A stretch of 64,000 bases of DNA, from positions 64,001-128,000 of the IMG/VR virus record IMGVR_UViG_3300037454_000906. One strand, given 5' to 3'. Position numbers and translations under genes: made by a program. This DNA comes from a virus. Below the pieces are notes generated by a model. That model searched no databases, was not told the origin of the DNA, and was given only the letters and a program-made list of their open reading frames with translations. Numbering within the stretch: position 1 is the stretch's first letter; each line of letters opens with the position of its first letter. Shown piece after piece: positions 1-64,000 of the stretch.

Positions 1-119
1 ACGAGCTTCCCCGTGGACTTGGCCGCTTCGCGGGCTGCCGTCTTGGTGTCCTCCCCGCATCCGGTGAGGAGGATGGCGAAGATGGCCATTATGCCGAAGA
101 GTGTCATGATCTTCTTCAT
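1..119 (-). CDS. putative lipoprotein (partial, runs off window)
   Basis: Translated by hand: MKKIMTLFGIMAIFAILLTGC..., lipobox LTGC, AAAAGGAG RBS upstream. Confidence 0.65.
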   Translation of the reverse strand, partial: MKKIMTLFGIMAIFAILLTGCGEDTKTAAREAAKSTGKL

Positions 120-477
120 GTGGTATCTCCTTTTGTTTGGTTAAACTTTGGTACCACTCTACAATTAAGCTATCGCCCCACATAAATGTACAGTCAAGCC
201 CTCACTTGCATTTATGAGCTAGACCTTCCAAGTTTTTTCGTGGCGACCGGGTCGTTATGCCGGACCTGTACCCCATGTTTCTTGTGACCCCACGTTGTCC
301 CGCCGAGTACCACCGGAACCGAGGGGGTCACTGCACGGTGTGTTCCGAGTGATAGTTGAACATTGGTCACCTGCCTGGTGACGAAAATGTTGCCCGCGGA
401 TGACGGCATTGTGTTGTGGCAAGGTACGCCAACGCCACCCGCGGGCTCCCCCAGGGAAAGGGGGATTTTTAAATTTT

Positions 478-636
478 TTACTTCATGCGGTCTCCTTTGC
501 CCACGGGTTGGATATGCGCGGGACGGTGCCTGGTGAATTGCTCGCGGACTGCCTGGCGGAACGGCATTACCCCTATCGGTTCATATTCGCCCGCCATGTC
601 CTTGATCTGTACCATGTAAAGTCTTTCTTCTTTCAC
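478..636 (-). CDS. small hypothetical protein (52 aa, GTG start)
   Basis: Hand translation MKEERLYMVQIKDMAGEYEPIG..., GAGG RBS, follows 647-1018. Confidence 0.45.
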   Translation of the reverse strand: MKEERLYMVQIKDMAGEYEPIGVMPFRQAVREQFTRHRPAHIQPVGKGDRMK

Positions 637-646
637 GATTCCTCGC

Positions 647-1018
647 TTATCTTACGCTCACGGCATACACCTTGAACGAGTGACAGCAGTCAATATCGAC
701 CATCGCTTCCACCTCGAAGGCATCGCGCCAAACGTACCGTTCCTTGACATGGATGGGCTCCCCGTGCTCACCCGTCTGTATGGGCGGGACTTCCTTTCGG
801 ATATGCACCGACCACGAATACTTGTGGATGCCATCATGTTCGGGAACGCGGGGGTTGGGTCCGGGGAACACCACCGTGTCCTCCCCGAACTGATCGCGGG
901 CAATCTTGCCCACTTCGGACAGGAAGTCCTCGTGGGTCACGTAGATGGGGTTTTCGTTGTCGAGGGTTTCAAAGTCAGCACGTAGCTTGTTCTCTATCTG
1001 TTGGCAAGTCAGTTTCAT
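647..1018 (-). CDS. hypothetical cassette protein
   Basis: ORF track; start reassigned to MKLTCQQ after hairpin/SD element. Confidence 0.75.
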   Translation of the reverse strand: MKLTCQQIENKLRADFETLDNENPIYVTHEDFLSEVGKIARDQFGEDTVVFPGPNPRVPEHDGIHKYSWSVHIRKEVPPIQTGEHGEPIHVKERYVWRDAFEVEAMVDIDCCHSFKVYAVSVR

Positions 1019-1096
1019 GTCCGCTCCTTTCGTTGAACGTGCCCACGTTGTGCCGCCGGGGTGCACTGGATACGGTGCACCCGGTACACGGTTTAC

Positions 1097-1390
1097 TTAG
1101 TTACTCCATGCAGGTGATTTACACCGCGTAGGTGAGGTCGCATGTGCTCTATCATATTCTCTAATCTTGTATTTCAGTTTGCGTAATTCATCAGCACTGC
1201 ATTTTACTACAAACTTATATGCGTCATAATTAGCAATAGCGGTCCGTTGTTCATCGTTATAACAAGAAGGATGTGTACCAATAGTTTCTTGAGCATCTTG
1301 CTTCGCAATTAGCAAACCACGTTCATAAAAATGAAATTTTTCTAATGCCTCTGCATATTGTTTTCTTAAGCCATCACATATCAGTGCCAT
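1097..1390 (-). CDS. hypothetical cassette protein, AT-rich
   Basis: ORF track; truncated element upstream; visibly more AT-rich than neighbours. Confidence 0.7.
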   Translation of the reverse strand: MALICDGLRKQYAEALEKFHFYERGLLIAKQDAQETIGTHPSCYNDEQRTAIANYDAYKFVVKCSADELRKLKYKIREYDRAHATSPTRCKSPAWSN

Positions 1391-1450
1391 ATAAAATTTC
1401 CTTTCCTTGAACGTGTCTGCGATGTTCCCTGGGTGCCACGGGATCGGGCA

Positions 1451-2029
1451 CTACTTCGATCTTCGCTCAAAGGCAACTTTGATGTAATCCTCGCCATTGC
1501 CGACATATGTATTGAGAATATCCCAACCTGTGGAACCTACCTTATTCCAAGGCCGGTCGAGGTAGAAACTGCGCATGGCGTTGATTGTTTCCACCACGGA
1601 AGCGCCCTCATCAAACTTTACGGGCATGACCTTGTCATATCCATCGGACACATCCACAAGTTCAAAGCCCAACTGAACACACTTGCCATCGTCAACGATG
1701 TCAATGAGTTCCACCTCGTCCTCGCCCTCTTCATGGAGCTCTGCTGTGTCGGAGAGTACATTGCTGAGCAGGCTATCGGGCATGGGAACGATTTTCAGTT
1801 CTATGCCCCACTTGTTCTCGTCCTTGGCCTCTCCGGTCATTTCGTATTGGTTTTTCGCGTGCATGACATACTTGTAGTCGAAATCAAGGGAACCATCGTC
1901 CTCTTTATGGTGATAAGTTTCCTTTGAAGCGAGGACAACCTCGTCATCCACATCGCGGATGGTGTCAAAAAGGTCGTTCGCCTTGAGAACATCATGGTCG
2001 AACGCCACACCGAAAATCTTGTGCTTCAT
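1451..2029 (-). CDS. hypothetical cassette protein (acidic)
   Basis: ORF track; start MKHKIF after element. Confidence 0.75.
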   Translation of the reverse strand: MKHKIFGVAFDHDVLKANDLFDTIRDVDDEVVLASKETYHHKEDDGSLDFDYKYVMHAKNQYEMTGEAKDENKWGIELKIVPMPDSLLSNVLSDTAELHEEGEDEVELIDIVDDGKCVQLGFELVDVSDGYDKVMPVKFDEGASVVETINAMRSFYLDRPWNKVGSTGWDILNTYVGNGEDYIKVAFERRSK

Positions 2030-2195
2030 TCTTGTAACTCCTTTCGTTGAACGTGCCCACGTTGTGCAGCCGGATCCCACCACCCGCGGGGCACAGGGCA
2101 TACGGTGGCGCCGATTCCAAAAATTAAAAATTAAGTGCCCAAGTGGGCACTAATGGAACATGATGGACTAACAGTCGGAATCTTCTTCGTCCTGG

Positions 2196-2753
2196 CTATT
2201 CGTAGATGCTGTATACGTTATGGTACGTCAGTCCGCCCTGGTCGAGCAGAATCCATCCATCGGGGTCCAAATTGTTCATGTCGCACACACCTTTGAGCGC
2301 GTCATTGGAACTAATCGGGGGCAATTTTCCATCGAACCCTACCCATTGGCATAGGTTATCGAGGAATTTCAACCCGTTGGCTGTCGAAAGGTCGGCACTG
2401 CTGTCGGGGTTAATGAGTTCGAGCTTTCCCTTCTTGGCCAGCTTGCGCTCGGCAGTGTCCGTGACCTCATAGAGGTCGGGAATTATGCTGTTGTGGAAGT
2501 TAGCCCAGTTGCCGTTGATTTGAGTGCGATCGTTATCACAGGAACTGTCATGGTATGTGAGCTGCAAGAGTTCATGGTACTTCGGGTTATAATAGACTGC
2601 GTAGTGGCGGTCAGATACTTCATGTGAATCCGTTACCTTAATACTCTTGACCTCGTCCGGTGTGAACGTGGAAAGAATACTATCCGTCAGTTTTACGCCG
2701 TCCGGCAGGTTGATTGCCACCGTAGCCTTGTAGGTTACTAACAGTCTTTGCAT
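2196..2753 (-). CDS. hypothetical cassette protein
   Basis: ORF track; element upstream. Confidence 0.75.
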   Translation of the reverse strand: MQRLLVTYKATVAINLPDGVKLTDSILSTFTPDEVKSIKVTDSHEVSDRHYAVYYNPKYHELLQLTYHDSSCDNDRTQINGNWANFHNSIIPDLYEVTDTAERKLAKKGKLELINPDSSADLSTANGLKFLDNLCQWVGFDGKLPPISSNDALKGVCDMNNLDPDGWILLDQGGLTYHNVYSIYE

Positions 2754-2804
2754 AATGTCTCCTTTCGTTGAACGTGCCCACGATGTTCCATCGGGTCCCC
2801 CCGA

Positions 2805-3074
2805 TCATGGTGAGGTCCTGTCACGGTCGGACGGCGACCACCATCGGGTGTCCTCAAACGAGGAGCCGTCATTCAGAGAGTTCTCGTTGTCGGATAGATA
2901 GACACGGCAATGGTTTGAAAATTCGCCTATGGTGCGTTCTACCCTGGATACGATACCGCGCACCCGCTTGTCGTCATTATACCCGACCTGCACATCGTCA
3001 CCCACACGGGGTGTCTCGTTGACCTGCACCAAGTAGGAACGGCCACACCAATCTACTATTTCAATATGGAGCAT
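2805..3074 (-). CDS. hypothetical protein
   Basis: Start MLHIEIV with GAGGA RBS, coupled to 3085-3594. Confidence 0.6.
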   Translation of the reverse strand: MLHIEIVDWCGRSYLVQVNETPRVGDDVQVGYNDDKRVRGIVSRVERTIGEFSNHCRVYLSDNENSLNDGSSFEDTRWWSPSDRDRTSP

Positions 3075-3084
3075 GGGTTCCTCC

Positions 3085-3594
3085 TCAGTAATTGAGCATA
3101 TTGCGGAGTTTTTCCGCATTGGATTTTTCAAGTTTTTTCTCGGCAAGTTTGCCCGCCTTGTGCCCTTCAAGCATGGCGACAATGGTCGCGACCGCATGGG
3201 TGAGCGAAGTCTGCTGAATGAACTCAAAGTCAAAGGTAGTGCCGTAAGAGTTCTGCTCAAAGATGTGATGGCTTTCAACCACGTTCCCCTGCATATACTT
3301 GCCAATCTGGTCACCACTGACAATCCCCCAATGGACAAGCACACAAGCGCACTTGATGTAATTGTCGCTTCGTTCGTGGTGATACGTGAAGAATGGGCAT
3401 ATTGAGGTGGCCACGAAGAGGACTGCGACCTCATTTTCGCCCGCCTTGGGCTTCTCGGACATAATGAATTCGGCAATGGCCGATTCGTCGTGAAGTTCCA
3501 CCCCGTAGCGGTTGTCGGGGCCACATGGGCTATAACTGAAGGCAAGCACCCCGTTCATGGAAGTAGGCTTGGCGTTAGCGTAAATGGTCTGCAT
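3085..3594 (-). CDS. hypothetical cassette protein
   Basis: Start MQTIYAN after element. Confidence 0.75.
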   Translation of the reverse strand: MQTIYANAKPTSMNGVLAFSYSPCGPDNRYGVELHDESAIAEFIMSEKPKAGENEVAVLFVATSICPFFTYHHERSDNYIKCACVLVHWGIVSGDQIGKYMQGNVVESHHIFEQNSYGTTFDFEFIQQTSLTHAVATIVAMLEGHKAGKLAEKKLEKSNAEKLRNMLNY

Positions 3595-3670
3595 ATCTGC
3601 TCCTTTCGTTGAACATCCCCACGTTGTCACACCGGGCACCACCGCGCATGGCACGCGGTGTACACGGCAT

Positions 3671-4117
3671 TTACCCATAATGGACGAAGAACGCATCATC
3701 AATGATGTCGCCATACTTTTGCTGCATGGCGGTGTATTCTTCGGTGGGCTTGTAGATATCCCCAAAACTTACGGAGAAATACAGGCCGTCCACCATGTCG
3801 TGGCAGTCCCCCTCGTTGGCCTTGTCGTGATATTCCGGCCAGATGCTGATGTTGGTTTCGTTGGTGAACTTGCCGGAAATCTCGTCCCATAGGGCATTGA
3901 GTGTCTTGTATTCCTGGCGGTCGGTGTCAATGTCGCCCGGATTTTCAAGGCTGAGCGTCTGCGCAAGAACTTCGCGGTCGCACACTTCGTGCTCGGTAAA
4001 CTTGTACCCGTTGAACTTTCTGATGAACTCATTGACAAGATTCTCGTCCCCGACCACCTTGATGAGGTTGTCGGCGCTGATTATGTGGGCACTGTTCGCG
4101 CCATATCCCGTAGCCAT
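3671..4117 (-). CDS. hypothetical protein (acidic)
   Basis: Start MATGYG with GGAGGTG RBS. Confidence 0.7.
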   Translation of the reverse strand: MATGYGANSAHIISADNLIKVVGDENLVNEFIRKFNGYKFTEHEVCDREVLAQTLSLENPGDIDTDRQEYKTLNALWDEISGKFTNETNISIWPEYHDKANEGDCHDMVDGLYFSVSFGDIYKPTEEYTAMQQKYGDIIDDAFFVHYG

Positions 4118-4145
4118 GCGGCACCTCCGTTTTGAAAAATAAATT

Positions 4146-4523
4146 TTACCTTTCGAGCAGGTAACACCCCGCCCCTCCCGTGGCCATGAAGGTCCCCGTG
4201 CCGAGCACCAACGTGGTGCCGTCAGCCGTCCCGTAGGTCTCCGTGAGCCCGTCAGCCGAGTAGGGGACGGTGGCCTCTGTGCACCTCTCGTCACCGGAGT
4301 ACCCGATGCACACCCATGATCGGCTCTCGTACTTCGTTATCTCAACGTGAAACCGCGCTTCCGTGGTCTCACCCATCGGCACATGGTCAAGGCACCCTAT
4401 CCTGGTCACTTTCCCGTAGTCCGTGGAGGAACTTCCCACCACGCGCTCGTCGGGTACCTCAGTGGGCCCCGTGGAACACGAAACGGCCATGAGCAGGATT
4501 GCAAAAATTAAAAGTTTCTTCAT
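4146..4523 (-). CDS. putative lipoprotein
   Basis: MKKLLIFAILLMAVSC signal peptide with lipobox-like Cys. Confidence 0.7.
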   Translation of the reverse strand: MKKLLIFAILLMAVSCSTGPTEVPDERVVGSSSTDYGKVTRIGCLDHVPMGETTEARFHVEITKYESRSWVCIGYSGDERCTEATVPYSADGLTETYGTADGTTLVLGTGTFMATGGAGCYLLER

Positions 4524-4672
4524 GATGTTACCTCTCGTCCGTCGTATCCCACGGTGTGCTCCCGGATTCCACCGCCCCGGGATCCCCGGACACGCGGTGG
4601 GAAAGGATCTAAATTAGTGGACAAAGAGGGGCGGGCCGTGGCCCGTCCCCCTTGTTCAGCGGAGTCAGATAT

Positions 4673-4873
4673 TTAACATTCGTATGCCAGGTAGAATTCA
4701 AGGGAATCCTGGCAGTGATGGTATTGTTTGAGGAAATTCTCGGCTTCATCCGGCGCCATTTGATGCAGGTCGCGCCAGAGTCTGGAATAGAGACCCTGCG
4801 AACCCGCCATGTCACCGATGTAACCCATGAGTCGCCTTGAATCCGCGCTCAGCGTGTCATTCAATCTTGACAT
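4673..4873 (-). CDS. small hypothetical protein
   Basis: ORF track; GGAGG RBS. Confidence 0.65.
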   Translation of the reverse strand: MSRLNDTLSADSRRLMGYIGDMAGSQGLYSRLWRDLHQMAPDEAENFLKQYHHCQDSLEFYLAYEC

Positions 4874-4882
4874 GTTGCCTCC

Positions 4883-5329
4883 TTATGCCGCTTCCAACTT
4901 GCTGCGCAGGTCACCGATTCGGTAGTAGAATCCCGATGTGTGCAGCGAATTGGCGAGCTTGAGATAGTGGATATCGTAGTGGTGCATGAACTCGTGCAGG
5001 AGCGTTCCCGTGAACGTCTTTATCGCGACAACCTTGTTGGTCTTTGCGGTATAGTTGTACACGTTGATGAACTTGCTCTCGTACACCCCGTTGCGCTTGT
5101 TGAGCCTGATGTAGCCCTTGGTGGTCACTCGGCCATTGACCTTTCGTGCCTTGTCGGCAACGTTGACCCTCACGCGGGGAATCTTGAACTCATCGCATAG
5201 GTAGTTGATGAGGTCCTGCGAGCTTGTCTCGCGGTCGCCAGTGTCGGCGAGCAAGGTCTGATATGCCGGAGTGGATAACTTCTCGCGATCAACTGTCGTG
5301 ATTGCTTTGGATTGTTCGTATGCGTCCAT
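4883..5329 (-). CDS. HExxH zinc metallopeptidase-like protein (SprT-like)
   Basis: GTLLHEFMHH motif followed by LANSLHTSGF (third His). Confidence 0.65.
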   Translation of the reverse strand: MDAYEQSKAITTVDREKLSTPAYQTLLADTGDRETSSQDLINYLCDEFKIPRVRVNVADKARKVNGRVTTKGYIRLNKRNGVYESKFINVYNYTAKTNKVVAIKTFTGTLLHEFMHHYDIHYLKLANSLHTSGFYYRIGDLRSKLEAA

Positions 5330-5471
5330 GCTTGACTCCTTTTATTGAACGTGCCCACGATGTATCCCCGGCCCCCACCAAGCGTGGGGCACCTGATACA
5401 TGGTGGGACGTGGCCAACACTAGTAAAAATTAATGCCCCTTTCGGGGCAAGGTTAGTGTTCAGATTCCCTG

Positions 5472-5879
5472 CTAGGGTTCAAATTCATGTCTTGCCTTGA
5501 CTCGCTCGTAGATACTAAGGATAGTCTGCTTGATAGACGGCCACCTATCCACGAATGCACCGAAGTGGTGGGGTGCGAAGTCATAGTAGAACCCTTCATC
5601 GTCCTTGAAGTGGTAATCACCGCAACCACTAGAAATATGAGGGTCATTGAACTTTGCCAAGGCAATGCAGCCTACACCCATCGCTATTCCACGTTCCTTG
5701 CAGATACTCCACCAATAGTGGTAGCCGTTCACTTCAAACTTGCCGCGTGCCCCATTGGAGTAAAGTTCATTAATGCAGTCCGCGGGAATGTTTTCCTTTA
5801 CCCAATTACGAATTTTGATTACATTCTTGATGGCAAGATAGTTCTTGTCACTCGGGTCTAAATCGTTGATGTTTCTCAT
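5472..5879 (-). CDS. hypothetical cassette protein, AT-rich
   Basis: Start MRNINDL after element. Confidence 0.75.
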   Translation of the reverse strand: MRNINDLDPSDKNYLAIKNVIKIRNWVKENIPADCINELYSNGARGKFEVNGYHYWWSICKERGIAMGVGCIALAKFNDPHISSGCGDYHFKDDEGFYYDFAPHHFGAFVDRWPSIKQTILSIYERVKARHEFEP

Positions 5880-6026
5880 GTTGTACTCCTTTTGTTGAAC
5901 GTGTCCACGATGTATCTCCGGCCCCCACCGATCGTGGGGCGCCTGATACATGGTGGTGCAGCATGTCAAAATTGAAAAAAAGTGGCAGGGGATTTCTCCC
6001 CTGCCGTGTTCATCGGAGTCAGAAAA

Positions 6027-6377
6027 TCAAACATTGTTGATTACTTCAATCTTGTCCTCGGGGAGCGATTCAAGGTAGGTCTCTATGCAATGCTTGACCT
6101 CGCACCACAGGAGTCCGTTTCCGTCCTTCCATTCCTCCCAAATCAATCCGTCAAGGGCCTTTTTGATGCCATACTCTTCGCGGCAGGAGAACCCCATCTC
6201 GCGGAACTGATCAAGGTCATGCATCTCGTCCATCACGGACACCAGCTCGCGCGCCCCGAAGTCATATCCGCCATACCTCCCTGTGGTGAGGATGATGGAA
6301 CTAAACGGAGAGGTCATGAGGATGCCATGATGGTCGGACACGTCATCCTGCTCGGAACTGTCGCTCGCGAAGTCCAC
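6027..6377 (-). CDS. hypothetical cassette protein (GTG start or 5' frameshift)
   Basis: The ATG after the SD (6379) opens only a ~21-aa frame; the long frame starts at GTG 6377. Confidence 0.5.
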   Translation of the reverse strand: MDFASDSSEQDDVSDHHGILMTSPFSSIILTTGRYGGYDFGARELVSVMDEMHDLDQFREMGFSCREEYGIKKALDGLIWEEWKDGNGLLWCEVKHCIETYLESLPEDKIEVINNV

Positions 6378-6532
6378 ATTTTTAACTCCTTTCGTTGAAC
6401 ATGCCCACGATGCGTCACCGGGGTCCACCGGGTGCGATGGGCCATGCACACGGATGGACAAAAGGTGTCCCCGCAAGAGGAGGCTCCGTCTCTAATGTGC
6501 CTGGGAGTTGTTCCTCCCCGTGCGGGGCAGTA

Positions 6533-6805
6533 TCATTTGATGGGCGTACGCTCCTTGTTCACAGACCATTCTTCACAGAAGCAAGAGAACGGGGCGAGTA
6601 GCGGACATAGCTCCTTGGCCCTGGCGATGGCCAGCTGAGCAAGCTCGCTATCGTTGGGCACGTGCGTCCCGTACACGCTGTCCGCGTTGACATCCGAGCC
6701 ATCGGGGTTGCACTGATGGTCAAGCGTGAGCCCCACCCATAGGGTCACGTCAAGGTTGCCTTCCTTGGGCAGCACGTGTACGTAATAGTGGAATTTTTCC
6801 CCCAT
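6533..6805 (-). CDS. hypothetical protein
   Basis: ORF track; GAGGAGG RBS. Confidence 0.7.
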   Translation of the reverse strand: MGEKFHYYVHVLPKEGNLDVTLWVGLTLDHQCNPDGSDVNADSVYGTHVPNDSELAQLAIARAKELCPLLAPFSCFCEEWSVNKERTPIK

Positions 6806-6973
6806 CTAGTCCTCCTCGCTAACTCGCTTGTTACGTGGTTTCTTGCGCTTGTCAGGCACCTTCCGTGTGCGGAGCTTGCGCCCGTTCTCGGTCTCGGATA
6901 TGCGGATGGCGCGCTGCCCCTTGCTTTCTTTCCCGTCAACCGAAATTGAAATTGTGATTGTCATGTTCTTCAT
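6806..6973 (-). CDS. small basic cassette protein
   Basis: Start MKNMTI after element; Lys/Arg-rich. Confidence 0.6.
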   Translation of the reverse strand: MKNMTITISISVDGKESKGQRAIRISETENGRKLRTRKVPDKRKKPRNKRVSEED

Positions 6974-7105
6974 CGCTGACTCCTTGTTTCCGAACGCACC
7001 CACGATGTGCCGCCGGGGTCCACCGCCCGCGCATCCAGCGGCACACGGTGGCACCGGGGCGAAATTGAAAGAAAAAGTAAACTTTCGTTTACCCTTTCTT
7101 CCCTA

Positions 7106-7393
7106 CCGTTAACTGAAACCTACCTAAATCTACCACTAGGACAGACCTACGTGATTTCCTGCCTTGCCCATTGCTGAGTAGGCCGTAACGGCACTTAATC
7201 AACCGCATCTACGCGATATACCTAATATGCATCAAGCAACACGGCTGACTTGCCTAGTCCTACTCCATTACTGAAGAGCCTTAACACGGTCGGCATATCA
7301 AACTAGGCATTGTTAAATATACATTATTTCCATTAGCATATTTAAGTATATTTAGTTAAATGTTGTTAACATTTTCGTTAACTGCTAACAACC
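7106..7393 (-). mobile_element. non-autonomous IS607-like element (left end + omegaRNA-like right end), copy 1
   Basis: ~288 bp, nearly identical to 24028-24313. GG at both junctions, preceded by TGTG. Right end (AGGAAATCACG...TAGGTTTCAGTTAACGG) homologous to the TnpB element end at 20480-20542. Interrupts a small ORF. Confidence 0.8.
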
Positions 7394-7497
7394 CACACAC
7401 CAAGCATGAATACCGCGAAGGCGCCACCGAGCATCGGATGTACCGAGTAGAGGTATCCGGTCACGACGAGCGCTCCGATGAATGCGAGGCACCCCAT
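7378..7497 (-). CDS. small membrane protein, 3' end replaced by the inserted element
   Basis: MGCLAFIGALVVTGYLYSVHPMLGGAFAVFMLGVW|VVSS*; removing the element gives ...VWVGKKG*. Confidence 0.6.
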   Translation of the reverse strand: MGCLAFIGALVVTGYLYSVHPMLGGAFAVFMLGVWVVSS

Positions 7498-7504
7498 GGT
7501 CGCC

Positions 7505-7645
7505 CTACTTGCGCCTGCGGAACCTGCCGTAAAGGTCGGTGTTCCCGTTGGAGTGTACGTTCACGGGGCGCACAGAGGGCAGTCCCGCGCTCTTCGCGGC
7601 AAAGGAGGCGAATTTGAAAAATTTTGTGGAGATGAGTCTGAGCAT
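7505..7645 (-). CDS. small basic hypothetical protein
   Basis: TAATG overlap with upstream gene; MLRLISTKFFKF... Confidence 0.45.
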   Translation of the reverse strand: MLRLISTKFFKFASFAAKSAGLPSVRPVNVHSNGNTDLYGRFRRRK

Positions 7646-8157
7646 TAGTCCTCCTCGGTCTGAGTGTCTTCTGTCCGTTCCACGAGGCGCCCATAGAGCA
7701 TCGTGTTGCCGTCAACGATTTCCACGCCGTCGGTGGGGAGGTTGGGTGCAACGTGGATGATGTCATTCACGCGCACGCACTTCGGGTCCTTTATTCCTTC
7801 CGGTCGGCGCATGGTGACAGGACCTGCGGTCAGCATGATGCTGCCGTTGTCAAGGCGCCCCACGAGAAGAGTGTAGTTGAGCTCTTTCAAGCGCTTGGCA
7901 AAGGGCGCAAAGAGGTCGCGCAATTCGCGAAAGTTGCCGAGGTATCCATCGGGATTTCCCATCATCTTGCTTGCACGGATTAAGCCCTGCGCGTTGACGA
8001 TGCGTTCAATGAGTTCGGTGCCGTCCTGCGCCACGTCAATGGCACGCTTGGCTCCGCTAATGATGCCGACGGCTCCCGCGATGCTCTGACGCTTGGTTAT
8101 GAGGATGTTGCGCGTCACTGCAAGTGCACGGAGTTCTTCGTTAGTAAGTTCGTCCAT
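7645..8157 (-). CDS. hypothetical cassette protein
   Basis: Start MDELTNEE after element. Confidence 0.75.
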   Translation of the reverse strand: MDELTNEELRALAVTRNILITKRQSIAGAVGIISGAKRAIDVAQDGTELIERIVNAQGLIRASKMMGNPDGYLGNFRELRDLFAPFAKRLKELNYTLLVGRLDNGSIMLTAGPVTMRRPEGIKDPKCVRVNDIIHVAPNLPTDGVEIVDGNTMLYGRLVERTEDTQTEED

Positions 8158-8244
8158 GTCTGTCTCCTTTTGTTGAACATGCCCACGATGTGCCCCCGGG
8201 TCCCACTGCACATGGGACACCGGGCACACGGTCGTTGGATAGAT

Positions 8245-8451
8245 CTACCGATTCACCTTGAAAACGAGGTCGGATTCGGCATTGACCACGGGGAACTCCT
8301 TGACCTCATAGTGGTCATAGTCCGTCCACGAGTCGGGCATGGCGCGCAAGTCCGCGTCCGCGAGCTCCATGCTCGTATAGATGCAGGTCCTCCCGTTGCG
8401 ATTGATGGGGGTGTTGGACCCGAACATCACGATGGCGAAAATCTTGTCCAT
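8245..8451 (-). CDS. small hypothetical protein
   Basis: Start MDKIFAIV, coupled to upstream gene. Confidence 0.6.
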   Translation of the reverse strand: MDKIFAIVMFGSNTPINRNGRTCIYTSMELADADLRAMPDSWTDYDHYEVKEFPVVNAESDLVFKVNR

Positions 8452-8461
8452 GCTATACCCC

Positions 8462-8809
8462 CTAGTGCCAGTTGGCCTTCTGCGCGTCCCAAAATTCGTG
8501 GATGAACGCGGTTGCCTCGGCTTCCGTGATATGGCAACGGGTGAAGTCGTCGCTGAACGGCTCCGAGCGGTACGACACGATACCATTGGAATTGTCGCAA
8601 AATTCCCTGCGGAACACGCACATGGTGCCCGTCACGGTATCCCAATAGATGTTGAATTCGTTCTTCTCGTGGTCCTTGAAGATGACATCGCCCTGAATTT
8701 CCCAATTCCCGCGCCTGTTGCGGGCGCGCTTGACCTTCTTCAAGACTTTGACCTCGGCGATAGCCGCAATCTTGTTCTCAAATTGTTTTGTGAGAGAAAC
8801 ATTTGCCAT
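8462..8809 (-). CDS. hypothetical cassette protein
   Basis: Start MANVSLT after element. Confidence 0.75.
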   Translation of the reverse strand: MANVSLTKQFENKIAAIAEVKVLKKVKRARNRRGNWEIQGDVIFKDHEKNEFNIYWDTVTGTMCVFRREFCDNSNGIVSYRSEPFSDDFTRCHITEAEATAFIHEFWDAQKANWH

Positions 8810-8957
8810 AGTTGACTCCTTGTTAGTTGTTTTCTGAACATGCCCACGATGTGCCCCCGGATCCCACCGCAAGTGGGACATCTGACACGCGGTGGGGCGC
8901 GAGGTTGAAATTGAAAAATGTTGGCAGGGGTTTCCCCCTGCCGTGTTCATTCGGAGT

Positions 8958-9464
8958 CTAGTTCTGTTTAAAGGATAGAATCTTCTCCTTGCCGTCAAGT
9001 AGGGTAACCAAGTCGTTCTGACTTTCGTCAAGGGCATTGCCTTGGTCAAACAGGTACTCGGAGCTAACCCCGTGGTCATAGTCATCGCCGTTGCCGTTGC
9101 CGAAGAACAGCCCATCGGGTATGATGATCAGGTGATAGTCGCAACGCATGTCCACGGCCAACTGCATCTTGTATTCGGCCAACTTGTCCGACAGCGGTCG
9201 GTAGAGCCGTTGGATTTCCCTGCACTTGCTGTGAAAGTCCTGTGAGGTCATGACCGCGGACACGCTGGACTTGACTTCGGCGTCCGTTTGGTGTTGGAGC
9301 AATTCGTCAATGAGTATGCAGGCTGAATCAAGGGTCGCGCCGACAGACTGGTCACCCGCCGACTTCGGGCATTCCTTTGGCCATTCCGTGATGGACTTAT
9401 TCTCCCTGAACATGCGCTTTACGATATTGAGCGCATTGATTTCTTCGTCAGTAAACTTTCGCAT
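8958..9464 (-). CDS. hypothetical cassette protein
   Basis: Start MRKFTDEE after element. Confidence 0.75.
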   Translation of the reverse strand: MRKFTDEEINALNIVKRMFRENKSITEWPKECPKSAGDQSVGATLDSACILIDELLQHQTDAEVKSSVSAVMTSQDFHSKCREIQRLYRPLSDKLAEYKMQLAVDMRCDYHLIIIPDGLFFGNGNGDDYDHGVSSEYLFDQGNALDESQNDLVTLLDGKEKILSFKQN

Positions 9465-9588
9465 GGTTGACTCCTTTTGTTGAACATGCCCACGATGTGT
9501 CACCGGGCCCCACTGCACGCGGGAAACCGGACACACGGTGGCCATAATAGGCCGCATGGGAAATGGTGCTCGGCTGAGCACCTATATC

Positions 9589-10104
9589 CTATTTGCAGCA
9601 GACCTTGATACATTCGGCAAGCGTGGCAACCGCAATACATTCGGTGCCGCACGGCTTGTTCTTCTCGCATTCCTTGGGAATAATCAAGGTCTTGCCTTTG
9701 CATGTCTTACTCGTCACATCATTATAGACAACACTAGCAAACTCGCTAGGGCGGTTCAGACGCCCGTCAAGGCTCAAATTGCCGAAGAACGTATACTTGT
9801 CCGCGTCAAGGGTCACTTCGCCCGTGGCAGCAAGCAAGCCCATGGCGACCGCCAAATCAAGTCCATCGGTGGCCGATGAACGATACAAGCCACGGACATT
9901 CATGGTTGTGTTGAAACCCGTGATGACCTTCCCCGTTTCACGGACGGCACATCTCACCCTGTCAAGGACACCGCAGTCCTTCGGAAGGCCGAACTGGGTC
10001 AATGACGGGGTGCCGCTTGCGGAACTGACCTCAATCTCAACGGGGCTGACTTGGAAATAATTTGCGTCACAATGGTGTGCGATGGTGATAATTCTTGCGA
10101 ACAT
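9589..10104 (-). CDS. stand-alone ComM/YifB (Mg-chelatase-related) N-terminal Lon-like domain
   Basis: VEIEVS..GTPSL..FGLP..DRVRCAVR...DLAVAMGLLAA...FFGNLSLDGRL pattern; no AAA+ Walker motifs. Confidence 0.7.
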   Translation of the reverse strand: MFARIITIAHHCDANYFQVSPVEIEVSSASGTPSLTQFGLPKDCGVLDRVRCAVRETGKVITGFNTTMNVRGLYRSSATDGLDLAVAMGLLAATGEVTLDADKYTFFGNLSLDGRLNRPSEFASVVYNDVTSKTCKGKTLIIPKECEKNKPCGTECIAVATLAECIKVCCK

Positions 10105-10253
10105 GTTTAACTCCTTTGCTGAACACTCCCACGATGTGTCACCGGGTGCCACCGATCGTGGCACACCGGACACACGGTGGAAACAATGGATGCAAGTTAA
10201 AAAATTTAGTGCCCAAGCGGGCACTAATTGTAAAATTAAATTATCGTCCGACC

Positions 10254-10778
10254 CTATTTGGCACAAAGCACTTCCATCTTGTCGGCAAGGTCGCTCCCGC
10301 ATTTCTCGCTGAGAACCGACTTCGCCTTTTCAATGGCGTCCGCTCGGGTACATTCGGTGACTTTGATGGCGATGACCATGCTCTCTTGGTCATTGGAGTG
10401 TTCGTCCGACTGCCCGAACCCGAACTTGACGGACCATTCACGGGGGTCAAGTGACTCCTTGTACTTGTCAATGACGACCTTCTCGATGTGCTCCCTCAGC
10501 TGCCGTGTTATCGGGCAGCAGACGCTGCGGCAGTCTTCCCCCTTGTAGAAGGGGTCATTCGGATAGCCTACATAGAGGCCATTCTCCACCGCACCTTCCA
10601 TGATGCGAAGACCCCTGATTTGGAACTGGTCATTGAGGACGATAGCCGCCAATCCCAACAGATGTCCCATAGACGGGCCTTCCGTGAAGGGGAACACCTG
10701 CACCTGCGTAACTGCGAGGCAATCAAATGCGGACGAGGTTTCTTTTTCTTTTTCTTTTTCTGCTGCTTTCTTGCCCAT
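10254..10778 (-). CDS. SpoVG-family nucleic-acid-binding protein with C-terminal extension
   Basis: VTQVQVFP...AAIVLNDQFQIRGLRIMEG..GLYVGYP...CCPITRQLREHIEKVVIDKY. Confidence 0.8.
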   Translation of the reverse strand: MGKKAAEKEKEKETSSAFDCLAVTQVQVFPFTEGPSMGHLLGLAAIVLNDQFQIRGLRIMEGAVENGLYVGYPNDPFYKGEDCRSVCCPITRQLREHIEKVVIDKYKESLDPREWSVKFGFGQSDEHSNDQESMVIAIKVTECTRADAIEKAKSVLSEKCGSDLADKMEVLCAK

Positions 10779-10900
10779 AGCTGAACTCCTTTTTCTGAAC
10801 ATGCCCACGATGTTCCACCGGATCCCACCGCGCGCGGGGCACCGAATCCATGGTGGGAATGAAAATAAAAAATTGAAATTCGGGCTTTCGCCCGATTTCA

Positions 10901-11452
10901 CTATTTGCACTTCGCCTTGATTTCTGTGCGGTTGTCAAGGAACCACTTGATGTCTTCCACCAAATTTTCAGCGGTCTCTTCCACTGAATTGGCGTTGGCG
11001 CCCACTGCAAGCAACTTCTTTACTTGGTCAAGTGAGTCAGCATGTTCCTTGCGCTTTTGGGCGATAAAGGCGTAACACTTGGCAAGGCTATCCTTTCCTG
11101 CCTCTCCAAAGAACTTGGCAAAATGCATGCCCACATACACTTCCACCTCGTAGTTGTTTTGGTTTAAAACGCAGTGGCCCGTTTTCAGCAATTGGTCCAT
11201 GTGGACACTTGCATTAAAGATTTCGGGGCCGTAGCAATGGAGCAGGCAACGTTGATAATCCTCCTTGCCAATGGTCTGAATGCCGAGTTCGTGGCGATAG
11301 GAATAGCTGGACTTCTTAGAAAGGACGAAATAGAGCTTGTCCGATTCTACGCGGGCATAGTCTTTCACTTCTACTTTGTCGGAATTTACATCAACATTGC
11401 CAACGATTTCAAATGCGTAGCGGTTGGTGTAGCGAATAATGGTTGTAGCCAT
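10901..11452 (-). CDS. hypothetical cassette protein
   Basis: Start MATTIIR after element. Confidence 0.75.
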   Translation of the reverse strand: MATTIIRYTNRYAFEIVGNVDVNSDKVEVKDYARVESDKLYFVLSKKSSYSYRHELGIQTIGKEDYQRCLLHCYGPEIFNASVHMDQLLKTGHCVLNQNNYEVEVYVGMHFAKFFGEAGKDSLAKCYAFIAQKRKEHADSLDQVKKLLAVGANANSVEETAENLVEDIKWFLDNRTEIKAKCK

Positions 11453-11615
11453 AATGGACTCCTTTTGTTGAACATGTCCACGATGTTCCACCGGATCCCA
11501 CCGCACATGGGACACCTGGAACATGGTGGGGGCGCAGTCAATAAAAAATGAAATCCCGAATGTCCTCATGGGTGTTAAGCCCCCCACCGCGCCGATTGGA
11601 CATTCGGGATAAAGG

Positions 11616-11756
11616 TTAAATTCTCAGAACCGAACGGCAGACATGCACCATGTCCCCGAAGATAACGTCACGCCAACGACAACCCACGCAGAACACGCCT
11701 TTAACGATGGACGGGGCTGGCTTGGTCGGCACACGCTTGCTATGCTTTCCCATCAT
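11616..11756 (-). CDS. small Cys-containing hypothetical protein
   Basis: Hand translation MMGKHSKRVPTK...CVGC; overlaps upstream stop. Confidence 0.4.
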   Translation of the reverse strand: MMGKHSKRVPTKPAPSIVKGVFCVGCRWRDVIFGDMVHVCRSVLRI

Positions 11757-11988
11757 CCCCATCCTTCACGGGAGTCAGCGCCCCGTTAGAAATCAAAAAT
11801 TCATGGAGCTTCTTGGTCACAAGGTATTCCTTGCCGTCAACGTTGTAGGTGTACACGGAGAAACACTTTTCCCCCTTGCGCACGAATCCGGTTATGGAAT
11901 CGGAAACCGTGATGTCAGCCTTGCTCGCCTTTAAAATGTCAGCGAGCGCATCGTGGTCGGCCCTGCACTTCTTGAAAAAATTCTGCAT
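11740..11988 (-). CDS. hypothetical cassette protein
   Basis: Start MQNFFKK after element. Confidence 0.7.
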   Translation of the reverse strand: MQNFFKKCRADHDALADILKASKADITVSDSITGFVRKGEKCFSVYTYNVDGKEYLVTKKLHEFLISNGALTPVKDGDDGKA

Positions 11989-12140
11989 TTCAAACTCCTT
12001 TTCTGAACATTCCCACGTTGTGCCGCCGGACTCCACCCGTCACGGGAATCCAGGCCCGCGGTGGGCGCCCTTGTCACAAAAAACGTATCGCTTTTGTGAC
12101 AACCCCGCCCCCGATGGGGGACGGGTGTCCACCCCCATGC

Positions 12141-12467
12141 CTAGACGGCAACCGAGCCCGCTTGGTGCAGCTCGGGGACATACGCATAGACACGCCAATG
12201 CCCCTCGGTGTAATGCGTTTCGGCCCAAAGAGCCGCCTGTGTCGGGTTGTCAAAGGTCATGCCGTTCTCGTCGTCACGCCATTCCCCGACCGCATAGCTC
12301 TCTTTCTTGCCCGTCAAGGGATTGTCCTTGTGGCCGATGAACTTTCGGAACCATACTTCCCCACTGACCTTGTAGGTCACGCTAGGGAACATCTGTTTCA
12401 AAATAGTGTAGGGGAGTTGTTCTATTTCCCTTGCGTTGGCTATCGCCATGAGTTCGTTATTGCCCAT
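12141..12467 (-). CDS. hypothetical cassette protein
   Basis: ORF track; element upstream. Confidence 0.75.
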   Translation of the reverse strand: MGNNELMAIANAREIEQLPYTILKQMFPSVTYKVSGEVWFRKFIGHKDNPLTGKKESYAVGEWRDDENGMTFDNPTQAALWAETHYTEGHWRVYAYVPELHQAGSVAV

Positions 12468-12610
12468 TTGGTACTCCTTTGATGAACATGGTCACGATGT
12501 GCCGCCGGCCCCCACCACCCGTGGCCCATCGGACACACGGTGGAACCGGAGCCCACACCGAAAAAAGAAAAGGAAAAGGGTCGCCCCATTCCTTTTCTGT
12601 GGAAAAAACC

Positions 12611-13036
12611 CTAGTCCTTTTCTATGGAAACCTTATCCAATACGTAAATATCCCCGTTGGATAACTTGATGGCGTCATGCTCCGAGAGGTCGGCCATGGC
12701 GCTGCAACAGCCCCATTCGGCAGTGAATCCCCAATGGGCGATGGCGGCCTCGCGCCAGCTCTTGTAGTCCGTTCCGGCCTTCTCGTTGTAGGGCCCGATC
12801 TTCTCGTTGTCAATCGCCGGACCTTCGTCATTTTTGAGGTAGATGGCCGAGCATCCGGTAAAGCCGCCTTCAAGCAAGGACAGGGCGCAGTCGTTGTTGA
12901 TTTCATGGGCAAGAGCCTCTTCGCCCTTCTTCTTGCGGGTGAACCACTTGTCCACCCCATCGTCATTAGCGTTGCGGGTTTCAAGGTGATAGACCTTGAT
13001 TAGCTTGTAGGGCTGCTCCAAAAAATTTTTCTTCAT
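12611..13036 (-). CDS. hypothetical cassette protein
   Basis: Start MKKNFLE after element. Confidence 0.75.
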   Translation of the reverse strand: MKKNFLEQPYKLIKVYHLETRNANDDGVDKWFTRKKKGEEALAHEINNDCALSLLEGGFTGCSAIYLKNDEGPAIDNEKIGPYNEKAGTDYKSWREAAIAHWGFTAEWGCCSAMADLSEHDAIKLSNGDIYVLDKVSIEKD

Positions 13037-13222
13037 GGTTGTATCCTTTTGTTGAACACACCCACGCTGTGCAGCCGGACCCCACCCGCCGCGGACCCAC
13101 GGGAACATGGTGGAACCGGTCATCCTTCCGGCACCGGGTACATGGTGGAACCCGGATAATTTCCGTTACAGAAAAGGGGCAAGGGCGAACCCCTGCCCCC
13201 CGTTCATCGGAGTCAAAAGCCC

Positions 13223-13546
13223 CTAGTCGGTCATGCGGTAGAAGTAGTCCGCTGCGTCCCCTTCAAGCATGTCGCACGCATACGTGTCCGCCGTGCGCCA
13301 AAGTTCGTCATAGAGTTTCGCATACTCAGGGTTTTTCTCGTGCCATTCCCAAATCTTGTGGTTGAGGGCGATGACGAGGTGGGTGAGGTAGCGGTAGTCA
13401 CGTTTCCATTCGTTGAACGCCCGGTTGAACGTGTCACGGATGGCCTTTACCCCGAACTTATCAGCAATGGTGAAGTCGCTGGGGAACGTGGTGGAGAACC
13501 CCTCCTCGTTCAACTTTTCCGAAATTTTCTTTTCCTTGGTTTCCAT
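13223..13546 (-). CDS. conserved phage hypothetical protein
   Basis: TTFPSDFTIADKFG..AIRDTFNRAFNEWK..YLTHLVIALNHKIW, a pattern I recall from gut phages; not searched. Confidence 0.7.
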   Translation of the reverse strand: METKEKKISEKLNEEGFSTTFPSDFTIADKFGVKAIRDTFNRAFNEWKRDYRYLTHLVIALNHKIWEWHEKNPEYAKLYDELWRTADTYACDMLEGDAADYFYRMTD

Positions 13547-13715
13547 GTAGCCTCCTTTTTCTGAACATGCCCACGGTGTATCCCCGGACCCAACCGATCG
13601 CGGGGATCCGGATACACGGTTGGCACCAGGTAAAAAATTTGGGGGAATGCCCACCCAAAATATTCGGGGAACTTCTATATCGTATTGGATGCCGTTTTGA
13701 AAGCCCCGTTAAACC

Positions 13716-14312
13716 TTAAATCCCCTGCATTCCCTGTTCAAAAATTTCGGGATAGAGCCTACAAATTGAAGTATATCCGCTCCGACCGATGACGATGTGG
13801 TCAAGCACAGGAAGTTTCAAAATTTTTCCCGATGCGCATAGCACTCGGGTCAATGTAATATCCTGCTCGGATGGCGCAGTGTCACCGCTCGGGTGATTAT
13901 GGGCAAATATGACACTCACTGCATTGTCAAGTATAGCAAAACGGAACGATTCCCGTGGGGCGCATTTGGTTTCGTTCACGAGCCCCTTGGTCACGATGTG
14001 CTTGCCGATGATATGGTTGTGTGAATCAAGGGTCACCACAACCATGTTTTCCTGCCGTTCCCACTTCAACCACGATACGTGATTGACGATTGTGGAAGGG
14101 TCGGTGACGGATATTGCCCTAGTCCCAGCAAGATACTCCGCAGAACTCTCCATGACCATGAGCAGAGTGTTGGCAACGTTCATGCCGACACCACGGAACT
14201 TCACAAGGTCGTTCGCCTTTGCGTAGGGGTTCTCGGCGAGATAGTCGGCAACCCTTATACCCGTGTATTCGTCGCCTATTATGCGACCGAAAATCTGTGC
14301 CAAACTTGTCAT
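13716..14312 (-). CDS. radC: RadC-like JAB/MPN domain protein
   Basis: QENMVVVTLD...APRESFRFAILDNAVSVIFAHNHPSGDTAPSEQD...LPVLDHIVIG; start MTSLAQ after element. Confidence 0.9.
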   Translation of the reverse strand: MTSLAQIFGRIIGDEYTGIRVADYLAENPYAKANDLVKFRGVGMNVANTLLMVMESSAEYLAGTRAISVTDPSTIVNHVSWLKWERQENMVVVTLDSHNHIIGKHIVTKGLVNETKCAPRESFRFAILDNAVSVIFAHNHPSGDTAPSEQDITLTRVLCASGKILKLPVLDHIVIGRSGYTSICRLYPEIFEQGMQGI

Positions 14313-14461
14313 GGCGAACCTCTTTGAATTGAACATGCCCACGCTGTTCCGCCAGGGCCAACTGCACGCGGGGATCCGGATACACGGTTGGCGCGGCTCC
14401 CCCGAGGAAAAAAGTTTGGTGCCCGTGTGGGCACCTAGTTCACTCCCATGTCCCGCACGGC

Positions 14462-14779
14462 TTACGGAGTCACCAACTTCGCCCTGTCCTTGAACCAATC
14501 GGTCGCCACAATCTTGGCATAGTCGGGCTGCTTGGGGTTTGCCTTGAACGCATCGTTCACGGCTTTCATCATGGTGTCGTTGCGGAAATAGAGGACCTTG
14601 CCCTCGGCCTCCACATTGATGAACGGAGACCATCCATCCTCCACTTGGTAACGGGCGTCCTTGGCTTCCTCCTCGGTAGAAAATTCCACCTCGTAGTGCT
14701 TGGTCTCCTTGATGGGCTTGGCCGACTCGGCCATCATCGCAGCCATCGCCAATTCGCCAATAACATTGATTCCCGACAT
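14462..14779 (-). CDS. hypothetical cassette protein
   Basis: Start MSGINV after element. Confidence 0.7.
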   Translation of the reverse strand: MSGINVIGELAMAAMMAESAKPIKETKHYEVEFSTEEEAKDARYQVEDGWSPFINVEAEGKVLYFRNDTMMKAVNDAFKANPKQPDYAKIVATDWFKDRAKLVTP

Positions 14780-14916
14780 TGCAAACTCCTTTTGAACATG
14801 CCCACGATGTATCCTCGGCCCCAACCGCCCGCGGGAATCCGGATGCACGGTTGGCGCCGATGATAAAATTTTTAAAGGAAGGTGCCCAAGTGGGCACCTT
14901 TTTTCGTGGCTACAAG

Positions 14917-15324
14917 TTAAAGGTTAAAGTTGATTTCGTGTTTCAGTTCGTCGGGGATTTCGTCTTTGAGGATTTTGTCGTCATCCCACACGGAGTCGGG
15001 AATGTAGCCGTCCCCGTCAGGTTCGGCGAACCCGTTCTTGATGGCGTCACGCAGAACGCCCATGTCGCCCTCGTCAATCTTGCGGAGCTCGGCCACGGAG
15101 AGCTGAACGCTCATGCCGACACGCATCCAAATCTTGTGCTTCTTGTTTTCGTCAATTTCCTTTTTCTCGGGTTCGGGACATTCCCCGCTTTCGGAATTTT
15201 CTTCCGCTTCGCCGAAATCATCGTCGGACGGGGCGGGATTTTCAAACCCGCAGTCCATACAGAAAAACTGTCCGTTGTCTTCCGAGATGTTCTCGCTGCC
15301 GCAATTCCAACACTTCTGTGCCAT
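14917..15324 (-). CDS. zinc-ribbon protein with acidic linker
   Basis: CWNC-x12-CMDC at the N-terminus. Confidence 0.75.
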   Translation of the reverse strand: MAQKCWNCGSENISEDNGQFFCMDCGFENPAPSDDDFGEAEENSESGECPEPEKKEIDENKKHKIWMRVGMSVQLSVAELRKIDEGDMGVLRDAIKNGFAEPDGDGYIPDSVWDDDKILKDEIPDELKHEINFNL

Positions 15325-15467
15325 ATTGTACTCCTTTCGTTGAATGTTCCCACGATGTTCCACCGGACCCCACCGCATGCTCCACCCAGGGAACACGGTG
15401 GACGCCCGGCCACCCCGAGGTACATGGGCGCCCCGATGCAGTATCGGGGCGCCCCGTTTCCTCCCTC

Positions 15468-15719
15468 TTAGCCCTGTACCAAAGACCAGCTGGGATGCTT
15501 GACCATTCGGCCCGACTTGTCAAGTCCGTGAATCCACTTCTTGACGATGCGCCACCCGATAAGGCGATAATCTTCCCGTTCGGTGCGGTACCAGATGCTG
15601 CCGTTGTTGTAGTCAACGAACACGCCGAGGAACGCACCGCCCGCACGCTTGGCGGCTTCCCATGCCTTTTGGCACAGATTGCGCAACTGACCCATGACCT
15701 TGTAGACGAATTTTTTCAT
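15468..15719 (-). CDS. hypothetical cassette protein
   Basis: Start MKKFVYK after element. Confidence 0.7.
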   Translation of the reverse strand: MKKFVYKVMGQLRNLCQKAWEAAKRAGGAFLGVFVDYNNGSIWYRTEREDYRLIGWRIVKKWIHGLDKSGRMVKHPSWSLVQG

Positions 15720-15845
15720 TTCCTGAACTCCTTTGGTTGAACATGCCCACGTTGTATCCCCGGAGTCCACCGGATCAGTTACCCCGGATACCCGGTGGGC
15801 GCCCGTGAACCCGTGGGGAAAGGGGACGCGCCCCGTCCCCCTTGG

Positions 15846-16331
15846 CTAGTCAATAAGATATTTCCAGTCTCGGATTATGCCCTCAACGTCCACCTCGGCA
15901 CCTGTGGCTACATCAACGAACACCCCGTGCGCGGGACACCAAAGGACACTATGGCGATGGTTCCCCAAGTAGTCAACCCCCACCACCTTTGCCGCGTACT
16001 GGGCTCCGTTGTGGCGCAGACCCATCTTCACGGGGGTGTACTGGAAGATGTGACCCTCTTCCATGAGGCGCCTGACGAGCTCCGTGAGGCCGTCCTCGGG
16101 CAGGTTCACCTCAACCACTTCCCAGTAATGGATGCACCCGCGGTAGTCAAGGCTGACTGCCTCGTCGGTGACCTCGGGATCCGCCTCGATTCCTTCCCGT
16201 TCCTTGAATTCAAGGGCTAAGCGGAGAGCCTCCCCCTTGGCCAAGTCAAACGTTTCGCAAGGTTCGCCCTGTTGGCCGGTGATGCTTTCATGCGAATCGC
16301 ACCTGTTGACAACGATGTATTTGATTGACAT
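15846..16331 (-). CDS. hypothetical cassette protein
   Basis: Start MSIKYIV after element. Confidence 0.75.
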   Translation of the reverse strand: MSIKYIVVNRCDSHESITGQQGEPCETFDLAKGEALRLALEFKEREGIEADPEVTDEAVSLDYRGCIHYWEVVEVNLPEDGLTELVRRLMEEGHIFQYTPVKMGLRHNGAQYAAKVVGVDYLGNHRHSVLWCPAHGVFVDVATGAEVDVEGIIRDWKYLID

Positions 16332-16458
16332 ATGGCTCCTTTTCTGAACGTGCCCACGGTGCGCCGCCGGACCCCACCGGATCCGGTTCACGGGGAACAC
16401 GGTTGGCGCGGTTCCCCAGAGGCGAAAAGTTTGGTGCCCATGTGGGCACCTAGTTCAC

Positions 16459-16665
16459 TCATGCTGCCTTCTTCATGGAATCATATTCCGCACGGAGTTC
16501 ACGGAGTCTGGCGTCACGGTACCCAATGAACCTCGTCCACTGCTCGTGCCAACGATGGGACCTGCCCACATCCCGCATGTTCGCCATGTGGTCAAAGATG
16601 CCGTCGCAGATGCGGCAAAGGGTCATGTACTTCTTGTCCGAATGGACGCATTCCTTGAAATTCAT
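16459..16665 (-). CDS. small hypothetical protein (CxxC)
   Basis: ORF track; CRIC motif. Confidence 0.6.
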   Translation of the reverse strand: MNFKECVHSDKKYMTLCRICDGIFDHMANMRDVGRSHRWHEQWTRFIGYRDARLRELRAEYDSMKKAA

Positions 16666-16688
16666 AGCGTACCACTTTAAAAAATTTT

Positions 16689-16874
16689 TTACATGCCGCT
16701 CTCAATGGCCATGGAAAAGTCAACGCAGTCCTTGCAGCCGTGATACCTGCTCAGCGCGGCCTCGGTCTGCTCGGGACCCATCTCATCAAAATATTTCAGA
16801 AGACGCCCGTAGAACCCCTGAGCACGGGAAAGGGCCCTTATCCACCCGAGTATGGTCTTGGTCTTTTCGCTCAT
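16689..16874 (-). CDS. small cassette protein
   Basis: Start MSEKTKT after element. Confidence 0.65.
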   Translation of the reverse strand: MSEKTKTILGWIRALSRAQGFYGRLLKYFDEMGPEQTEAALSRYHGCKDCVDFSMAIESGM

Positions 16875-17113
16875 GTTGAAACTCCTTTTCTGAACACGCC
16901 CACGGTGCACCGCCGGACCCCACCGGATCCGCTACGCCGGGCACACGGTGGCGCCGCACGCGTCACGATACAGGAACGGGCGGTTCCCGAGGGGTATCGG
17001 GAACCGCCCGTCATTGCTTGGCTCGGGCTTCGGATGCCAGTTTCGCCCTGCGGTCGCCTATTCATATCGTCGTAAGTTGGACATCCCGACCCGACGACCT
17101 TGCCACATATCCG

Positions 17114-17257
17114 CTACTTGCCCACGGGGCGCACCACGCACGGGAATCCCGCTGCGCTGCGCTTGGCAGCGTTCCTGTCCGCAACCGACTTCTTGTAGTG
17201 GGAAGAGAAAAGGTTGAGACCGGCAGTGGTGACCGAGTAAACGCCATACTTTTTCAT
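17114..17257 (-). CDS. small basic cassette protein
   Basis: Start MKKYGVY after element. Confidence 0.55.
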   Translation of the reverse strand: MKKYGVYSVTTAGLNLFSSHYKKSVADRNAAKRSAAGFPCVVRPVGK

Positions 17258-17396
17258 TTTGTAACCTCCGTTGTTTGAACATGCCCACGTTGCGCCCCCG
17301 GACCCAACCGCCCGCGGGACATCCCGGACACGGTGGGGCGCGCCGTGTCCCTTGAAGCATGGTGCCCATATGGGCACCCCGTCTCCCCCCGTGCAA

Positions 17397-17780
17397 TTAC
17401 TTCTTCATTTCGTCCCCCCTGCTGAGCTCGTTTAGCACGAGCGTGTTCATGTCCGTCTCGGGCGCCTCCAAGAGCGAGAGGACCCTGTGCAGAGTGTGGT
17501 TCGGCATGTAGCCGAATTCGAATGCACGCTTTGAGCCGTCTTTGTCATCGCACACGATTACGGGATTCATGTCGGCTCCAGCGGCCACATGGGTTATCGT
17601 GAACTTCAGGGGAGGCATATATCCCTTGATGCTGAACTTGACGGGTTTCGGGAGAGGCACCAGCTTTTTACGCTGATCGGCCTCGCTGCATTCGGGGAAC
17701 ATTGCCCCCGCCTTCGCCATGATGCTCTTGTAGAGGTGCTCCCTGTACATTACCGCAGTGAATACGCCCATAGATGCCAT
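17397..17780 (-). CDS. hypothetical cassette protein
   Basis: Start MASMGV after element. Confidence 0.7.
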   Translation of the reverse strand: MASMGVFTAVMYREHLYKSIMAKAGAMFPECSEADQRKKLVPLPKPVKFSIKGYMPPLKFTITHVAAGADMNPVIVCDDKDGSKRAFEFGYMPNHTLHRVLSLLEAPETDMNTLVLNELSRGDEMKK

Positions 17781-17847
17781 GATGTAACTCCTTTTGATGA
17801 ACATGCCCACGATGCGACGCCAGGTCCCACCAAGGGCGGGACTGTGG

Positions 17848-18006
17848 TCACATGGTGGCCCCCAAGCAAAACACTGACCCGCAGGAGGCCGTAGGGCTAT
17901 CGCATACCAAATCCGGTGCCCCCATGTAGCATTCCGCCTCCATGCTTAACTCGTCCTCCATGAGGTCCGTGTCAAGTTCGCATCGTGCATCTAGTTCGGT
18001 AACCAT
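17848..18006 (-). CDS. small acidic cassette protein
   Basis: Start MVTELD after element; stop overlaps next element. Confidence 0.45.
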   Translation of the reverse strand: MVTELDARCELDTDLMEDELSMEAECYMGAPDLVCDSPTASCGSVFCLGATM

Positions 18007-18254
18007 GCGTGCCTCCTCGGGTTGAACGGGCCCACGCTGTGCCGCCGGACCCCACCGACCGCGGGACACCGGACGCACGGCGGGTGCAAGTTCCTGGGGA
18101 CCGAAAGGCCGTATAGGGAACATGGGGCACAATTGAGCACCATGGTAGCGTCCTCGGTTCCCCCGGTGTCCCCAGGGTCCCGCGGGGTGACCCCCGCGCC
18201 CACGGTGTCCCACCGGCGGGCGCGCCCGCCGGGACGCGAGGGGGACATGGCCGG

Positions 18255-18510
18255 GAAAAAATCAAAATCAAAACCTGGGGGTCACATTTTGGAAAATGGC
18301 GATCTCCGCTTTGCCCCGATTTCAAAAAATTTACCCGGTAGGGGGGTACGGGGGTTTCCGGCGGCCCTTTGTAAACATTTGTAAACATTTTCCGGGGGTA
18401 ACTGGCCCCAAAAAATCAAAAACTTTTTTAACCCGGTACCGGGTACCCTAAGTTTGAATGAATGATGTCTAATTAACGAAAAAAAATTTTTGGGGGGTGG
18501 GGGTCTGCAT
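18255..18510. other. non-coding region of A/T tracts, G/C tracts, direct repeats and a palindrome (possible terminus or origin)
   Basis: AAAAAATCAAAATCAAAA, TGTAAACATT x2 (~18370-18390), ACCCGGTACCGGGT (~18431), several G4-G6 runs; no convincing ORF. Confidence 0.4.
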
Positions 18511-18551
18511 ATTTTTATGAATAATATAAGCTGTATTATAGATACAGTGGG

Positions 18552-20542
18552 GGTTATCAACAGCTAACCTAAAATCTACCTAAATTTACTCAATTTTACC
18601 GAAATCGGCAAGTATTTTAGTGCATTTTAGGTTGAAAATCGACATAAAATTTTGTACATTGTTATAAACTTGATATATAACGGTTCGATGAATTAGTCGT
18701 GTTCTTCGTCGAGCTATAGTGGAAACCATTTCGATGGCTCGTTTGGAATTGAACACGACAATAAGTTCCTTACGAGCCATTTCTGTATTGTATGAGCAAG
18801 CATTGTTGGACATTGAAGGATCGGTATGAGTCGCAGTTCTCCGCTGCGTTCTATCCTATTCTATTGTCCGACACCAAGCGTGCCGAAATTACCCATCGTG
18901 CGGGGGAAATCCGTTCCGTAAGGAACGACATATCGGAAGTGTTCTTCTCGGATATGCTCGGCTTCCAGGATATGAGCAAGTTCGAGGCCTTTAACTTTTT
19001 CAATCCGACATTCAATACACGCCTATCTGGCCACTACTTGAAGAAGGCTATCGAGGATGTCTGGAAGGCATACCAATTACGGTTCGATGCGATCCGCAGG
19101 AAGATTGAGTTCGTCAAGGTTGAAGAGCTGGTTCCATCCTTTTACAAGATAAACACCCATGGGCATAGGAAAGGCGACCTTAAATCTATTGAAGTTCATA
19201 CCAAGAAGACAGAACTTACCAAAGTGCTGACTTGGCTTGCTCGATACGGCAAGAATGAAACCGTCTATTGGCTTGAATCCGTTATTCCTACCGTAGTAGA
19301 ATCCAAGCAGAAGTTCTATCGAGCTATACTTGATAAGATACGCAAATTTGGGTTTGACCGCCTCATGCGGTTGGCGCGGTCAAGAAGAACATCTGTATTT
19401 GCCGAATACGAGAAGCGTGGCAAGATTACCTTTGAATCGCTTACATTCTCTGGCCGTAGTCGTATCAAGCGTCCTATCGTGGATGCTCGCAGGAACGAGA
19501 CTGGTAAGTTCGATTACTTCATCGAGATTTCCTGGGATTGGAATGACCAAGGCTACCGTGGTGACAGCAAGAACACGCTATGCATGCCGTTCAAGTATAA
19601 CAAGGCATACCACCGTTCGTTGAACCGCTACTGCAACGGAACCGATACATCCTATACGATGGTAGTCCGAGGAAAGGACATCCATGTAGTTCTCGCAAGG
19701 GACGGCTACCGCTATAAGAATACTGACGAGATTACCGAAGAAAATACCGTCGGAATAGATGTCAATTCCAAGCACAACATGTTCGCATTGAGTACCGGTG
19801 AGTTCATCCCGAACGACGATGCCTTGATTGCCGACCTTGAAACCGAGTTGCTCAAGATAGACCGGAAGCAGAAGAACTACAACGTCAAATTCAAGGAAGA
19901 CGAAGAGCATGAAGCGTTCAAGATATCCAAGAAGGACAAGGCTCGCATCGAAGCTATTACATTGAAGCTGAACGAGTCCAACAAGCGAGCTATCGTACTG
20001 CTTTGCCAAGCATTTGCCGCTAAAGGAATCAAGCACATCGCAATGGAGAACCTCGATGGTTTCCAAGGCAGAAGGCTCCATGCTGATGACTCAAAAGGAT
20101 TTAATCTAGGAAGGTTGCATCTAAGGACTGGACTATCCTCGTTGAAGGACGAGTTCATCCATATTGCACCGCATTACGGACTGTCGGTTTCACTTGTGCA
20201 ACCCGAATACACTTCCAAGATGTGCGGTGAGTGCGGTTGCATCGACGACCGGAACCGCCAGACACAAGAAGAATTTTGCTGTGTTGAATGCCATCATGCG
20301 GAAAACGCGGATATTCATTCAGCCAAGAATATTAAAGTCCGTCTTACCTCGACCGTGTTAAGAGGGAACTTGCTCGAAAGGGCAGGGGATAGCGGATATA
20401 GGTACTTCCAGCCAAAGAGCTTGTTCAGGTGGCAAGTAAGGAAGTGCCTAGAAAAATGCCGTTGCGATGGTCTTCTCAAACGGACCATAGGAAATCACGA
20501 AAACCTTACTGTGAGTAGGTTTGAGTAGATTTCAGTCAACGG
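18552..20542 (+). mobile_element. IS607-like TnpB-only element (no TnpA)
   Basis: GTGGG-GG left junction and AAC-GG right junction. ~10-bp direct repeats (TCTACCTAAA-like) at the left end, inverted at the right end. Removal restores an in-frame minus-strand ORF. Confidence 0.75.
18792..20528 (+). CDS. tnpB: TnpB RNA-guided endonuclease (578 aa)
   Basis: RuvC-I GIDVN, RuvC-II AMENL, zinc finger CGECG...CVEC, RuvC-III NADIHSAKNI; catalytic D-E-D intact. Confidence 0.9.
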   Translation: MSKHCWTLKDRYESQFSAAFYPILLSDTKRAEITHRAGEIRSVRNDISEVFFSDMLGFQDMSKFEAFNFFNPTFNTRLSGHYLKKAIEDVWKAYQLRFDAIRRKIEFVKVEELVPSFYKINTHGHRKGDLKSIEVHTKKTELTKVLTWLARYGKNETVYWLESVIPTVVESKQKFYRAILDKIRKFGFDRLMRLARSRRTSVFAEYEKRGKITFESLTFSGRSRIKRPIVDARRNETGKFDYFIEISWDWNDQGYRGDSKNTLCMPFKYNKAYHRSLNRYCNGTDTSYTMVVRGKDIHVVLARDGYRYKNTDEITEENTVGIDVNSKHNMFALSTGEFIPNDDALIADLETELLKIDRKQKNYNVKFKEDEEHEAFKISKKDKARIEAITLKLNESNKRAIVLLCQAFAAKGIKHIAMENLDGFQGRRLHADDSKGFNLGRLHLRTGLSSLKDEFIHIAPHYGLSVSLVQPEYTSKMCGECGCIDDRNRQTQEEFCCVECHHAENADIHSAKNIKVRLTSTVLRGNLLERAGDSGYRYFQPKSLFRWQVRKCLEKCRCDGLLKRTIGNHENLTVSRFE

Positions 20543-20660
20543 TAGCATGCATGTCGTCGGGCACGGTAATCATGTCCCGGAGGAACTTGCACAGTTCAGG
20601 GAAAGTTGTCGGCATGCGCTTGACTAAGTCGGATAACACCGGATTGTATATTTTATCCAT
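20532..20660 (-). pseudogene. 5' part of a small gene interrupted by the TnpB element
   Basis: MDKIYNP...DDMHAT continues in frame as PTVSIIQLILF beyond 18551 once the element is removed. Confidence 0.45.
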
Positions 20661-20668
20661 ATGACGCC

Positions 20669-21169
20669 TCATATGCACTTGACGATTGTACCGTTGTATG
20701 TTCCCAGTTCCATCATGTCCCTGATGGCGGCTTCCCTGGTGTCGGCAAACGATATAACGTACCGTTCGTCGAGGTCGTAAACATCGTAGCCTTTGTTGGT
20801 TTTCCGGATGGCGAACCTGGCGGACTGGATGGAATAGCACGGCTTTCCGGTTTCGGTGAACAGGTCGGCCTCACGGAAAGGTTCCTGGAGCCAGTCGAGC
20901 AGGGCTTTGGCACCGACCATGGCGTCATAGAATGTCTTGAACCTGGCGAAAGCGAGGAACACGAACTGGCTCCGGTGTAATCCGTCGCCCCTGGACCTGG
21001 GGATGGCGGGGTTGTCATCCCTGAGAGCCAGCGAGAAGTACCCGTTGTGCCTGTCGACCACCTTGATTTTAGTGTGCTTGGGGGACCATAGGCGCCAGTT
21101 CTTGTTGGCGTAAAATGGTCGTTGTGAGTCGTGTTTTGCAATGATGTGCTCAATTACGCCGCTCATCAT
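20669..21169 (-). CDS. hypothetical protein
   Basis: ORF track, operon context. Confidence 0.7.
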   Translation of the reverse strand: MMSGVIEHIIAKHDSQRPFYANKNWRLWSPKHTKIKVVDRHNGYFSLALRDDNPAIPRSRGDGLHRSQFVFLAFARFKTFYDAMVGAKALLDWLQEPFREADLFTETGKPCYSIQSARFAIRKTNKGYDVYDLDERYVISFADTREAAIRDMMELGTYNGTIVKCI

Positions 21170-21969
21170 AGTTTGCCCCCGTTGATATTCTTCAAGGCGT
21201 ATTCCGGCCGGTTGAATTCCGCACGGGAAAGCATCTTGTTGAACCGTGTCAGTTCCCTGGTGATGTAGGACTTCATGTTCTTCATGTTGCTCTTCAGTGG
21301 GCCCCTATACGTGTTGGACATGGATACCTGGAAGTTGTGGACGTACACGACGGTAGACAGCGACTCGGAATGCTTGAAACCGAACGTGCCGTCCTTCTTG
21401 ATGGTCGGTTCACCGGTTACCCAGAGATCCATGTATCCTTCCCCCGTGATGTTGAGCCGCATCCCAACACTCTTGTGGTCATCGGTGAAGATGGTACTGA
21501 TACGGTAGTCGCGTTTCGTATCTTGTTCAGATAAAGTGGCGAAGTCCTTAGAGACACATTCGGTGGCCGCCTTGTAGATGAGCTGCAGGATCCAGATCTG
21601 CCATGCAGGGGGCGTGATTGCGGTGTCGGGAGCGGTGAACACCGGGTTCATGTCAGCCATGAACAGGGTGAAGTGCAGGTTGTGGAATGCGTTAAGGAGG
21701 TTCACATCCCACGGTAAGTTCTTCATCTTAAAAACGGCGCGATCCCGGAGGGGCATGCAGTATTTGTATGCCTCGAACGTGGACATGATGGGGGTCATCG
21801 AACCGTTGGCCATGTAGTTGACCAGGTAAGTCGTTGTGCGGGCAGATGCACTGGCGGGGAGGTCACTGTCAGGTTCGAACATTGTGCCCACGTCATCATC
21901 AGACGGGTGCCACTCACCATCCAGGTCACCCCTGGTCCAGTTCAAACGATTTTCTTCGATAAAGTCCAT
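21166..21969 (-). CDS. hypothetical protein
   Basis: ORF track, RBS. Confidence 0.75.
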   Translation of the reverse strand: MDFIEENRLNWTRGDLDGEWHPSDDDVGTMFEPDSDLPASASARTTTYLVNYMANGSMTPIMSTFEAYKYCMPLRDRAVFKMKNLPWDVNLLNAFHNLHFTLFMADMNPVFTAPDTAITPPAWQIWILQLIYKAATECVSKDFATLSEQDTKRDYRISTIFTDDHKSVGMRLNITGEGYMDLWVTGEPTIKKDGTFGFKHSESLSTVVYVHNFQVSMSNTYRGPLKSNMKNMKSYITRELTRFNKMLSRAEFNRPEYALKNINGGKL

Positions 21970-21970
21970 G

Positions 21971-22270
21971 TTATTCCTCCGTGCACTCGATTGTTTCCGG
22001 GTATGGGTAGTTTTCCATGGCGCCGCTTCCGCTATGATGTCCGGGGCGCGGGTGATGGTAGGAGAAGTTATTGCCTATCTTGCACCTGAGCTTCTTCGCC
22101 GGCACCTGTGTCTCGATGCAGACGGCATCGAGGGTTCTCCCCCTGTGATAGAATGCAGAGAGGATTTTTGACTTTGCGGCCTCGCACTGCTGCAATGTTG
22201 GGAATTTGAGGTCGGCGTTGGCCGAGTAGCCGTTGATGGAAAATACGAGAATGAATATTGCTTTTACCAT
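21971..22270 (-). CDS. small protein with signal-peptide-like N-terminus
   Basis: MVKAIFILVFSING hydrophobic N-terminus; Cys pairs. Confidence 0.6.
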   Translation of the reverse strand: MVKAIFILVFSINGYSANADLKFPTLQQCEAAKSKILSAFYHRGRTLDAVCIETQVPAKKLRCKIGNNFSYHHPRPGHHSGSGAMENYPYPETIECTEE

Positions 22271-22274
22271 TTTG

Positions 22275-23420
22275 TTATCCTTCGTACCAGGGTTTGAGAA
22301 CTTCCATTTTCATTTCGCTAAAACGGGGTGAAGCGTTGCGGAATCCCAGATCGTATGTCTTGTCCACGCGCTTTTGGATCATGTCCTTGGCGATGCGTTC
22401 GGCTTCTTCCGGGGTAGTTGCACTGACCTTGACATGCACGTTGGCCACGACCGGGACTGTGAAGCGGTAGTTCACAACAGGATCCGGACGTTCGAACTTG
22501 GAGATGTCTACAAGGTAATCGTCAATCTGGCGCACTTTCGCACGTTCAGGCTTCTTGCTCCATGATTCCATGCTCTTGTACTCTTCCTCAAATTCCATGC
22601 TCTTGTACTCTTCCTCAATCCAGTCCTTTACCACTCCGCGCCCGTATTCGGCCAGTTCGTCATAGGACATCCCGAATAGCTTCTTCGGCACTTCGAGTGT
22701 ACAGGGGCCGTGATGAAAGGGCCATTCGACATCTACCTTGATATAGTCGGAATCTTCTGGGGTACCGAACAGGTAAAACCCGGTAAACACGATGTCATCC
22801 TCGTGATTCCACCTTCCACCGTGGAGAGTATTGAGACGAAGGCGGGACACGACGACGATTGGCCAAATAACCTTATTGGCAAGAGCTTGGTATTCATGTC
22901 GCAGATTGTGGACCTTTTTGTCCTTGAAATCATCTAAATCCTTACCCTCGTACGGCTTGATTGCATCGTTGAACTTGGCGAGGATATCTTTGAGCTTCGC
23001 ATACAATGTGGCGTAGTCGGGAAATTCCTTGCGGTTTTCCTCGATTTGCGTGCGCAACTTTTCCACTTCGGCGCGATAGGAAATCTGTACTCCCTCGATG
23101 GCCTTCAGGATTGGCTTACGGAGATACGGGCTGTACACGCCCTTGGCGCAGCCGCGCTTGTTAGAGCTCGGGGAATACTCCCTGGTTGTCAGCATGGCAT
23201 ACGGGATACGGCAGTCTGGATTATATTCCGGGCCATCGAACCTGACATACCACTTGTCCATGGATAGCCAAGCAATCTGGATTCCATACCAGGTGACGGT
23301 ACCCGTATCCGCATCGCATAGACCAAATTCGTTTACCGAAATTCCGGGGATGTCCCCGATGGTTTCCCTGGCGGTCTTTATCGCCTGTTTTACAATAGGA
23401 TTGTTGCTCTCTGTACTCAT
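22275..23420 (-). CDS. hypothetical protein (contains EEEYKSME tandem duplication)
   Basis: Start MSTESNN downstream of promoter at 23439-23467. Confidence 0.75.
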   Translation of the reverse strand: MSTESNNPIVKQAIKTARETIGDIPGISVNEFGLCDADTGTVTWYGIQIAWLSMDKWYVRFDGPEYNPDCRIPYAMLTTREYSPSSNKRGCAKGVYSPYLRKPILKAIEGVQISYRAEVEKLRTQIEENRKEFPDYATLYAKLKDILAKFNDAIKPYEGKDLDDFKDKKVHNLRHEYQALANKVIWPIVVVSRLRLNTLHGGRWNHEDDIVFTGFYLFGTPEDSDYIKVDVEWPFHHGPCTLEVPKKLFGMSYDELAEYGRGVVKDWIEEEYKSMEFEEEYKSMESWSKKPERAKVRQIDDYLVDISKFERPDPVVNYRFTVPVVANVHVKVSATTPEEAERIAKDMIQKRVDKTYDLGFRNASPRFSEMKMEVLKPWYEG

Positions 23421-23438
23421 ATTAGTTTCCTTGTACAA

Positions 23439-23467
23439 AATGTAGCAAAAAGGGCCCGGTTTGACAA
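23439..23467 (-). promoter_or_regulatory. sigma70-type promoter overlapping the CRISPR-array terminator
   Basis: TTGTCA-N17-TACATT with TGC extension; hairpin GGGTCCGG-TTGTCAAA-CCGGGCCC-TTTTT at 23447-23475. Confidence 0.7.
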
Positions 23468-23514
23468 CCGGACCCATGTGTCAAGATTTGTTGACATGCT
23501 ACGACTAACATTCT

Positions 23515-23991
23515 GTCGTCCCCGGGCTTCAAACTACGCCCGGTTCGAGCAAGATTCTGGAACGCAACGGCTGCTGTCCTCGGGTTTCAAACTACGCCCG
23601 GTTCGAGCTTCAGACCTAAAAATGCCCATTTTAGGGTGCTGTCTCCGGGCTTCAAACTACGCCCGGTTCGAGCAGTCGGAAAAATACATGTACAAACTGC
23701 CTGGCTGTCTCCAAGTTTCAAACTACACCCGGTTCGAGCGCCTCTTAAAATACCCCAGCTGTCCCCGGGTTTCAAACTACACCCGGTTCGAGCTTAACTG
23801 ACAGAACATCTTCTGTCCAGCCTGCTGTCCCTGGGTTTCAAACTACACCCGGTTCGAGCTAACAACGATGTAATAGGTGTCACTTGGGGGCTGTCCCTGG
23901 GTTTCAGACTACACCCGGTTCGAGCGAACTTTTACGGCCTTCTCGCTTTGATGATGCTGTCCCTGGGTTTCAGACTACACCCGGTTCGAGC
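23515..23991 (-). CRISPR. CRISPR array, 8 repeats (36 nt), 7 spacers
   Basis: Repeats start at 23515, 23573, 23638, 23704, 23758, 23824, 23890, 23956. Transcribed consensus GCTCGAACCGGGTGTAGTTTGAAACCCAGGGACAGC. Spacers 22, 29, 30, 18, 30, 30, 30 nt. The repeat at 23515 is most degenerate, so the leader is on the cas side. Confidence 0.95.
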
Positions 23992-24027
23992 ACATTTTGC
24001 ATAAGTCCCCGTTGGCCAAATAGTTAA

Positions 24028-24313
24028 CCGTTAACTGAAACCTACCTAAATCTACCAAGAGATAGACTTATGTGATTTCCTACCTTGCCCATCACTGGGT
24101 AGGCCGTAACGGCACTTAATCAACCGTATCTACGCGATATACCTAATATGCATCAAGCAACACGGCTGACTTGCCTAGTCCTACTCCATTACTGAAGAGC
24201 CTTAACACGGTCGGCATATCAAACTAGGCATTATTAAATATACATTATTTCCATTGCATATTTAAGTATGTTTAGTTAAATTTTATTAACATTTTCATTA
24301 ACAGCTAACAACC
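24028..24313 (-). mobile_element. non-autonomous IS607-like omegaRNA element, copy 2, in the CRISPR leader
   Basis: Near-identical to 7106-7393 with different flanks; TGTG-GG...AAC-GG junctions. Confidence 0.8.
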
Positions 24314-24345
24314 CACATAAAATAATAAAAAACTGGCATTCAAGA

Positions 24346-27030
24346 TTACCTGAACATGAATTTCTGGTTCTTCACACAGCATGCGCTATTCTCGTCGGCA
24401 TACTGGTACATGCCGTACCAGGGAGACTCCGGTACGAATGTGATGAACGTGCGTCCACTGCGGTAGTTCCACCCGTTCATGCGGCATCCTTCGATTCCTG
24501 CAGTCCGTACCTTGGCCTTTGTGACCGTCTTGGGCAAGCCCACCATCGTGTAGTGGTCGGTGAATGACGTGCCCCTCTTGTCAACTGTTCCGAAGAGGAT
24601 CTTTCGCTTGGCGCACATCTTCTCCATAGCCTTGCCCTCTATGGATATGTGGAGAGACTTGATCAACCTGCCGTCGGCCCTGGCAATCGCTCTTAGCTCG
24701 ATGAATTCCCTGGTGGCGGAGCATTTCATCTTCACCGCACCGTTCCTTACGTAAACCTTGTCACATACCCAGAGGTCACTGCAGCGGTCGGCAGCGTTCT
24801 TTATGGTCTTTGCGGTATGGCCCTTGGGGCACGGGAACGTCACGTCAGCGGAATACCCATCTGGGGAAAACGTGATGTCCGGGATGAAGTCCGCGCCTTC
24901 AAACCATCCCTTGGTGATAACTCTAAAGAGACTCTTCACCTTGCGGTCCTTCTCTCCGTTGAAATTGAGGTCATTTTCCATCTTGATGACCTTCAGGCGC
25001 TTCTTGCCGAATTCCGTATCAAGGAAACAGATAGAACGGATGCGTGCCATGTTGCTGTCGATGCGGTTGTCTATGGCATGGCGCTCGTTCAGGAGTGCCG
25101 CGGCTTCCGCCGTTTCCGAGAACTTGCCGGTATGTTTGAGGGACCATTCGGACTGTTTGGCGTAGTATCTCTCGTAGCCGACAATCTGTTCCTTGATCAG
25201 CCTGCGCTGGATGAAGGTGTAATCCACGATTTCGCGCTTCCTGGTGCCGCTATGGTACTTGCTGCGGAGATAAGCGAAGAAGCCGACGAGAGGATCCACG
25301 GGGGTCTTCCACCCGTTCTCCCTGATACCAACGAGTCCATAACGGATGCCAAGTGTCAGCATGAATGCATAGCGGTGAACACTGTCCTTCTTCGGTCGTT
25401 CGTGGACGGCGCGGTACATGACTTCGAGTTCGCCAATGACCGCGTCGATTTCCCTGCGGCACAAGGTGGTGCGGGCAAGTTCCTTCTCGATTATCCCGTT
25501 ATCATGGAACTTCTCGTAATATTCGGCCAGCTCGCCTACCCAGTCGACAACGTCGCCCATGAGGTTTACTGGAATCGACGTGTTGTAAAAGAAAACCGCG
25601 GTATTGAGGTCGATGCCAACCACCGATTCCTTGTCCATCTTGGTCTCGTCGCTAATCTTGATTTCGGTGGATTCCACGCTTCCCGCAACCGATCCCGTGA
25701 ATTCGGCATGTCTAGGGCACTTGCGGAACCCGGTGGGGGAAATAATGTCTTCGGGCATGAAGGCGGACTTGGGCAGGGACACCGTGACCGTGGGCGTTTC
25801 CTTGAGTGCCTTCTCGATGCCGGCGAAATAGGGGAACTTGCCGACCCTGGACTGGGAACGGGTCTTCATGAGGAGCGTAGCGGAAGCACATTCGTCGCCG
25901 GTCACCGGAAGCTGCGGGATAACCAGTTCGGAATTGTAGTATCCGTCCTTGTGCACGTCGAGGTTCACGATGCAGTGGTCCATGGGGACTGCTGTGTTGT
26001 CGGAGAGCTTGACACACCCCATGTTTTCGATGAACACCCGCATCGCCGCACGGTAGGCCTTGTTGAACTTTTCGATGTCCGTTGGCTTTTCAATCTTTAC
26101 CTTCTTGCCACATACCTTGGCGTAGGGGAACGCATCCTCCCCATTCTTGTTCTTCTTGTCCCATATGGCCAGGGACGGCATTCGCTTGTTTAGGTACGAA
26201 TGGGTGTCGGGCCCGACCTGCTCCAGTTGGGCGGCGAGCATCTGAACATTTTCCGGCATGTGTTTCCAGTTGTCGAATTTCCGCTCAGGATCGTCGCCGT
26301 TCCACCCGAGGGACAGCTTGATGGAATTGCGGAACAGCTTGTCGTCGTAACCTTCCCCCACGTTACGGAGCATCTTCGCGCCGACAAAGGCGCGTAGCTT
26401 CCCGTTGACCATCGTGTTCACGATTGCGCCGGATACGAATGCGGAAGCGCAGAACTGCATTTCGTCGGGGTCGATGCCGGCGAGGGCCGCATAGGACTTC
26501 CTCAGCACGGATTCGACATCGCTGGTAGTGACGCCGAAAAGTTTCCGGTAATAACCGCTGGGGCTGAACAGGGAATACGAGAGGTATGCCCCCTGGCGCA
26601 GGTGGGTGACCGGGATCTCGATATCCCTGCCACGGATCTTGGCCACATGGCATTCCTTTCCCCTGGTCTTTCCGATAATGCGCCCATCGGACATTACGAC
26701 ATCGAAGTTGTTCTTGTATTCGTTGAGTGCCTGGTTACGGAGGTCATACAGGTCCCAGATGTAGAACTTTTCGTACCGCCCGTCCTTGAGCCTGATGTCG
26801 ATCGTATCAAAAAAGTGCTTGCCGATTGTTTCCACCGCAAACTTTGCAGCGGATACAGCCGCCTTCGATAGGTTGCTTATCCTCGTGGCATCGGTTTCAT
26901 TCATTGCGGCAATTTCGCACTTGTAGCCCCGAGTCTTCTTGTTTGCTTCGGGCGCGAAGGTGGAATAGGTGATTCCCCTATTCACACGGACCGTCGGTTC
27001 TATTTTCGGTTTACTGCGTTTCATTTTCAC
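24346..27030 (-). CDS. cas12: type V CRISPR effector, Cas-lambda/Cas12L-like (894 aa)
   Basis: RuvC-I VVGIDLN, RuvC-II KMENDL, RuvC-III YADENSA; adjacent co-oriented array; YYAKQSEW, IKSLH, GTSFTDH and KAKVR motifs resemble Cas-lambda as recalled; no cas1/cas2 in window. Confidence 0.8.
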   Translation of the reverse strand: MKMKRSKPKIEPTVRVNRGITYSTFAPEANKKTRGYKCEIAAMNETDATRISNLSKAAVSAAKFAVETIGKHFFDTIDIRLKDGRYEKFYIWDLYDLRNQALNEYKNNFDVVMSDGRIIGKTRGKECHVAKIRGRDIEIPVTHLRQGAYLSYSLFSPSGYYRKLFGVTTSDVESVLRKSYAALAGIDPDEMQFCASAFVSGAIVNTMVNGKLRAFVGAKMLRNVGEGYDDKLFRNSIKLSLGWNGDDPERKFDNWKHMPENVQMLAAQLEQVGPDTHSYLNKRMPSLAIWDKKNKNGEDAFPYAKVCGKKVKIEKPTDIEKFNKAYRAAMRVFIENMGCVKLSDNTAVPMDHCIVNLDVHKDGYYNSELVIPQLPVTGDECASATLLMKTRSQSRVGKFPYFAGIEKALKETPTVTVSLPKSAFMPEDIISPTGFRKCPRHAEFTGSVAGSVESTEIKISDETKMDKESVVGIDLNTAVFFYNTSIPVNLMGDVVDWVGELAEYYEKFHDNGIIEKELARTTLCRREIDAVIGELEVMYRAVHERPKKDSVHRYAFMLTLGIRYGLVGIRENGWKTPVDPLVGFFAYLRSKYHSGTRKREIVDYTFIQRRLIKEQIVGYERYYAKQSEWSLKHTGKFSETAEAAALLNERHAIDNRIDSNMARIRSICFLDTEFGKKRLKVIKMENDLNFNGEKDRKVKSLFRVITKGWFEGADFIPDITFSPDGYSADVTFPCPKGHTAKTIKNAADRCSDLWVCDKVYVRNGAVKMKCSATREFIELRAIARADGRLIKSLHISIEGKAMEKMCAKRKILFGTVDKRGTSFTDHYTMVGLPKTVTKAKVRTAGIEGCRMNGWNYRSGRTFITFVPESPWYGMYQYADENSACCVKNQKFMFR

Positions 27031-27036
27031 TCTCGT

Positions 27037-27285
27037 TTATTGAAATTTCCTTCCGAACATTGAGATACCATGGGCTTCCCAGTCGCACAGTTGCAATGGG
27101 ATCGGGTTGTCTTTTACAGCGTCATCCCCATACTGCTTACGAAGAGCTTCGCGAGCATCATCCGGAAGGGTGGAAATATCCCGAAAATAGAAATAGACGG
27201 TCACCGTGTTAGAGTCCTCCCAGTATTTCTTCGGGAAGGGCCTCTTGAACACAGCGAACCATATACGTTTAGATGACTCAGCCAT
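27037..27285 (-). CDS. hypothetical protein
   Basis: Start MAESSK; directly upstream of cas12. Confidence 0.65.
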   Translation of the reverse strand: MAESSKRIWFAVFKRPFPKKYWEDSNTVTVYFYFRDISTLPDDAREALRKQYGDDAVKDNPIPLQLCDWEAHGISMFGRKFQ

Positions 27286-27286
27286 C

Positions 27287-27595
27287 TTATTGCCCGATGA
27301 CGAGCTCCTTATATTTTTCGAGTTGATATTTGACGGAATCATATACTTCTTTGATTGTCATGTTCTCGCCATACACCTTCCTGATGGCAGAAATTTGATC
27401 CATGCGTTCTACGCAGTGCACGTAGACGCCCAGATCATTCATCTTTTCATACCGGTTAGCTGGCGAGTCCTTTACCGATGACATCTGGTTTAGGAGTTTA
27501 CGCAGGCCCTTTTTCGATGACATCTGTTTTAGGCGTTTACACAGTGTTCCGGCAGTCATCGTAAGATTTGTTGTTGCCTGTTTTTCTTTAGCCAT
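27287..27595 (-). CDS. hypothetical basic protein
   Basis: ORF track, RBS. Confidence 0.65.
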   Translation of the reverse strand: MAKEKQATTNLTMTAGTLCKRLKQMSSKKGLRKLLNQMSSVKDSPANRYEKMNDLGVYVHCVERMDQISAIRKVYGENMTIKEVYDSVKYQLEKYKELVIGQ

Positions 27596-27602
27596 ATTTT
27601 CC

Positions 27603-27881
27603 TCATTTTAAGTAGCGCCATGCGACAACGTTTTCCGTCGGGAAACTGTTGCCCGATTCATCATCGATGTACCACACAGGTCCATAATCTGTAACCGTAT
27701 CCCCATCGGAATCAGTGTAGGTATACGGCTCTTCCCCAACCCATACCTCACCCGGTTTGATATTGCCGTCAGACATACGGCATTCAATTCTGTGAGCGTC
27801 CCAGTCACCCGTGAACACGTCGGTAACATCATACACTAGGTTACCGGGGTTCACCGTGCGCCACCCGCTCCATTCTTCCAT
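27603..27881 (-). CDS. hypothetical acidic protein
   Basis: ORF track. Confidence 0.65.
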   Translation of the reverse strand: MEEWSGWRTVNPGNLVYDVTDVFTGDWDAHRIECRMSDGNIKPGEVWVGEEPYTYTDSDGDTVTDYGPVWYIDDESGNSFPTENVVAWRYLK

Positions 27882-28432
27882 CAGAACGTAACTCCCCGGT
27901 GCTGGTGAAGGTATTCCATGGTATCATCCGGGACAACGGGGCCGCTCTTAGGTTCGTGCGCCAGTTTGCCGTCGGGCGTCACGTCAATAAACTCGTCTCG
28001 GACGAGTACCTTCACGCCGCTCAGCTGCTTTCCAGCAACCTGCTTCAACCCGGCGCGGTATGCTTCCCCGTTCCTGGCAATACCGGCCAGTTCATCATTA
28101 ATATAGAAGCTGACCGGATCCATCACGCTGTTTTCGATATTGAGAGGGAACACCCTGGCTTTACGATACATGTTGTCTATGATGGTGGCCACGGGTTCAG
28201 TCTCCAAGAATATCATTCCGTTGGCGGCGAGTCGCTCCAAGGATTCCAGAATTCCATGATCCGCAAACATGCAATCACGGATTTTGTGCACCTGCTCATC
28301 AGGGGTCAGGCCACTACAGTTGTTCAAGCACTCCCTGATGGCTCCGGTGGCATACTTCACCCGGTCGACTGCCCACTGGTATTCAATCAGTGTGTGAGAA
28401 ATCATTTCGAGGTCATTGTCATCGAGTTTCAT
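27881..28432 (-). CDS. hypothetical protein
   Basis: ORF track; promoter-like TTGCCA-N16-TATATT at ~28465-28492. Confidence 0.7.
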   Translation of the reverse strand: MKLDDNDLEMISHTLIEYQWAVDRVKYATGAIRECLNNCSGLTPDEQVHKIRDCMFADHGILESLERLAANGMIFLETEPVATIIDNMYRKARVFPLNIENSVMDPVSFYINDELAGIARNGEAYRAGLKQVAGKQLSGVKVLVRDEFIDVTPDGKLAHEPKSGPVVPDDTMEYLHQHRGVTF

Positions 28433-28501
28433 AATTACGCTATTTCCTCCATGAATTGTAAATAATATAACAATTGCCAGCCCGTTGGCAACAAGGGGCT
28501 G

Positions 28502-28906
28502 TTAATCGTTCCGGTGTTCCTTCGATTTGTATTTCTTGATTTTCAGTTCCATCTCGTTATGATAATCGTCCATCACGTGTCGGTAGAATGCCGAATCATG
28601 CAACCACTTGCCGTATTGCTTAAGGCATTCCGCATCGGTACTGTTCGCGGCGAGGCATGCCGGGCGCTCATTCATTATTCGCGCGTAGCTCCTGTCTATC
28701 ATGGTGGCATGCGATGGGGTGTAGGCAAAACATAGGAGACCTGCGCCAAAACTGAGTATGAAAAGGAACGCAAATAATTCCTCCCGAAATATGATGGTAA
28801 TCACCAGAAATACCGTGGAGAGTATCCCGAAGATGATCATGCTCCATACGAACGTATCGCAGTACATGTTTCCGAATGCATCAACTAGGAACTTGTAGAC
28901 GAACAT
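28502..28906 (-). CDS. membrane protein (2 TM)
   Basis: Hydrophobic stretches; GGAGG RBS before MFVYK. Confidence 0.7.
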   Translation of the reverse strand: MFVYKFLVDAFGNMYCDTFVWSMIIFGILSTVFLVITIIFREELFAFLFILSFGAGLLCFAYTPSHATMIDRSYARIMNERPACLAANSTDAECLKQYGKWLHDSAFYRHVMDDYHNEMELKIKKYKSKEHRND

Positions 28907-28946
28907 GGAAAATTTCCTCCAATCTTTTTCACCAAATATAGCAACA

Positions 28947-29354
28947 CTATACCAGGTTGCCAACTCTGGTCATTGGTGTGCCAGCGTGCGCCACCTCATA
29001 TTCAGTGCAATCACCCAGCCACGAGGCAACTATGTGACGGTGGCAGAAATCACCGGGCCGTTCGAAGCACAGCAGTACGATCTTGGTACAATCTGTGCCG
29101 GTGAGGTACGTCAGGTCCCGCTTGACCTTCTCACGATCCAGGCGCCCGAGAATTTCCTCCGTGAAGCGGCGAACGTAATGTCCAGTGTCATCCTTGAAGT
29201 TACCGTACCGGTATCCGTTGAGTATGGATGCCGAGGGGGCCAGTAATGGGTACCGCAGGCCGTCAAACCATACTGGGGGATGCAGTGATATGGCAACGGG
29301 GACCAGCCCGCAATCGGCATAGTGCTTTGCTTTCGCGTAGTATCCCGTGTACAT
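28947..29354 (-). CDS. DUF488-family protein
   Basis: YTGYY...LAPS...IVLLCFERPGDFCHRHIVASWL. Confidence 0.85.
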   Translation of the reverse strand: MYTGYYAKAKHYADCGLVPVAISLHPPVWFDGLRYPLLAPSASILNGYRYGNFKDDTGHYVRRFTEEILGRLDREKVKRDLTYLTGTDCTKIVLLCFERPGDFCHRHIVASWLGDCTEYEVAHAGTPMTRVGNLV

Positions 29355-29446
29355 TGTCCTACGAATCCAGGAACCAGGAAAAGAAAAATATGTTGGCTAT
29401 GGTTTCCAGGATGTCCAGGACAACTTGCAATTTGCCCTTCTTGTTC

Positions 29447-30016
29447 TTATTGCTGGACATGGGCATTCTCCGGGTTCCAGATGCTGTTCTTGGCCTTATC
29501 GGATGCATTTCGCATCCGTTCAATCAGTTCGCACCTGACCTGCGTGAGGATTTTCCCCAGCTGGTTGCTTCCTTTCCACTTGCCGGCATCATTGATATCG
29601 GGATCGCTGGCGTCCATTCCAATCCCCCAGAACGTGTCGTGGGGCGAAGCCTCGACGAACTCCTTTCCGTCGAATACGGGGTCGGTTAACATGGCCAGTA
29701 GGTCCATATCCTGGCTGTACTTGTCGAACACCACCTTGTACATGGCTTGGCGTCGGACGCGGTCCCAGAAATCCGCATCGAAATTGCGCACCCGGTTCCC
29801 CAGGATGAGGGCTGCCTGGGGCGAATCGGAGTCGAGTATTAGGCCTTCAATTTCCTCGTCCCCGAAATGGGCCGCCTTCTCGAACTGGAACGCCTGTTCG
29901 GAAGAGGTGAACACGAGCGTCCTGGAACCAATCTCGTGGATGAAGCGGGTTTTCTTGAAGTTCGATGGCCATTCCTTCCAGAAGAATACGAACTCGTCGG
30001 TCATTTTCAGTGGCAT
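29447..30016 (-). CDS. NADAR (YbiA-like) hydrolase
   Basis: FTSSEQAFQFEKA..F.D...VEASPHDTFWGIG...GSNQLGKIL. Confidence 0.9.
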   Translation of the reverse strand: MPLKMTDEFVFFWKEWPSNFKKTRFIHEIGSRTLVFTSSEQAFQFEKAAHFGDEEIEGLILDSDSPQAALILGNRVRNFDADFWDRVRRQAMYKVVFDKYSQDMDLLAMLTDPVFDGKEFVEASPHDTFWGIGMDASDPDINDAGKWKGSNQLGKILTQVRCELIERMRNASDKAKNSIWNPENAHVQQ

Positions 30017-30081
30017 AACTGTCTCCTGCGGCATGCAGTCGCGGGCGCCATCCCGGCGCCCCGGCATTCCCTTTCGCTAAA

Positions 30082-30110
30082 AATGTAGCATTTTATGGAC
30101 AATCTGGCAA
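30082..30110 (-). promoter_or_regulatory. sigma70-type promoter (representative of a family)
   Basis: TTGCCA-N17-TACATT. Same consensus at 30697-30725, 33668-33696, 35237-35265, ~41585, 43945-43973, ~49616, ~52945, ~57454, ~58056 (divergent pair), ~61322, ~61690, ~63122. Confidence 0.75.
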
Positions 30111-30284
30111 TAGTTCAGATTCCAAATATGTCATCCCGTCCGTAACTGCCCGGCCAATGCCTTCCACGAGGCCATATTCACTAAATAGCTCATCCCGTAT
30201 CTTGTCCAGTTTTTCTTTATCGGTACCGGGCGCACTGACCGCATCAACGAGTTTTCTCTTGATACGTTTAACACGGTCGACCAA
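30093..30284 (-). CDS. small hypothetical protein
   Basis: ORF track. Confidence 0.5.
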   Translation of the reverse strand: MVDRVKRIKRKLVDAVSAPGTDKEKLDKIRDELFSEYGLVEGIGRAVTDGMTYLESELLPDCP

Positions 30285-30343
30285 TTCCTAGTATTCGCAC
30301 AGGGCGAATGAAAGCATTTCGGTTTCATTGTCAGTGAGAATCA

Positions 30344-30676
30344 TTACGTCTCTCCTTCCGGATTCGGGAGCGGTTCACCGATTTCGGTGATGATTTCCAC
30401 GCCATCGTATGTGGTGATGTTATAGTCCTTTCCCTTGACTTCCTTGATCTTGATGTCCGAGCCCCAGGTGTTGTATTCATTAGGACTCATGGTGTCGATT
30501 ACATGTACAAGGATGCAGTCATGACGCTTGATGCGGCCATAACGGATATCATCCTCGGAAGGGCATCCCTCCATGGAACCGTACACTTCCTTGTAGATGT
30601 CGAAGTATTTGCAGATTGCCTCGTCGGAGAGGCGGAATCCACCATAGTCGTCGTTGTACACTACTTTTAAAGACAT
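30344..30676 (-). CDS. conserved phage hypothetical protein
   Basis: KVVYNDDYGGFRLSDEAI...RHD...YDGVE pattern recalled from large phages. Confidence 0.7.
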   Translation of the reverse strand: MSLKVVYNDDYGGFRLSDEAICKYFDIYKEVYGSMEGCPSEDDIRYGRIKRHDCILVHVIDTMSPNEYNTWGSDIKIKEVKGKDYNITTYDGVEIITEIGEPLPNPEGET

Positions 30677-30731
30677 ATTTGTATCCTCTTGCCCAAAATG
30701 TAGCATTAGTGACTACTTATGGCAACTGGAA

Positions 30732-31307
30732 TTAACCGGCAGCATGAGTCCGCTTCCATTCTTCCATCTGTTTCTTCTCATACTCATATTCTTCCCTGAT
30801 ATCCTTGAAGAACGTCATGTACTTCACCTCTTCAGGGGTCATGTCGATAAACCGTCTCATATATTGCTCGCCAGTAGGAACCTTATGGCACGGTTCAATA
30901 GTCATATCAGGAAACAGCATACCATCGAAGCAATGCCCCCAACCATTCATTGGCTCATAGTTGCCGCATTTGATCCGCAGTTCCTTACACAGAGACTTTA
31001 AACTGATAATCGCCGAATCACGTTCCGAAGTAGTGTTGAAATTCAGCACAAAATCACACCTGTCCAGGAAGGTATGTGGTATTGCATCTCCTGACCAGAA
31101 ATCGCAAGCCCGCACCATCTGGCGAAGAGAAGTCACGTTTTTTAGCCCCGGGATACGCTCGGCATTATCCATAATGCGATAAATCGCATATAGGAATTTC
31201 TGGAAAGAGAATGCCCTATGCAGTCGTATGGACACATCCGGCCTCTCGGGAACTCTGTGTTTCCCGAATATTTTTTCCAAATCTAACTCGTTTTTACGTT
31301 TTCTCAT
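30732..31307 (-). CDS. hypothetical protein
   Basis: ORF track. Confidence 0.7.
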   Translation of the reverse strand: MRKRKNELDLEKIFGKHRVPERPDVSIRLHRAFSFQKFLYAIYRIMDNAERIPGLKNVTSLRQMVRACDFWSGDAIPHTFLDRCDFVLNFNTTSERDSAIISLKSLCKELRIKCGNYEPMNGWGHCFDGMLFPDMTIEPCHKVPTGEQYMRRFIDMTPEEVKYMTFFKDIREEYEYEKKQMEEWKRTHAAG

Positions 31308-31768
31308 ATGAAATTACCTGCCTTTGATGGAAGCATGTCACGGAGCCAGTTGAGCCTATGACAGAACTCGCGGATGGTAAGGACTGTCTCCCCTTCCTTG
31401 CGCTTTCCTACACTGTGGGTGAACGTGGCGTTTCCGGCAGCGCGGAGTGCGTTGCGGAAGCCCTCGTTCTGGAACAGGGCCAGGTATGCTCGGTCGAGAA
31501 GATCCTGGTATTCCTGGGACCGACGGCCAATCTTCTGGCCGCGCCAGTAGAGTATCTGGTGTTTCTTCCAGTCCTTCTCGCTACCGGCCCGCTTCGCAGC
31601 AATGCCGATGAGGGAGCAGATATGTACCTGCATGTCCGGGTTCGCGAATTTGAGCGACTGCAGGAAACCTTCCATCGAGGCACAGCGTACGCCGTCGATG
31701 TAGAATTCATGGGCGGCAAAGTTGCTCAATGCGTTGGAAGGATAAGAGCCGTTAGATCCTACGTCCAT
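31304..31768 (-). CDS. T4 gp30.3-like (phage NADAR family) protein
   Basis: YPSNALSNFAAHEFYIDG..CASMEGFLQSLK...LYWRG...YQDLLDRAY...FTHSVGK...TVLT. Confidence 0.85.
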   Translation of the reverse strand: MDVGSNGSYPSNALSNFAAHEFYIDGVRCASMEGFLQSLKFANPDMQVHICSLIGIAAKRAGSEKDWKKHQILYWRGQKIGRRSQEYQDLLDRAYLALFQNEGFRNALRAAGNATFTHSVGKRKEGETVLTIREFCHRLNWLRDMLPSKAGNFI

Positions 31769-31769
31769 A

Positions 31770-32501
31770 TTAGTACCTCTTGTCTTCGAGCCAGTCGTTT
31801 TCGAGCGATACGAACCCGATTACGCCGGCAATGAGTAAAATCATGTAGACAATCCAAAATATCAGCCGGTGGTGGACACTGACATAGGCATCGCGAGCCT
31901 TGTCGATGGTGACACCCGGCTTGAATTCGGCCTTGTTCATGTGGTGGTTGTCGATAATCGCGAACAGAGTTCCCGATACCTGCAACGGCATCGTATGGTA
32001 CACGTAGCGCAGATGGTAGCCGCACGGGATTGTCTTGTAGTAGTCATAATCCCTGTAGGGGAATTCACCGAAACGAAACACCTTGCCGATGAAGCGCACA
32101 TTCGCCACGCTGAACACGTCCGTCTTCTGGTGGTCCCAGGTCCAGTATGTTTCCTCATGGCAATGGCGGTCCTTGCCCTCGCCCTCGCACACGGTGCGGT
32201 GATGCTTGGTGTACCTTTCCAGTTCGCGCCTGATGGACATGACCCCGCTTACGTTCTCGTCCTTCGCCTCGCCGATGGCGGACAGGGTTCCGTAGGCGAA
32301 AGTGGAACCGTAGTTCGTGGCGAAAACGTAGTTGAACTGCAAGGAGTCGTTGTTAATCTGGACGGCCTTGGTGTACACGGCATTCTTGTCGCGCATGTGG
32401 TTGTCGATCGTGTCGGAAATCTTGATGCCGAACATCAGGGCCAGACCGACAATGCCGATGGAGAAGATTACTTCTCGGAATGTGACTTCAAAATCGTTCA
32501 T
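31770..32501 (-). CDS. membrane protein with N- and C-terminal TM helices (LemA-associated)
   Basis: Hydrophobic termini; coupled to lemA. Confidence 0.7.
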   Translation of the reverse strand: MNDFEVTFREVIFSIGIVGLALMFGIKISDTIDNHMRDKNAVYTKAVQINNDSLQFNYVFATNYGSTFAYGTLSAIGEAKDENVSGVMSIRRELERYTKHHRTVCEGEGKDRHCHEETYWTWDHQKTDVFSVANVRFIGKVFRFGEFPYRDYDYYKTIPCGYHLRYVYHTMPLQVSGTLFAIIDNHHMNKAEFKPGVTIDKARDAYVSVHHRLIFWIVYMILLIAGVIGFVSLENDWLEDKRY

Positions 32502-32502
32502 G

Positions 32503-33048
32503 TTAGAGGAGGTTTCTCGGTGCGTCTACAGGTGCGTCGTATTTCAGGTAATCGAATGACTGGATTTCATATCCGGTAAGGGAGAGGAAAATTGATGCCG
32601 GGAAGGAACGGACATAGCGCTTGTATTCCTTCACGCTCTGGTTGTAGTTCTCACGCACGGCAGCAATCTTGTTCTCGGTCAATGCCAGTTCCGTCATGTA
32701 CTGGCGGTAATTCTGGTTTGCCTTCAATTCCGGGTAGCGTTCTGCCACGGCCTGGATGTAGGCACTGGCGTTAACCTGCTGGTTGGAATTTTCCTTGGGG
32801 CCGCGGGCCTTGGCGAGTTCCACGATGACCTCGCTTTCGTGCTTGTTGTAGCTCTTGACGGCATCCGCCAGGTTGTAGAGGAGGTCCACTCGGCGCTTCT
32901 GGTACACGTCGATGTCCGAGAAGGCGGTGTTCACCTGTTCTTCCATGGAGATTGCGGAGTTGCGGTAGGAGAAGCATCCCACGACACAGGCGCCAACGAG
33001 GGCAGCGATTGCGAAGAGGAAGATGAGGGTGATCTTGAGGTATTGCAT
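32503..33048 (-). CDS. lemA: LemA family protein
   Basis: N-terminal TM; SDIDVYQKRRVDL..NL...AVAERYPELKANQNY..ELALTENKIA..RENYN. Confidence 0.9.
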   Translation of the reverse strand: MQYLKITLIFLFAIAALVGACVVGCFSYRNSAISMEEQVNTAFSDIDVYQKRRVDLLYNLADAVKSYNKHESEVIVELAKARGPKENSNQQVNASAYIQAVAERYPELKANQNYRQYMTELALTENKIAAVRENYNQSVKEYKRYVRSFPASIFLSLTGYEIQSFDYLKYDAPVDAPRNLL

Positions 33049-33073
33049 TTTTGTTTCCTTTGTGATTTATTGA

Positions 33074-33643
33074 TTAAACTTTATCCTTCGGGTTGGACGA
33101 CATCGCCTGATATTGCTCCAACGGATGCACGGGTTCCAGTCCTTCGACGATTTCCACGACCATGCCGGCATCACGTGCCTCGCGTACCGTTTTTAACAGG
33201 TCTTTCAACATCTTCCGTGAATTGAACAGCTCCCTGGTGACTTCCGAAATCACGAAGGTATCTTTCAGCGGTTCGGGTTCCGGAAACCCGTCATTACATG
33301 GAACTTCCACTACAGGTATTTCCTCGCCGGTTTCCGCATTCACCTCAATCAGATGTTCAGAAGGATCTTCATGGCACATCTGCAACGTGCGTTCCGTGGT
33401 GATATACTTGACATTGCTGATGAGTATAGCACAATTACCACGCATTTCTTTGGGGGTTTCACGCAACAGAAGCAGTATTGCACGCTTGCAATCCTCGTAG
33501 GTATTGAATTTCCACAGATGGAAATTGCGATCACCGAGTTCCTTCTCGACATCCTCGTCAAGCAGCTCATTCATCGTGTCGATAATGAATACGTATTTCC
33601 CGGAATCGTGGAGCCTCTTGGCATTGAGCATGGTATCTGACAT
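33074..33643 (-). CDS. hypothetical protein
   Basis: ORF track, promoter upstream. Confidence 0.7.
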   Translation of the reverse strand: MSDTMLNAKRLHDSGKYVFIIDTMNELLDEDVEKELGDRNFHLWKFNTYEDCKRAILLLLRETPKEMRGNCAILISNVKYITTERTLQMCHEDPSEHLIEVNAETGEEIPVVEVPCNDGFPEPEPLKDTFVISEVTRELFNSRKMLKDLLKTVREARDAGMVVEIVEGLEPVHPLEQYQAMSSNPKDKV

Positions 33644-33696
33644 CTTTATTCCTTATTTTACACGGTAAATATAGCAAACTCGGGAATGTATGGCAA

Positions 33697-34236
33697 CTAT
33701 CGGGAGAATGCCTGTACCTCCATGAAGTCGTTCTTATTCAGTGGAGAACCCTTCTCCTTGGCCGACTGAATCAATTCTTCAAGAAATGCATCCTTGTACA
33801 CACCGCGAATTATTGCAGAAACGACAGCGGCATGATGCTGACACTCGTTAGTGTTTACCCCATGGCACTGGTAGCACCATCCATTCACTTCCTCAAATTT
33901 TAGGTTTCCCTCATCTCCCCATTCCTTCCCGGTTCGTATATTCCACGTGAACATGGGACGTACCTTGTTATCAAGTATGCGCAATGCATCGATGAAACGA
34001 CGCATATCAGAATCAATAGTGTCCGGAATGAAACGGTAATGTACCTCGGGGCTATACGAAGTACGCCCTTCGTAATAATAACAGCCGGTTCGGTAAAATG
34101 GGTAACAATATTTACCTTTGTATTGAGTGCCGTGCATTTTATCAAATACGATCTTGGCAGACTCTTTGAGTTCAGCAAACGCTGTCTCGATGTCTTCAAT
34201 TACTTTCGAAAAATCCATGATTTTCTCCTTATACAA
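33697..34236 (-). CDS. hypothetical protein
   Basis: ORF track. Confidence 0.65.
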   Translation of the reverse strand: MYKEKIMDFSKVIEDIETAFAELKESAKIVFDKMHGTQYKGKYCYPFYRTGCYYYEGRTSYSPEVHYRFIPDTIDSDMRRFIDALRILDNKVRPMFTWNIRTGKEWGDEGNLKFEEVNGWCYQCHGVNTNECQHHAAVVSAIIRGVYKDAFLEELIQSAKEKGSPLNKNDFMEVQAFSR

Positions 34237-35230
34237 TGTAATCGGTCACCACCTCGTTCGTCACGGCACCCTTGCGCCTGTATGCGAAGTGCGCCTTGAC
34301 GAGTACGGTCTTGCCGCGCATCCGCGCATAGTGCGCATGGACGAGCCAGCAGGGGACATTGAAGTTCGAGTATTCCCTAGTGCTCGTTAGTGCAGGTGAA
34401 TACTTCTTCCAGTTGTCGTCGGTGATGTGGATGTAGCGGTATGCCACGGAATGCTTCAACGGCTTCTTGCCGGCGTAGATTGCCTTGCGGTCCGTCTCGT
34501 TCCTGGAATCCTGAGGCTCGGATACAGGCTGGCAAGTACGCAGCTCCTCGGCAATCCATAGGTTGGCCAGCAGGCCCTCCACGTCGAATATGTTGCCTGT
34601 CTTGGAGTTGTCGTATTCGTCGTCGTATACGATGTCCGCCCCCTTCATGTCCTTGTCGCGCACTTCCTCGGCGACCGGGATGTTGAAGAATTCGTTCTCT
34701 CCCTGCTTCGGGTCACGACGGTGGACGAGGTAGCACATCTCCTGGGAAGCCATGAGGTAGATGTAGTCGAGGTGGCCGTTGAGCGGAAGCTCGATAAGTT
34801 CCTCGTAGAAGGAGGAACGGATTCCGGGCTGCACCTCTTCTTCGGGGTTCGCCTTGGCCATGTCGGCCAGGTGTTTCCTGTATTCCATGCGGAGCTCCTT
34901 GGTGGGGGCTCCCAGGGACATAAGGAACTCGGTGGCCCTGAGGGACAGCTTGCGCATGCGGCACCGTTCGCCAGGGTAGATGTAGGAATCGCAGAGGTAC
35001 GGGTTGATGTCGACGTTAAAGGCACCGCTGAGATCGACCTTCTCGTGGGTCTTCTCGTACTCATGTACCGTGAACGGCAGGACTTTGAGTCTGCGTTTGC
35101 GGTTGATGGACTTGTCCGCCGTCAGGGCCTCCTTCACCATGGGAATGGTATCAGACACCCCGAGTACCTGGTGTACGCGGCGCAGGACTAAGTCGTTGCA
35201 GTTGAAGACGATAGGGTTTACGGTTTCCAT
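34229..35230 (-). CDS. hypothetical protein (C-terminal VHAH...VKAH motif)
   Basis: ORF track; likely leaderless start METVNP. Confidence 0.75.
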   Translation of the reverse strand: METVNPIVFNCNDLVLRRVHQVLGVSDTIPMVKEALTADKSINRKRRLKVLPFTVHEYEKTHEKVDLSGAFNVDINPYLCDSYIYPGERCRMRKLSLRATEFLMSLGAPTKELRMEYRKHLADMAKANPEEEVQPGIRSSFYEELIELPLNGHLDYIYLMASQEMCYLVHRRDPKQGENEFFNIPVAEEVRDKDMKGADIVYDDEYDNSKTGNIFDVEGLLANLWIAEELRTCQPVSEPQDSRNETDRKAIYAGKKPLKHSVAYRYIHITDDNWKKYSPALTSTREYSNFNVPCWLVHAHYARMRGKTVLVKAHFAYRRKGAVTNEVVTDYIV

Positions 35231-35359
35231 GCTCAAAATGTAGCATTGTGCGAATCGGATGGCAACTTATGTCGGATTTTTGAAAAAATCGACACAATTT
35301 TTCGAATTTCCGGTGCGTTTTGATGTAGTTTCCCGGTAAGAAATAATATAGGAGGTACC

Positions 35360-36739
35360 ATGGGATACCGAGGAAACGACCATCTTCGTCCGGCCACAGA
35401 GGAAATCTCGCTACTGCCTTGGCAGCAAGAGGAAATCATGAAGTGTGCCGATGACCCGGAATACTTCATCCGGAACTACTGCTACATCCACACGAAGGAT
35501 GCCGGGATGCAGCTATTCAACCTGCGACCAAGGCAGGCACAGGAACTGAAAAACATGCAGGAACACCGCTTCATAAAGGGAGACTGGTACAGGCAATCCG
35601 GCTATTCGACAACCGTACTGGCTTACATGCTATGGGATACCATATTCTCGGAAACCCCGCACTTCAACGTCTACATGGGCGAAAAGGAAGACAGGGCCAA
35701 GGAAGAATTCTACAAGGTGAAGCAGATGTACCTTAACTTGCCATACTGGATGCAACCGGGTGTGAAACATTGGACGAATGAAGCCATATGTATGGCTGAC
35801 GGCAGGCGTTTCATTGCAACCGTACCGTCCCCGGACACCGTTCGAGGATTTTCGCCGTACATACTGTTTGTCGACGACTTTGGGTTATACACGGACAATC
35901 GCGCATTGAACCTGGTACAATCCGTGTTCCCGACCATCATGTCCGGCAACAGCAGGCACCTGATTACTGGCAGCAGTCACAAGTTCGGAAACCAGACACC
36001 ATTCAACCTCACGTTCTGGAAAAACTCAGAGAAGCACTTCTTCGTATCCGAGAACACCTGGGACACCGATACCCAACATGATGAAGAATGGGCCAGGGCA
36101 GAACGCCAAAAAATCGGCGACTTCAAGTTCGAACGCTTCTACTGCGGCAAGATTGTCCAGGATGTCATGGACCAGCCGGAAAAGGAAGAACCGCCCAAAA
36201 TCTTCTGGTCCAACAAGATCGACCAAATACCGGACCTGATTCGCCGTACCCGCTGGAATGCAAAGTTCCATTCCCGCAACGATGACTGGGAGACCATAAA
36301 CGACCACCTGTCCGTCATCAACATGGCACATGACAGTGTAGAGTACATGGGCCACAGTTATCCCGCCCTACGGTTCTTCGTAAGGAATGACGAGGGAATG
36401 ATACCCACCGCAATGTTCCTGGAAGGGTACGTGACGGTGGACCTGAATATCTACGACTTTAAGTTGGGTAACATCGTGGCGACTACACGATACAGGTGTC
36501 TGTGCCTCAGGTCCCTTATCCAGCCTGACCCGCTCGTGTATGAAGGTGATAACCCGAAATACATGAACACAGTGATTACCCTGATTGTCCTGGATACCTG
36601 CCCAATCATCGAAGGCGCCGGCGGTATGCGTGAACTACCCGACGAAGCGGATGAGATATCGCTGAACCGTATACTACAGGAACGAAGCGGACGAAGGGCG
36701 GCAATATCGGAATTCCTGGAAGATGCTTGCATGCCATAA
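35360..36739 (+). CDS. terminase large subunit (T4 gp17-like) ATPase paralogue, degenerate, with unrelated C-terminus
   Basis: KCADDPEYFIRNY..I...FNLRPRQ; Walker A RQSGYSTT (K to Y); Walker B ILFVDDF; RGFSP; no RNase H nuclease motifs seen. Confidence 0.75.
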   Translation: MGYRGNDHLRPATEEISLLPWQQEEIMKCADDPEYFIRNYCYIHTKDAGMQLFNLRPRQAQELKNMQEHRFIKGDWYRQSGYSTTVLAYMLWDTIFSETPHFNVYMGEKEDRAKEEFYKVKQMYLNLPYWMQPGVKHWTNEAICMADGRRFIATVPSPDTVRGFSPYILFVDDFGLYTDNRALNLVQSVFPTIMSGNSRHLITGSSHKFGNQTPFNLTFWKNSEKHFFVSENTWDTDTQHDEEWARAERQKIGDFKFERFYCGKIVQDVMDQPEKEEPPKIFWSNKIDQIPDLIRRTRWNAKFHSRNDDWETINDHLSVINMAHDSVEYMGHSYPALRFFVRNDEGMIPTAMFLEGYVTVDLNIYDFKLGNIVATTRYRCLCLRSLIQPDPLVYEGDNPKYMNTVITLIVLDTCPIIEGAGGMRELPDEADEISLNRILQERSGRRAAISEFLEDACMP

Positions 36740-36767
36740 CGAAAAAGGCCCGGAAATCCGGGCCATT

Positions 36768-37232
36768 TCATTTTGCCTTGCTGAGGAGCGAATTGTACAA
36801 GTTCATCAGTGATCGCAGATGTTCGACTTCCATGGGCAGGAAAGGAAGCCTCAGATTAACGTTTTCGTATTCAATGGGTTGGATATCGACATACCGGAAC
36901 GTGTAAGTAACCCCAGTGGGATGACTGAAAGAACCCAAATGTTCATTGCACCACCTGGAAATCAGCTCATCACATACCGGCCCAAGCGATTTTCCTATGT
37001 TGAAATATGACAGGTGCTCCCTATTGCTGCAATGGAAGAACAGTAGAATATTCCATCCCGGTGCAACTTCGGCGGCTGCTGCGGCAGTCTCGTACGCATC
37101 CGGCTCCACGCCTATAAGGCGGGCAAGGGAGTACGCGTCATCGGAACGCCTCTCGTTTTTGAACTTCGCGATGACCTTCATGATGAACTTCGTTACAATC
37201 ATGGTGCAGATGGAAAGTTTCAGGTACTTCAT
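36768..37232 (-). CDS. hypothetical protein
   Basis: ORF track. Confidence 0.6.
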   Translation of the reverse strand: MKYLKLSICTMIVTKFIMKVIAKFKNERRSDDAYSLARLIGVEPDAYETAAAAAEVAPGWNILLFFHCSNREHLSYFNIGKSLGPVCDELISRWCNEHLGSFSHPTGVTYTFRYVDIQPIEYENVNLRLPFLPMEVEHLRSLMNLYNSLLSKAK

Positions 37233-37301
37233 GTATTATTTCGTTCCTTGTCCATGGCGGTAAACATGGGCCGGTTGTATACGTTGAGAAGCGCGGGCTG
37301 C

Positions 37302-37847
37302 TTATTGCCCTTCCTGCATCTGCATGGACAGGTCGATCGCATTCGCAATTTCGGTGGGCACCGGTACTTCGTCTAAGGGGACACGATACTTGACCATTTC
37401 CCTAACGAGCGTACTGGAGATGCACCTGTGCTGCGGCTTGGCGATGAGAGGAATGAACTCGAATCTGGTGCCGTGGCTGAACATCGAATACTGTTCGGAA
37501 AGCATGATTTCGGACGATGCGTCTTCCATAGTCCGGATTCCACGGACGATGTTCTTGCAACCGCCCAGATCATCGGCGTGTGCAATCATGTATCCCGGAA
37601 CCGTAGTATCTTCGGGGAGGATGTCAACCACGTATTTCTCCGGCTTGTTAAACGTGCGCAAGAGAGTGGCTTCGATGGCGGATTTCATGACATTTACCGG
37701 GATAAACCTCCCGGACTTGGCCGAGTTGGTGGAGATTAGTATGACGACCTTGTCGAACAGGACTCCCGCCCTAGCCACAATGTCGAGATGCCCGTTGGTG
37801 AACGGGTCAAATGACCCCGGGTATACGCATGTACGTTTGATTTCCAT
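37302..37847 (-). CDS. coaD: phosphopantetheine adenylyltransferase
   Basis: VYPGSFDPFTNGHLDIVARA..LFDKV...IVRGIRT..D...ISSTLVREM. Confidence 0.9.
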   Translation of the reverse strand: MEIKRTCVYPGSFDPFTNGHLDIVARAGVLFDKVVILISTNSAKSGRFIPVNVMKSAIEATLLRTFNKPEKYVVDILPEDTTVPGYMIAHADDLGGCKNIVRGIRTMEDASSEIMLSEQYSMFSHGTRFEFIPLIAKPQHRCISSTLVREMVKYRVPLDEVPVPTEIANAIDLSMQMQEGQ

Positions 37848-37857
37848 AATTATCTCC

Positions 37858-38619
37858 TTATTTTCCGTTTAACGTGTCACAAATCTGGTTCACGAGTGAA
37901 TCCAGCAGTTCCGGATCATCGTTGCGCAGTACAACCGGCATGATGACATTGGAATGGGAAGAATCGATGACTTCCTGGCAGTTTCTGTCAAGGTTTTCTT
38001 GCAGTGCCAAGGTCCTTCGGATCATCATTCCGTAATCGTCGAGTAGTTCCGCGTTGCGGCTGATTTCATCCGTTGTGGAACTATCATTCGCGTCACCTGT
38101 CCGTTCTACCCGGATGCCGAGGCGTTTACGGTATCTCTCCACGACACGGCTTACCTGTTCGTTTGGATCGCTTACCGTTATCCTGAATTGATGGATGCAC
38201 TCGGATGGGACGATATCCAGAATGGTCTTGATAATCCAGTTGAACCGATGCGGCGCCTCGATGAACACGGTACCCTCCAGACTGTACGTGGGATCGGGGG
38301 ACTGCGGTTCAAGCGCATAGGTGATAGCTTCCTTCAATGCGCAGATCAATGCATTTCGACTAATCCGGTCAAGCCATATGTAAGTGTCCATACTTTCCAT
38401 GGCTTCGTCGCGGATACCAGTGCTTAGGGAACCATCCGGCCCGATGACGCTCTGGTTGTACTTACCGAACAATACGGCGCGTACAGCGGGATTCACACGG
38501 AATACATCCTTGCGGAGCTGATCAGTATCAATTACCACATATCCACGCCTGCGGAGCATGTCTGAAATTGTACTCTTGCCGGTACCGATATGGCCCGTGA
38601 TTAATACTATGTTCTTCAT
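37858..38619 (-). CDS. coaE: dephospho-CoA kinase-like protein
   Basis: IVLITGHIGTGKSTISDML...GYVVIDTDQL; adjacent to coaD. Confidence 0.8.
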   Translation of the reverse strand: MKNIVLITGHIGTGKSTISDMLRRRGYVVIDTDQLRKDVFRVNPAVRAVLFGKYNQSVIGPDGSLSTGIRDEAMESMDTYIWLDRISRNALICALKEAITYALEPQSPDPTYSLEGTVFIEAPHRFNWIIKTILDIVPSECIHQFRITVSDPNEQVSRVVERYRKRLGIRVERTGDANDSSTTDEISRNAELLDDYGMMIRRTLALQENLDRNCQEVIDSSHSNVIMPVVLRNDDPELLDSLVNQICDTLNGK

Positions 38620-39092
38620 TGTTGGTTTCCTTGTGTCTGGCGCAATGCAGCTAAGTCATTCTCCTCGGCACTACGTAAAAGGTTGTTGTATACGTTGTTC
38701 AATGCGAACAACAATTCGGACTGTAGTGGCCATATGGTGTGCTGCCACATGTCGCATTTCCGGTAGGTTGACCGCACGCCGGTATATGTCACTTCTCCGG
38801 TGGTTGGGAGGTGTCCATAACACCAGATGTTCAACAGGATGTCCGCCGATGTGCCGAGCGAGTACCCGAGCTCGTAATCCATGCGCTGTCCGGACTTGTC
38901 ACGGAAGCATACGTACAGATAGAGATTGTCGAACCGTCTCGCACGGTTGTTGGCACTCCGCCACATGTCGGGTGATATGCCATCGGGAACATTGGTATAT
39001 CCAGAACGGCCAATGGTGGCCATGCAATACATCTTCTTAGCGAAGGCGCCAAGTATGCATCCATATATTGTCAGGATGAACCATTTCTTCAT
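38616..39092 (-). CDS. hypothetical protein
   Basis: ORF track. Confidence 0.6.
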   Translation of the reverse strand: MKKWFILTIYGCILGAFAKKMYCMATIGRSGYTNVPDGISPDMWRSANNRARRFDNLYLYVCFRDKSGQRMDYELGYSLGTSADILLNIWCYGHLPTTGEVTYTGVRSTYRKCDMWQHTIWPLQSELLFALNNVYNNLLRSAEENDLAALRQTQGNQQ

Positions 39093-39868
39093 GATAGGGT
39101 AGTATCCTGGAATATCCGTTCCACGGGGTTACCCTCGCATGTCTCGTTTCCGCGGTAGCGATGGGTGTCATAGCGAGGATCCTGTCCGATGATGCCGTAT
39201 GTGGCGGAATCCGCGAGCGGCGAAGTCTTGCATATGCTGAACAAGGCATTGTCAAGGTATGGATACCTCCGCATCTCATTGAGCAGGTGGTCTATTATGA
39301 AATCGACATAGCCCAGATACGCCCCGTTGAAGCAGATGAACCCCTTGTTGATCCCAACCATAAGCAGCTTGAACTCCTTGCGCCTGGACACGAAATCATA
39401 TACCGCCTCGGTGATGTGCGGATATGTCGCGGAAAACACGTCATCCAGTACCATGAGGCCACCAGGTTTCAAGAGACGCGAGCACATTTCCAGGTCCTGC
39501 TCCACGCATTCGAGGGAATGCCCCCCGTCAATATGGATGAAGTCCATACAACGACCCACTACCTTGTCCAGGTCGGCAAAACAGGACATTGCCTGGTACC
39601 CATGTATCTTGTCCTCGGGAAGCCCGGCATGCTTCGTCACGTTTTCATATGTTGCCTTCCAGTGTCCAGGGTCACATTCAATGTACCTGAACTCCCCGGA
39701 CGTATTTGACGCAATTATGACCGATGTTCTCCCATCCCATGTACCGATTTCCAGGGTATTCTCAGGTTCAATATACCTCAGGAAACAATCCATCAGGACC
39801 ATGGCTTCGTAGTTGTTGAACCCATGTATGGTCTCGATGGAATGCATGTCGAATATTTGGTTACGCAT
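39089..39868 (-). CDS. class I SAM-dependent methyltransferase (Methyltransf_24-like)
   Basis: LEIGTWDGRTS; DFIHIDGGHS...D; LLKPGGLMVLDD; start MRNQIF. Confidence 0.85.
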   Translation of the reverse strand: MRNQIFDMHSIETIHGFNNYEAMVLMDCFLRYIEPENTLEIGTWDGRTSVIIASNTSGEFRYIECDPGHWKATYENVTKHAGLPEDKIHGYQAMSCFADLDKVVGRCMDFIHIDGGHSLECVEQDLEMCSRLLKPGGLMVLDDVFSATYPHITEAVYDFVSRRKEFKLLMVGINKGFICFNGAYLGYVDFIIDHLLNEMRRYPYLDNALFSICKTSPLADSATYGIIGQDPRYDTHRYRGNETCEGNPVERIFQDTTLS

Positions 39869-40792
39869 CTTCGCGAATCTCTTTGTAGAAGTTATGTTCC
39901 GGGCGTATGTCGAACTCGATGTCAATATATTTAAGGGGGTGACCATATTCACCCTTGCGGTGGCACGAGTGGCAGTAACCGCATTCCGCAAAGCGGATTA
40001 GCCCTTTCCCGGGTTTGTCCGTTATCTCGTCATTCACGTAAACCGCACAATCGCTCTGGTCTTCGCAGGACACGGTGAGTGATTCGACACCAAAGGCCTT
40101 AAGATTCTCGTAAATTTCCTTTTTGTCGGTGTGCGCCAAGGGGAATTTCAACGGGGGTACACGGAATATCTTCTCGTTGGGATGATATATCGCATGGGAA
40201 ATCTTCATTACGGACTTGTACATACCCCTCAGTTCGGGAACATAGTACAGCGCATCGTCTCCGTCGACGAATCCAGCCTGGATTGATTCGAGCTTTCCAA
40301 GATATCCCTTGCCATGAACCCGAGCGAGAATATGTTGATTGGCTGTTGAATCAATCCATGCTTGTCTGCCATGCCGGCGCGCCACCCATTGATTGCACAA
40401 TATGGATCCTGCAACAAGTGGCCGTACTTACGATTCAGGGACTGTAGGGCCACCATGGTCATGAGACGATAAACCGGAAAGTCGCTATTGATTTCGTTGA
40501 TAATGGGGAGGACGTTCTTGCCCTGTTCCATTTCTCTAGCGGCGAGGTAGGTGCTATCCATGCCCCCGCTAAACAGAATGCCCACCGTGCCAATCGGTAC
40601 ATTACGCGGAACGTGCCGGGTGCTGATCGTGTCGTCGGATTCCATTTGGAATTCGTCCTTCAGCACGGCCTCAACTGCCGATTTCCAGCAATATACCCTT
40701 CTCCACGGAGGTTCGGGTGCTTTCATCTCCGATTTCGGGTGTTCAGATACTCTGATCACAGGCGCACCTTCTTGCTCTTCAGTTTCCCGCAT
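39861..40792 (-). pseudogene. queC: QueC-like PP-loop ATPase split by a frameshift near 40310
   Basis: ORF 40229-40792 has ILFSGGMDST; ORF 39861-40400 has TVSC...CGYCHSC. Confidence 0.7.
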
Positions 40793-40938
40793 TTTACGCA
40801 GCGCATGACATACACGCGGTACCCGTCATGGTCCTTCTTGTCAATGATTTCATAAGAATGGATGCAGAACTTGTGGGTGAGCCAGACGACCATGGCGAGC
40901 GTAATCGCCGCCAGGGTCGCAATTATGATAATATTCAT
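40756..40938 (-). CDS. small membrane protein with zinc-binding motif
   Basis: N-terminal TM; HKFCIH...CVKCG. Confidence 0.6.
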   Translation of the reverse strand: MNIIIIATLAAITLAMVVWLTHKFCIHSYEIIDKKDHDGYRVYVMRCVKCGKLKSKKVRL

Positions 40939-40948
40939 TTTGCTGTCC

Positions 40949-41578
40949 TTATGCCATTATGTAGATTGGTGTATTCTCGTCCGTGTGAATGGAGACGATG
41001 TCCTTGCGCTCGCCGTACACCTCGGTAAACTTCTGGTACAAGCATCTCTTGAAGAGAATATGGTAACCCGTCTTGCTTTGTAGGACGAGCGAAACCTTTT
41101 CGCCTGCGGGGAGACAGTTTTCTTCGAGGAACTTCACATACTCAAGTGTCCTCGAGGAAATGGCCTCGTCGCTTTCGCCGGGAGCCCGGTCGACATCCAC
41201 CAGGTAGACACCGCGACGGCTGGGCTTGGTTTCGTCGAACACGGACGGATAAATCACCCCCGCGAACGGGAAGTTGTTGGACGTTGCATTCATTGCGAGC
41301 TGGTAGGCGAGCTTGGCGTTCACCTCGCGAAGGTCCTTCGCGTTCACGCCAATGACAATGCGTCCACCGCGGGACACATGTTCGATCATGCTGGGCTTGA
41401 TCTGTTCAAGCTCCTGCACGTTGTGAATGTACCAGTGCTTTCCCGCCTGCGAACCACGGTCGGTGACTCCGTCCTTGCGACGTTTGAGCCACATGATGTG
41501 GAATGCCTCGTAGGGCCTGATGTCCTGGGATTCAATCCAGGACCGAATGATATCGTAATTGTTTCTAATAAGTTCCAT
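40949..41578 (-). CDS. hypothetical protein, possible AEP/prim-pol-like fold
   Basis: YLVDVD and SKTGYHILF motifs; leaderless start. Confidence 0.5.
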   Translation of the reverse strand: MELIRNNYDIIRSWIESQDIRPYEAFHIMWLKRRKDGVTDRGSQAGKHWYIHNVQELEQIKPSMIEHVSRGGRIVIGVNAKDLREVNAKLAYQLAMNATSNNFPFAGVIYPSVFDETKPSRRGVYLVDVDRAPGESDEAISSRTLEYVKFLEENCLPAGEKVSLVLQSKTGYHILFKRCLYQKFTEVYGERKDIVSIHTDENTPIYIMA

Positions 41579-41670
41579 GTCGGTAATATAGCAAAAAAGT
41601 TAACCGGCGGCAACGGCTTCCCCGTTATTGCCGCCCGGCATGTCCTCCGATACTGTCGCGAGGAATTTTA

Positions 41671-41919
41671 TCAATACTCCTTCATCACGGTGGTGCGTGA
41701 CAGTTGCCCACCCATCATGCCTACCTGGTCAAGGAAGTTTTTGGCTTCATCGAAGGTCTTGAAAGACCTGGGCCCGATAATTTCGCTGTTGAAAAAGGGG
41801 AACGGGCTCCAATTGGACCAGAAGAGGAATCTGGTTCGTTTTTGGGGAACGTATTCCACGTGCAGCTTGCTGTTGTCGTCGAACCATTCGCTTTTCACGA
41901 TGCGGTACCTACTCTGCAT
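41671..41919 (-). CDS. small hypothetical protein
   Basis: ORF track. Confidence 0.6.
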   Translation of the reverse strand: MQSRYRIVKSEWFDDNSKLHVEYVPQKRTRFLFWSNWSPFPFFNSEIIGPRSFKTFDEAKNFLDQVGMMGGQLSRTTVMKEY

Positions 41920-42784
41920 TTTTTACCTCCGTATCCGCGTTAGATTCAGGGATGAACTTGAACTTTGCCTTGATCTGCTCATCCAGGTCGATGACCGCGT
42001 AACCCGGGTAGTTCCCGCTCGGTACGCATTCGTCGGAGAACGGATCAAGCTGTCCTTGGGAAGAAGGGGCCACGTATTGAGTCCAGCGGTCCCAGGAATC
42101 GATGCTGGGGCAGTGATAGTGGCCACAGAAAATCCCACAAATGTGGAGCCCCTGTGTTGCCAAAAGGAACGTTTTTGCCACGTCCTCGTCGATGGAATAC
42201 TGCGGGCCGTTCATAAAACGATGGAACGGCTTGATAAGCGGCTTGTGGACGAACAGGTAATAGGCGTGTTCGGGTGTGCACGGAGCCATTTTAAGGAGTT
42301 CCTGCATGGCCTTGTGGGGAACGTCGTTATGCGCGTTGTCCATGCCTACCAGGTACTCAAACCCGTAACCATTTACGGGATTTCGCATCTTCAGTACAAC
42401 GAACTTACTCCCGGGTTCTTCAAATGAACCGCCATATGTCGCTATTGCGGCGTATTGCTTGTACGTATACCCGCGGGCCAAATATGCCTCATACGCGGCA
42501 TCGAGAGTCTTGCGGTTGTCATGGTTCCCGGGAACCACGAGCAACGGGGTGTCGGCCCCGAAGGTATCGACAATCCGGTCAAAGATGTAGGTATAGTCCT
42601 CGACCGTGGGCTCGATCGGATTATACTCGCTCTTGTCGTCTACCAGGTCGCCCGTCAGGACAACCGCGGCGAAGTCCTGGCCCCTGGTGTCGGCAAGGAT
42701 CCTCTCAAAGTGCTCCTTGACGTTAAATCGACCGTCATATTCGCCATGCAGGTGAATGTCGGTAATCTGTAGAATCTTCCTCAT
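41909..42784 (-). CDS. calcineurin-like metallophosphoesterase (CpdA/Icc-like)
   Basis: QITDIH, LTGDLVD, VPGNHD, FVHKP, FCGHYH. Confidence 0.9.
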   Translation of the reverse strand: MRKILQITDIHLHGEYDGRFNVKEHFERILADTRGQDFAAVVLTGDLVDDKSEYNPIEPTVEDYTYIFDRIVDTFGADTPLLVVPGNHDNRKTLDAAYEAYLARGYTYKQYAAIATYGGSFEEPGSKFVVLKMRNPVNGYGFEYLVGMDNAHNDVPHKAMQELLKMAPCTPEHAYYLFVHKPLIKPFHRFMNGPQYSIDEDVAKTFLLATQGLHICGIFCGHYHCPSIDSWDRWTQYVAPSSQGQLDPFSDECVPSGNYPGYAVIDLDEQIKAKFKFIPESNADTEVKNAE

Positions 42785-42785
42785 G

Positions 42786-43205
42786 TTACCACCTATTGTA
42801 GTATTCCGGTTTATAGTCGCCAAAGCCATGCTCCTCAGCATACTTGATGGCGACCTCTTTCAGTTTCTTGTGAATGGCGGCCTCAGTGCCGCCACATTCC
42901 TTCGCCAGGTAGAACGCCTCGTCCTCGAGAAATTCACGGAACTCCCTGTGTTCGGGTTTCTTCCACCATGCGACCGCCTCGTCGACCTTCTGCTTGCCCC
43001 CGCATAACTTGTACCACCCGGCGCGATACGCGTTGGTCTTGTTCTTGTAGCCGTACCCGTTGGCGTTGTCGACAATTTCCCCGGTATCGATATCGACTAT
43101 CTCGAACCTTCCCGGCTTGCCGACCATCTCGACCACATCGAACGGCGCCTTTTTACCTTCGTCCATCGTCGCCTCGATTGGAGAACAGGTGCGCGTCATT
43201 AACAC
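42786..43205 (-). CDS. hypothetical protein
   Basis: ORF track; start uncertain. Confidence 0.65.
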   Translation of the reverse strand: MLMTRTCSPIEATMDEGKKAPFDVVEMVGKPGRFEIVDIDTGEIVDNANGYGYKNKTNAYRAGWYKLCGGKQKVDEAVAWWKKPEHREFREFLEDEAFYLAKECGGTEAAIHKKLKEVAIKYAEEHGFGDYKPEYYNRW

Positions 43206-43536
43206 CTGCTTGTGGCCCGGAAAGGGAATGCCGCTTTTCCCTGGGGAGCACGGTGTACATCCCCTGCTCCTTCAGGATGTCGTCTAGCTGCCCAAATGGG
43301 CACTTAAATTCCTTGATCTCGGGTTCCTTGGAAAAGATTGATTTACGGGGAATCGCGATCTTCAGGGTAGCCACCTCGGCTGCGTAGTCGTAATGGATCC
43401 ATGATACCAGGCCGGTGCGGGGACTGACATACTTTGTCGTTCGCACGTCATACGAGTTCATGCCCTCAAGGAGTCCCTCGACGTAGCGAAATTTCCAGAT
43501 GGCGAAATTGACAATGTCCATTGTTTTGTTCCTCAA
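43153..43536 (-). CDS. hypothetical protein
   Basis: ORF track. Confidence 0.55.
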   Translation of the reverse strand: MRNKTMDIVNFAIWKFRYVEGLLEGMNSYDVRTTKYVSPRTGLVSWIHYDYAAEVATLKIAIPRKSIFSKEPEIKEFKCPFGQLDDILKEQGMYTVLPREKRHSLSGPQAGVNDAHLFSNRGDDGRR

Positions 43537-43937
43537 TTGCAGTTCTTGCTGCGGAGAATGAGCTCCACGGTGTCCGATAACTTGCTCTTCTTGGCGGCCT
43601 TATACACGTGCTGCACCTTGATAACGTCGTATTCCCCGCTGTCCCTGAGTGTTTCCACCAGGCGCGTGGTGGCACCGTCCTTGGCGCAGCTCGACAGCAC
43701 ATACTTGTACTCCTTGTGCCCCAGCATGAACCCGGCCAGCCTGGAATCGTCATTGACCGTCCACGTCGAGTTGTATCCGGCCTCCGTATTGGAATAGGGC
43801 GGATCGAGATATACGACGGCGCCGGAACCGCCGAACACGTCGATCAGGGTATTGCCCTGTGGAATCGCGGAATCCAGGTGTTCCATGAGGTTGAATTTGC
43901 ATCCCGCATAGGGAAACGGTGAATTGATATATTCCAT
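43533..43937 (-). CDS. Dam-like DNA adenine methyltransferase lacking the central target-recognition region
   Basis: PFPYAGCK, LIDVFGGSGAV immediately followed by VYLDPPY. Confidence 0.75.
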   Translation of the reverse strand: MEYINSPFPYAGCKFNLMEHLDSAIPQGNTLIDVFGGSGAVVYLDPPYSNTEAGYNSTWTVNDDSRLAGFMLGHKEYKYVLSSCAKDGATTRLVETLRDSGEYDVIKVQHVYKAAKKSKLSDTVELILRSKNCN

Positions 43938-43969
43938 ATCACCAAATATAGCAACAAAACCGCGCGTTG

Positions 43970-44275
43970 TCAATCAACGGCACTATATTTCCTGTATAGA
44001 TGCAATAGCCAGATGCAGCATATGAGGGCGAATCCGTAGTTGCCGTACAGTGGATACTGCCATTCGCCGGTGATCAGGTTGCTGTCAAGCACAAACAGGC
44101 CGCAGCATATGTTGGCGGCGAGCGACAGCAGTATCCACCCGAGGGACACCCCCTGCACACTGTGAGTCTTGCGGATCTTGAATATGGCGGGGAGGTTACA
44201 TATTGCGAACATGAACGAGCCCCCGTACCCGATAATTACGCATATAATGTGGACGATTAAGCGAAACGTCGTCAT
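43970..44275 (-). CDS. PQ-loop/SemiSWEET-like membrane protein
   Basis: 3 TM; LPAIFKIRKTHSVQGVSL signature. Confidence 0.8.
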   Translation of the reverse strand: MTTFRLIVHIICVIIGYGGSFMFAICNLPAIFKIRKTHSVQGVSLGWILLSLAANICCGLFVLDSNLITGEWQYPLYGNYGFALICCIWLLHLYRKYSAVD

Positions 44276-44314
44276 GCGGGCAGTTTATAATAGGAATACT
44301 GTTCGGCTTCCGCG

Positions 44315-44590
44315 TCAGTCATTTCGTCCCCTTTTCCTGAGTAACGGGCAGCGATTAGGTATGCCAAACTCCCATTCATAATAATCCTGTGTACGTAACA
44401 CGTTCTTCCCGTGGGTGTTCTGTTCCACCTTGAAGCTGGTGCGGCTGATATTGAAGTTTCCAAGGCCGCAATACTGCCTCCAACCGGGTTTCTTTTCGGT
44501 CCCGTGGGTTTCAACGAAGTGCTTGCAGTGTTCACACCCCGTTATGCCCTGTTCACGTCGGACACGGTCTTTTTCCTTTTCCAGTTCCAT
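44315..44590 (-). CDS. Cys-rich hypothetical protein
   Basis: CEHCKH...C...CP. Confidence 0.6.
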   Translation of the reverse strand: MELEKEKDRVRREQGITGCEHCKHFVETHGTEKKPGWRQYCGLGNFNISRTSFKVEQNTHGKNVLRTQDYYEWEFGIPNRCPLLRKRGRND

Positions 44591-44841
44591 TAAGTTTCCT
44601 CTACCGGTTCCATCAGGGTTTTGTCCTCGTCAAGGGCGAGTTCCTTTTTAAGTTCTTCTTCGTCCCAGATTTCGTGGTAGTAGTTGCAGTCTGGTGTGCA
44701 CTTGTCGGAGTCTGACCATAGGCCGTATGGTTCGGGGAATGGACATTCATCCACCTCGATGATTAGTTTGTGGCAGGCAGTGCAGCAGGTGCAGTCCGGG
44801 AGGCAGTATGCGATTTCGCCGTCAACTATTACGTCTACCAT
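44590..44841 (-). CDS. Cys-rich hypothetical protein
   Basis: CTCCTAC...C...C..C. Confidence 0.6.
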   Translation of the reverse strand: MVDVIVDGEIAYCLPDCTCCTACHKLIIEVDECPFPEPYGLWSDSDKCTPDCNYYHEIWDEEELKKELALDEDKTLMEPVEET

Positions 44842-44889
44842 GGGTCTTTATTCCTTGTGTTAGATTTACATCTCCCCAACGCCAATGAG

Positions 44890-46346
44890 GTGAACTACCC
44901 ACAGCCTAAAGGCTGTGAGCTTCGAGTTTTCGCTTCGACGGAGCCACTTGTGCTAACTCAGTATAACTGGGAGACATAGAGGCAGCTACCTCAGCGGAGG
45001 CGTGTTCCACGCACTCAGCACGTTTAGTCGTGCCAAACAAGAGTACATTACAGGCGGAATGCCAATCCCTCGGCTTGGTATAACCGCAATCACAGTGATA
45101 TGTGCGCTCATCCAAGCTAATGGTATTTACTGCACCGCAAGCTGGACACATCTTGGTCGTCGGTAGCCACTTTGACAACACGAATGCGCGGTCTGCCTTG
45201 ACCAGCATCTTGATACGCTGTTTAAGGTCTCCCATGCAAGAGTGTTGCACTTGCTTACCGAACCAGGTCTGGTGCCAGTTCTTGATCTGCTCGTCCTGTA
45301 TGTATATGACATCGTAGCTGGACACAAGGTCGTGGTAGATTTTGTTGCAGATGTCCTTGCGGACATTCGCAACATGTTCATGCTCACGGGCAAGCTGCTT
45401 CCTACAATTCCATCGCCGCTTGGAGTCCTTCTGCTTCTTGTGCCTATTGAGCATCTTGCTCAGGTACTTCAGGTACTCGGTTTCTTGCACTTTGCAATCG
45501 TAGGTCTTGTTGTCCGATGTCGTTATCGTATTCTTGATGCCGAAGTCCAGGCCGACACTCTTGCGGGTGCGGTTTCTCGGTTCCTTCGGCAACATAATGG
45601 TGAGTTTTACATAGTAACCTGATGCCTTGCGAATGAGCTTGGCATCGGCTATCTCGTATTCCTCAAACTCTATCTGATGCAAGCCGTTCACTTTCAATTT
45701 CCTGAAACCAGGAATGGTGATATGGCTTGCATCCAAAATCTTCGTGAAACCCGTAATGATGGGAATGCAGTTCACTTCGCTTTTGAACTTCAACGCGCCA
45801 ACCTTGATACCTTTCTTCTTGGCCTTGGTGAGGTTGACAATGTCGGTCTTCTTCTGGGCTACAGTAGCCCTGTGGAGAACGGACGGCAGTGTAATGGATG
45901 AAGTGACCGGGTTCTTGTCCTTGTCGTAGTGGACTACATCCCTATGCTCGGTGTACTTGTAATCGAACATGCTGTTGTCGGGATTATCCTTGGACAACGA
46001 CAACATGTCGTTGATTACCCACTTAGCTTCCTTGAAACAGTTGGATAATTTCTCAAACACCGATTTGGGATTGTGCCGTATGGACACCTTAAGCTCGAAG
46101 ACACGGCATGTCTGCGTCTTACGACGGGCATGCGTTTCCGCCATGCTCGCCTTAATCCTCGCCTTCGTATCTTCGCTTCTTATCAGTTCCATAACAAGAT
46201 TCTTGACTATACTTATAGTTTAGAAGTTTTACTCAATAAATATATCTATTTTAGTGCCCATAAAATGTTATTTATTTCTTACATTTGCTATCGGCGGGTC
46301 TTACCCACGCCCTAAAGGGCGTGAGCTTGCGACCGCCCATTCCTCC
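44890..46346 (-). mobile_element. IS200/IS605-family TnpB-only element
   Basis: Subterminal hairpins CACAGCCTAAAGGCTGTG (44900-44917) and CACGCCCTAAAGGGCGTG (46306-46323); right end ...GGGTAGTTCAC; TTTAA candidate TAM at the left; exact ends inferred. Confidence 0.75.
44906..46192 (-). CDS. tnpB: TnpB (428 aa)
   Basis: GLDFGIK, YIQDEQ, TTKMCPACG...CDCG, RDWHSACN. Confidence 0.9.
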   Translation of the reverse strand: MELIRSEDTKARIKASMAETHARRKTQTCRVFELKVSIRHNPKSVFEKLSNCFKEAKWVINDMLSLSKDNPDNSMFDYKYTEHRDVVHYDKDKNPVTSSITLPSVLHRATVAQKKTDIVNLTKAKKKGIKVGALKFKSEVNCIPIITGFTKILDASHITIPGFRKLKVNGLHQIEFEEYEIADAKLIRKASGYYVKLTIMLPKEPRNRTRKSVGLDFGIKNTITTSDNKTYDCKVQETEYLKYLSKMLNRHKKQKDSKRRWNCRKQLAREHEHVANVRKDICNKIYHDLVSSYDVIYIQDEQIKNWHQTWFGKQVQHSCMGDLKQRIKMLVKADRAFVLSKWLPTTKMCPACGAVNTISLDERTYHCDCGYTKPRDWHSACNVLLFGTTKRAECVEHASAEVAASMSPSYTELAQVAPSKRKLEAHSL

Positions 46347-46663
46347 TTAAACCTCAGCTTGCTAACTCGCTTCGCATATTGCGAATTCTTGGCGGTGGCT
46401 CGGTCGGGCACTGTCGACAGCCGAACCATTCGCCGCACCCGGAACGCATTAAACGGGCCGGCCTTCACCGCAACGCACGGGGGTTCCTCTTCACCCGGTA
46501 ATCGGAAAAACACCCAGACCTCTCCGTTACCAGAAAAATAGCGAAGCACCTCACGATTATGGGCTATTAGCGAAACGACGCCACCCCTGTCTCGAGAAAA
46601 GGTGGCGAAAATATCTTCGGCAGCCTTGGTCGCGATATCAATTACTTTACCGGCGGTAAGCAT
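46301..46663 (-). CDS. hypothetical protein, 3' end runs into the IS left end
   Basis: ORF track; stop lies inside the IS hairpin. Confidence 0.55.
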   Translation of the reverse strand: MLTAGKVIDIATKAAEDIFATFSRDRGGVVSLIAHNREVLRYFSGNGEVWVFFRLPGEEEPPCVAVKAGPFNAFRVRRMVRLSTVPDRATAKNSQYAKRVSKLRFKEEWAVASSRPLGRG

Positions 46664-46695
46664 TTAATCTCCTTTGTATTAAATATATTCATTTA

Positions 46696-46872
46696 TTATC
46701 TCCTGTATGTTTCCTTGTATATCAAATCCAGCAGGGTCCAGAAGGAAGCGGTATTGAAGATGACGAATATGACGAGGCCGATTATTTGGAGGATGGAGAG
46801 GTCTACGGTATGTAGGAGGTAGATACCTAATACGACTGCAAGCATATTGATTAGGCAGATGTAGTCTTTCAT
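46696..46872 (-). CDS. small membrane protein
   Basis: Hand translation MKDYICLINMLAVVLGIYLL..., 2 TM. Confidence 0.55.
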   Translation of the reverse strand: MKDYICLINMLAVVLGIYLLHTVDLSILQIIGLVIFVIFNTASFWTLLDLIYKETYRR

Positions 46873-47013
46873 GTTGGTACTCTGTGGTTAGAATGTGTCG
46901 TGCTTCTTGTTTTTATTCCTCGTTATGGAAGCCCCGTTAAACCGTAAGTGCATCATTTCTCCTCTGGCGCGGGGAGTATGGTATCATTTTGTTGGCATCA
47001 ACAAAATGATCTT

Positions 47014-47331
47014 TCATTCCTCCTCTGGCGCGGGGAGTATGGGCATCCAATACTCTACTCCATAATCATAAAAACTAAAACCCATACGTCCTTTATGGTT
47101 TATATGCGTCCATTTATCGGCATTTCTGAATCCGCTAGAACCGCAAATTATGTAATAGCCTTCTTCGCTAGGTTTTTCCTCGCTAAACTTTCTCCAGCGG
47201 GTAGCCTCTCGCAACGAGGCGAGTTCTTTTTCCATGCTATCCACCCGTTCCATAGCTTGCAACAGAAACTCCCGCAGAATAGACGGCTTGTTGCAGTTTT
47301 CAACAAATTCTTTTGTGAGCTCCATACTCAA
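47014..47331 (-). CDS. DUF551-like phage protein
   Basis: RWRKFSEEKP..EG.Y...VEYWMPILPAP. Confidence 0.7.
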   Translation of the reverse strand: MSMELTKEFVENCNKPSILREFLLQAMERVDSMEKELASLREATRWRKFSEEKPSEEGYYIICGSSGFRNADKWTHINHKGRMGFSFYDYGVEYWMPILPAPEEE

Positions 47332-47399
47332 TCCTCCAAAAGATTATTTTCTATATGTTTTTATTCCTCGTTATGGAAGCACCGTTAAACCGATAGCTC

Positions 47400-47609
47400 T
47401 TACTGCTTCACAAATCGAAACTTGAAATGCTTGCCTTTATGCCGCTTCAACGGCTTGACGCAAGGTAGTGAATTTATCATCTTCTCGTGCCAGTCGGCGA
47501 ACGCTTGCCACTGTTCAGGCGTCTTCGGCTTGTACTCCTCAGCCTTGGCATGTAGCTTCTCCGACTGTTCGTCAAGGCATTTCAACCATTGTTCGTCGGG
47601 TGTTGTCAT
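47400..47609 (-). CDS. small hypothetical protein
   Basis: ORF track; follows a 35-bp repeat. Confidence 0.6.
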   Translation of the reverse strand: MTTPDEQWLKCLDEQSEKLHAKAEEYKPKTPEQWQAFADWHEKMINSLPCVKPLKRHKGKHFKFRFVKQ

Positions 47610-47923
47610 ACTAAGTTTTTATTCCTCGTTATAGAATCCTCGTTAAACCTAACCAAGAATTTCTTGGACGGCTAATCTTCCGCTATCGCCGTCTCCGAGG
47701 ACTTCGGCGATCTTTGACCAGCCTCACAGTGAAGCCGCTGCCGGGTCCTGGATCGGCAATGTCCTGCAGCATCTGGTACCGCAACGCGTCAAGCGCTTTC
47801 TCGTCCGTATTGCCATGGGCGTCTATCTCTACGATACGTGTATATTTTGCTCGGTATTTCATGTACCCTGTTCCCTTATTAGTTTTTATTCCTCGTTATG
47901 TAAGCCCATTAAACCCTGCCAAT

Positions 47924-48271
47924 CTAGGCTATATTATGTTCTTTTCGGTATTTGGGTGTACCGGGGTCACCGTCCTTGACTACCTCGGCGGTCAGCAGTT
48001 CATCCAGCGGACATGATGTCTGAATACCGTTGATGAACTTTATCCCATAATGTCCACTATACGGAAAATAATGTACTTCGGCAATGATACTTACCGAATG
48101 TTTCTGGTGGCAGTGGTCGGTAAACCAATGGTCATTATGTATGAGCGCATACCGGTCAACCGGTACCGGAATCATATCGGGCAATTCTTCGCATGGCATA
48201 CGATTATACTCACCTCGCCTACTTGGGTTTTTATCATCTCGTTGTGGAAGCCCCGTTAAAACCTTAATCAT
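47924..48271 (-). CDS. small hypothetical protein (true start probably downstream of the repeat at ~48227)
   Basis: ORF track. Confidence 0.5.
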   Translation of the reverse strand: MIKVLTGLPQRDDKNPSRRGEYNRMPCEELPDMIPVPVDRYALIHNDHWFTDHCHQKHSVSIIAEVHYFPYSGHYGIKFINGIQTSCPLDELLTAEVVKDGDPGTPKYRKEHNIA

Positions 48272-48491
48272 TTTTCTCCACCTTTATTACCTCAAATTCA
48301 TCACAGTAACTGTCATATATTTCATTAGACCACTTATATGCTTCGCTTTCAGTAAATCGTTGGGCTTGTTCTATATCTTCGGTAATGTTATACCCACTAA
48401 ATCCATCTTTGTCTGTGTCAATATGTAAAACATATACGGGGACTTCTCTATCTTCCCATTCTTTGCAAACCAATACAAATCCATTTTGCAT
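48264..48491 (-). CDS. small acidic protein
   Basis: Start MQNGFV directly after a repeat. Confidence 0.6.
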   Translation of the reverse strand: MQNGFVLVCKEWEDREVPVYVLHIDTDKDGFSGYNITEDIEQAQRFTESEAYKWSNEIYDSYCDEFEVIKVEKND

Positions 48492-48519
48492 GTTTTTATT
48501 CCTCGTTATGGAAGCCCCG

Positions 48520-48936
48520 TTAAGCCATAGGAGATTCAATCTTGCGCAATTCGGTTAAATAATCAACAGACTGCTCGCCCAATTCATCTAGGAATACCTC
48601 TTTGTCCGGTAAATCCAATTCATCAAAAGTTCCATCTATTTTTCTAGCACAACTGTTTTCGACTTTCCACTTTTCATTAGATTCCTGAAAAATACAAAAC
48701 ATCGTGATACGGTTTTCTAGCAAATCAATTAAAGATCTTATTGTTGTTGCGGCAAGAACATACTCTTTCAAATCAACATCACAGCAATACGCAATGTAAT
48801 ACTTGCCACCATGATTTTTACATACGAACAAAAGAGGTCCATCATAATAGACAAGAACCTTATCCGTTTTCAAATCGTTCAGATTAAAAGTTTCGTTATC
48901 ACTCATTATCTTTCCGGTAACACTTTGGGTGGACAT
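48520..48936 (-). CDS. hypothetical protein, AT-rich (YYDGP motif)
   Basis: ORF track. Confidence 0.65.
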   Translation of the reverse strand: MSTQSVTGKIMSDNETFNLNDLKTDKVLVYYDGPLLFVCKNHGGKYYIAYCCDVDLKEYVLAATTIRSLIDLLENRITMFCIFQESNEKWKVENSCARKIDGTFDELDLPDKEVFLDELGEQSVDYLTELRKIESPMA

Positions 48937-48957
48937 AACCTTATTATAAACACGTGG

Positions 48958-49608
48958 CTATATATAGAACGTTGATTCACCGGACTCGAATTCACGCTTG
49001 ATGAGGCCGGTGACTTTCAATCCGTCGGGACTCTTGTCGAACCACGCCTCTATCATATCCAGGTTCTTGAATACGAATCCGTTGCTGTTGATGAGATCAT
49101 ATGCACTTTTGTTCAGTGCACATTTGCACAGTGCAACCCTGGCGTCAATGGATTCCTTGAACCACCACCACATCGCCCTGATGAACATGCCGTGCCCGAT
49201 GACCACGGCGTTTTCCTCGCGCATCGGAGTGGAAATTGACGAAATGGCTTCATCGATCCTGCCGAGCATGGTGTCCTTGCCCAGCGGGACCAGGGATGCA
49301 AATTTGTCCTCGGAAATTTCCCAAAACTTGACGTTCCCGAGGCCGGAGCAGTCGAATTCACGGAATTCATCGAGAGGCACCGTTTCCATCCAGGGGAACA
49401 ATGCATTCGCGGTCTCCCTGCATCGCAACGCGGGGGAGACGTGTATCTTGGACGGGAACCCGCAGATATGGATTCCGACGCTAAGCCGCCACCTTTCAAT
49501 GTCGGCTTTGGATAGCGGAAGTATACTGGACCCGTCGTAGTTCCGCAATATGCTGCCGCTGAGGTTCGCCTTCGTAGGGGCGTGCCTGATCAAGTAAAGC
49601 CTGTACAT
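48958..49608 (-). CDS. histidine phosphatase (PGAM-like)
   Basis: LYLIRHAPT, VSPALRCRETA, FREFD, VIGHG. Confidence 0.85.
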   Translation of the reverse strand: MYRLYLIRHAPTKANLSGSILRNYDGSSILPLSKADIERWRLSVGIHICGFPSKIHVSPALRCRETANALFPWMETVPLDEFREFDCSGLGNVKFWEISEDKFASLVPLGKDTMLGRIDEAISSISTPMREENAVVIGHGMFIRAMWWWFKESIDARVALCKCALNKSAYDLINSNGFVFKNLDMIEAWFDKSPDGLKVTGLIKREFESGESTFYI

Positions 49609-49654
49609 ATGAAGAAATATAGTAAACTGGCCCCGCCCCGGCAACATATAAACT

Positions 49655-50785
49655 GTGTACATGAATTTCCTTGAGTCAATCGCCACACTGGATATCCCGA
49701 AACCGTTCATGGAAGCATGCGTTTACGGGTACAAGACCATATTCGAGTCCAGCACAAAAATGGAGAGGGCCATCGAGAAAGCGTGCGAGATTGCCGGCGT
49801 CAAGGACGAGGGCGACCTATCCGATGGAAACCATACCTTCAACGACCTGTACTGGCAGCGCTGCGTACTGTTCGCGGTGCTGGTGAACCTGTTCCCCAAG
49901 TTGGCCTGGAAGAGTAAAAAGCACGAGGACGGCGAACCCTGCCATGATGGCAAGAACTTCCTCGTGTGCATCGAGACGCCAAAGGGACCATATTCCTACC
50001 ACTACCCCCTAAAGAACTGGGACTTGTTCAAATGCGTTGAGCTTGAAAGGGCCAAGAAGTTCGACGGGCACACCGACAAGGATGTGGAACGTCTACTCTC
50101 CCTCGTGCCCGAGAATATGCCCAGAAGCGTGCTGAGTGACCTATGGAATAAGAGGGGCGACCACAACATGCGGAACTACCAGAAGCCGGCTCCGCTAGTG
50201 GAAGGCACTTACAATCAGTACAAGTGCTTCCCGCGCAACCAGGTACGCGCCATCTATAGCGGGCATAGCCTGCAACTTTCCGACGGGACGGTGGTTGACG
50301 GGTTTCCGATCGGTATCCGCGGTTCAGTCGAGGTGATTGTCGATGGATGCGAAAAGGGGAATTTCGAGTACACGCCGTTCAGGTGGCCAAGCGACCCGGA
50401 AGAACCGACCCCATCATACTACCAGTACAGAATCACATCCCACATACCGGAAGACAGCCCGAACAGGCCGGCGAACCATGTCCACCTGACGAATTCCCCG
50501 GAAAGCGGACAAGCTGCTCAAATGGGTTTCCTTTTCCAAGGGATGTCCCATCATGGAATCGGTCAGGTACAAGGAAGGACACAAGGATTCCAACGGAGAG
50601 GATGCTCCGTGGACCATAGTGTCGCACAAGACCGGCAAAATCCTCTCGTCACACAAGAGCAAAAAAGCCGCAGAGAAACACCTGCGGCAAATGGAATACC
50701 ACAAGCACAAAGGCTAGTACCTGTTGAAGCATGCACACAGTTCGAGGATGCGTTTGCGACAAACCACGGGAATACGGTAGTCTAG
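49655..50785 (+). CDS. multi-module phage protein (DGNHTFNDLY...FDGH module); probable frameshift near 50490
   Basis: ORF track; an alternative frame gives MESVRYKEGHKDSNGEDAPW...HKSKKAAEKHLRQMEYHKH. Confidence 0.65.
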   Translation: MYMNFLESIATLDIPKPFMEACVYGYKTIFESSTKMERAIEKACEIAGVKDEGDLSDGNHTFNDLYWQRCVLFAVLVNLFPKLAWKSKKHEDGEPCHDGKNFLVCIETPKGPYSYHYPLKNWDLFKCVELERAKKFDGHTDKDVERLLSLVPENMPRSVLSDLWNKRGDHNMRNYQKPAPLVEGTYNQYKCFPRNQVRAIYSGHSLQLSDGTVVDGFPIGIRGSVEVIVDGCEKGNFEYTPFRWPSDPEEPTPSYYQYRITSHIPEDSPNRPANHVHLTNSPESGQAAQMGFLFQGMSHHGIGQVQGRTQGFQRRGCSVDHSVAQDRQNPLVTQEQKSRRETPAANGIPQAQRLVPVEACTQFEDAFATNHGNTVV

Positions 50786-51097
50786 GACCCGCACATATGG
50801 ATAGTGTGGCGAAAGTAATCCACGAAAGGTTATGTGTTGACTCGCATCCTTGGTGAAATTGGGCTCGATGTCAGGCGCACGGCGTTTCAGAAAATCTTTG
50901 AATATCTCCCACACCTCGGCGTTCTTCACAAAACCAATTGACAGTTCCCTGTCTCCATAAAACATAGTGATAATACACGGTTCATAATGCGTTAGCTGAG
51001 AGAGCATGCTCGGCTGCAATTTAGCGGTTCCGAAAAGTTTCCTCAGGAAATTCCCAAAAATGATCCCATATAGTATGCAAAAAATTCTATTCACCAT
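50714..51097 (-). CDS. hypothetical protein
   Basis: ORF track. Confidence 0.45.
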   Translation of the reverse strand: MVNRIFCILYGIIFGNFLRKLFGTAKLQPSMLSQLTHYEPCIITMFYGDRELSIGFVKNAEVWEIFKDFLKRRAPDIEPNFTKDASQHITFRGLLSPHYPYVRVLDYRIPVVCRKRILELCACFNRY

Positions 51098-51269
51098 AGT
51101 AGAACTTTTTCTTTATGTGCCCACCCGCGCGGTCGTATATCCTGTCGTTAAACCTTCCCGCGTTGTACTGTCCGCACTTTCCGCATATGAATTCCACCTT
51201 GGGCGACCTACCGAGCAGCATTGCCGGACTCCAGTTCCAGAGCTGAGCTTTCTTGCACCTTACACTCAT
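51087..51269 (-). CDS. small zinc-finger-like protein
   Basis: CKK...CGKCG. Confidence 0.5.
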   Translation of the reverse strand: MSVRCKKAQLWNWSPAMLLGRSPKVEFICGKCGQYNAGRFNDRIYDRAGGHIKKKFYYGE

Positions 51270-51278
51270 GATATCTTC

Positions 51279-51725
51279 CTATACGAACGCTGATGGCTTG
51301 GTTTCCGACGGGGTTTCAAGGAACACCTTGCAAGGTTTGCCCATCTTCTTGCAACGCTCTATGTTACACTTGACACCATACGATGTGCCGTTCCAGAACG
51401 CGATCGCCATGTCGCAGTCTTCGGTCATGGCGGCATCTTTGACCTGGTAGAATTCCTCGCCGGATTTGCCTTGCGCCCGGTCCCACAGGGACTTTACTCG
51501 ATCGTAACATACACGACGGGCATGCGGCTTTTCCTGGGAACAATACACGGTAACGTTCTCGTAGCCCTTGGACTTCAGGTATCTCTGGGCCATCTCGTCG
51601 GCTCCATAGCAGTCACCCACCAAGAATTCAACCCCCCTGTCCATGAACCGGTCCAGGGCGTCGGTCATCTCCTTGGTCAATGATTTCAGATGCGAACTGC
51701 CGGAAACGAATACTTTCATGGACAA
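51279..51725 (-). CDS. SLOG-superfamily (YspA-like) protein
   Basis: VFVSGS, FLVGDCYGADEMAQ, KDAAM..DCD.AIAFWNG.SYG. Confidence 0.8.
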   Translation of the reverse strand: MSMKVFVSGSSHLKSLTKEMTDALDRFMDRGVEFLVGDCYGADEMAQRYLKSKGYENVTVYCSQEKPHARRVCYDRVKSLWDRAQGKSGEEFYQVKDAAMTEDCDMAIAFWNGTSYGVKCNIERCKKMGKPCKVFLETPSETKPSAFV

Positions 51726-51728
51726 CCT

Positions 51729-51950
51729 CTAAGGTGTGGTGGACATCAACGGCAACATTAGCATGTACACTATGGCCATCGGTATCAATGCGTCGATGGC
51801 AAACAGGAGCCGTTCCCAGCGTGACTTGCTGTATCTGTCTATGCAGCTACCGACGATGCAGCCGTTGAACACCGAGTAAGCCACAGTCAGCATGAGTGCC
51901 GCACCAAGCATCATGCGGTAATCTTCGAGCGTGGGGATGGTTTCCATCAT
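51729..51950 (-). CDS. small membrane protein
   Basis: 2 TM. Confidence 0.55.
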   Translation of the reverse strand: MMETIPTLEDYRMMLGAALMLTVAYSVFNGCIVGSCIDRYSKSRWERLLFAIDALIPMAIVYMLMLPLMSTTP

Positions 51951-52447
51951 AAGTTCTCCTTATTCAGGTTGTCGGCCTCTTTCATGATGCGATCAATGTA
52001 TTCCTGCCTGAAACTCGGACCTATGCGGCGAAGTATTTCCCTGAACAGGATGCCGACACTACACAATTCGTTGTGGAACTGCCGGTTGAACTCAATCGCC
52101 TTAGTGGCCATCATCATATCAAGATTCCGGTATTCTTCGGTATACTTTCGGAGTGCGCGCTTCAACATGAAACGCCAGCTTACCTCGATATCATAACTAC
52201 TGGAGGTGACACCGTACTTCCTGATGTATACTGTGGATGTTCCGTCCGAGAATATATAGAGCCGCGAAACTTCAAACTCTTTCTCAGTGCCGCCGAACCG
52301 ATACTGATAGTCGTAGTAACAGCTCACCGCGGACACGATGTGACATTTATTATCGTCCAGTTCGCTAATCGGGACGGTGCGAAAGCGGCAGCCCGATAGT
52401 CCGAACACGTCCCTACATGCTTCCTTGTAATAATCCACCGAAATCAT
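51947..52447 (-). CDS. hypothetical protein
   Basis: ORF track. Confidence 0.65.
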   Translation of the reverse strand: MISVDYYKEACRDVFGLSGCRFRTVPISELDDNKCHIVSAVSCYYDYQYRFGGTEKEFEVSRLYIFSDGTSTVYIRKYGVTSSSYDIEVSWRFMLKRALRKYTEEYRNLDMMMATKAIEFNRQFHNELCSVGILFREILRRIGPSFRQEYIDRIMKEADNLNKENL

Positions 52448-52938
52448 TGCACTACATCCTCTTTGGCATCGGGGTTCTTCAGTTTCTCGATTTTCTGGTC
52501 GATTTTTGTCAATTCTTTGTCCAGGGGGGCAACCATGAATTTCTTTTTGTCCTGGATGGACTTGCGCTTCTTCCTCAGGTCGGCCAGCATCCGTTTACGG
52601 AACTCCCTTGACAGCTCATCCTCGGTCATGCCGAGAAAGCCCAGATTGATCTTGATGATGCACTTTTCCTGACGGTACTTATGGAAATGCACATGTAGAC
52701 AATAGATGTCTTTATGGCCTTTTGAGTACATCCACTGGTGAGAGGCAATCTTGTCGACATCGTTCCTGATCTTGTCAATCGATTCGGGAGGATCGACGGA
52801 CAGCGCGTTGCACTCGAGGAGGATTGGGATGACCATCTTCAACTTAGCTACCAACGCATTCTTCGCATTAATATAGTTGGCGAAAAGCTCGTCGCCGGAT
52901 GGCGCTTTCGCCGGTTTGCTTCTTTGGTTAGTTTTCAT
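52444..52938 (-). CDS. hypothetical basic/coiled-coil protein
   Basis: Start MKTNQ, leaderless. Confidence 0.65.
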   Translation of the reverse strand: MKTNQRSKPAKAPSGDELFANYINAKNALVAKLKMVIPILLECNALSVDPPESIDKIRNDVDKIASHQWMYSKGHKDIYCLHVHFHKYRQEKCIIKINLGFLGMTEDELSREFRKRMLADLRKKRKSIQDKKKFMVAPLDKELTKIDQKIEKLKNPDAKEDVVQ

Positions 52939-52975
52939 GAAGGATATATAGCAATTTCTGTGCGCCGTGGCAACG

Positions 52976-53176
52976 TTACCACTCACAGACATGCCCATCC
53001 TCGAACTTAATTCGATAGACGCAGACATCCCATTTGCCGCTCGGTGTCTTCCAGAACCTCGCCCACACTTCGTGGTACTCGCCGAGGTGTGTCCCGGGTG
53101 CGCAGCGGGACACATAGTGCACCCGATGGCCGAATTCATCCAGTTCGGGTACCATATTCGGATCGATACTATTCAT
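52976..53176 (-). CDS. small hypothetical protein
   Basis: ORF track. Confidence 0.55.
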   Translation of the reverse strand: MNSIDPNMVPELDEFGHRVHYVSRCAPGTHLGEYHEVWARFWKTPSGKWDVCVYRIKFEDGHVCEW

Positions 53177-53645
53177 GCGAAACTCCCAGCAGCTTGCGTG
53201 GATCCTGGATCAGGTATCCGCGATTGTCCAGATAGTCCATTATGTTGTTGACTATCTTGCAGAAGGTGTCCTTGTCACCCAGGGTGGTTTCCATGATGAC
53301 CGCTTCGCCCTGGTCCGCCCTCAGTTCAAGGGTCTTCCGCCCGAGAGCGCAGACATCAATGCTCGCATGTACTTCATTGCCCCCGTCCTTCTTCGTGAGC
53401 ATGGGGCGATCGAACCTGGCGATAATAATGCCGTTGTCGGTCTCGATGATGCCACTTAGGATTAGTCCAATGCCCCTGGATCCATAACAACGTCCCGTTG
53501 CATACTTGATCGTTGTATCTAATGGCAACTTGCGCTTTGCCTTCTCGTTGATCTTCTTCAACAGGTTCGCATAGTCGACATCGTTCGACTGCGCCAACAG
53601 TTCGCGTGATTCTTGCCTGTATTTTTCCTCTTCTTCGTCCGTCAT
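53169..53645 (-). CDS. hypothetical protein
   Basis: ORF track. Confidence 0.65.
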   Translation of the reverse strand: MTDEEEEKYRQESRELLAQSNDVDYANLLKKINEKAKRKLPLDTTIKYATGRCYGSRGIGLILSGIIETDNGIIIARFDRPMLTKKDGGNEVHASIDVCALGRKTLELRADQGEAVIMETTLGDKDTFCKIVNNIMDYLDNRGYLIQDPRKLLGVSHE

Positions 53646-53711
53646 GGGATGTCCTTCATTGCAACCGGTATTTGGGATCCGGCAAATTTAGTATTCTGTT
53701 TAAGTGCGGTA

Positions 53712-54092
53712 CTACAGTTTGAGGATGGTTTCAAGGACGGACGCAAGGGCCCGGGGCTCGATCAGAACGCCATGGAATTCCCCGCCGGGGTTGACCGCGG
53801 TGATTCCCGGCGTGTCCAACGGGAGCTTGCCAATACGGACACAGTGTGACGCGAGGTCAATAACTGCACTCATGAGCTGCAAGTCGAGATAGTCCTGCAT
53901 CGGGTCCGCCGATCCAGCAAAGGCACGCGGGACACCGAAATCGAACATGTTCTCCATGCAGATGTCGAAACTGCACCGCGTGTTGTCCTTGATGCCCGAA
54001 TATTTCCAGAACTCATCGTATCCGAATTCGCGTGCCTTCTCAAGAAGTGCCTTGTGGCGATTGCTAAACAGGTATTTTTCCGGTATTTCCAT
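53712..54092 (-). CDS. hypothetical protein
   Basis: ORF track. Confidence 0.65.
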   Translation of the reverse strand: MEIPEKYLFSNRHKALLEKAREFGYDEFWKYSGIKDNTRCSFDICMENMFDFGVPRAFAGSADPMQDYLDLQLMSAVIDLASHCVRIGKLPLDTPGITAVNPGGEFHGVLIEPRALASVLETILKL

Positions 54093-54148
54093 ATTTTCCC
54101 CTTTGATACATTGGTTTATCGCTTTCGATGGCGCCGGGCCGAATGGGT

Positions 54149-54490
54149 TTAGGCCCCACCCAGGACACCCAGAACATCAGTGACAAGCTGTTCTATTGCA
54201 ATTTCGGATTCATGCATAATAATGCGGCCAGCACATACCCTAACATTAAACATAGAACCCATATCATAGTTCTTGTATCTTTCCGGATGGGTCTGACTAT
54301 CCAATTTTGCCATTATTCCTACTGCACAACGGTACGCACTTTCCTTGCCCCCCGGGAAATGCGTTGCACAATATTTTATGAACTCGTTGGAGTCGTTTGC
54401 CAAGTTGCTAACTTGGTCCACTCCAGCCGACTTCAGCATCTGAAAAAGTCTATCCCTAACCGCCCGTTTGAATGCGAGGATGGGTGTCAT
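54149..54490 (-). CDS. hypothetical protein
   Basis: ORF track. Confidence 0.6.
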   Translation of the reverse strand: MTPILAFKRAVRDRLFQMLKSAGVDQVSNLANDSNEFIKYCATHFPGGKESAYRCAVGIMAKLDSQTHPERYKNYDMGSMFNVRVCAGRIIMHESEIAIEQLVTDVLGVLGGA

Positions 54491-54945
54491 CAGTTGCCCC
54501 TCTTCGCCTGTAGCGCATTGACCACCAATTGGCTTGCCGTCTTGCCATCGAAACGGCCCTTGATGATGGGGGTAAGAATCTTCATGACCTTGCCCATATC
54601 CTTCTGTTCCCGGGCACCAGTTTCATCAATGGCCTTGTCAATTTCGGCCACCACCTCAGCTTCGGACATCTGCGCCGGCATATACTGCTTGTATAAGTCA
54701 AGTGTCTTCTGTTCCTCTCCGGCTCGCTCGGTCTTGCTGGCCTTCATATAGCCATCGATGGTTTCGGTCTTCTGCTTGATGGCCTTGTCGATGACGGCAA
54801 TGCACATCGCGTCATCAATCGGCTTCTGTGCAGAGATCGACGCATTCTTGATATCAGCGACCAACGTACGGAGGGCGGTCAGAGCCACCATGTCATGAGC
54901 CTTCATCAGTTCCTTGATCTTGTCGTTTAGTGTATCTATCAGCAT
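54490..54945 (-). CDS. GatB/YqeY domain protein
   Basis: L.DKIKELMKA.D..AL..LR...KQ..ETI..Y...YMPAQMSEAEV...KDMGKVM...GRFDG. Confidence 0.9.
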   Translation of the reverse strand: MLIDTLNDKIKELMKAHDMVALTALRTLVADIKNASISAQKPIDDAMCIAVIDKAIKQKTETIDGYMKASKTERAGEEQKTLDLYKQYMPAQMSEAEVVAEIDKAIDETGAREQKDMGKVMKILTPIIKGRFDGKTASQLVVNALQAKRGN

Positions 54946-54985
54946 ATTGTCTCCTTTTTATGCCATGTACTTCGTGAACACCAAA

Positions 54986-55345
54986 TTAGGTGGACGCGGT
55001 ATCCCCATTTGAAATCAAATTCGACGAACTCGGCCTCTCCAGGCGCCTGGCACCCAGGTCATGGATGATGTCATCCACGAGGATGTCCCACTTGTGTTCG
55101 GCGGCGCCGCCGATGACCGAACCGATGGAAAAACTGCCACAGTCGGGATCATAGTTGTAATCCTGCGTGAGGATCAGGTGGCAAGACGCGTTTGGGAACG
55201 TGCGGAACATGTTCTCAAATTGCAGCATCCTGGCATATGCCTGCCCGAGTGCATCAAGGTCAGTGGACCTGAACACGCCATATCGCACTCCCTTCTCGTT
55301 CTCGTATAGAATCTCGTAGTGGTCGGTATTGTCTGTTTTGCTCAT
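54986..55345 (-). CDS. hypothetical protein
   Basis: Start MSKTDN. Confidence 0.6.
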   Translation of the reverse strand: MSKTDNTDHYEILYENEKGVRYGVFRSTDLDALGQAYARMLQFENMFRTFPNASCHLILTQDYNYDPDCGSFSIGSVIGGAAEHKWDILVDDIIHDLGARRLERPSSSNLISNGDTAST

Positions 55346-55809
55346 ATTTTTATTCCTTCTAATTTGCATGCCTCCGCGACGTTTCGGAGTATGGTTTTCC
55401 GTTCGTCATCGGATAACGGGGGCAACCTTGAATATTCGTTCTCGATGTTCCATGCGCTATTGACGAGCCAATAAAAGTCCCGCATTCTGTAATACGTGTC
55501 ATCCAGTAAAGATTCCGCATCCCCCTTTTCATAGAATGCCACGATTCCGGAATCGAGGCGCTTGCGCGCGTGCTTACCGGGTATGACTTGCCCGCATTCC
55601 AGGGCGTGCTTCATGGCGTCTTCCCTGTCCAGAAACACGATTTTCCCGTCAATGCACGCCATGAAACCCATGCATACATTGCTGAACACGCCAAAGACAT
55701 GAAAGAGTTCCGCACGCGCTTCCCCGAGGGTCCTACCGCGCCCGAACGGGCACATCACCGGTTGGCCGGACTCGGTAGCCTTAGCTAAACATGCTGCCGT
55801 TACGATCAT
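55342..55809 (-). CDS. conserved phage hypothetical protein
   Basis: GF...FLDREDAMKHALECGQ pattern. Confidence 0.65.
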   Translation of the reverse strand: MIVTAACLAKATESGQPVMCPFGRGRTLGEARAELFHVFGVFSNVCMGFMACIDGKIVFLDREDAMKHALECGQVIPGKHARKRLDSGIVAFYEKGDAESLLDDTYYRMRDFYWLVNSAWNIENEYSRLPPLSDDERKTILRNVAEACKLEGIKI

Positions 55810-55811
55810 TG

Positions 55812-56417
55812 CTACACCAATTTCGCCGTTTCATTGCCGAAACTATCACAGAAGCCCTTCGGGTAATGGTCGCACGCGCCGTCCTTGGACACCATAATCT
55901 TCTCGCGACCCTCATCGAAAAGCCAGTAGTAGCCTTCGAGTTGCTTTTCCTTGATCTGCGCAAGGGCATTCTGGATGGCAGTGTCGTTGGTGGCCTCCCC
56001 TACCAGGTTGCCTTCCGGGTCAAACAGGAATGCCGGCTTGGCAATATAGTTGTCAATCGTGATGCTGCAGTTCCTCCGCGAACGCACCACCGCGGCAATT
56101 TTCTCGATGTCCTCGCCAATGTGAGCATCACAGCGTCCACTAAGCATGGCGAGCATTGGGTCGATTTTGTATATGGCATCCCTGAAGGCACTATCCGGGG
56201 CACGTTTCACCTTGCCAAAGAGAGATACCGACTTTGGGTCCCGATCAAACTTCTCCTGCCATTTGATTTCGTCCTTCGTATGGGTCATGTCGAAGATAGT
56301 CTTCTTAATTTCATCCAGGTATCCCGGAATGGATGCCAGCATCTCAATTGCATTTGCAATCGGTGTCGGGCAGCCATTCGAGTCGAACAATGTCACGGTT
56401 GTTGGGCTGTCATTCAT
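55812..56417 (-). CDS. hypothetical protein
   Basis: Start MNDSPT. Confidence 0.65.
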   Translation of the reverse strand: MNDSPTTVTLFDSNGCPTPIANAIEMLASIPGYLDEIKKTIFDMTHTKDEIKWQEKFDRDPKSVSLFGKVKRAPDSAFRDAIYKIDPMLAMLSGRCDAHIGEDIEKIAAVVRSRRNCSITIDNYIAKPAFLFDPEGNLVGEATNDTAIQNALAQIKEKQLEGYYWLFDEGREKIMVSKDGACDHYPKGFCDSFGNETAKLV

Positions 56418-56425
56418 ATGTACTC

Positions 56426-56659
56426 CTAGTATAATGCAGCGCTCATCTCGTAGAGGGCCGCGTAAATGTTGTTTAGTTCCCGTTCGGTCATTGCGCCGAG
56501 TTCCCCTTCGCCGAATACCCGGTTCATGACGTAGAACGGATCGTACCACGATTCGCTGCACCCCATCCTGTTCTTGCCGGGAACGGGCTTCGCATCATGG
56601 CACTCCTTGAGGATATGCTCCTTCGTGTAATATTCTGCTCTGCTATTGATCATGGCCAA
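56426..56659 (-). CDS. small hypothetical protein
   Basis: ORF track. Confidence 0.6.
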   Translation of the reverse strand: MAMINSRAEYYTKEHILKECHDAKPVPGKNRMGCSESWYDPFYVMNRVFGEGELGAMTERELNNIYAALYEMSAALY

Positions 56660-56682
56660 GTGTCCCTGAATACCCGGTTAAC

Positions 56683-57252
56683 TCACGTGCTCTCCCGGAC
56701 CGGGTTCCGCTTGACTACGCGGAAGAGGTTCCCCATGTCCTTGTTGAAACGGGCGACCTCTTCGGGATGGAACGTGAAGTTGCGAAGGTTCTTGAAACGC
56801 TGGGTGGGGTCGGACTTACCGGAGTCCCAGAAGATGTACTTGCCGTAGTTGTCGATTGAAAGTTCCGAAATCATGCGTTCTCGGTCGAAATTCTCGCCAC
56901 CCCTGCATCCAATGAGGATGGTAAGCCAGTCACCGACATACGTTTCGCCCTTGCGCTTGATAAGTTTCGTGACCCCGTACAGCAAGGTGTAAATATAGAG
57001 AGGGTCCTTGTTTATCTTCCTGTAATCTCTCGGTTCGACTAAGTGGATATACTGGAGTTTGTGTTTCGTTTTCTTTTTCGTCTTGATGTCGATTACGGTA
57101 TATGTCGCCGCGATATTCTGAAGGATGACACTACGGTATATCGAGTTGTCGAGATTGGTATGGATGTTATCACCCTTCCGGAGTGACGGCTTTTTAGGCA
57201 TTGTCTTGCATTTCATGGTCAATTTCCCGTAATTAGTCGTCATGGAAAACAT
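56683..57252 (-). CDS. hypothetical basic protein
   Basis: ORF track. Confidence 0.65.
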   Translation of the reverse strand: MFSMTTNYGKLTMKCKTMPKKPSLRKGDNIHTNLDNSIYRSVILQNIAATYTVIDIKTKKKTKHKLQYIHLVEPRDYRKINKDPLYIYTLLYGVTKLIKRKGETYVGDWLTILIGCRGGENFDRERMISELSIDNYGKYIFWDSGKSDPTQRFKNLRNFTFHPEEVARFNKDMGNLFRVVKRNPVREST

Positions 57253-57406
57253 TGAATGGATCCAGGATATCGGATAGCAGGTTTTCTGTATCCTCGGCCA
57301 CTTTACGCGCGCCTTTCATTCCCGCCTTGACCGGGGTAGCCGCCATGTCCACAGCCGTTTCCACGGTGTCGGTCACGATGTTAACGAAGCTCGATAATAG
57401 TCCCAT
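57233..57406 (-). CDS. small amphipathic protein
   Basis: Hand translation MGLLSSFVNIVTDTVETAVDMAATPVKAG...; AAGGAG RBS. Confidence 0.5.
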   Translation of the reverse strand: MGLLSSFVNIVTDTVETAVDMAATPVKAGMKGARKVAEDTENLLSDILDPFNVFHDD

Positions 57407-57470
57407 GGTTCACTCCTTTATTGTGTTTACAGAATATGTACACTTCCTATGGAAATATAACAAAACATGT

Positions 57471-58049
57471 TCACTTTGACAACATCGGAATATCATGGAC
57501 GCGATGCCATGAGACGTATTCCTTGCATGCCACCCTCTCGCGGAGTTCCTTCTTCAATTGCGTAGCAATACGTTTGATGGAGAAATGGTTGACGTAGTAG
57601 CCAAGAATCGTGCGATTATCGTCGTTTTTTGACTTGAAATGTTCCTTGCCATAACACCAAGAATTGGCCTCACGGTTATACATGATGGTGCATCGGGCGA
57701 ACTCGTACATTGTCGAGCACGGTTGCAGTATGCCCCCCGATTTGCGCAGGATGAACATCACGTTATCGCCACCAAATTCCCGACGTATCTCCAGATAGAT
57801 TCCGTTCCACAGGGTTACAGGGGCTATGAACGCGTTACCCGTGACACCATCACGCCGCGGATGCTTCAATACCTCTTCGATCAGGCACTTATACGTTGAG
57901 AAAACATGGGACATCAATTGCATGAACTTGGTGTCAATGATATCCTTGCGCTTCTCTGCAGCCACGATGCTATCGCGGTCGTTAATGAATGATCGCAAAC
58001 TTTGTTCAATCAATTCATTGACTTCTTGTGGATCATCAATCTTTTTCAT
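57471..58049 (-). CDS. hypothetical protein
   Basis: Start MKKIDD, leaderless. Confidence 0.7.
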   Translation of the reverse strand: MKKIDDPQEVNELIEQSLRSFINDRDSIVAAEKRKDIIDTKFMQLMSHVFSTYKCLIEEVLKHPRRDGVTGNAFIAPVTLWNGIYLEIRREFGGDNVMFILRKSGGILQPCSTMYEFARCTIMYNREANSWCYGKEHFKSKNDDNRTILGYYVNHFSIKRIATQLKKELRERVACKEYVSWHRVHDIPMLSK

Positions 58050-58142
58050 GTTCAAAATGTAGCAAAAGATGCGACAAGTGGCAACCGGTTGCCGAAATGT
58101 GCCGTTATTGCTACATTTTGGAAAAACAGGAGAAAAAACGAC

Positions 58143-58796
58143 ATGCTCGCATCAATCAACACCAATCTCAGCGTCTACATCGAACCCAACGAGCGCACCT
58201 GGGAAATAATCCGCGAAAACAAGAAGAAGTATTACAGTCCCGAGGAACTCGACGCACACATCGCCGACATGAAGGAACACCTGGTAGCCGTGAACGTCCG
58301 GGGAGAGACAAAGAAGCTACTGAAGATGCAGATTTGGGGTTTCATGTCGGACTTCGGGGAGCACATGTACATGGACATGCCCGGCCCCTGTTTCGAACAC
58401 AACCAGGTATTCTTCGAGACCGCCGAGCTCTGTCCCATCTACGATGTGTCACCCAAGGTACCGGAACCGGTTACCTATTCAGTCACCAAGGGAAGCGACG
58501 TTGTCATCGAGACCGATTTCAAGGATGGTGAAACGGTTCGGGTTAACTTCGAGAACCTGGAAGAGGAAGGTCTCGACCTGCAACAGGAATTGAATAGACT
58601 GGAAGAAGGACCCCATCACGTGTTCGCCTACTGGGGAATCCCCGGCGAACCGTTGTCGCCATGGAGTGATCAGATCGTAGACGGTGAGCAGGACTACATC
58701 ATACACGAAGGAAAGAACAAGATTATCATTCACAACCAGTATGACGGGGTACTCAAATGCAAGCTCAGTTTCGCGCCATACAGAAAGAAGGACTAA
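58143..58796 (+). CDS. hypothetical protein
   Basis: Start MLASIN with AGGAG RBS; divergent promoter. Confidence 0.7.
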   Translation: MLASINTNLSVYIEPNERTWEIIRENKKKYYSPEELDAHIADMKEHLVAVNVRGETKKLLKMQIWGFMSDFGEHMYMDMPGPCFEHNQVFFETAELCPIYDVSPKVPEPVTYSVTKGSDVVIETDFKDGETVRVNFENLEEEGLDLQQELNRLEEGPHHVFAYWGIPGEPLSPWSDQIVDGEQDYIIHEGKNKIIIHNQYDGVLKCKLSFAPYRKKD

Positions 58797-58797
58797 C

Positions 58798-59556
58798 CTA
58801 GTCCTTCCAGAAACAGTATAAACAGCCGTGCGGACACCTGCGCGGCTTTACGTTTAATATCTGTTTCTTCGCTAGGCATTTACAGTCCCCACGCTGCTTT
58901 TTGTCTGGAGCCCCATATTCTTCCCGGACATTAAAGTCAATTCCGAGAAGCGCCAAGTCCTTGTCACTCGCACACCCGCAGCTCACAAAATTATACGGGA
59001 ACAGTTTCGGCTCGGCACAGCATTCGAACTGGAACGTATGGTAATATGGACAGAAAATCGAATCGATGCGCCGGAATACAGCATCCGGTGCAGTGAAAGT
59101 ATCGTAGAAGACCTTGTAGCCTACCGCCGCAAGTCGTTCTTTTACATGGGGATACAGGTCCACCACGGACACTCGGCACCTAATATATCTCTGATACTCC
59201 TCGACCACGGGCTTCCACAGTTCCAGTACCTTGATGATGTTGTCCTGTGTTTCCTTGGACCACAGGATAATCGGATCAAGCCGGAGGACATAGTGGGTCA
59301 GCGGGAAACCTCGGGACAGGAGCTTCCTAAACTGTGCAAATTCGTGTTCCGGTGTCTGGACATTGGGTTCGAGGATAGTACCGCCCTGACCGGTGACCGT
59401 GTGGTGAAAGATTACCCTGTCCTGCACGAGGAGCAGCTTCTCTATCATCTCGTCGGTCAGTTCCTTGGAGATGACTATGTTCGCTTCCAGGAGCTTGGTT
59501 TCCCAGTCCGGCACAAAGCACGGGTCGTATGTTTCGGTGATACCAATTCGTTTCAT
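58798..59556 (-). CDS. DUF1848-family (SPL-related) protein
   Basis: LRLDPII, CCAE, GC..D, RGDCKC...CPHGCLYCFW. Confidence 0.75.
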   Translation of the reverse strand: MKRIGITETYDPCFVPDWETKLLEANIVISKELTDEMIEKLLLVQDRVIFHHTVTGQGGTILEPNVQTPEHEFAQFRKLLSRGFPLTHYVLRLDPIILWSKETQDNIIKVLELWKPVVEEYQRYIRCRVSVVDLYPHVKERLAAVGYKVFYDTFTAPDAVFRRIDSIFCPYYHTFQFECCAEPKLFPYNFVSCGCASDKDLALLGIDFNVREEYGAPDKKQRGDCKCLAKKQILNVKPRRCPHGCLYCFWKD

Positions 59557-59572
59557 AAAAATCCCTTATTTT

Positions 59573-59770
59573 TCACGGTTTTCCGGTAGCCCAGATGATG
59601 GAATCCAGTTCAGCCTGCCGCATCTTCGCCAAGGTCGCGTGGTTGTACCGGCAACCCGCCTCGCCCTTCCGGTTCTCGGTTATCTCGTCCTCGCCCCACC
59701 CGAAGATAGCGCATAGCTGGACATTGTCCGAGTAGTCGAAAGTCGTGAAAGGACAGAACTTACACCGCAT
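59573..59770 (-). CDS. small Cys-rich protein
   Basis: MRCKFCPF...C...GC. Confidence 0.55.
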   Translation of the reverse strand: MRCKFCPFTTFDYSDNVQLCAIFGWGEDEITENRKGEAGCRYNHATLAKMRQAELDSIIWATGKP

Positions 59771-59936
59771 GTTTCTTCCTGTATTCTGCGACCACTTCCT
59801 TGACGTGTGTAATCCACTCGTCAAAGGTGGGTAGACCCGGGCCGCTCACGTAATCCAGATCCGGATGGGAGATGAAGGGGCTGTATCCGAGCGCCATTGC
59901 GTATTCCTGCATGAGAGTAGGTGTCCATTTATTCAT
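59760..59936 (-). CDS. small hypothetical protein
   Basis: Hand translation MNKWTPTLMQEYAMALG...; GGAG RBS. Confidence 0.45.
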   Translation of the reverse strand: MNKWTPTLMQEYAMALGYSPFISHPDLDYVSGPGLPTFDEWITHVKEVVAEYRKKHAV

Positions 59937-60008
59937 TTCAATGTCTCCAATCTACATTTCTTCAAAGTATTCCCGTTTCATTAGACCGTCCCTAAACATG
60001 AACCCATG

Positions 60009-60422
60009 TCACATGTCACTCATGTCAGTGAACCAGTATACCGGTTGTTCCGTGTCCTCTTTCCGTTCCATTTTTTCGTCCAACATCTTTTGAACATACG
60101 CATCCAGCATATTGATGCAATCTCGGATACCACGAATTTCCGTACAATATACTCCGCCATCCGGGTCAACATCACAGTGAAACTTGCCCGGATTGCACTG
60201 ATACAGTTTACGCAGGTAGCCGCTTATTTCTTTCGCCTTGGATTGTAGATAAATCAGACTCTTCTCGGTTTCATCCAGATCAAATAGTTTCGCGAACATT
60301 TCGGACTCATCCCGGGACATCGCATCAACATTTGATAAGGTCATGTCATCCAGGTTTTTGGAACAACTGGCAAGCCATTCCTCAAAATGGGTGGTTCTCG
60401 CGTCAATTTGTTTAATATCCAT
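60009..60422 (-). CDS. hypothetical protein
   Basis: Start MDIKQ, leaderless. Confidence 0.65.
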   Translation of the reverse strand: MDIKQIDARTTHFEEWLASCSKNLDDMTLSNVDAMSRDESEMFAKLFDLDETEKSLIYLQSKAKEISGYLRKLYQCNPGKFHCDVDPDGGVYCTEIRGIRDCINMLDAYVQKMLDEKMERKEDTEQPVYWFTDMSDM

Positions 60423-60457
60423 ATTCCAAATATAGTAAAATTTGCTATATTTTGTAC

Positions 60458-60895
60458 ATGAAACCTTTAAAAACAGAAGACACCATATCCGCGGACAAGC
60501 TGAGGGAAGCAATCGACCTCCTTTGCCCAGAAAAGAAACAGGAACTTATCGACGCATCGTACGACATACGAGGCAGCAGTTTGCTAACCGATACCGAACG
60601 TGATGCAGAGGAATACACCCTGTGCGTGATGGCCCTGTTCGAACGAATCATCAAGGCCGTCCCCATGGATGCCGACAACATGTGCCAGTATATCAGGAAC
60701 ATGGAACCCAAGAAGGAAGAGGACGAGAATAACCTACCACCACCCTGGCAGGCCAACGAAACGGTCGATCCGTTGCTCATGGCGCAAATCCAGCTCGAAA
60801 CCGCTTATAGATTCGAGAATCCGAAGGAACAGGCGGAAGCCGTCAAGAACCTGGTAGTTGCCGTACAGGAGAAGAGAAATGCTGAAGCTCACTAA
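60458..60895 (+). CDS. hypothetical protein
   Basis: Start MKPLK, leaderless. Confidence 0.65.
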   Translation: MKPLKTEDTISADKLREAIDLLCPEKKQELIDASYDIRGSSLLTDTERDAEEYTLCVMALFERIIKAVPMDADNMCQYIRNMEPKKEEDENNLPPPWQANETVDPLLMAQIQLETAYRFENPKEQAEAVKNLVVAVQEKRNAEAH

Positions 60896-61286
60896 GCTAA
60901 TCGACGTATACGAAAAACATGAAAATGGTTATTACATCATGACCTGGGCGTATGGCCTGCTTGCGCTAAGTGGGCCAATAATTTGCTACATATATGACGG
61001 GATTGGTATACTGTTCGTGCTCGCGGCGTGCAATTTTATCAACCTATTCCAGATGCTGGTCCGGATAGACCCGGACAATTTCGATTTCGACCGGCGTGAG
61101 GCTCGGATATTCAGGTACCGGGTGTTCAGAGTTGCATTGGTGTTCACTCCGGTACTATTCCCGTACTGGATATGCCTGGGGCTCGCCATCCCCCTCGACA
61201 TGCTGCTGACCGGGACCGGACGCGCCTACCTGTACATACGCGACAAGATTGTGAATCCGGACGAGGAAGCTGCCTTGAAGAAATAA
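60879..61286 (+). CDS. membrane protein
   Basis: 3 TM. Confidence 0.65.
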   Translation: MLKLTKLIDVYEKHENGYYIMTWAYGLLALSGPIICYIYDGIGILFVLAACNFINLFQMLVRIDPDNFDFDRREARIFRYRVFRVALVFTPVLFPYWICLGLAIPLDMLLTGTGRAYLYIRDKIVNPDEEAALKK

Positions 61287-61396
61287 TGTACTCGCTTGCC
61301 GCACTCCCCATCTATGGCTTTACGTTGCCGCCCATTTATTTATTTGCTACATTTCCAGCACGAAGATGACAGAACAGGGACGGGACAACAATCCAT

Positions 61397-61678
61397 ATGG
61401 AGGACTTTATGGTTAAAGCGATCAGATTCATGTACAGCGTCGTAGTTCTCACCACCGCCTTCCTCGTACTCATGACAATCGGGTGCATGCTGGTCGGCAT
61501 ACTAAAACACTTCGGCGTGGACGATGCAATCACGTACACCTGGTATGGTGGCATACTGGGGTTTGGGGGTGGTGAAATTCCCACGCTGCATGACCGGTTC
61601 CGGAAGCAGATCGATGCCCCGCTGAACTGGATACTTGGCAAAATCAGGAAGGAGTTGGCTGCCGAGATTAAGCAGTGA
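61397..61678 (+). CDS. membrane protein
   Basis: TM stretches. Confidence 0.6.
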   Translation: MEDFMVKAIRFMYSVVVLTTAFLVLMTIGCMLVGILKHFGVDDAITYTWYGGILGFGGGEIPTLHDRFRKQIDAPLNWILGKIRKELAAEIKQ

Positions 61679-61905
61679 CGCTCGATGGTTGCCACCCAGC
61701 AATCAATTTGCTATATATTAAACGTGAAGGCACGCCGGCCAGGAAGGCAAACCCGCCGCACCGCCATGCTCAGTGCACAGAGAGGCACCAGGTTCGCGAA
61801 CTGGAAAAGTGTGTGTTGCTGCCGGAGTGGCCAATAGGCTCAGTCTTCACAACTCGCCCCGGAGAGGGCAACGCCTCCTACTTGGATTAAATTCCATAGG
61901 AGGTG

Positions 61906-61981
61906 GCCGCATTAGCTCAGTTGGTAGAGCACCCGCCTACATTTGGTGTGGAGGTCACCGGATCGTCCTCGGTATGCGGCA
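61906..61981 (+). tRNA. degenerate tRNA-like RNA (possible CAT anticodon)
   Basis: Acceptor GCCGCAT/ATGCGGC-A; canonical D arm TAGCTCAGTTGGTAGAGCA; bulged anticodon stem with loop TACATTT; non-canonical T loop GATCGTCCT. Confidence 0.6.
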
Positions 61982-62003
61982 TTAATTTTAATCCAGGAAA
62001 CCC

Positions 62004-62186
62004 ATGACCGACTTCGAACTCAAATTAAAGCTGCTGGAAAATCAGGAGAAAATGATCACAATCCTGGAAGATATCCGATGGATTTGCGCCTATACAGGGC
62101 GGGAGAGCCTTCCCGAGTTGCAACTGAAAATCCTGGGAATCCCTCTAGGCAAAGTGAACAACATTAAAATTCCGAAGAGAAAATAA
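62004..62186 (+). CDS. small hypothetical protein
   Basis: ORF track. Confidence 0.55.
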   Translation: MTDFELKLKLLENQEKMITILEDIRWICAYTGRESLPELQLKILGIPLGKVNNIKIPKRK

Positions 62187-62194
62187 GCATAGCC

Positions 62195-62932
62195 ATGTCA
62201 TTAAAGACCATCAGCATCACACCGAACCAAGGTTTCCTATCAGACACCACCAAGGCGCTGTTCGCTAAGTTCGTCGAAGCGAACAAAGCCGACGATAGCC
62301 ACTATTACCAGACGAACGCCAAGGCGACCAAGATATGCAACGCGATAGGTAGCCTGGAATCCCTCAAGTCCGCTGTCAGAAGTTATGCCACCAGAGATGA
62401 TGCAACCCGCGCCGCTATATACGAAAATGTTAAGTCGAACGCCCGGGAACTCTTGGCCGCATGTGACGAGGATGACACGGTGTCCCATGAGGAGCTCCCG
62501 AAAAAATACGATGTGCTGAAGGGCATCGGGGAGCAGATTGCGGAACAGTTGCATAAAGACCTAGCAGGCAAATATCTATGTGTCAAACCCAACCTCAACC
62601 ATACTGTCACCATAATTGAAGTGTACAGCATCCGCAGCACATTAGAATTAGTGGACTACACGGAATATGATCTCGGGTTGAAGATTTACGGGGCTGGAGT
62701 GCGGCGCACCGATGAAGTCAACGAGTGGTCGAACGAGGCGAACAGCCTGTCATTCGGCACGTTCAACGTCAATCTGGAATTGTGCAATTTCGTTGCCCCG
62801 AGAAAAGGTTTCGCCATGGGAGTCGTTACGGCGAAACAGTTTGCCGAATACATTGCCAAGGCCACTAAGGAAATGAGCGATGCAGTTGGACTCAAAAAGG
62901 AATTATCTAATGCTACCGGACAAGAAATATGA
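62195..62932 (+). CDS. hypothetical protein
   Basis: ORF track. Confidence 0.7.
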   Translation: MSLKTISITPNQGFLSDTTKALFAKFVEANKADDSHYYQTNAKATKICNAIGSLESLKSAVRSYATRDDATRAAIYENVKSNARELLAACDEDDTVSHEELPKKYDVLKGIGEQIAEQLHKDLAGKYLCVKPNLNHTVTIIEVYSIRSTLELVDYTEYDLGLKIYGAGVRRTDEVNEWSNEANSLSFGTFNVNLELCNFVAPRKGFAMGVVTAKQFAEYIAKATKEMSDAVGLKKELSNATGQEI

Positions 62933-63116
62933 TCTATGCATCATGCGCTTGGGAAAATCCAGGCTGATTGTGCTCAATAACCGTCTGGTACATGGGGAAT
63001 TCCCGAATTCGGCAACAGTCGAATATGAAGGCAAGATTCCCCTGAAACGACTAGCCGATGCATTGCCAGTGGAAGACCTGGAGGCAATGCTCGCATACCG
63101 GAAAAGCGATAAGTAG
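62910..63116 (+). CDS. small hypothetical protein
   Basis: Start MLPDKK. Confidence 0.55.
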   Translation: MLPDKKYDLCIMRLGKSRLIVLNNRLVHGEFPNSATVEYEGKIPLKRLADALPVEDLEAMLAYRKSDK

Positions 63117-63189
63117 GGTGGTTGCCGAAAGGCAACCATTTTGCTATATATTGGATATGATTGGAGAGACAATCTAGGAGAATCCCGTC

Positions 63190-63489
63190 ATGCGCACCGC
63201 CAAAGAATTGACAAAAATATACGAGGCCATCCGCGAGTTAGTAAAGTCCCGCCGGTGCACCGTGGTGACTGCGACACAGCCGCCTAGCCACGGCATCGGT
63301 TTTCTCAGTCCCGAGGAAATGGCCGAAGTGAGCAACAAGCCGTTATTTTGTGACTACATTAACGTATTCACGCCTGATTCACATGAACCATCCGGTGCAT
63401 CAATGAACGCCCAGCCGATGCCCATTCCGCTCATCAGCATCGACATGCAGCATGACTTTAGACCGGCACTCGCCGGAACGGAGGAATAG
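63190..63489 (+). CDS. hypothetical protein
   Basis: ORF track, AGGAGA RBS. Confidence 0.55.
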   Translation: MRTAKELTKIYEAIRELVKSRRCTVVTATQPPSHGIGFLSPEEMAEVSNKPLFCDYINVFTPDSHEPSGASMNAQPMPIPLISIDMQHDFRPALAGTEE

Positions 63490-63493
63490 TTAC

Positions 63494-63781
63494 ATGGCAA
63501 CGACAAAACACAAATATATTGACCCGCCGGTGATTACCCCGGATGTATTGGCGCAATTAGCCAAAATCCATGACATCATAACGGAAAAGGAAGCCGAAAT
63601 AGAGACATTAATGACCCAGGCCGACAACTTGGTAAAGAAATGCACCATCGAAGAATGCCGTGCGATGGGATGCAGGCACGCCAAAGGCTGCCGGTACCAA
63701 TGTGTGTTGCGTGGAAGTTGCTGTCGGTCCAAGTGGGCGCACGGCGGATGTAAGGACATGTTCCGGCGGGAGTCCAAATAA
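63494..63781 (+). CDS. Cys-rich hypothetical protein
   Basis: Start MATTKH. Confidence 0.6.
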   Translation: MATTKHKYIDPPVITPDVLAQLAKIHDIITEKEAEIETLMTQADNLVKKCTIEECRAMGCRHAKGCRYQCVLRGSCCRSKWAHGGCKDMFRRESK

Positions 63782-63837
63782 CGATCTAATATACGGGAAG
63801 CCGCAATCATGGAACGACACTCAGATAAAGGCAAGAC

Positions 63838-64000
63838 ATGAAATTGACAGAACTTTCAAAGGAAATCTCCTATGCACTGCGGCATGCGCCGTGGGAATAC
63901 GAACTGGAATTGGACGAAGCCGGTTTCGTCCCCGTGGACCAGCTCCTGCATGCAATCAACGAATCCGGGAACTATGATCAGACGGTAACCCGGGCCGACC
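63838..64000 (+). CDS. kptA: RNA 2'-phosphotransferase (Tpt1/KptA), partial
   Basis: Hand translation MKLTELSKEISYALRHAPWEYELELDEAGFVPVDQLL. Confidence 0.85.
   Translation, partial: MKLTELSKEISYALRHAPWEYELELDEAGFVPVDQLLHAINESGNYDQTVTRAD

Follow-up and report, generated by a model that had tools for sequence, protein, structure and literature searches.

Overall, the 64,000-nucleotide stretch of viral DNA analysed here (the window) encodes what we take, with a probability of about 78%, to be a functional class 2 type V module carried by a phage, in which a single 892-residue RuvC nuclease with its own CRISPR array represents a distant relative of Cas-lambda. The window spans positions 64,001 to 128,000 of IMGVR_UViG_3300037454_000906, a virus record of 253,117 bp with a CheckV completeness of 99% and a terminase-large-subunit-like gene (PHROGs scan), and the stretch recurs in ruminant gut metagenomes from many separate studies. 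An earlier note on this DNA had called the effector GC-rich, which holds only in a relative sense, as the region around it is ~51% GC. Its statement that the window contains no adaptation genes was borne out, and Cas1 (PF01867) has no match across the entire 253,117-bp record.

The effector gene and its catalytic features are located as follows:

24346..27030, minus strand: effector gene, 894 codons from the GTG at 27030, open throughout
25609..25611, minus strand: codon for RuvC-I Asp474 (GIDLN at residue 472); GID column conserved in all full-length family members
24976..24978, minus strand: codon for RuvC-II Glu685 (MENDL at 684); column invariant in alignment A1
24394..24396, minus strand: codon for RuvC-III Asp879 (ADENS at 878); family-conserved column
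24400..24570, minus strand: TNB-domain region, about residues 821-877, placed by an alignment block

The true start is likely the ATG at 27024, which has a GAGAG ribosome-binding site, coincides with the start of the relatives P0002 and P0003 and would yield an 892-residue protein (labelled P0001). The RuvC D-E-D triad claimed in the earlier note proved sound, with D474, E685 and D879 all in family-conserved columns, and every motif quoted from the effector could be located, including YYAKQSEW at 622, IKSLH at 790 and TSFTD at 821. Specifically, a single split RuvC domain carrying D-E-D and lacking an HNH domain identifies the protein as a type V effector, and its top structural matches are all Cas12, TnpB or Fanzor proteins. 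No family was assigned to P0001 by Pfam, NCBIfam or PADLOC. Since the effector stops 15 residues past Asp879, it has no C-terminal tail domain. A dN/dS of 0.16 relative to an 89%-identical orthologue indicates that the gene is under purifying selection.

With respect to the TNB domain, the CxxC...CxxC zinc ribbon persists in most of the family, and PF07282 matches 11 of the 14 members; no such ribbon is described in the Cas-lambda2 structure paper (PMC12141684). The cysteines are substituted in the effector (TSFTDHYT ... ITFVPESPWYG), the same four are replaced throughout the P0001-P0004 clade of the family alignment, and PF07282 leaves P0001-P0003 unmatched. The two tnpB genes of the window (18792-20528 and 44906-46192) match PF07282/PF01385, neither of which matches P0001.

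The relationship to Cas-lambda (Cas12l in databases, Cas12n in some reviews) is most apparent in the predicted fold. A Foldseek comparison, proposed in the earlier note, ranked Cas-lambda2 and Cas-lambda1 first for the predicted structure (E 6e-13 to 1e-10; next match 1.7e-5), and Cas-lambda1/2 lead the structural matches by a two-fold margin for two family members distant from each other. Solved structures are available for both proteins (PDB 8DC2 for Cas-lambda1, 9IZM-9IZS for Cas-lambda2). Two predicted structures, each from a shallow alignment of 14-15 sequences, reached pLDDT values of 75.5 and 83.6. In the model, the protein appears to adopt the Cas-lambda arrangement of a WED/REC1/REC2 lobe and a RuvC domain with inserted REC3 and TNB. 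The best match in BFVD was a 756-residue protein (E 1.6e-15, all others at least 1.7e-4), and an ESM-feature search ranked a cluster labelled 'CasLambda family protein' second. A fold search of the ESM Atlas with the model returned TnpB-type clusters only, at TM <0.5.

In terms of sequence, published Cas-lambda homologues match 8DC2_A (Cas-lambda1) at E<=1e-10 (PMC11576732), a match that the effector does not make. The HMMER check advised in the earlier note gave the same answer twice against all PDB chains at E<=10: Cas-lambda chains, 8DC2 included, were absent both from a phmmer search with P0001 and from an hmmsearch with a 14-sequence family profile. The sole PDB matches of the profile were to Cas12f, TnpB, Cas12m, Cas12p and Cas12c, in the RuvC-III/TNB region (E 2e-8 for that of Cas12f). 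The motif YYKQQSEY, which the earlier note ascribed to Cas-lambda, when back-translated and compared with IMG/VR matched only frames of 12-23 codons. Size also sets the family apart: Cas-lambda proteins are compact (about 735-798 residues), as against 892 here and 797-929 in the family, and, measured from one catalytic residue to the next, ~150 of the extra residues fall ahead of RuvC-I and ~40 between RuvC-II and RuvC-III. The effector had been described as clearly longer than Cas-lambda, which amounts to about 100-150 residues. Because of this extra length and the lack of a HMMER match to 8DC2, the term 'new subfamily' is a fair one. Taken together, the modelled fold and the guide-RNA design lead us to regard the family as distantly related to Cas-lambda and larger; like Cas-lambda, the effector is encoded by a huge phage that lacks an adaptation module, and its relatives lie on contigs of similar scale.

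The family itself is small, with about a dozen clusters at 50% identity. A profile-based, word-indexed search for further homologues gained a fragment only, and we found no paper that names this effector family. Four long family contigs span 222-436 kb and are viral or of viral size. An array of 36-nt repeats lies downstream of the gene in all nine loci with downstream DNA, beginning about 14-160 nt past the stop codon in the relatives (about 14-70 nt in most). Spacers are ~30 nt in eight of these nine loci, the array of L009 being eroded; they are unique and vary between strains, within arrays of a regular 36+30 nt.

In the window, the array and its surroundings comprise the following:

23515..23991, minus strand: CRISPR array of eight 36-nt repeats (GCTCGAACCGGGTGTAGTTTGAAACCCAGGGACAGC) and seven spacers, co-oriented with the gene
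23992..24025, minus strand: array-side remnant of the original ~66-nt gene-to-array spacer, from the L001 alignment
24026..24315, minus strand: TnpB/omegaRNA-derived mini-element of 286 bp, inserted past the cas stop codon and ahead of repeat 1, co-oriented with both
24316-24345, minus strand: other remnant of the gene-to-array spacer; the L001 alignment puts the insertion between the two pieces
23452..23475, minus strand: intrinsic-terminator-like hairpin with a T-run (10-bp stem, 7 G-C pairs, TTTTTGC tail)
28464..28491, minus strand: promoter-like site TTGCCA-16-TG-TATATT, upstream of the co-oriented block that ends in cas

The co-oriented eight-repeat array of the earlier note is thus found on the same strand as the gene. 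Its spacers measure, in order, 30, 30, 30, 18, 30, 29 and 22 nt, and its repeats diverge progressively toward the gene-distal end, with a variant in repeat 5 that breaks the stem. The mini-element is 92-95% identical to window positions 7140-7397, and its 3' end resembles that of the 578-aa tnpB gene. The corresponding empty site is seen both in L001 (L001, L002, L005, L006, L009 and L012 being labels of family loci) and in a DNA contig of run X3, in which 24025 is joined directly to 24310. By match to consensus, the hairpin directly past the last repeat likely ends the cas-array transcription unit, and the site at 28464..28491 is a candidate operon promoter. Contigs from RNA libraries include parts of the gene and array, and records 17 and 18 of rumen RNA library X24 are exact-match array contigs; all of these contigs may derive from DNA, and uncovered bins are uninformative.

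The repeat is predicted to fold so that its two ends pair as a terminal stem (positions 1-4 with 33-36), followed inward by a G-A-rich internal loop and by a hairpin (7-14 with 23-30) whose loop is U-rich (41% T). Across 72 distinct repeats from nine arrays, the proposed structure is paired in 80.9% of cells, as compared with 29-47% for slid partners; both bases vary in 11 of 12 pairs, and covariation scores 0.557, as against 0.11-0.22 in the slid versions. Minimum free energy folds agree with this covarying structure. The counts of G-U (52) and A-C (60) in the repeat helix favoured neither strand. In the crRNA of Cas-lambda2, the repeat is likewise 36 nt long and forms a terminal stem and a U-rich stem-loop but no pseudoknot, and the enzyme uses a 17-bp heteroduplex and a TTR PAM without need of a tracrRNA (PMC12141684). 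The repeat of this family shares that scaffold architecture (36 nt, terminal stem, U-rich loop, no pseudoknot), whereas its base composition is GC-richer and its terminal stem begins at the first repeat base. A search for tracrRNA candidates within 21000-29000 found no anti-repeat longer than 12 nt with G-U pairs allowed. The view in the earlier note of a divergent, Cas-lambda-like, single-protein type V effector is accordingly supported for predicted fold and guide-RNA design.

As for targets, no protospacer was found in any search for the seven spacers of the window, none of which has a second copy inside the phage's own 253-kb genome. Comparison of the array with 50,697 phage records gave one chance-level 23-nt match (E=6), and the first 21-22 nt of S1, S2 and S5 have no exact match in IMG/VR, nor do those of S1 among JGI metagenomes. 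Hints as to guide length and PAM come instead from three cross-array matches, all in relatives. Spacer 5 of L006 (L006_S5) and the terminal spacer of the L005 array have exactly their first 17 nt in common; the 5' ends of L006_S6 and L001_S6 share 17-18 nt in opposite orientations, with TTG preceding the L006_S6 match in L001; and 15-16 nt of the L002-type repeat are matched by L012_S11, again preceded by TTG. The 17 nt in common between spacers could reflect a conserved target instead of guide length. The L001_S6/L006_S6 17-mer matches one IMG/VR coding region with disagreeing flanks, and a 22-mer merged from these two spacers has no metagenome match. The 17-mer common to L005 and L006 has four further matches elsewhere, representing three distinct sequences, which is roughly what chance would give; one of them has a TTG flank but lies inside a 755-aa ORF. 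A conserved promoter as its target was considered and dropped.

These observations are consistent with a mechanism in which gene and array are transcribed from the minus strand, originally as one unit and now with the TnpB-derived insertion between them. The effector would bind the repeat scaffold without a tracrRNA, and its RuvC site may trim the spacer to a guide of ~17 nt; Cas-lambda itself trims pre-crRNA through RuvC, by a ruler mechanism, to guides of 16-18 nt. Double-stranded DNA would then be cut beside a 5' T-rich motif, probably TTR, and the system would probably be turned against rival phages, or against other mobile DNA, within the same host cell.

Several other explanations deserve consideration, of which the most serious, if still unlikely, is that the locus is decaying or silenced in this phage, with guides no longer made or used. 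The 286-bp insertion parting cas from the array, the 18- and 22-nt spacers, the drifting repeats with the broken stem of repeat 5, the lack of an adaptation module and the failure to find spacer targets all speak for such decay. Nonetheless, the effector gene is intact, with its low dN/dS and its D-E-D residues retained, and read-through into the array is still possible because the insertion is co-oriented with both gene and array. Guides of ~17 nt would keep even the 18- and 22-nt spacers usable, and the array contigs of the rumen RNA library, which may be DNA, point weakly the same way. We consider it slightly less probable still that the effector belongs to a type V subtype already named, in which case it would not be new. 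New Cas12 names are numerous every year, and the description of Cas-delta in particular overlaps with the present system in size (~900 residues), repeat length (~36 bp), absence of Cas1/2/4 and the crRNA-only guidance predicted here (PMC12721324). Compared by description only, however, Cas-delta requires a functional tail domain after RuvC-III, a region in which the effector has just 15 residues, and Cas-delta-1 has an RYR PAM rather than the TTG flanks seen here (PMC12721324). Cas-delta is also defined by its kinship with Cas12n and TnpB, which it bridges, whereas this family matches Cas-lambda far better than other solved Cas12 proteins; Cas-delta is reported from sludge, from marine samples and from aquifers, not from phages (PMC12721324). 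Cas12r, with 29-bp repeats and an ARG PAM, fits no better.

Loss of the zinc ribbon raises the further prospect of a transcriptional silencer in the manner of Cas12m or Cas12c, an effector that would bind its DNA target but leave it uncut. The replaced cysteines of P0001-P0004 and the failure of PF07282 on P0001-P0003 lend this some plausibility, yet we regard it as improbable given that all three RuvC carboxylates are conserved and that Cas-lambda2 is an active nuclease even though its structure paper describes the TNB as a beta-sheet plus helices and never mentions zinc (PMC12141684). Finally, there is very little to recommend a TnpB/IscB-like transposon homing nuclease with repeats that are not CRISPR. 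It is true that, at the sequence level, the family profile matches PDB chains only in RuvC-III/TNB regions of the Cas12f/TnpB type, and that the same window holds two tnpB genes and omegaRNA-derived mini-elements. TnpB, however, is a protein of ~400 residues with an omegaRNA overlapping its 3' end, transposon ends and no array. The effector is twice that size and is followed by a regular array, as in all nine loci; neither transposon ends nor tnpA were found, and the cassette locus is fixed among related phages. We therefore continue to favor a working type V module of distant Cas-lambda kinship.

Another known system that resembles this module is Cas-phi (Cas12j), which shares the huge-phage setting, absence of adaptation genes and a simple hairpin scaffold, and which is guided by crRNA alone and processes pre-crRNA by RuvC, as may also be the case for this effector. 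From the standpoint of application, the earlier note put the effector forward for genome editing; it is a candidate tracrRNA-free nuclease with a short, simple scaffold; because it is larger than Cas-lambda, its value would be in different PAM or fidelity properties. HMM- and BLAST-based mining misses the link to Cas-lambda, and the Cas-lambda-type lineage is therefore broader and older than its roughly two dozen known members of 735-798 residues suggest. Moreover, a zinc ribbon that most members keep and the clade of the window has lost would provide a stepwise series for the origin of phage type V effectors from TnpB.

Building from the family comparison, the relatives also bear on how these modules are used. 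The cassette occupies one fixed locus in related phages, effector-plus-array cassettes have been swapped between two near-identical phage backbones, and one of those two phages carries a spacer matching the repeat of the other. The earlier note had proposed inter-phage competition, a claim to which the anti-repeat spacer and cassette swaps of the relatives give indirect support and the spacers of this phage give none. It is conceivable, and we advance it only tentatively, that the modules act as exchangeable weapons between closely related huge phages, with orthogonal cassettes and some spacers aimed at the repeats of rivals. If so, a rival repeat would be a target present in multiple copies, and the rival could not mutate it away and still keep its own system working; CRISPR arrays would themselves be targets, with escape by cassette replacement. 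For CRISPR conflict of phage against phage, the relatives would be a ready natural test system.

The effector gene lies in a minus-strand frame of 894 open codons (24346-27030), and its true start is probably ATG 27024, two codons past GTG 27030, as this ATG has a GAGAG ribosome-binding site and is the position at which two close relatives start. The resulting protein is 892 aa long, the same length as in those relatives. An intact RuvC D-E-D triad, claimed together with several motifs in the earlier note, is found in the effector as described, as are the motifs; the putative catalytic residues occupy conserved family columns, and the C-terminus is only 15 residues beyond the RuvC-III Asp. The co-oriented eight-repeat array was borne out, and the reported lack of adaptation genes extends beyond the window, with no Cas1 found in the whole phage genome (253,117 bp; 99% complete according to CheckV), an IMG/VR virus record in which the window covers bases 64001-128000.

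Features of the effector locus
24346-27030, minus strand: effector gene; putative RuvC catalytic residues D474 (GIDLN), E685 (MENDL) and D879 (ADENS)
24026-24315, minus strand, co-oriented with gene and array: mini-element derived from TnpB/omegaRNA (286 nt), 92-95% identical to a copy at 7140-7397
23515-23991, minus strand, downstream of the effector gene: CRISPR array of 8 repeats of 36 nt and 7 spacers
23475-23452, minus strand: terminator-like hairpin just past the array

Elsewhere in the window, a PHROGs scan identified a terminase-large-subunit-like gene (35360-36739) and a RadC-like gene. A second TnpB, of ordinary size (428 aa; PF01385 and PF07282), is encoded on the minus strand at 44906-46192, and a GC-rich hairpin element ~60-95 nt long occurs in at least 15 copies preceding minus-strand genes between 7001 and 18094, ~400-1800 bp apart.

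With respect to sequence, the effector matched nothing in Pfam, NCBIfam or PADLOC, nor any PDB chain by phmmer. Searched exhaustively with phmmer, 1.84 billion cluster representatives yielded just 12 proteins, namely a twin at 97% identity, the relative P0004 at 37% and ten proteins of 797-929 aa at 20-29% identity (two of them fragments), to which a word-indexed search added an 89% orthologue (P0003). The Cas12f1-like TNB domain PF07282 was matched by 11 of the 14 family members and by neither the window's effector nor its close kin, a miss attributable to replacement of the CxxC...CxxC zinc-ribbon cysteines in the clade formed by the effector and its relatives P0002-P0004. Against the PDB, the family profile matched Cas12f, TnpB, Cas12m, Cas12p and Cas12c over RuvC-III/TNB only (best E 2.4e-8), and left the Cas-lambda chains unmatched even at E<=10. 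Published Cas-lambda homologues span 735-798 aa and match 8DC2 (Cas-lambda1) at E<=1e-10 (PMC11576732); the effector is therefore not a Cas-lambda by the published sequence criterion.

The predicted fold places the effector close to Cas-lambda. A template-free AlphaFold2 model (mean pLDDT 75.5) retrieved Cas-lambda2 and Cas-lambda1 as the best Foldseek matches at E 6e-13 to 1e-10, widely separated from the next match at 1.7e-5, while in a BFVD search one 756-aa viral protein stood apart (E 1.6e-15). The greater length noted earlier was confirmed (892 versus 735-798 aa). Judged by catalytic-residue spacing relative to Cas-lambda2 (D324, E526 and D680), the effector is ~150 residues longer before RuvC-I and ~40 residues longer between RuvC-II and RuvC-III.

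Nine loci have DNA 3′ of the effector gene (the window and the relatives' loci L001, L002/L003, L005, L006, L009, L010, L012 and L013), and all nine carry a 36-nt-repeat array, beginning ~14-160 nt past the effector stop codon in the relatives; spacers are ~30 nt in eight of them, and the L009 array is eroded. In the window the spacers measure 30, 30, 30, 18, 30, 29 and 22 nt, and the repeats decay with distance from the effector gene. Repeat sequences differ greatly among loci, yet share one design in which bases 1-4 pair with 33-36 and bases 7-14 with 23-30, the stems being separated by a mostly G-A / G-A internal loop and capped by a U-rich apical loop. Across 72 distinct repeats, standard pairs fill 80.9% of cells, compared with 29-47% when the 3′ partner is slid, and both sides change in 11 of the 12 pairs; the covariation score is 0.557 versus 0.11-0.22 for slid versions, a value reached in none of 500 shuffles. 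Single-sequence folds agree with this structure. The Cas-lambda2 crRNA has the same architecture, comprising a 36-nt repeat, a terminal stem closing at -1, a U-rich stem-loop and an adenine junction, with no pseudoknot (PMC12141684). No stretch complementary to the repeat beyond 12 nt occurs within 8 kb, and thus no tracrRNA candidate was found. Within single arrays of L002 (12749-13897) and L006 (5889-6837), repeat sequence drifts strongly between the end near the gene and the far end, and compensatory changes preserve the hairpin; these arrays look old, vertically inherited and under structural constraint.

Taken together, fold, crRNA design, phage origin and the lack of adaptation genes make Cas-lambda the nearest known family, from which the present proteins differ in having no detectable sequence similarity, in their larger size and in the zinc ribbon kept by most members. 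The proposal of a divergent, Cas-lambda-like type V effector of a new subfamily is thus supported by fold and crRNA design, with no detectable sequence similarity. Among other candidates, Cas-delta shares a size of ~900 aa, 36-bp repeats and a crRNA-only guide, whereas its defining features, a C-terminal tail domain together with an RYR PAM (PMC12721324), do not fit, a distinction drawn from its description alone; Cas12r, with 29-bp repeats and an ARG PAM, fits more poorly than Cas-lambda. No name for the family was found in the literature, of which coverage was incomplete, and a landfill phage survey limited its effector candidates to 800 aa. We consider it likely, with a probability of roughly 0.78, that selection maintains this locus as a type V CRISPR module that is probably functional and belongs to a small and deeply divergent sister group of Cas-lambda.

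The mechanism, PAM, processing and targets we infer from analogy together with a small number of cross-array matches. For the window's spacers, no second match turned up in the phage's own genome, 50,697 phage records, IMG/VR or JGI metagenomes. When the spacers of the whole family were compared against every locus, three non-trivial matches emerged, all anchored at the spacer's repeat-proximal end. Spacer 5 of L006 and the terminal spacer of L005 are identical over their first 17 nt (L006:6189-6205, L005:6202-6218) and have nothing in common thereafter; spacers 6 of L006 and L001 lie on opposite strands and overlap at the 5′ end over 17-18 nt (L006:6254-6271, L001:13116-13132), with a TTG flank as read from the partner. 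No external target was found for either shared core. The third match joins L012 spacer 11 (6485-6511) to the L002-type CRISPR repeat (e.g. L002:13166-13180), over 15-16 nt at the repeat's 3′ end, and every copy matching from position 1 has TTG directly 5′. Cas-lambda forms a 17-bp heteroduplex next to a TTR PAM (PMC12141684), with a guide ruler of 16-18 nt. These few cases would fit a crRNA ordered 5′-repeat-spacer-3′ whose guide is ~17 nt long, together with a TTR-type PAM, as in Cas-lambda; the 17-nt limit of the common segments could also reflect a conserved target core.

The window's array starts unusually far from its gene, at 354 nt past the stop codon versus 14-70 nt in most relatives. 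The mini-element lies in this interval, the CRISPR leader, and its 3′ end resembles that of a parent-like 578-aa tnpB gene (18792-20528); element-related regions in the window span 24026-24315, 7106-7397 and 18552-20542. The site is empty in L001 and in a DNA contig from sequencing run X3, which joins 24025 to 24310; the insertion is therefore polymorphic and of recent origin. RNA-library contigs accumulate over the mini-element but derive from other copies. The same or closely similar sequence occurs in gut metagenomes of bovine, sheep and goat origin, drawn from many studies. Parts of the effector gene are represented at 95-99% identity among rumen RNA-library contigs, one run also yielding an exact match to part of the array. 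This hints only weakly at expression, given that the sequences are contigs and that DNA may have been carried over.

Spacer content changes even among close relatives. The window phage and L001 (a 370-kb contig) have flanks 88-98% identical and effectors 89% identical in amino acids (dN/dS 0.16), and their arrays have no spacer in common; in an X3 DNA contig, from another gut metagenome, ~208 bp (23549-23758) are replaced by one different 28-nt spacer. The arrays thus turn over, despite a phage without Cas1. The 52 nt upstream of the effector start (~27030-27081) recur at 94% identity directly past the L001 array (13660-13711), and may be a recombination scar or a common translation-initiation region flanking the cassette.

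Exchange of an entire cassette is seen in one pair of phages. L002 (a 436-kb contig) matches L012 at 82-90% nucleotide identity as far as the effector start codon, and the similarity resumes just past the array, whereas the effectors at this same locus share only 23% identity and the repeats differ. An effector-plus-array cassette has therefore been exchanged at a fixed position. The swap boundaries are sharp, at the start codon and the array end (L002:9744-13928 versus L012:2725-6894). The anti-repeat spacer sits in the L012 cassette and is aimed at the L002-type repeat, so that, judging from sequence, the L012 array seems to target the array of a rival phage. This swap, with its anti-repeat spacer, is the best evidence here for use of these modules by phage against phage.
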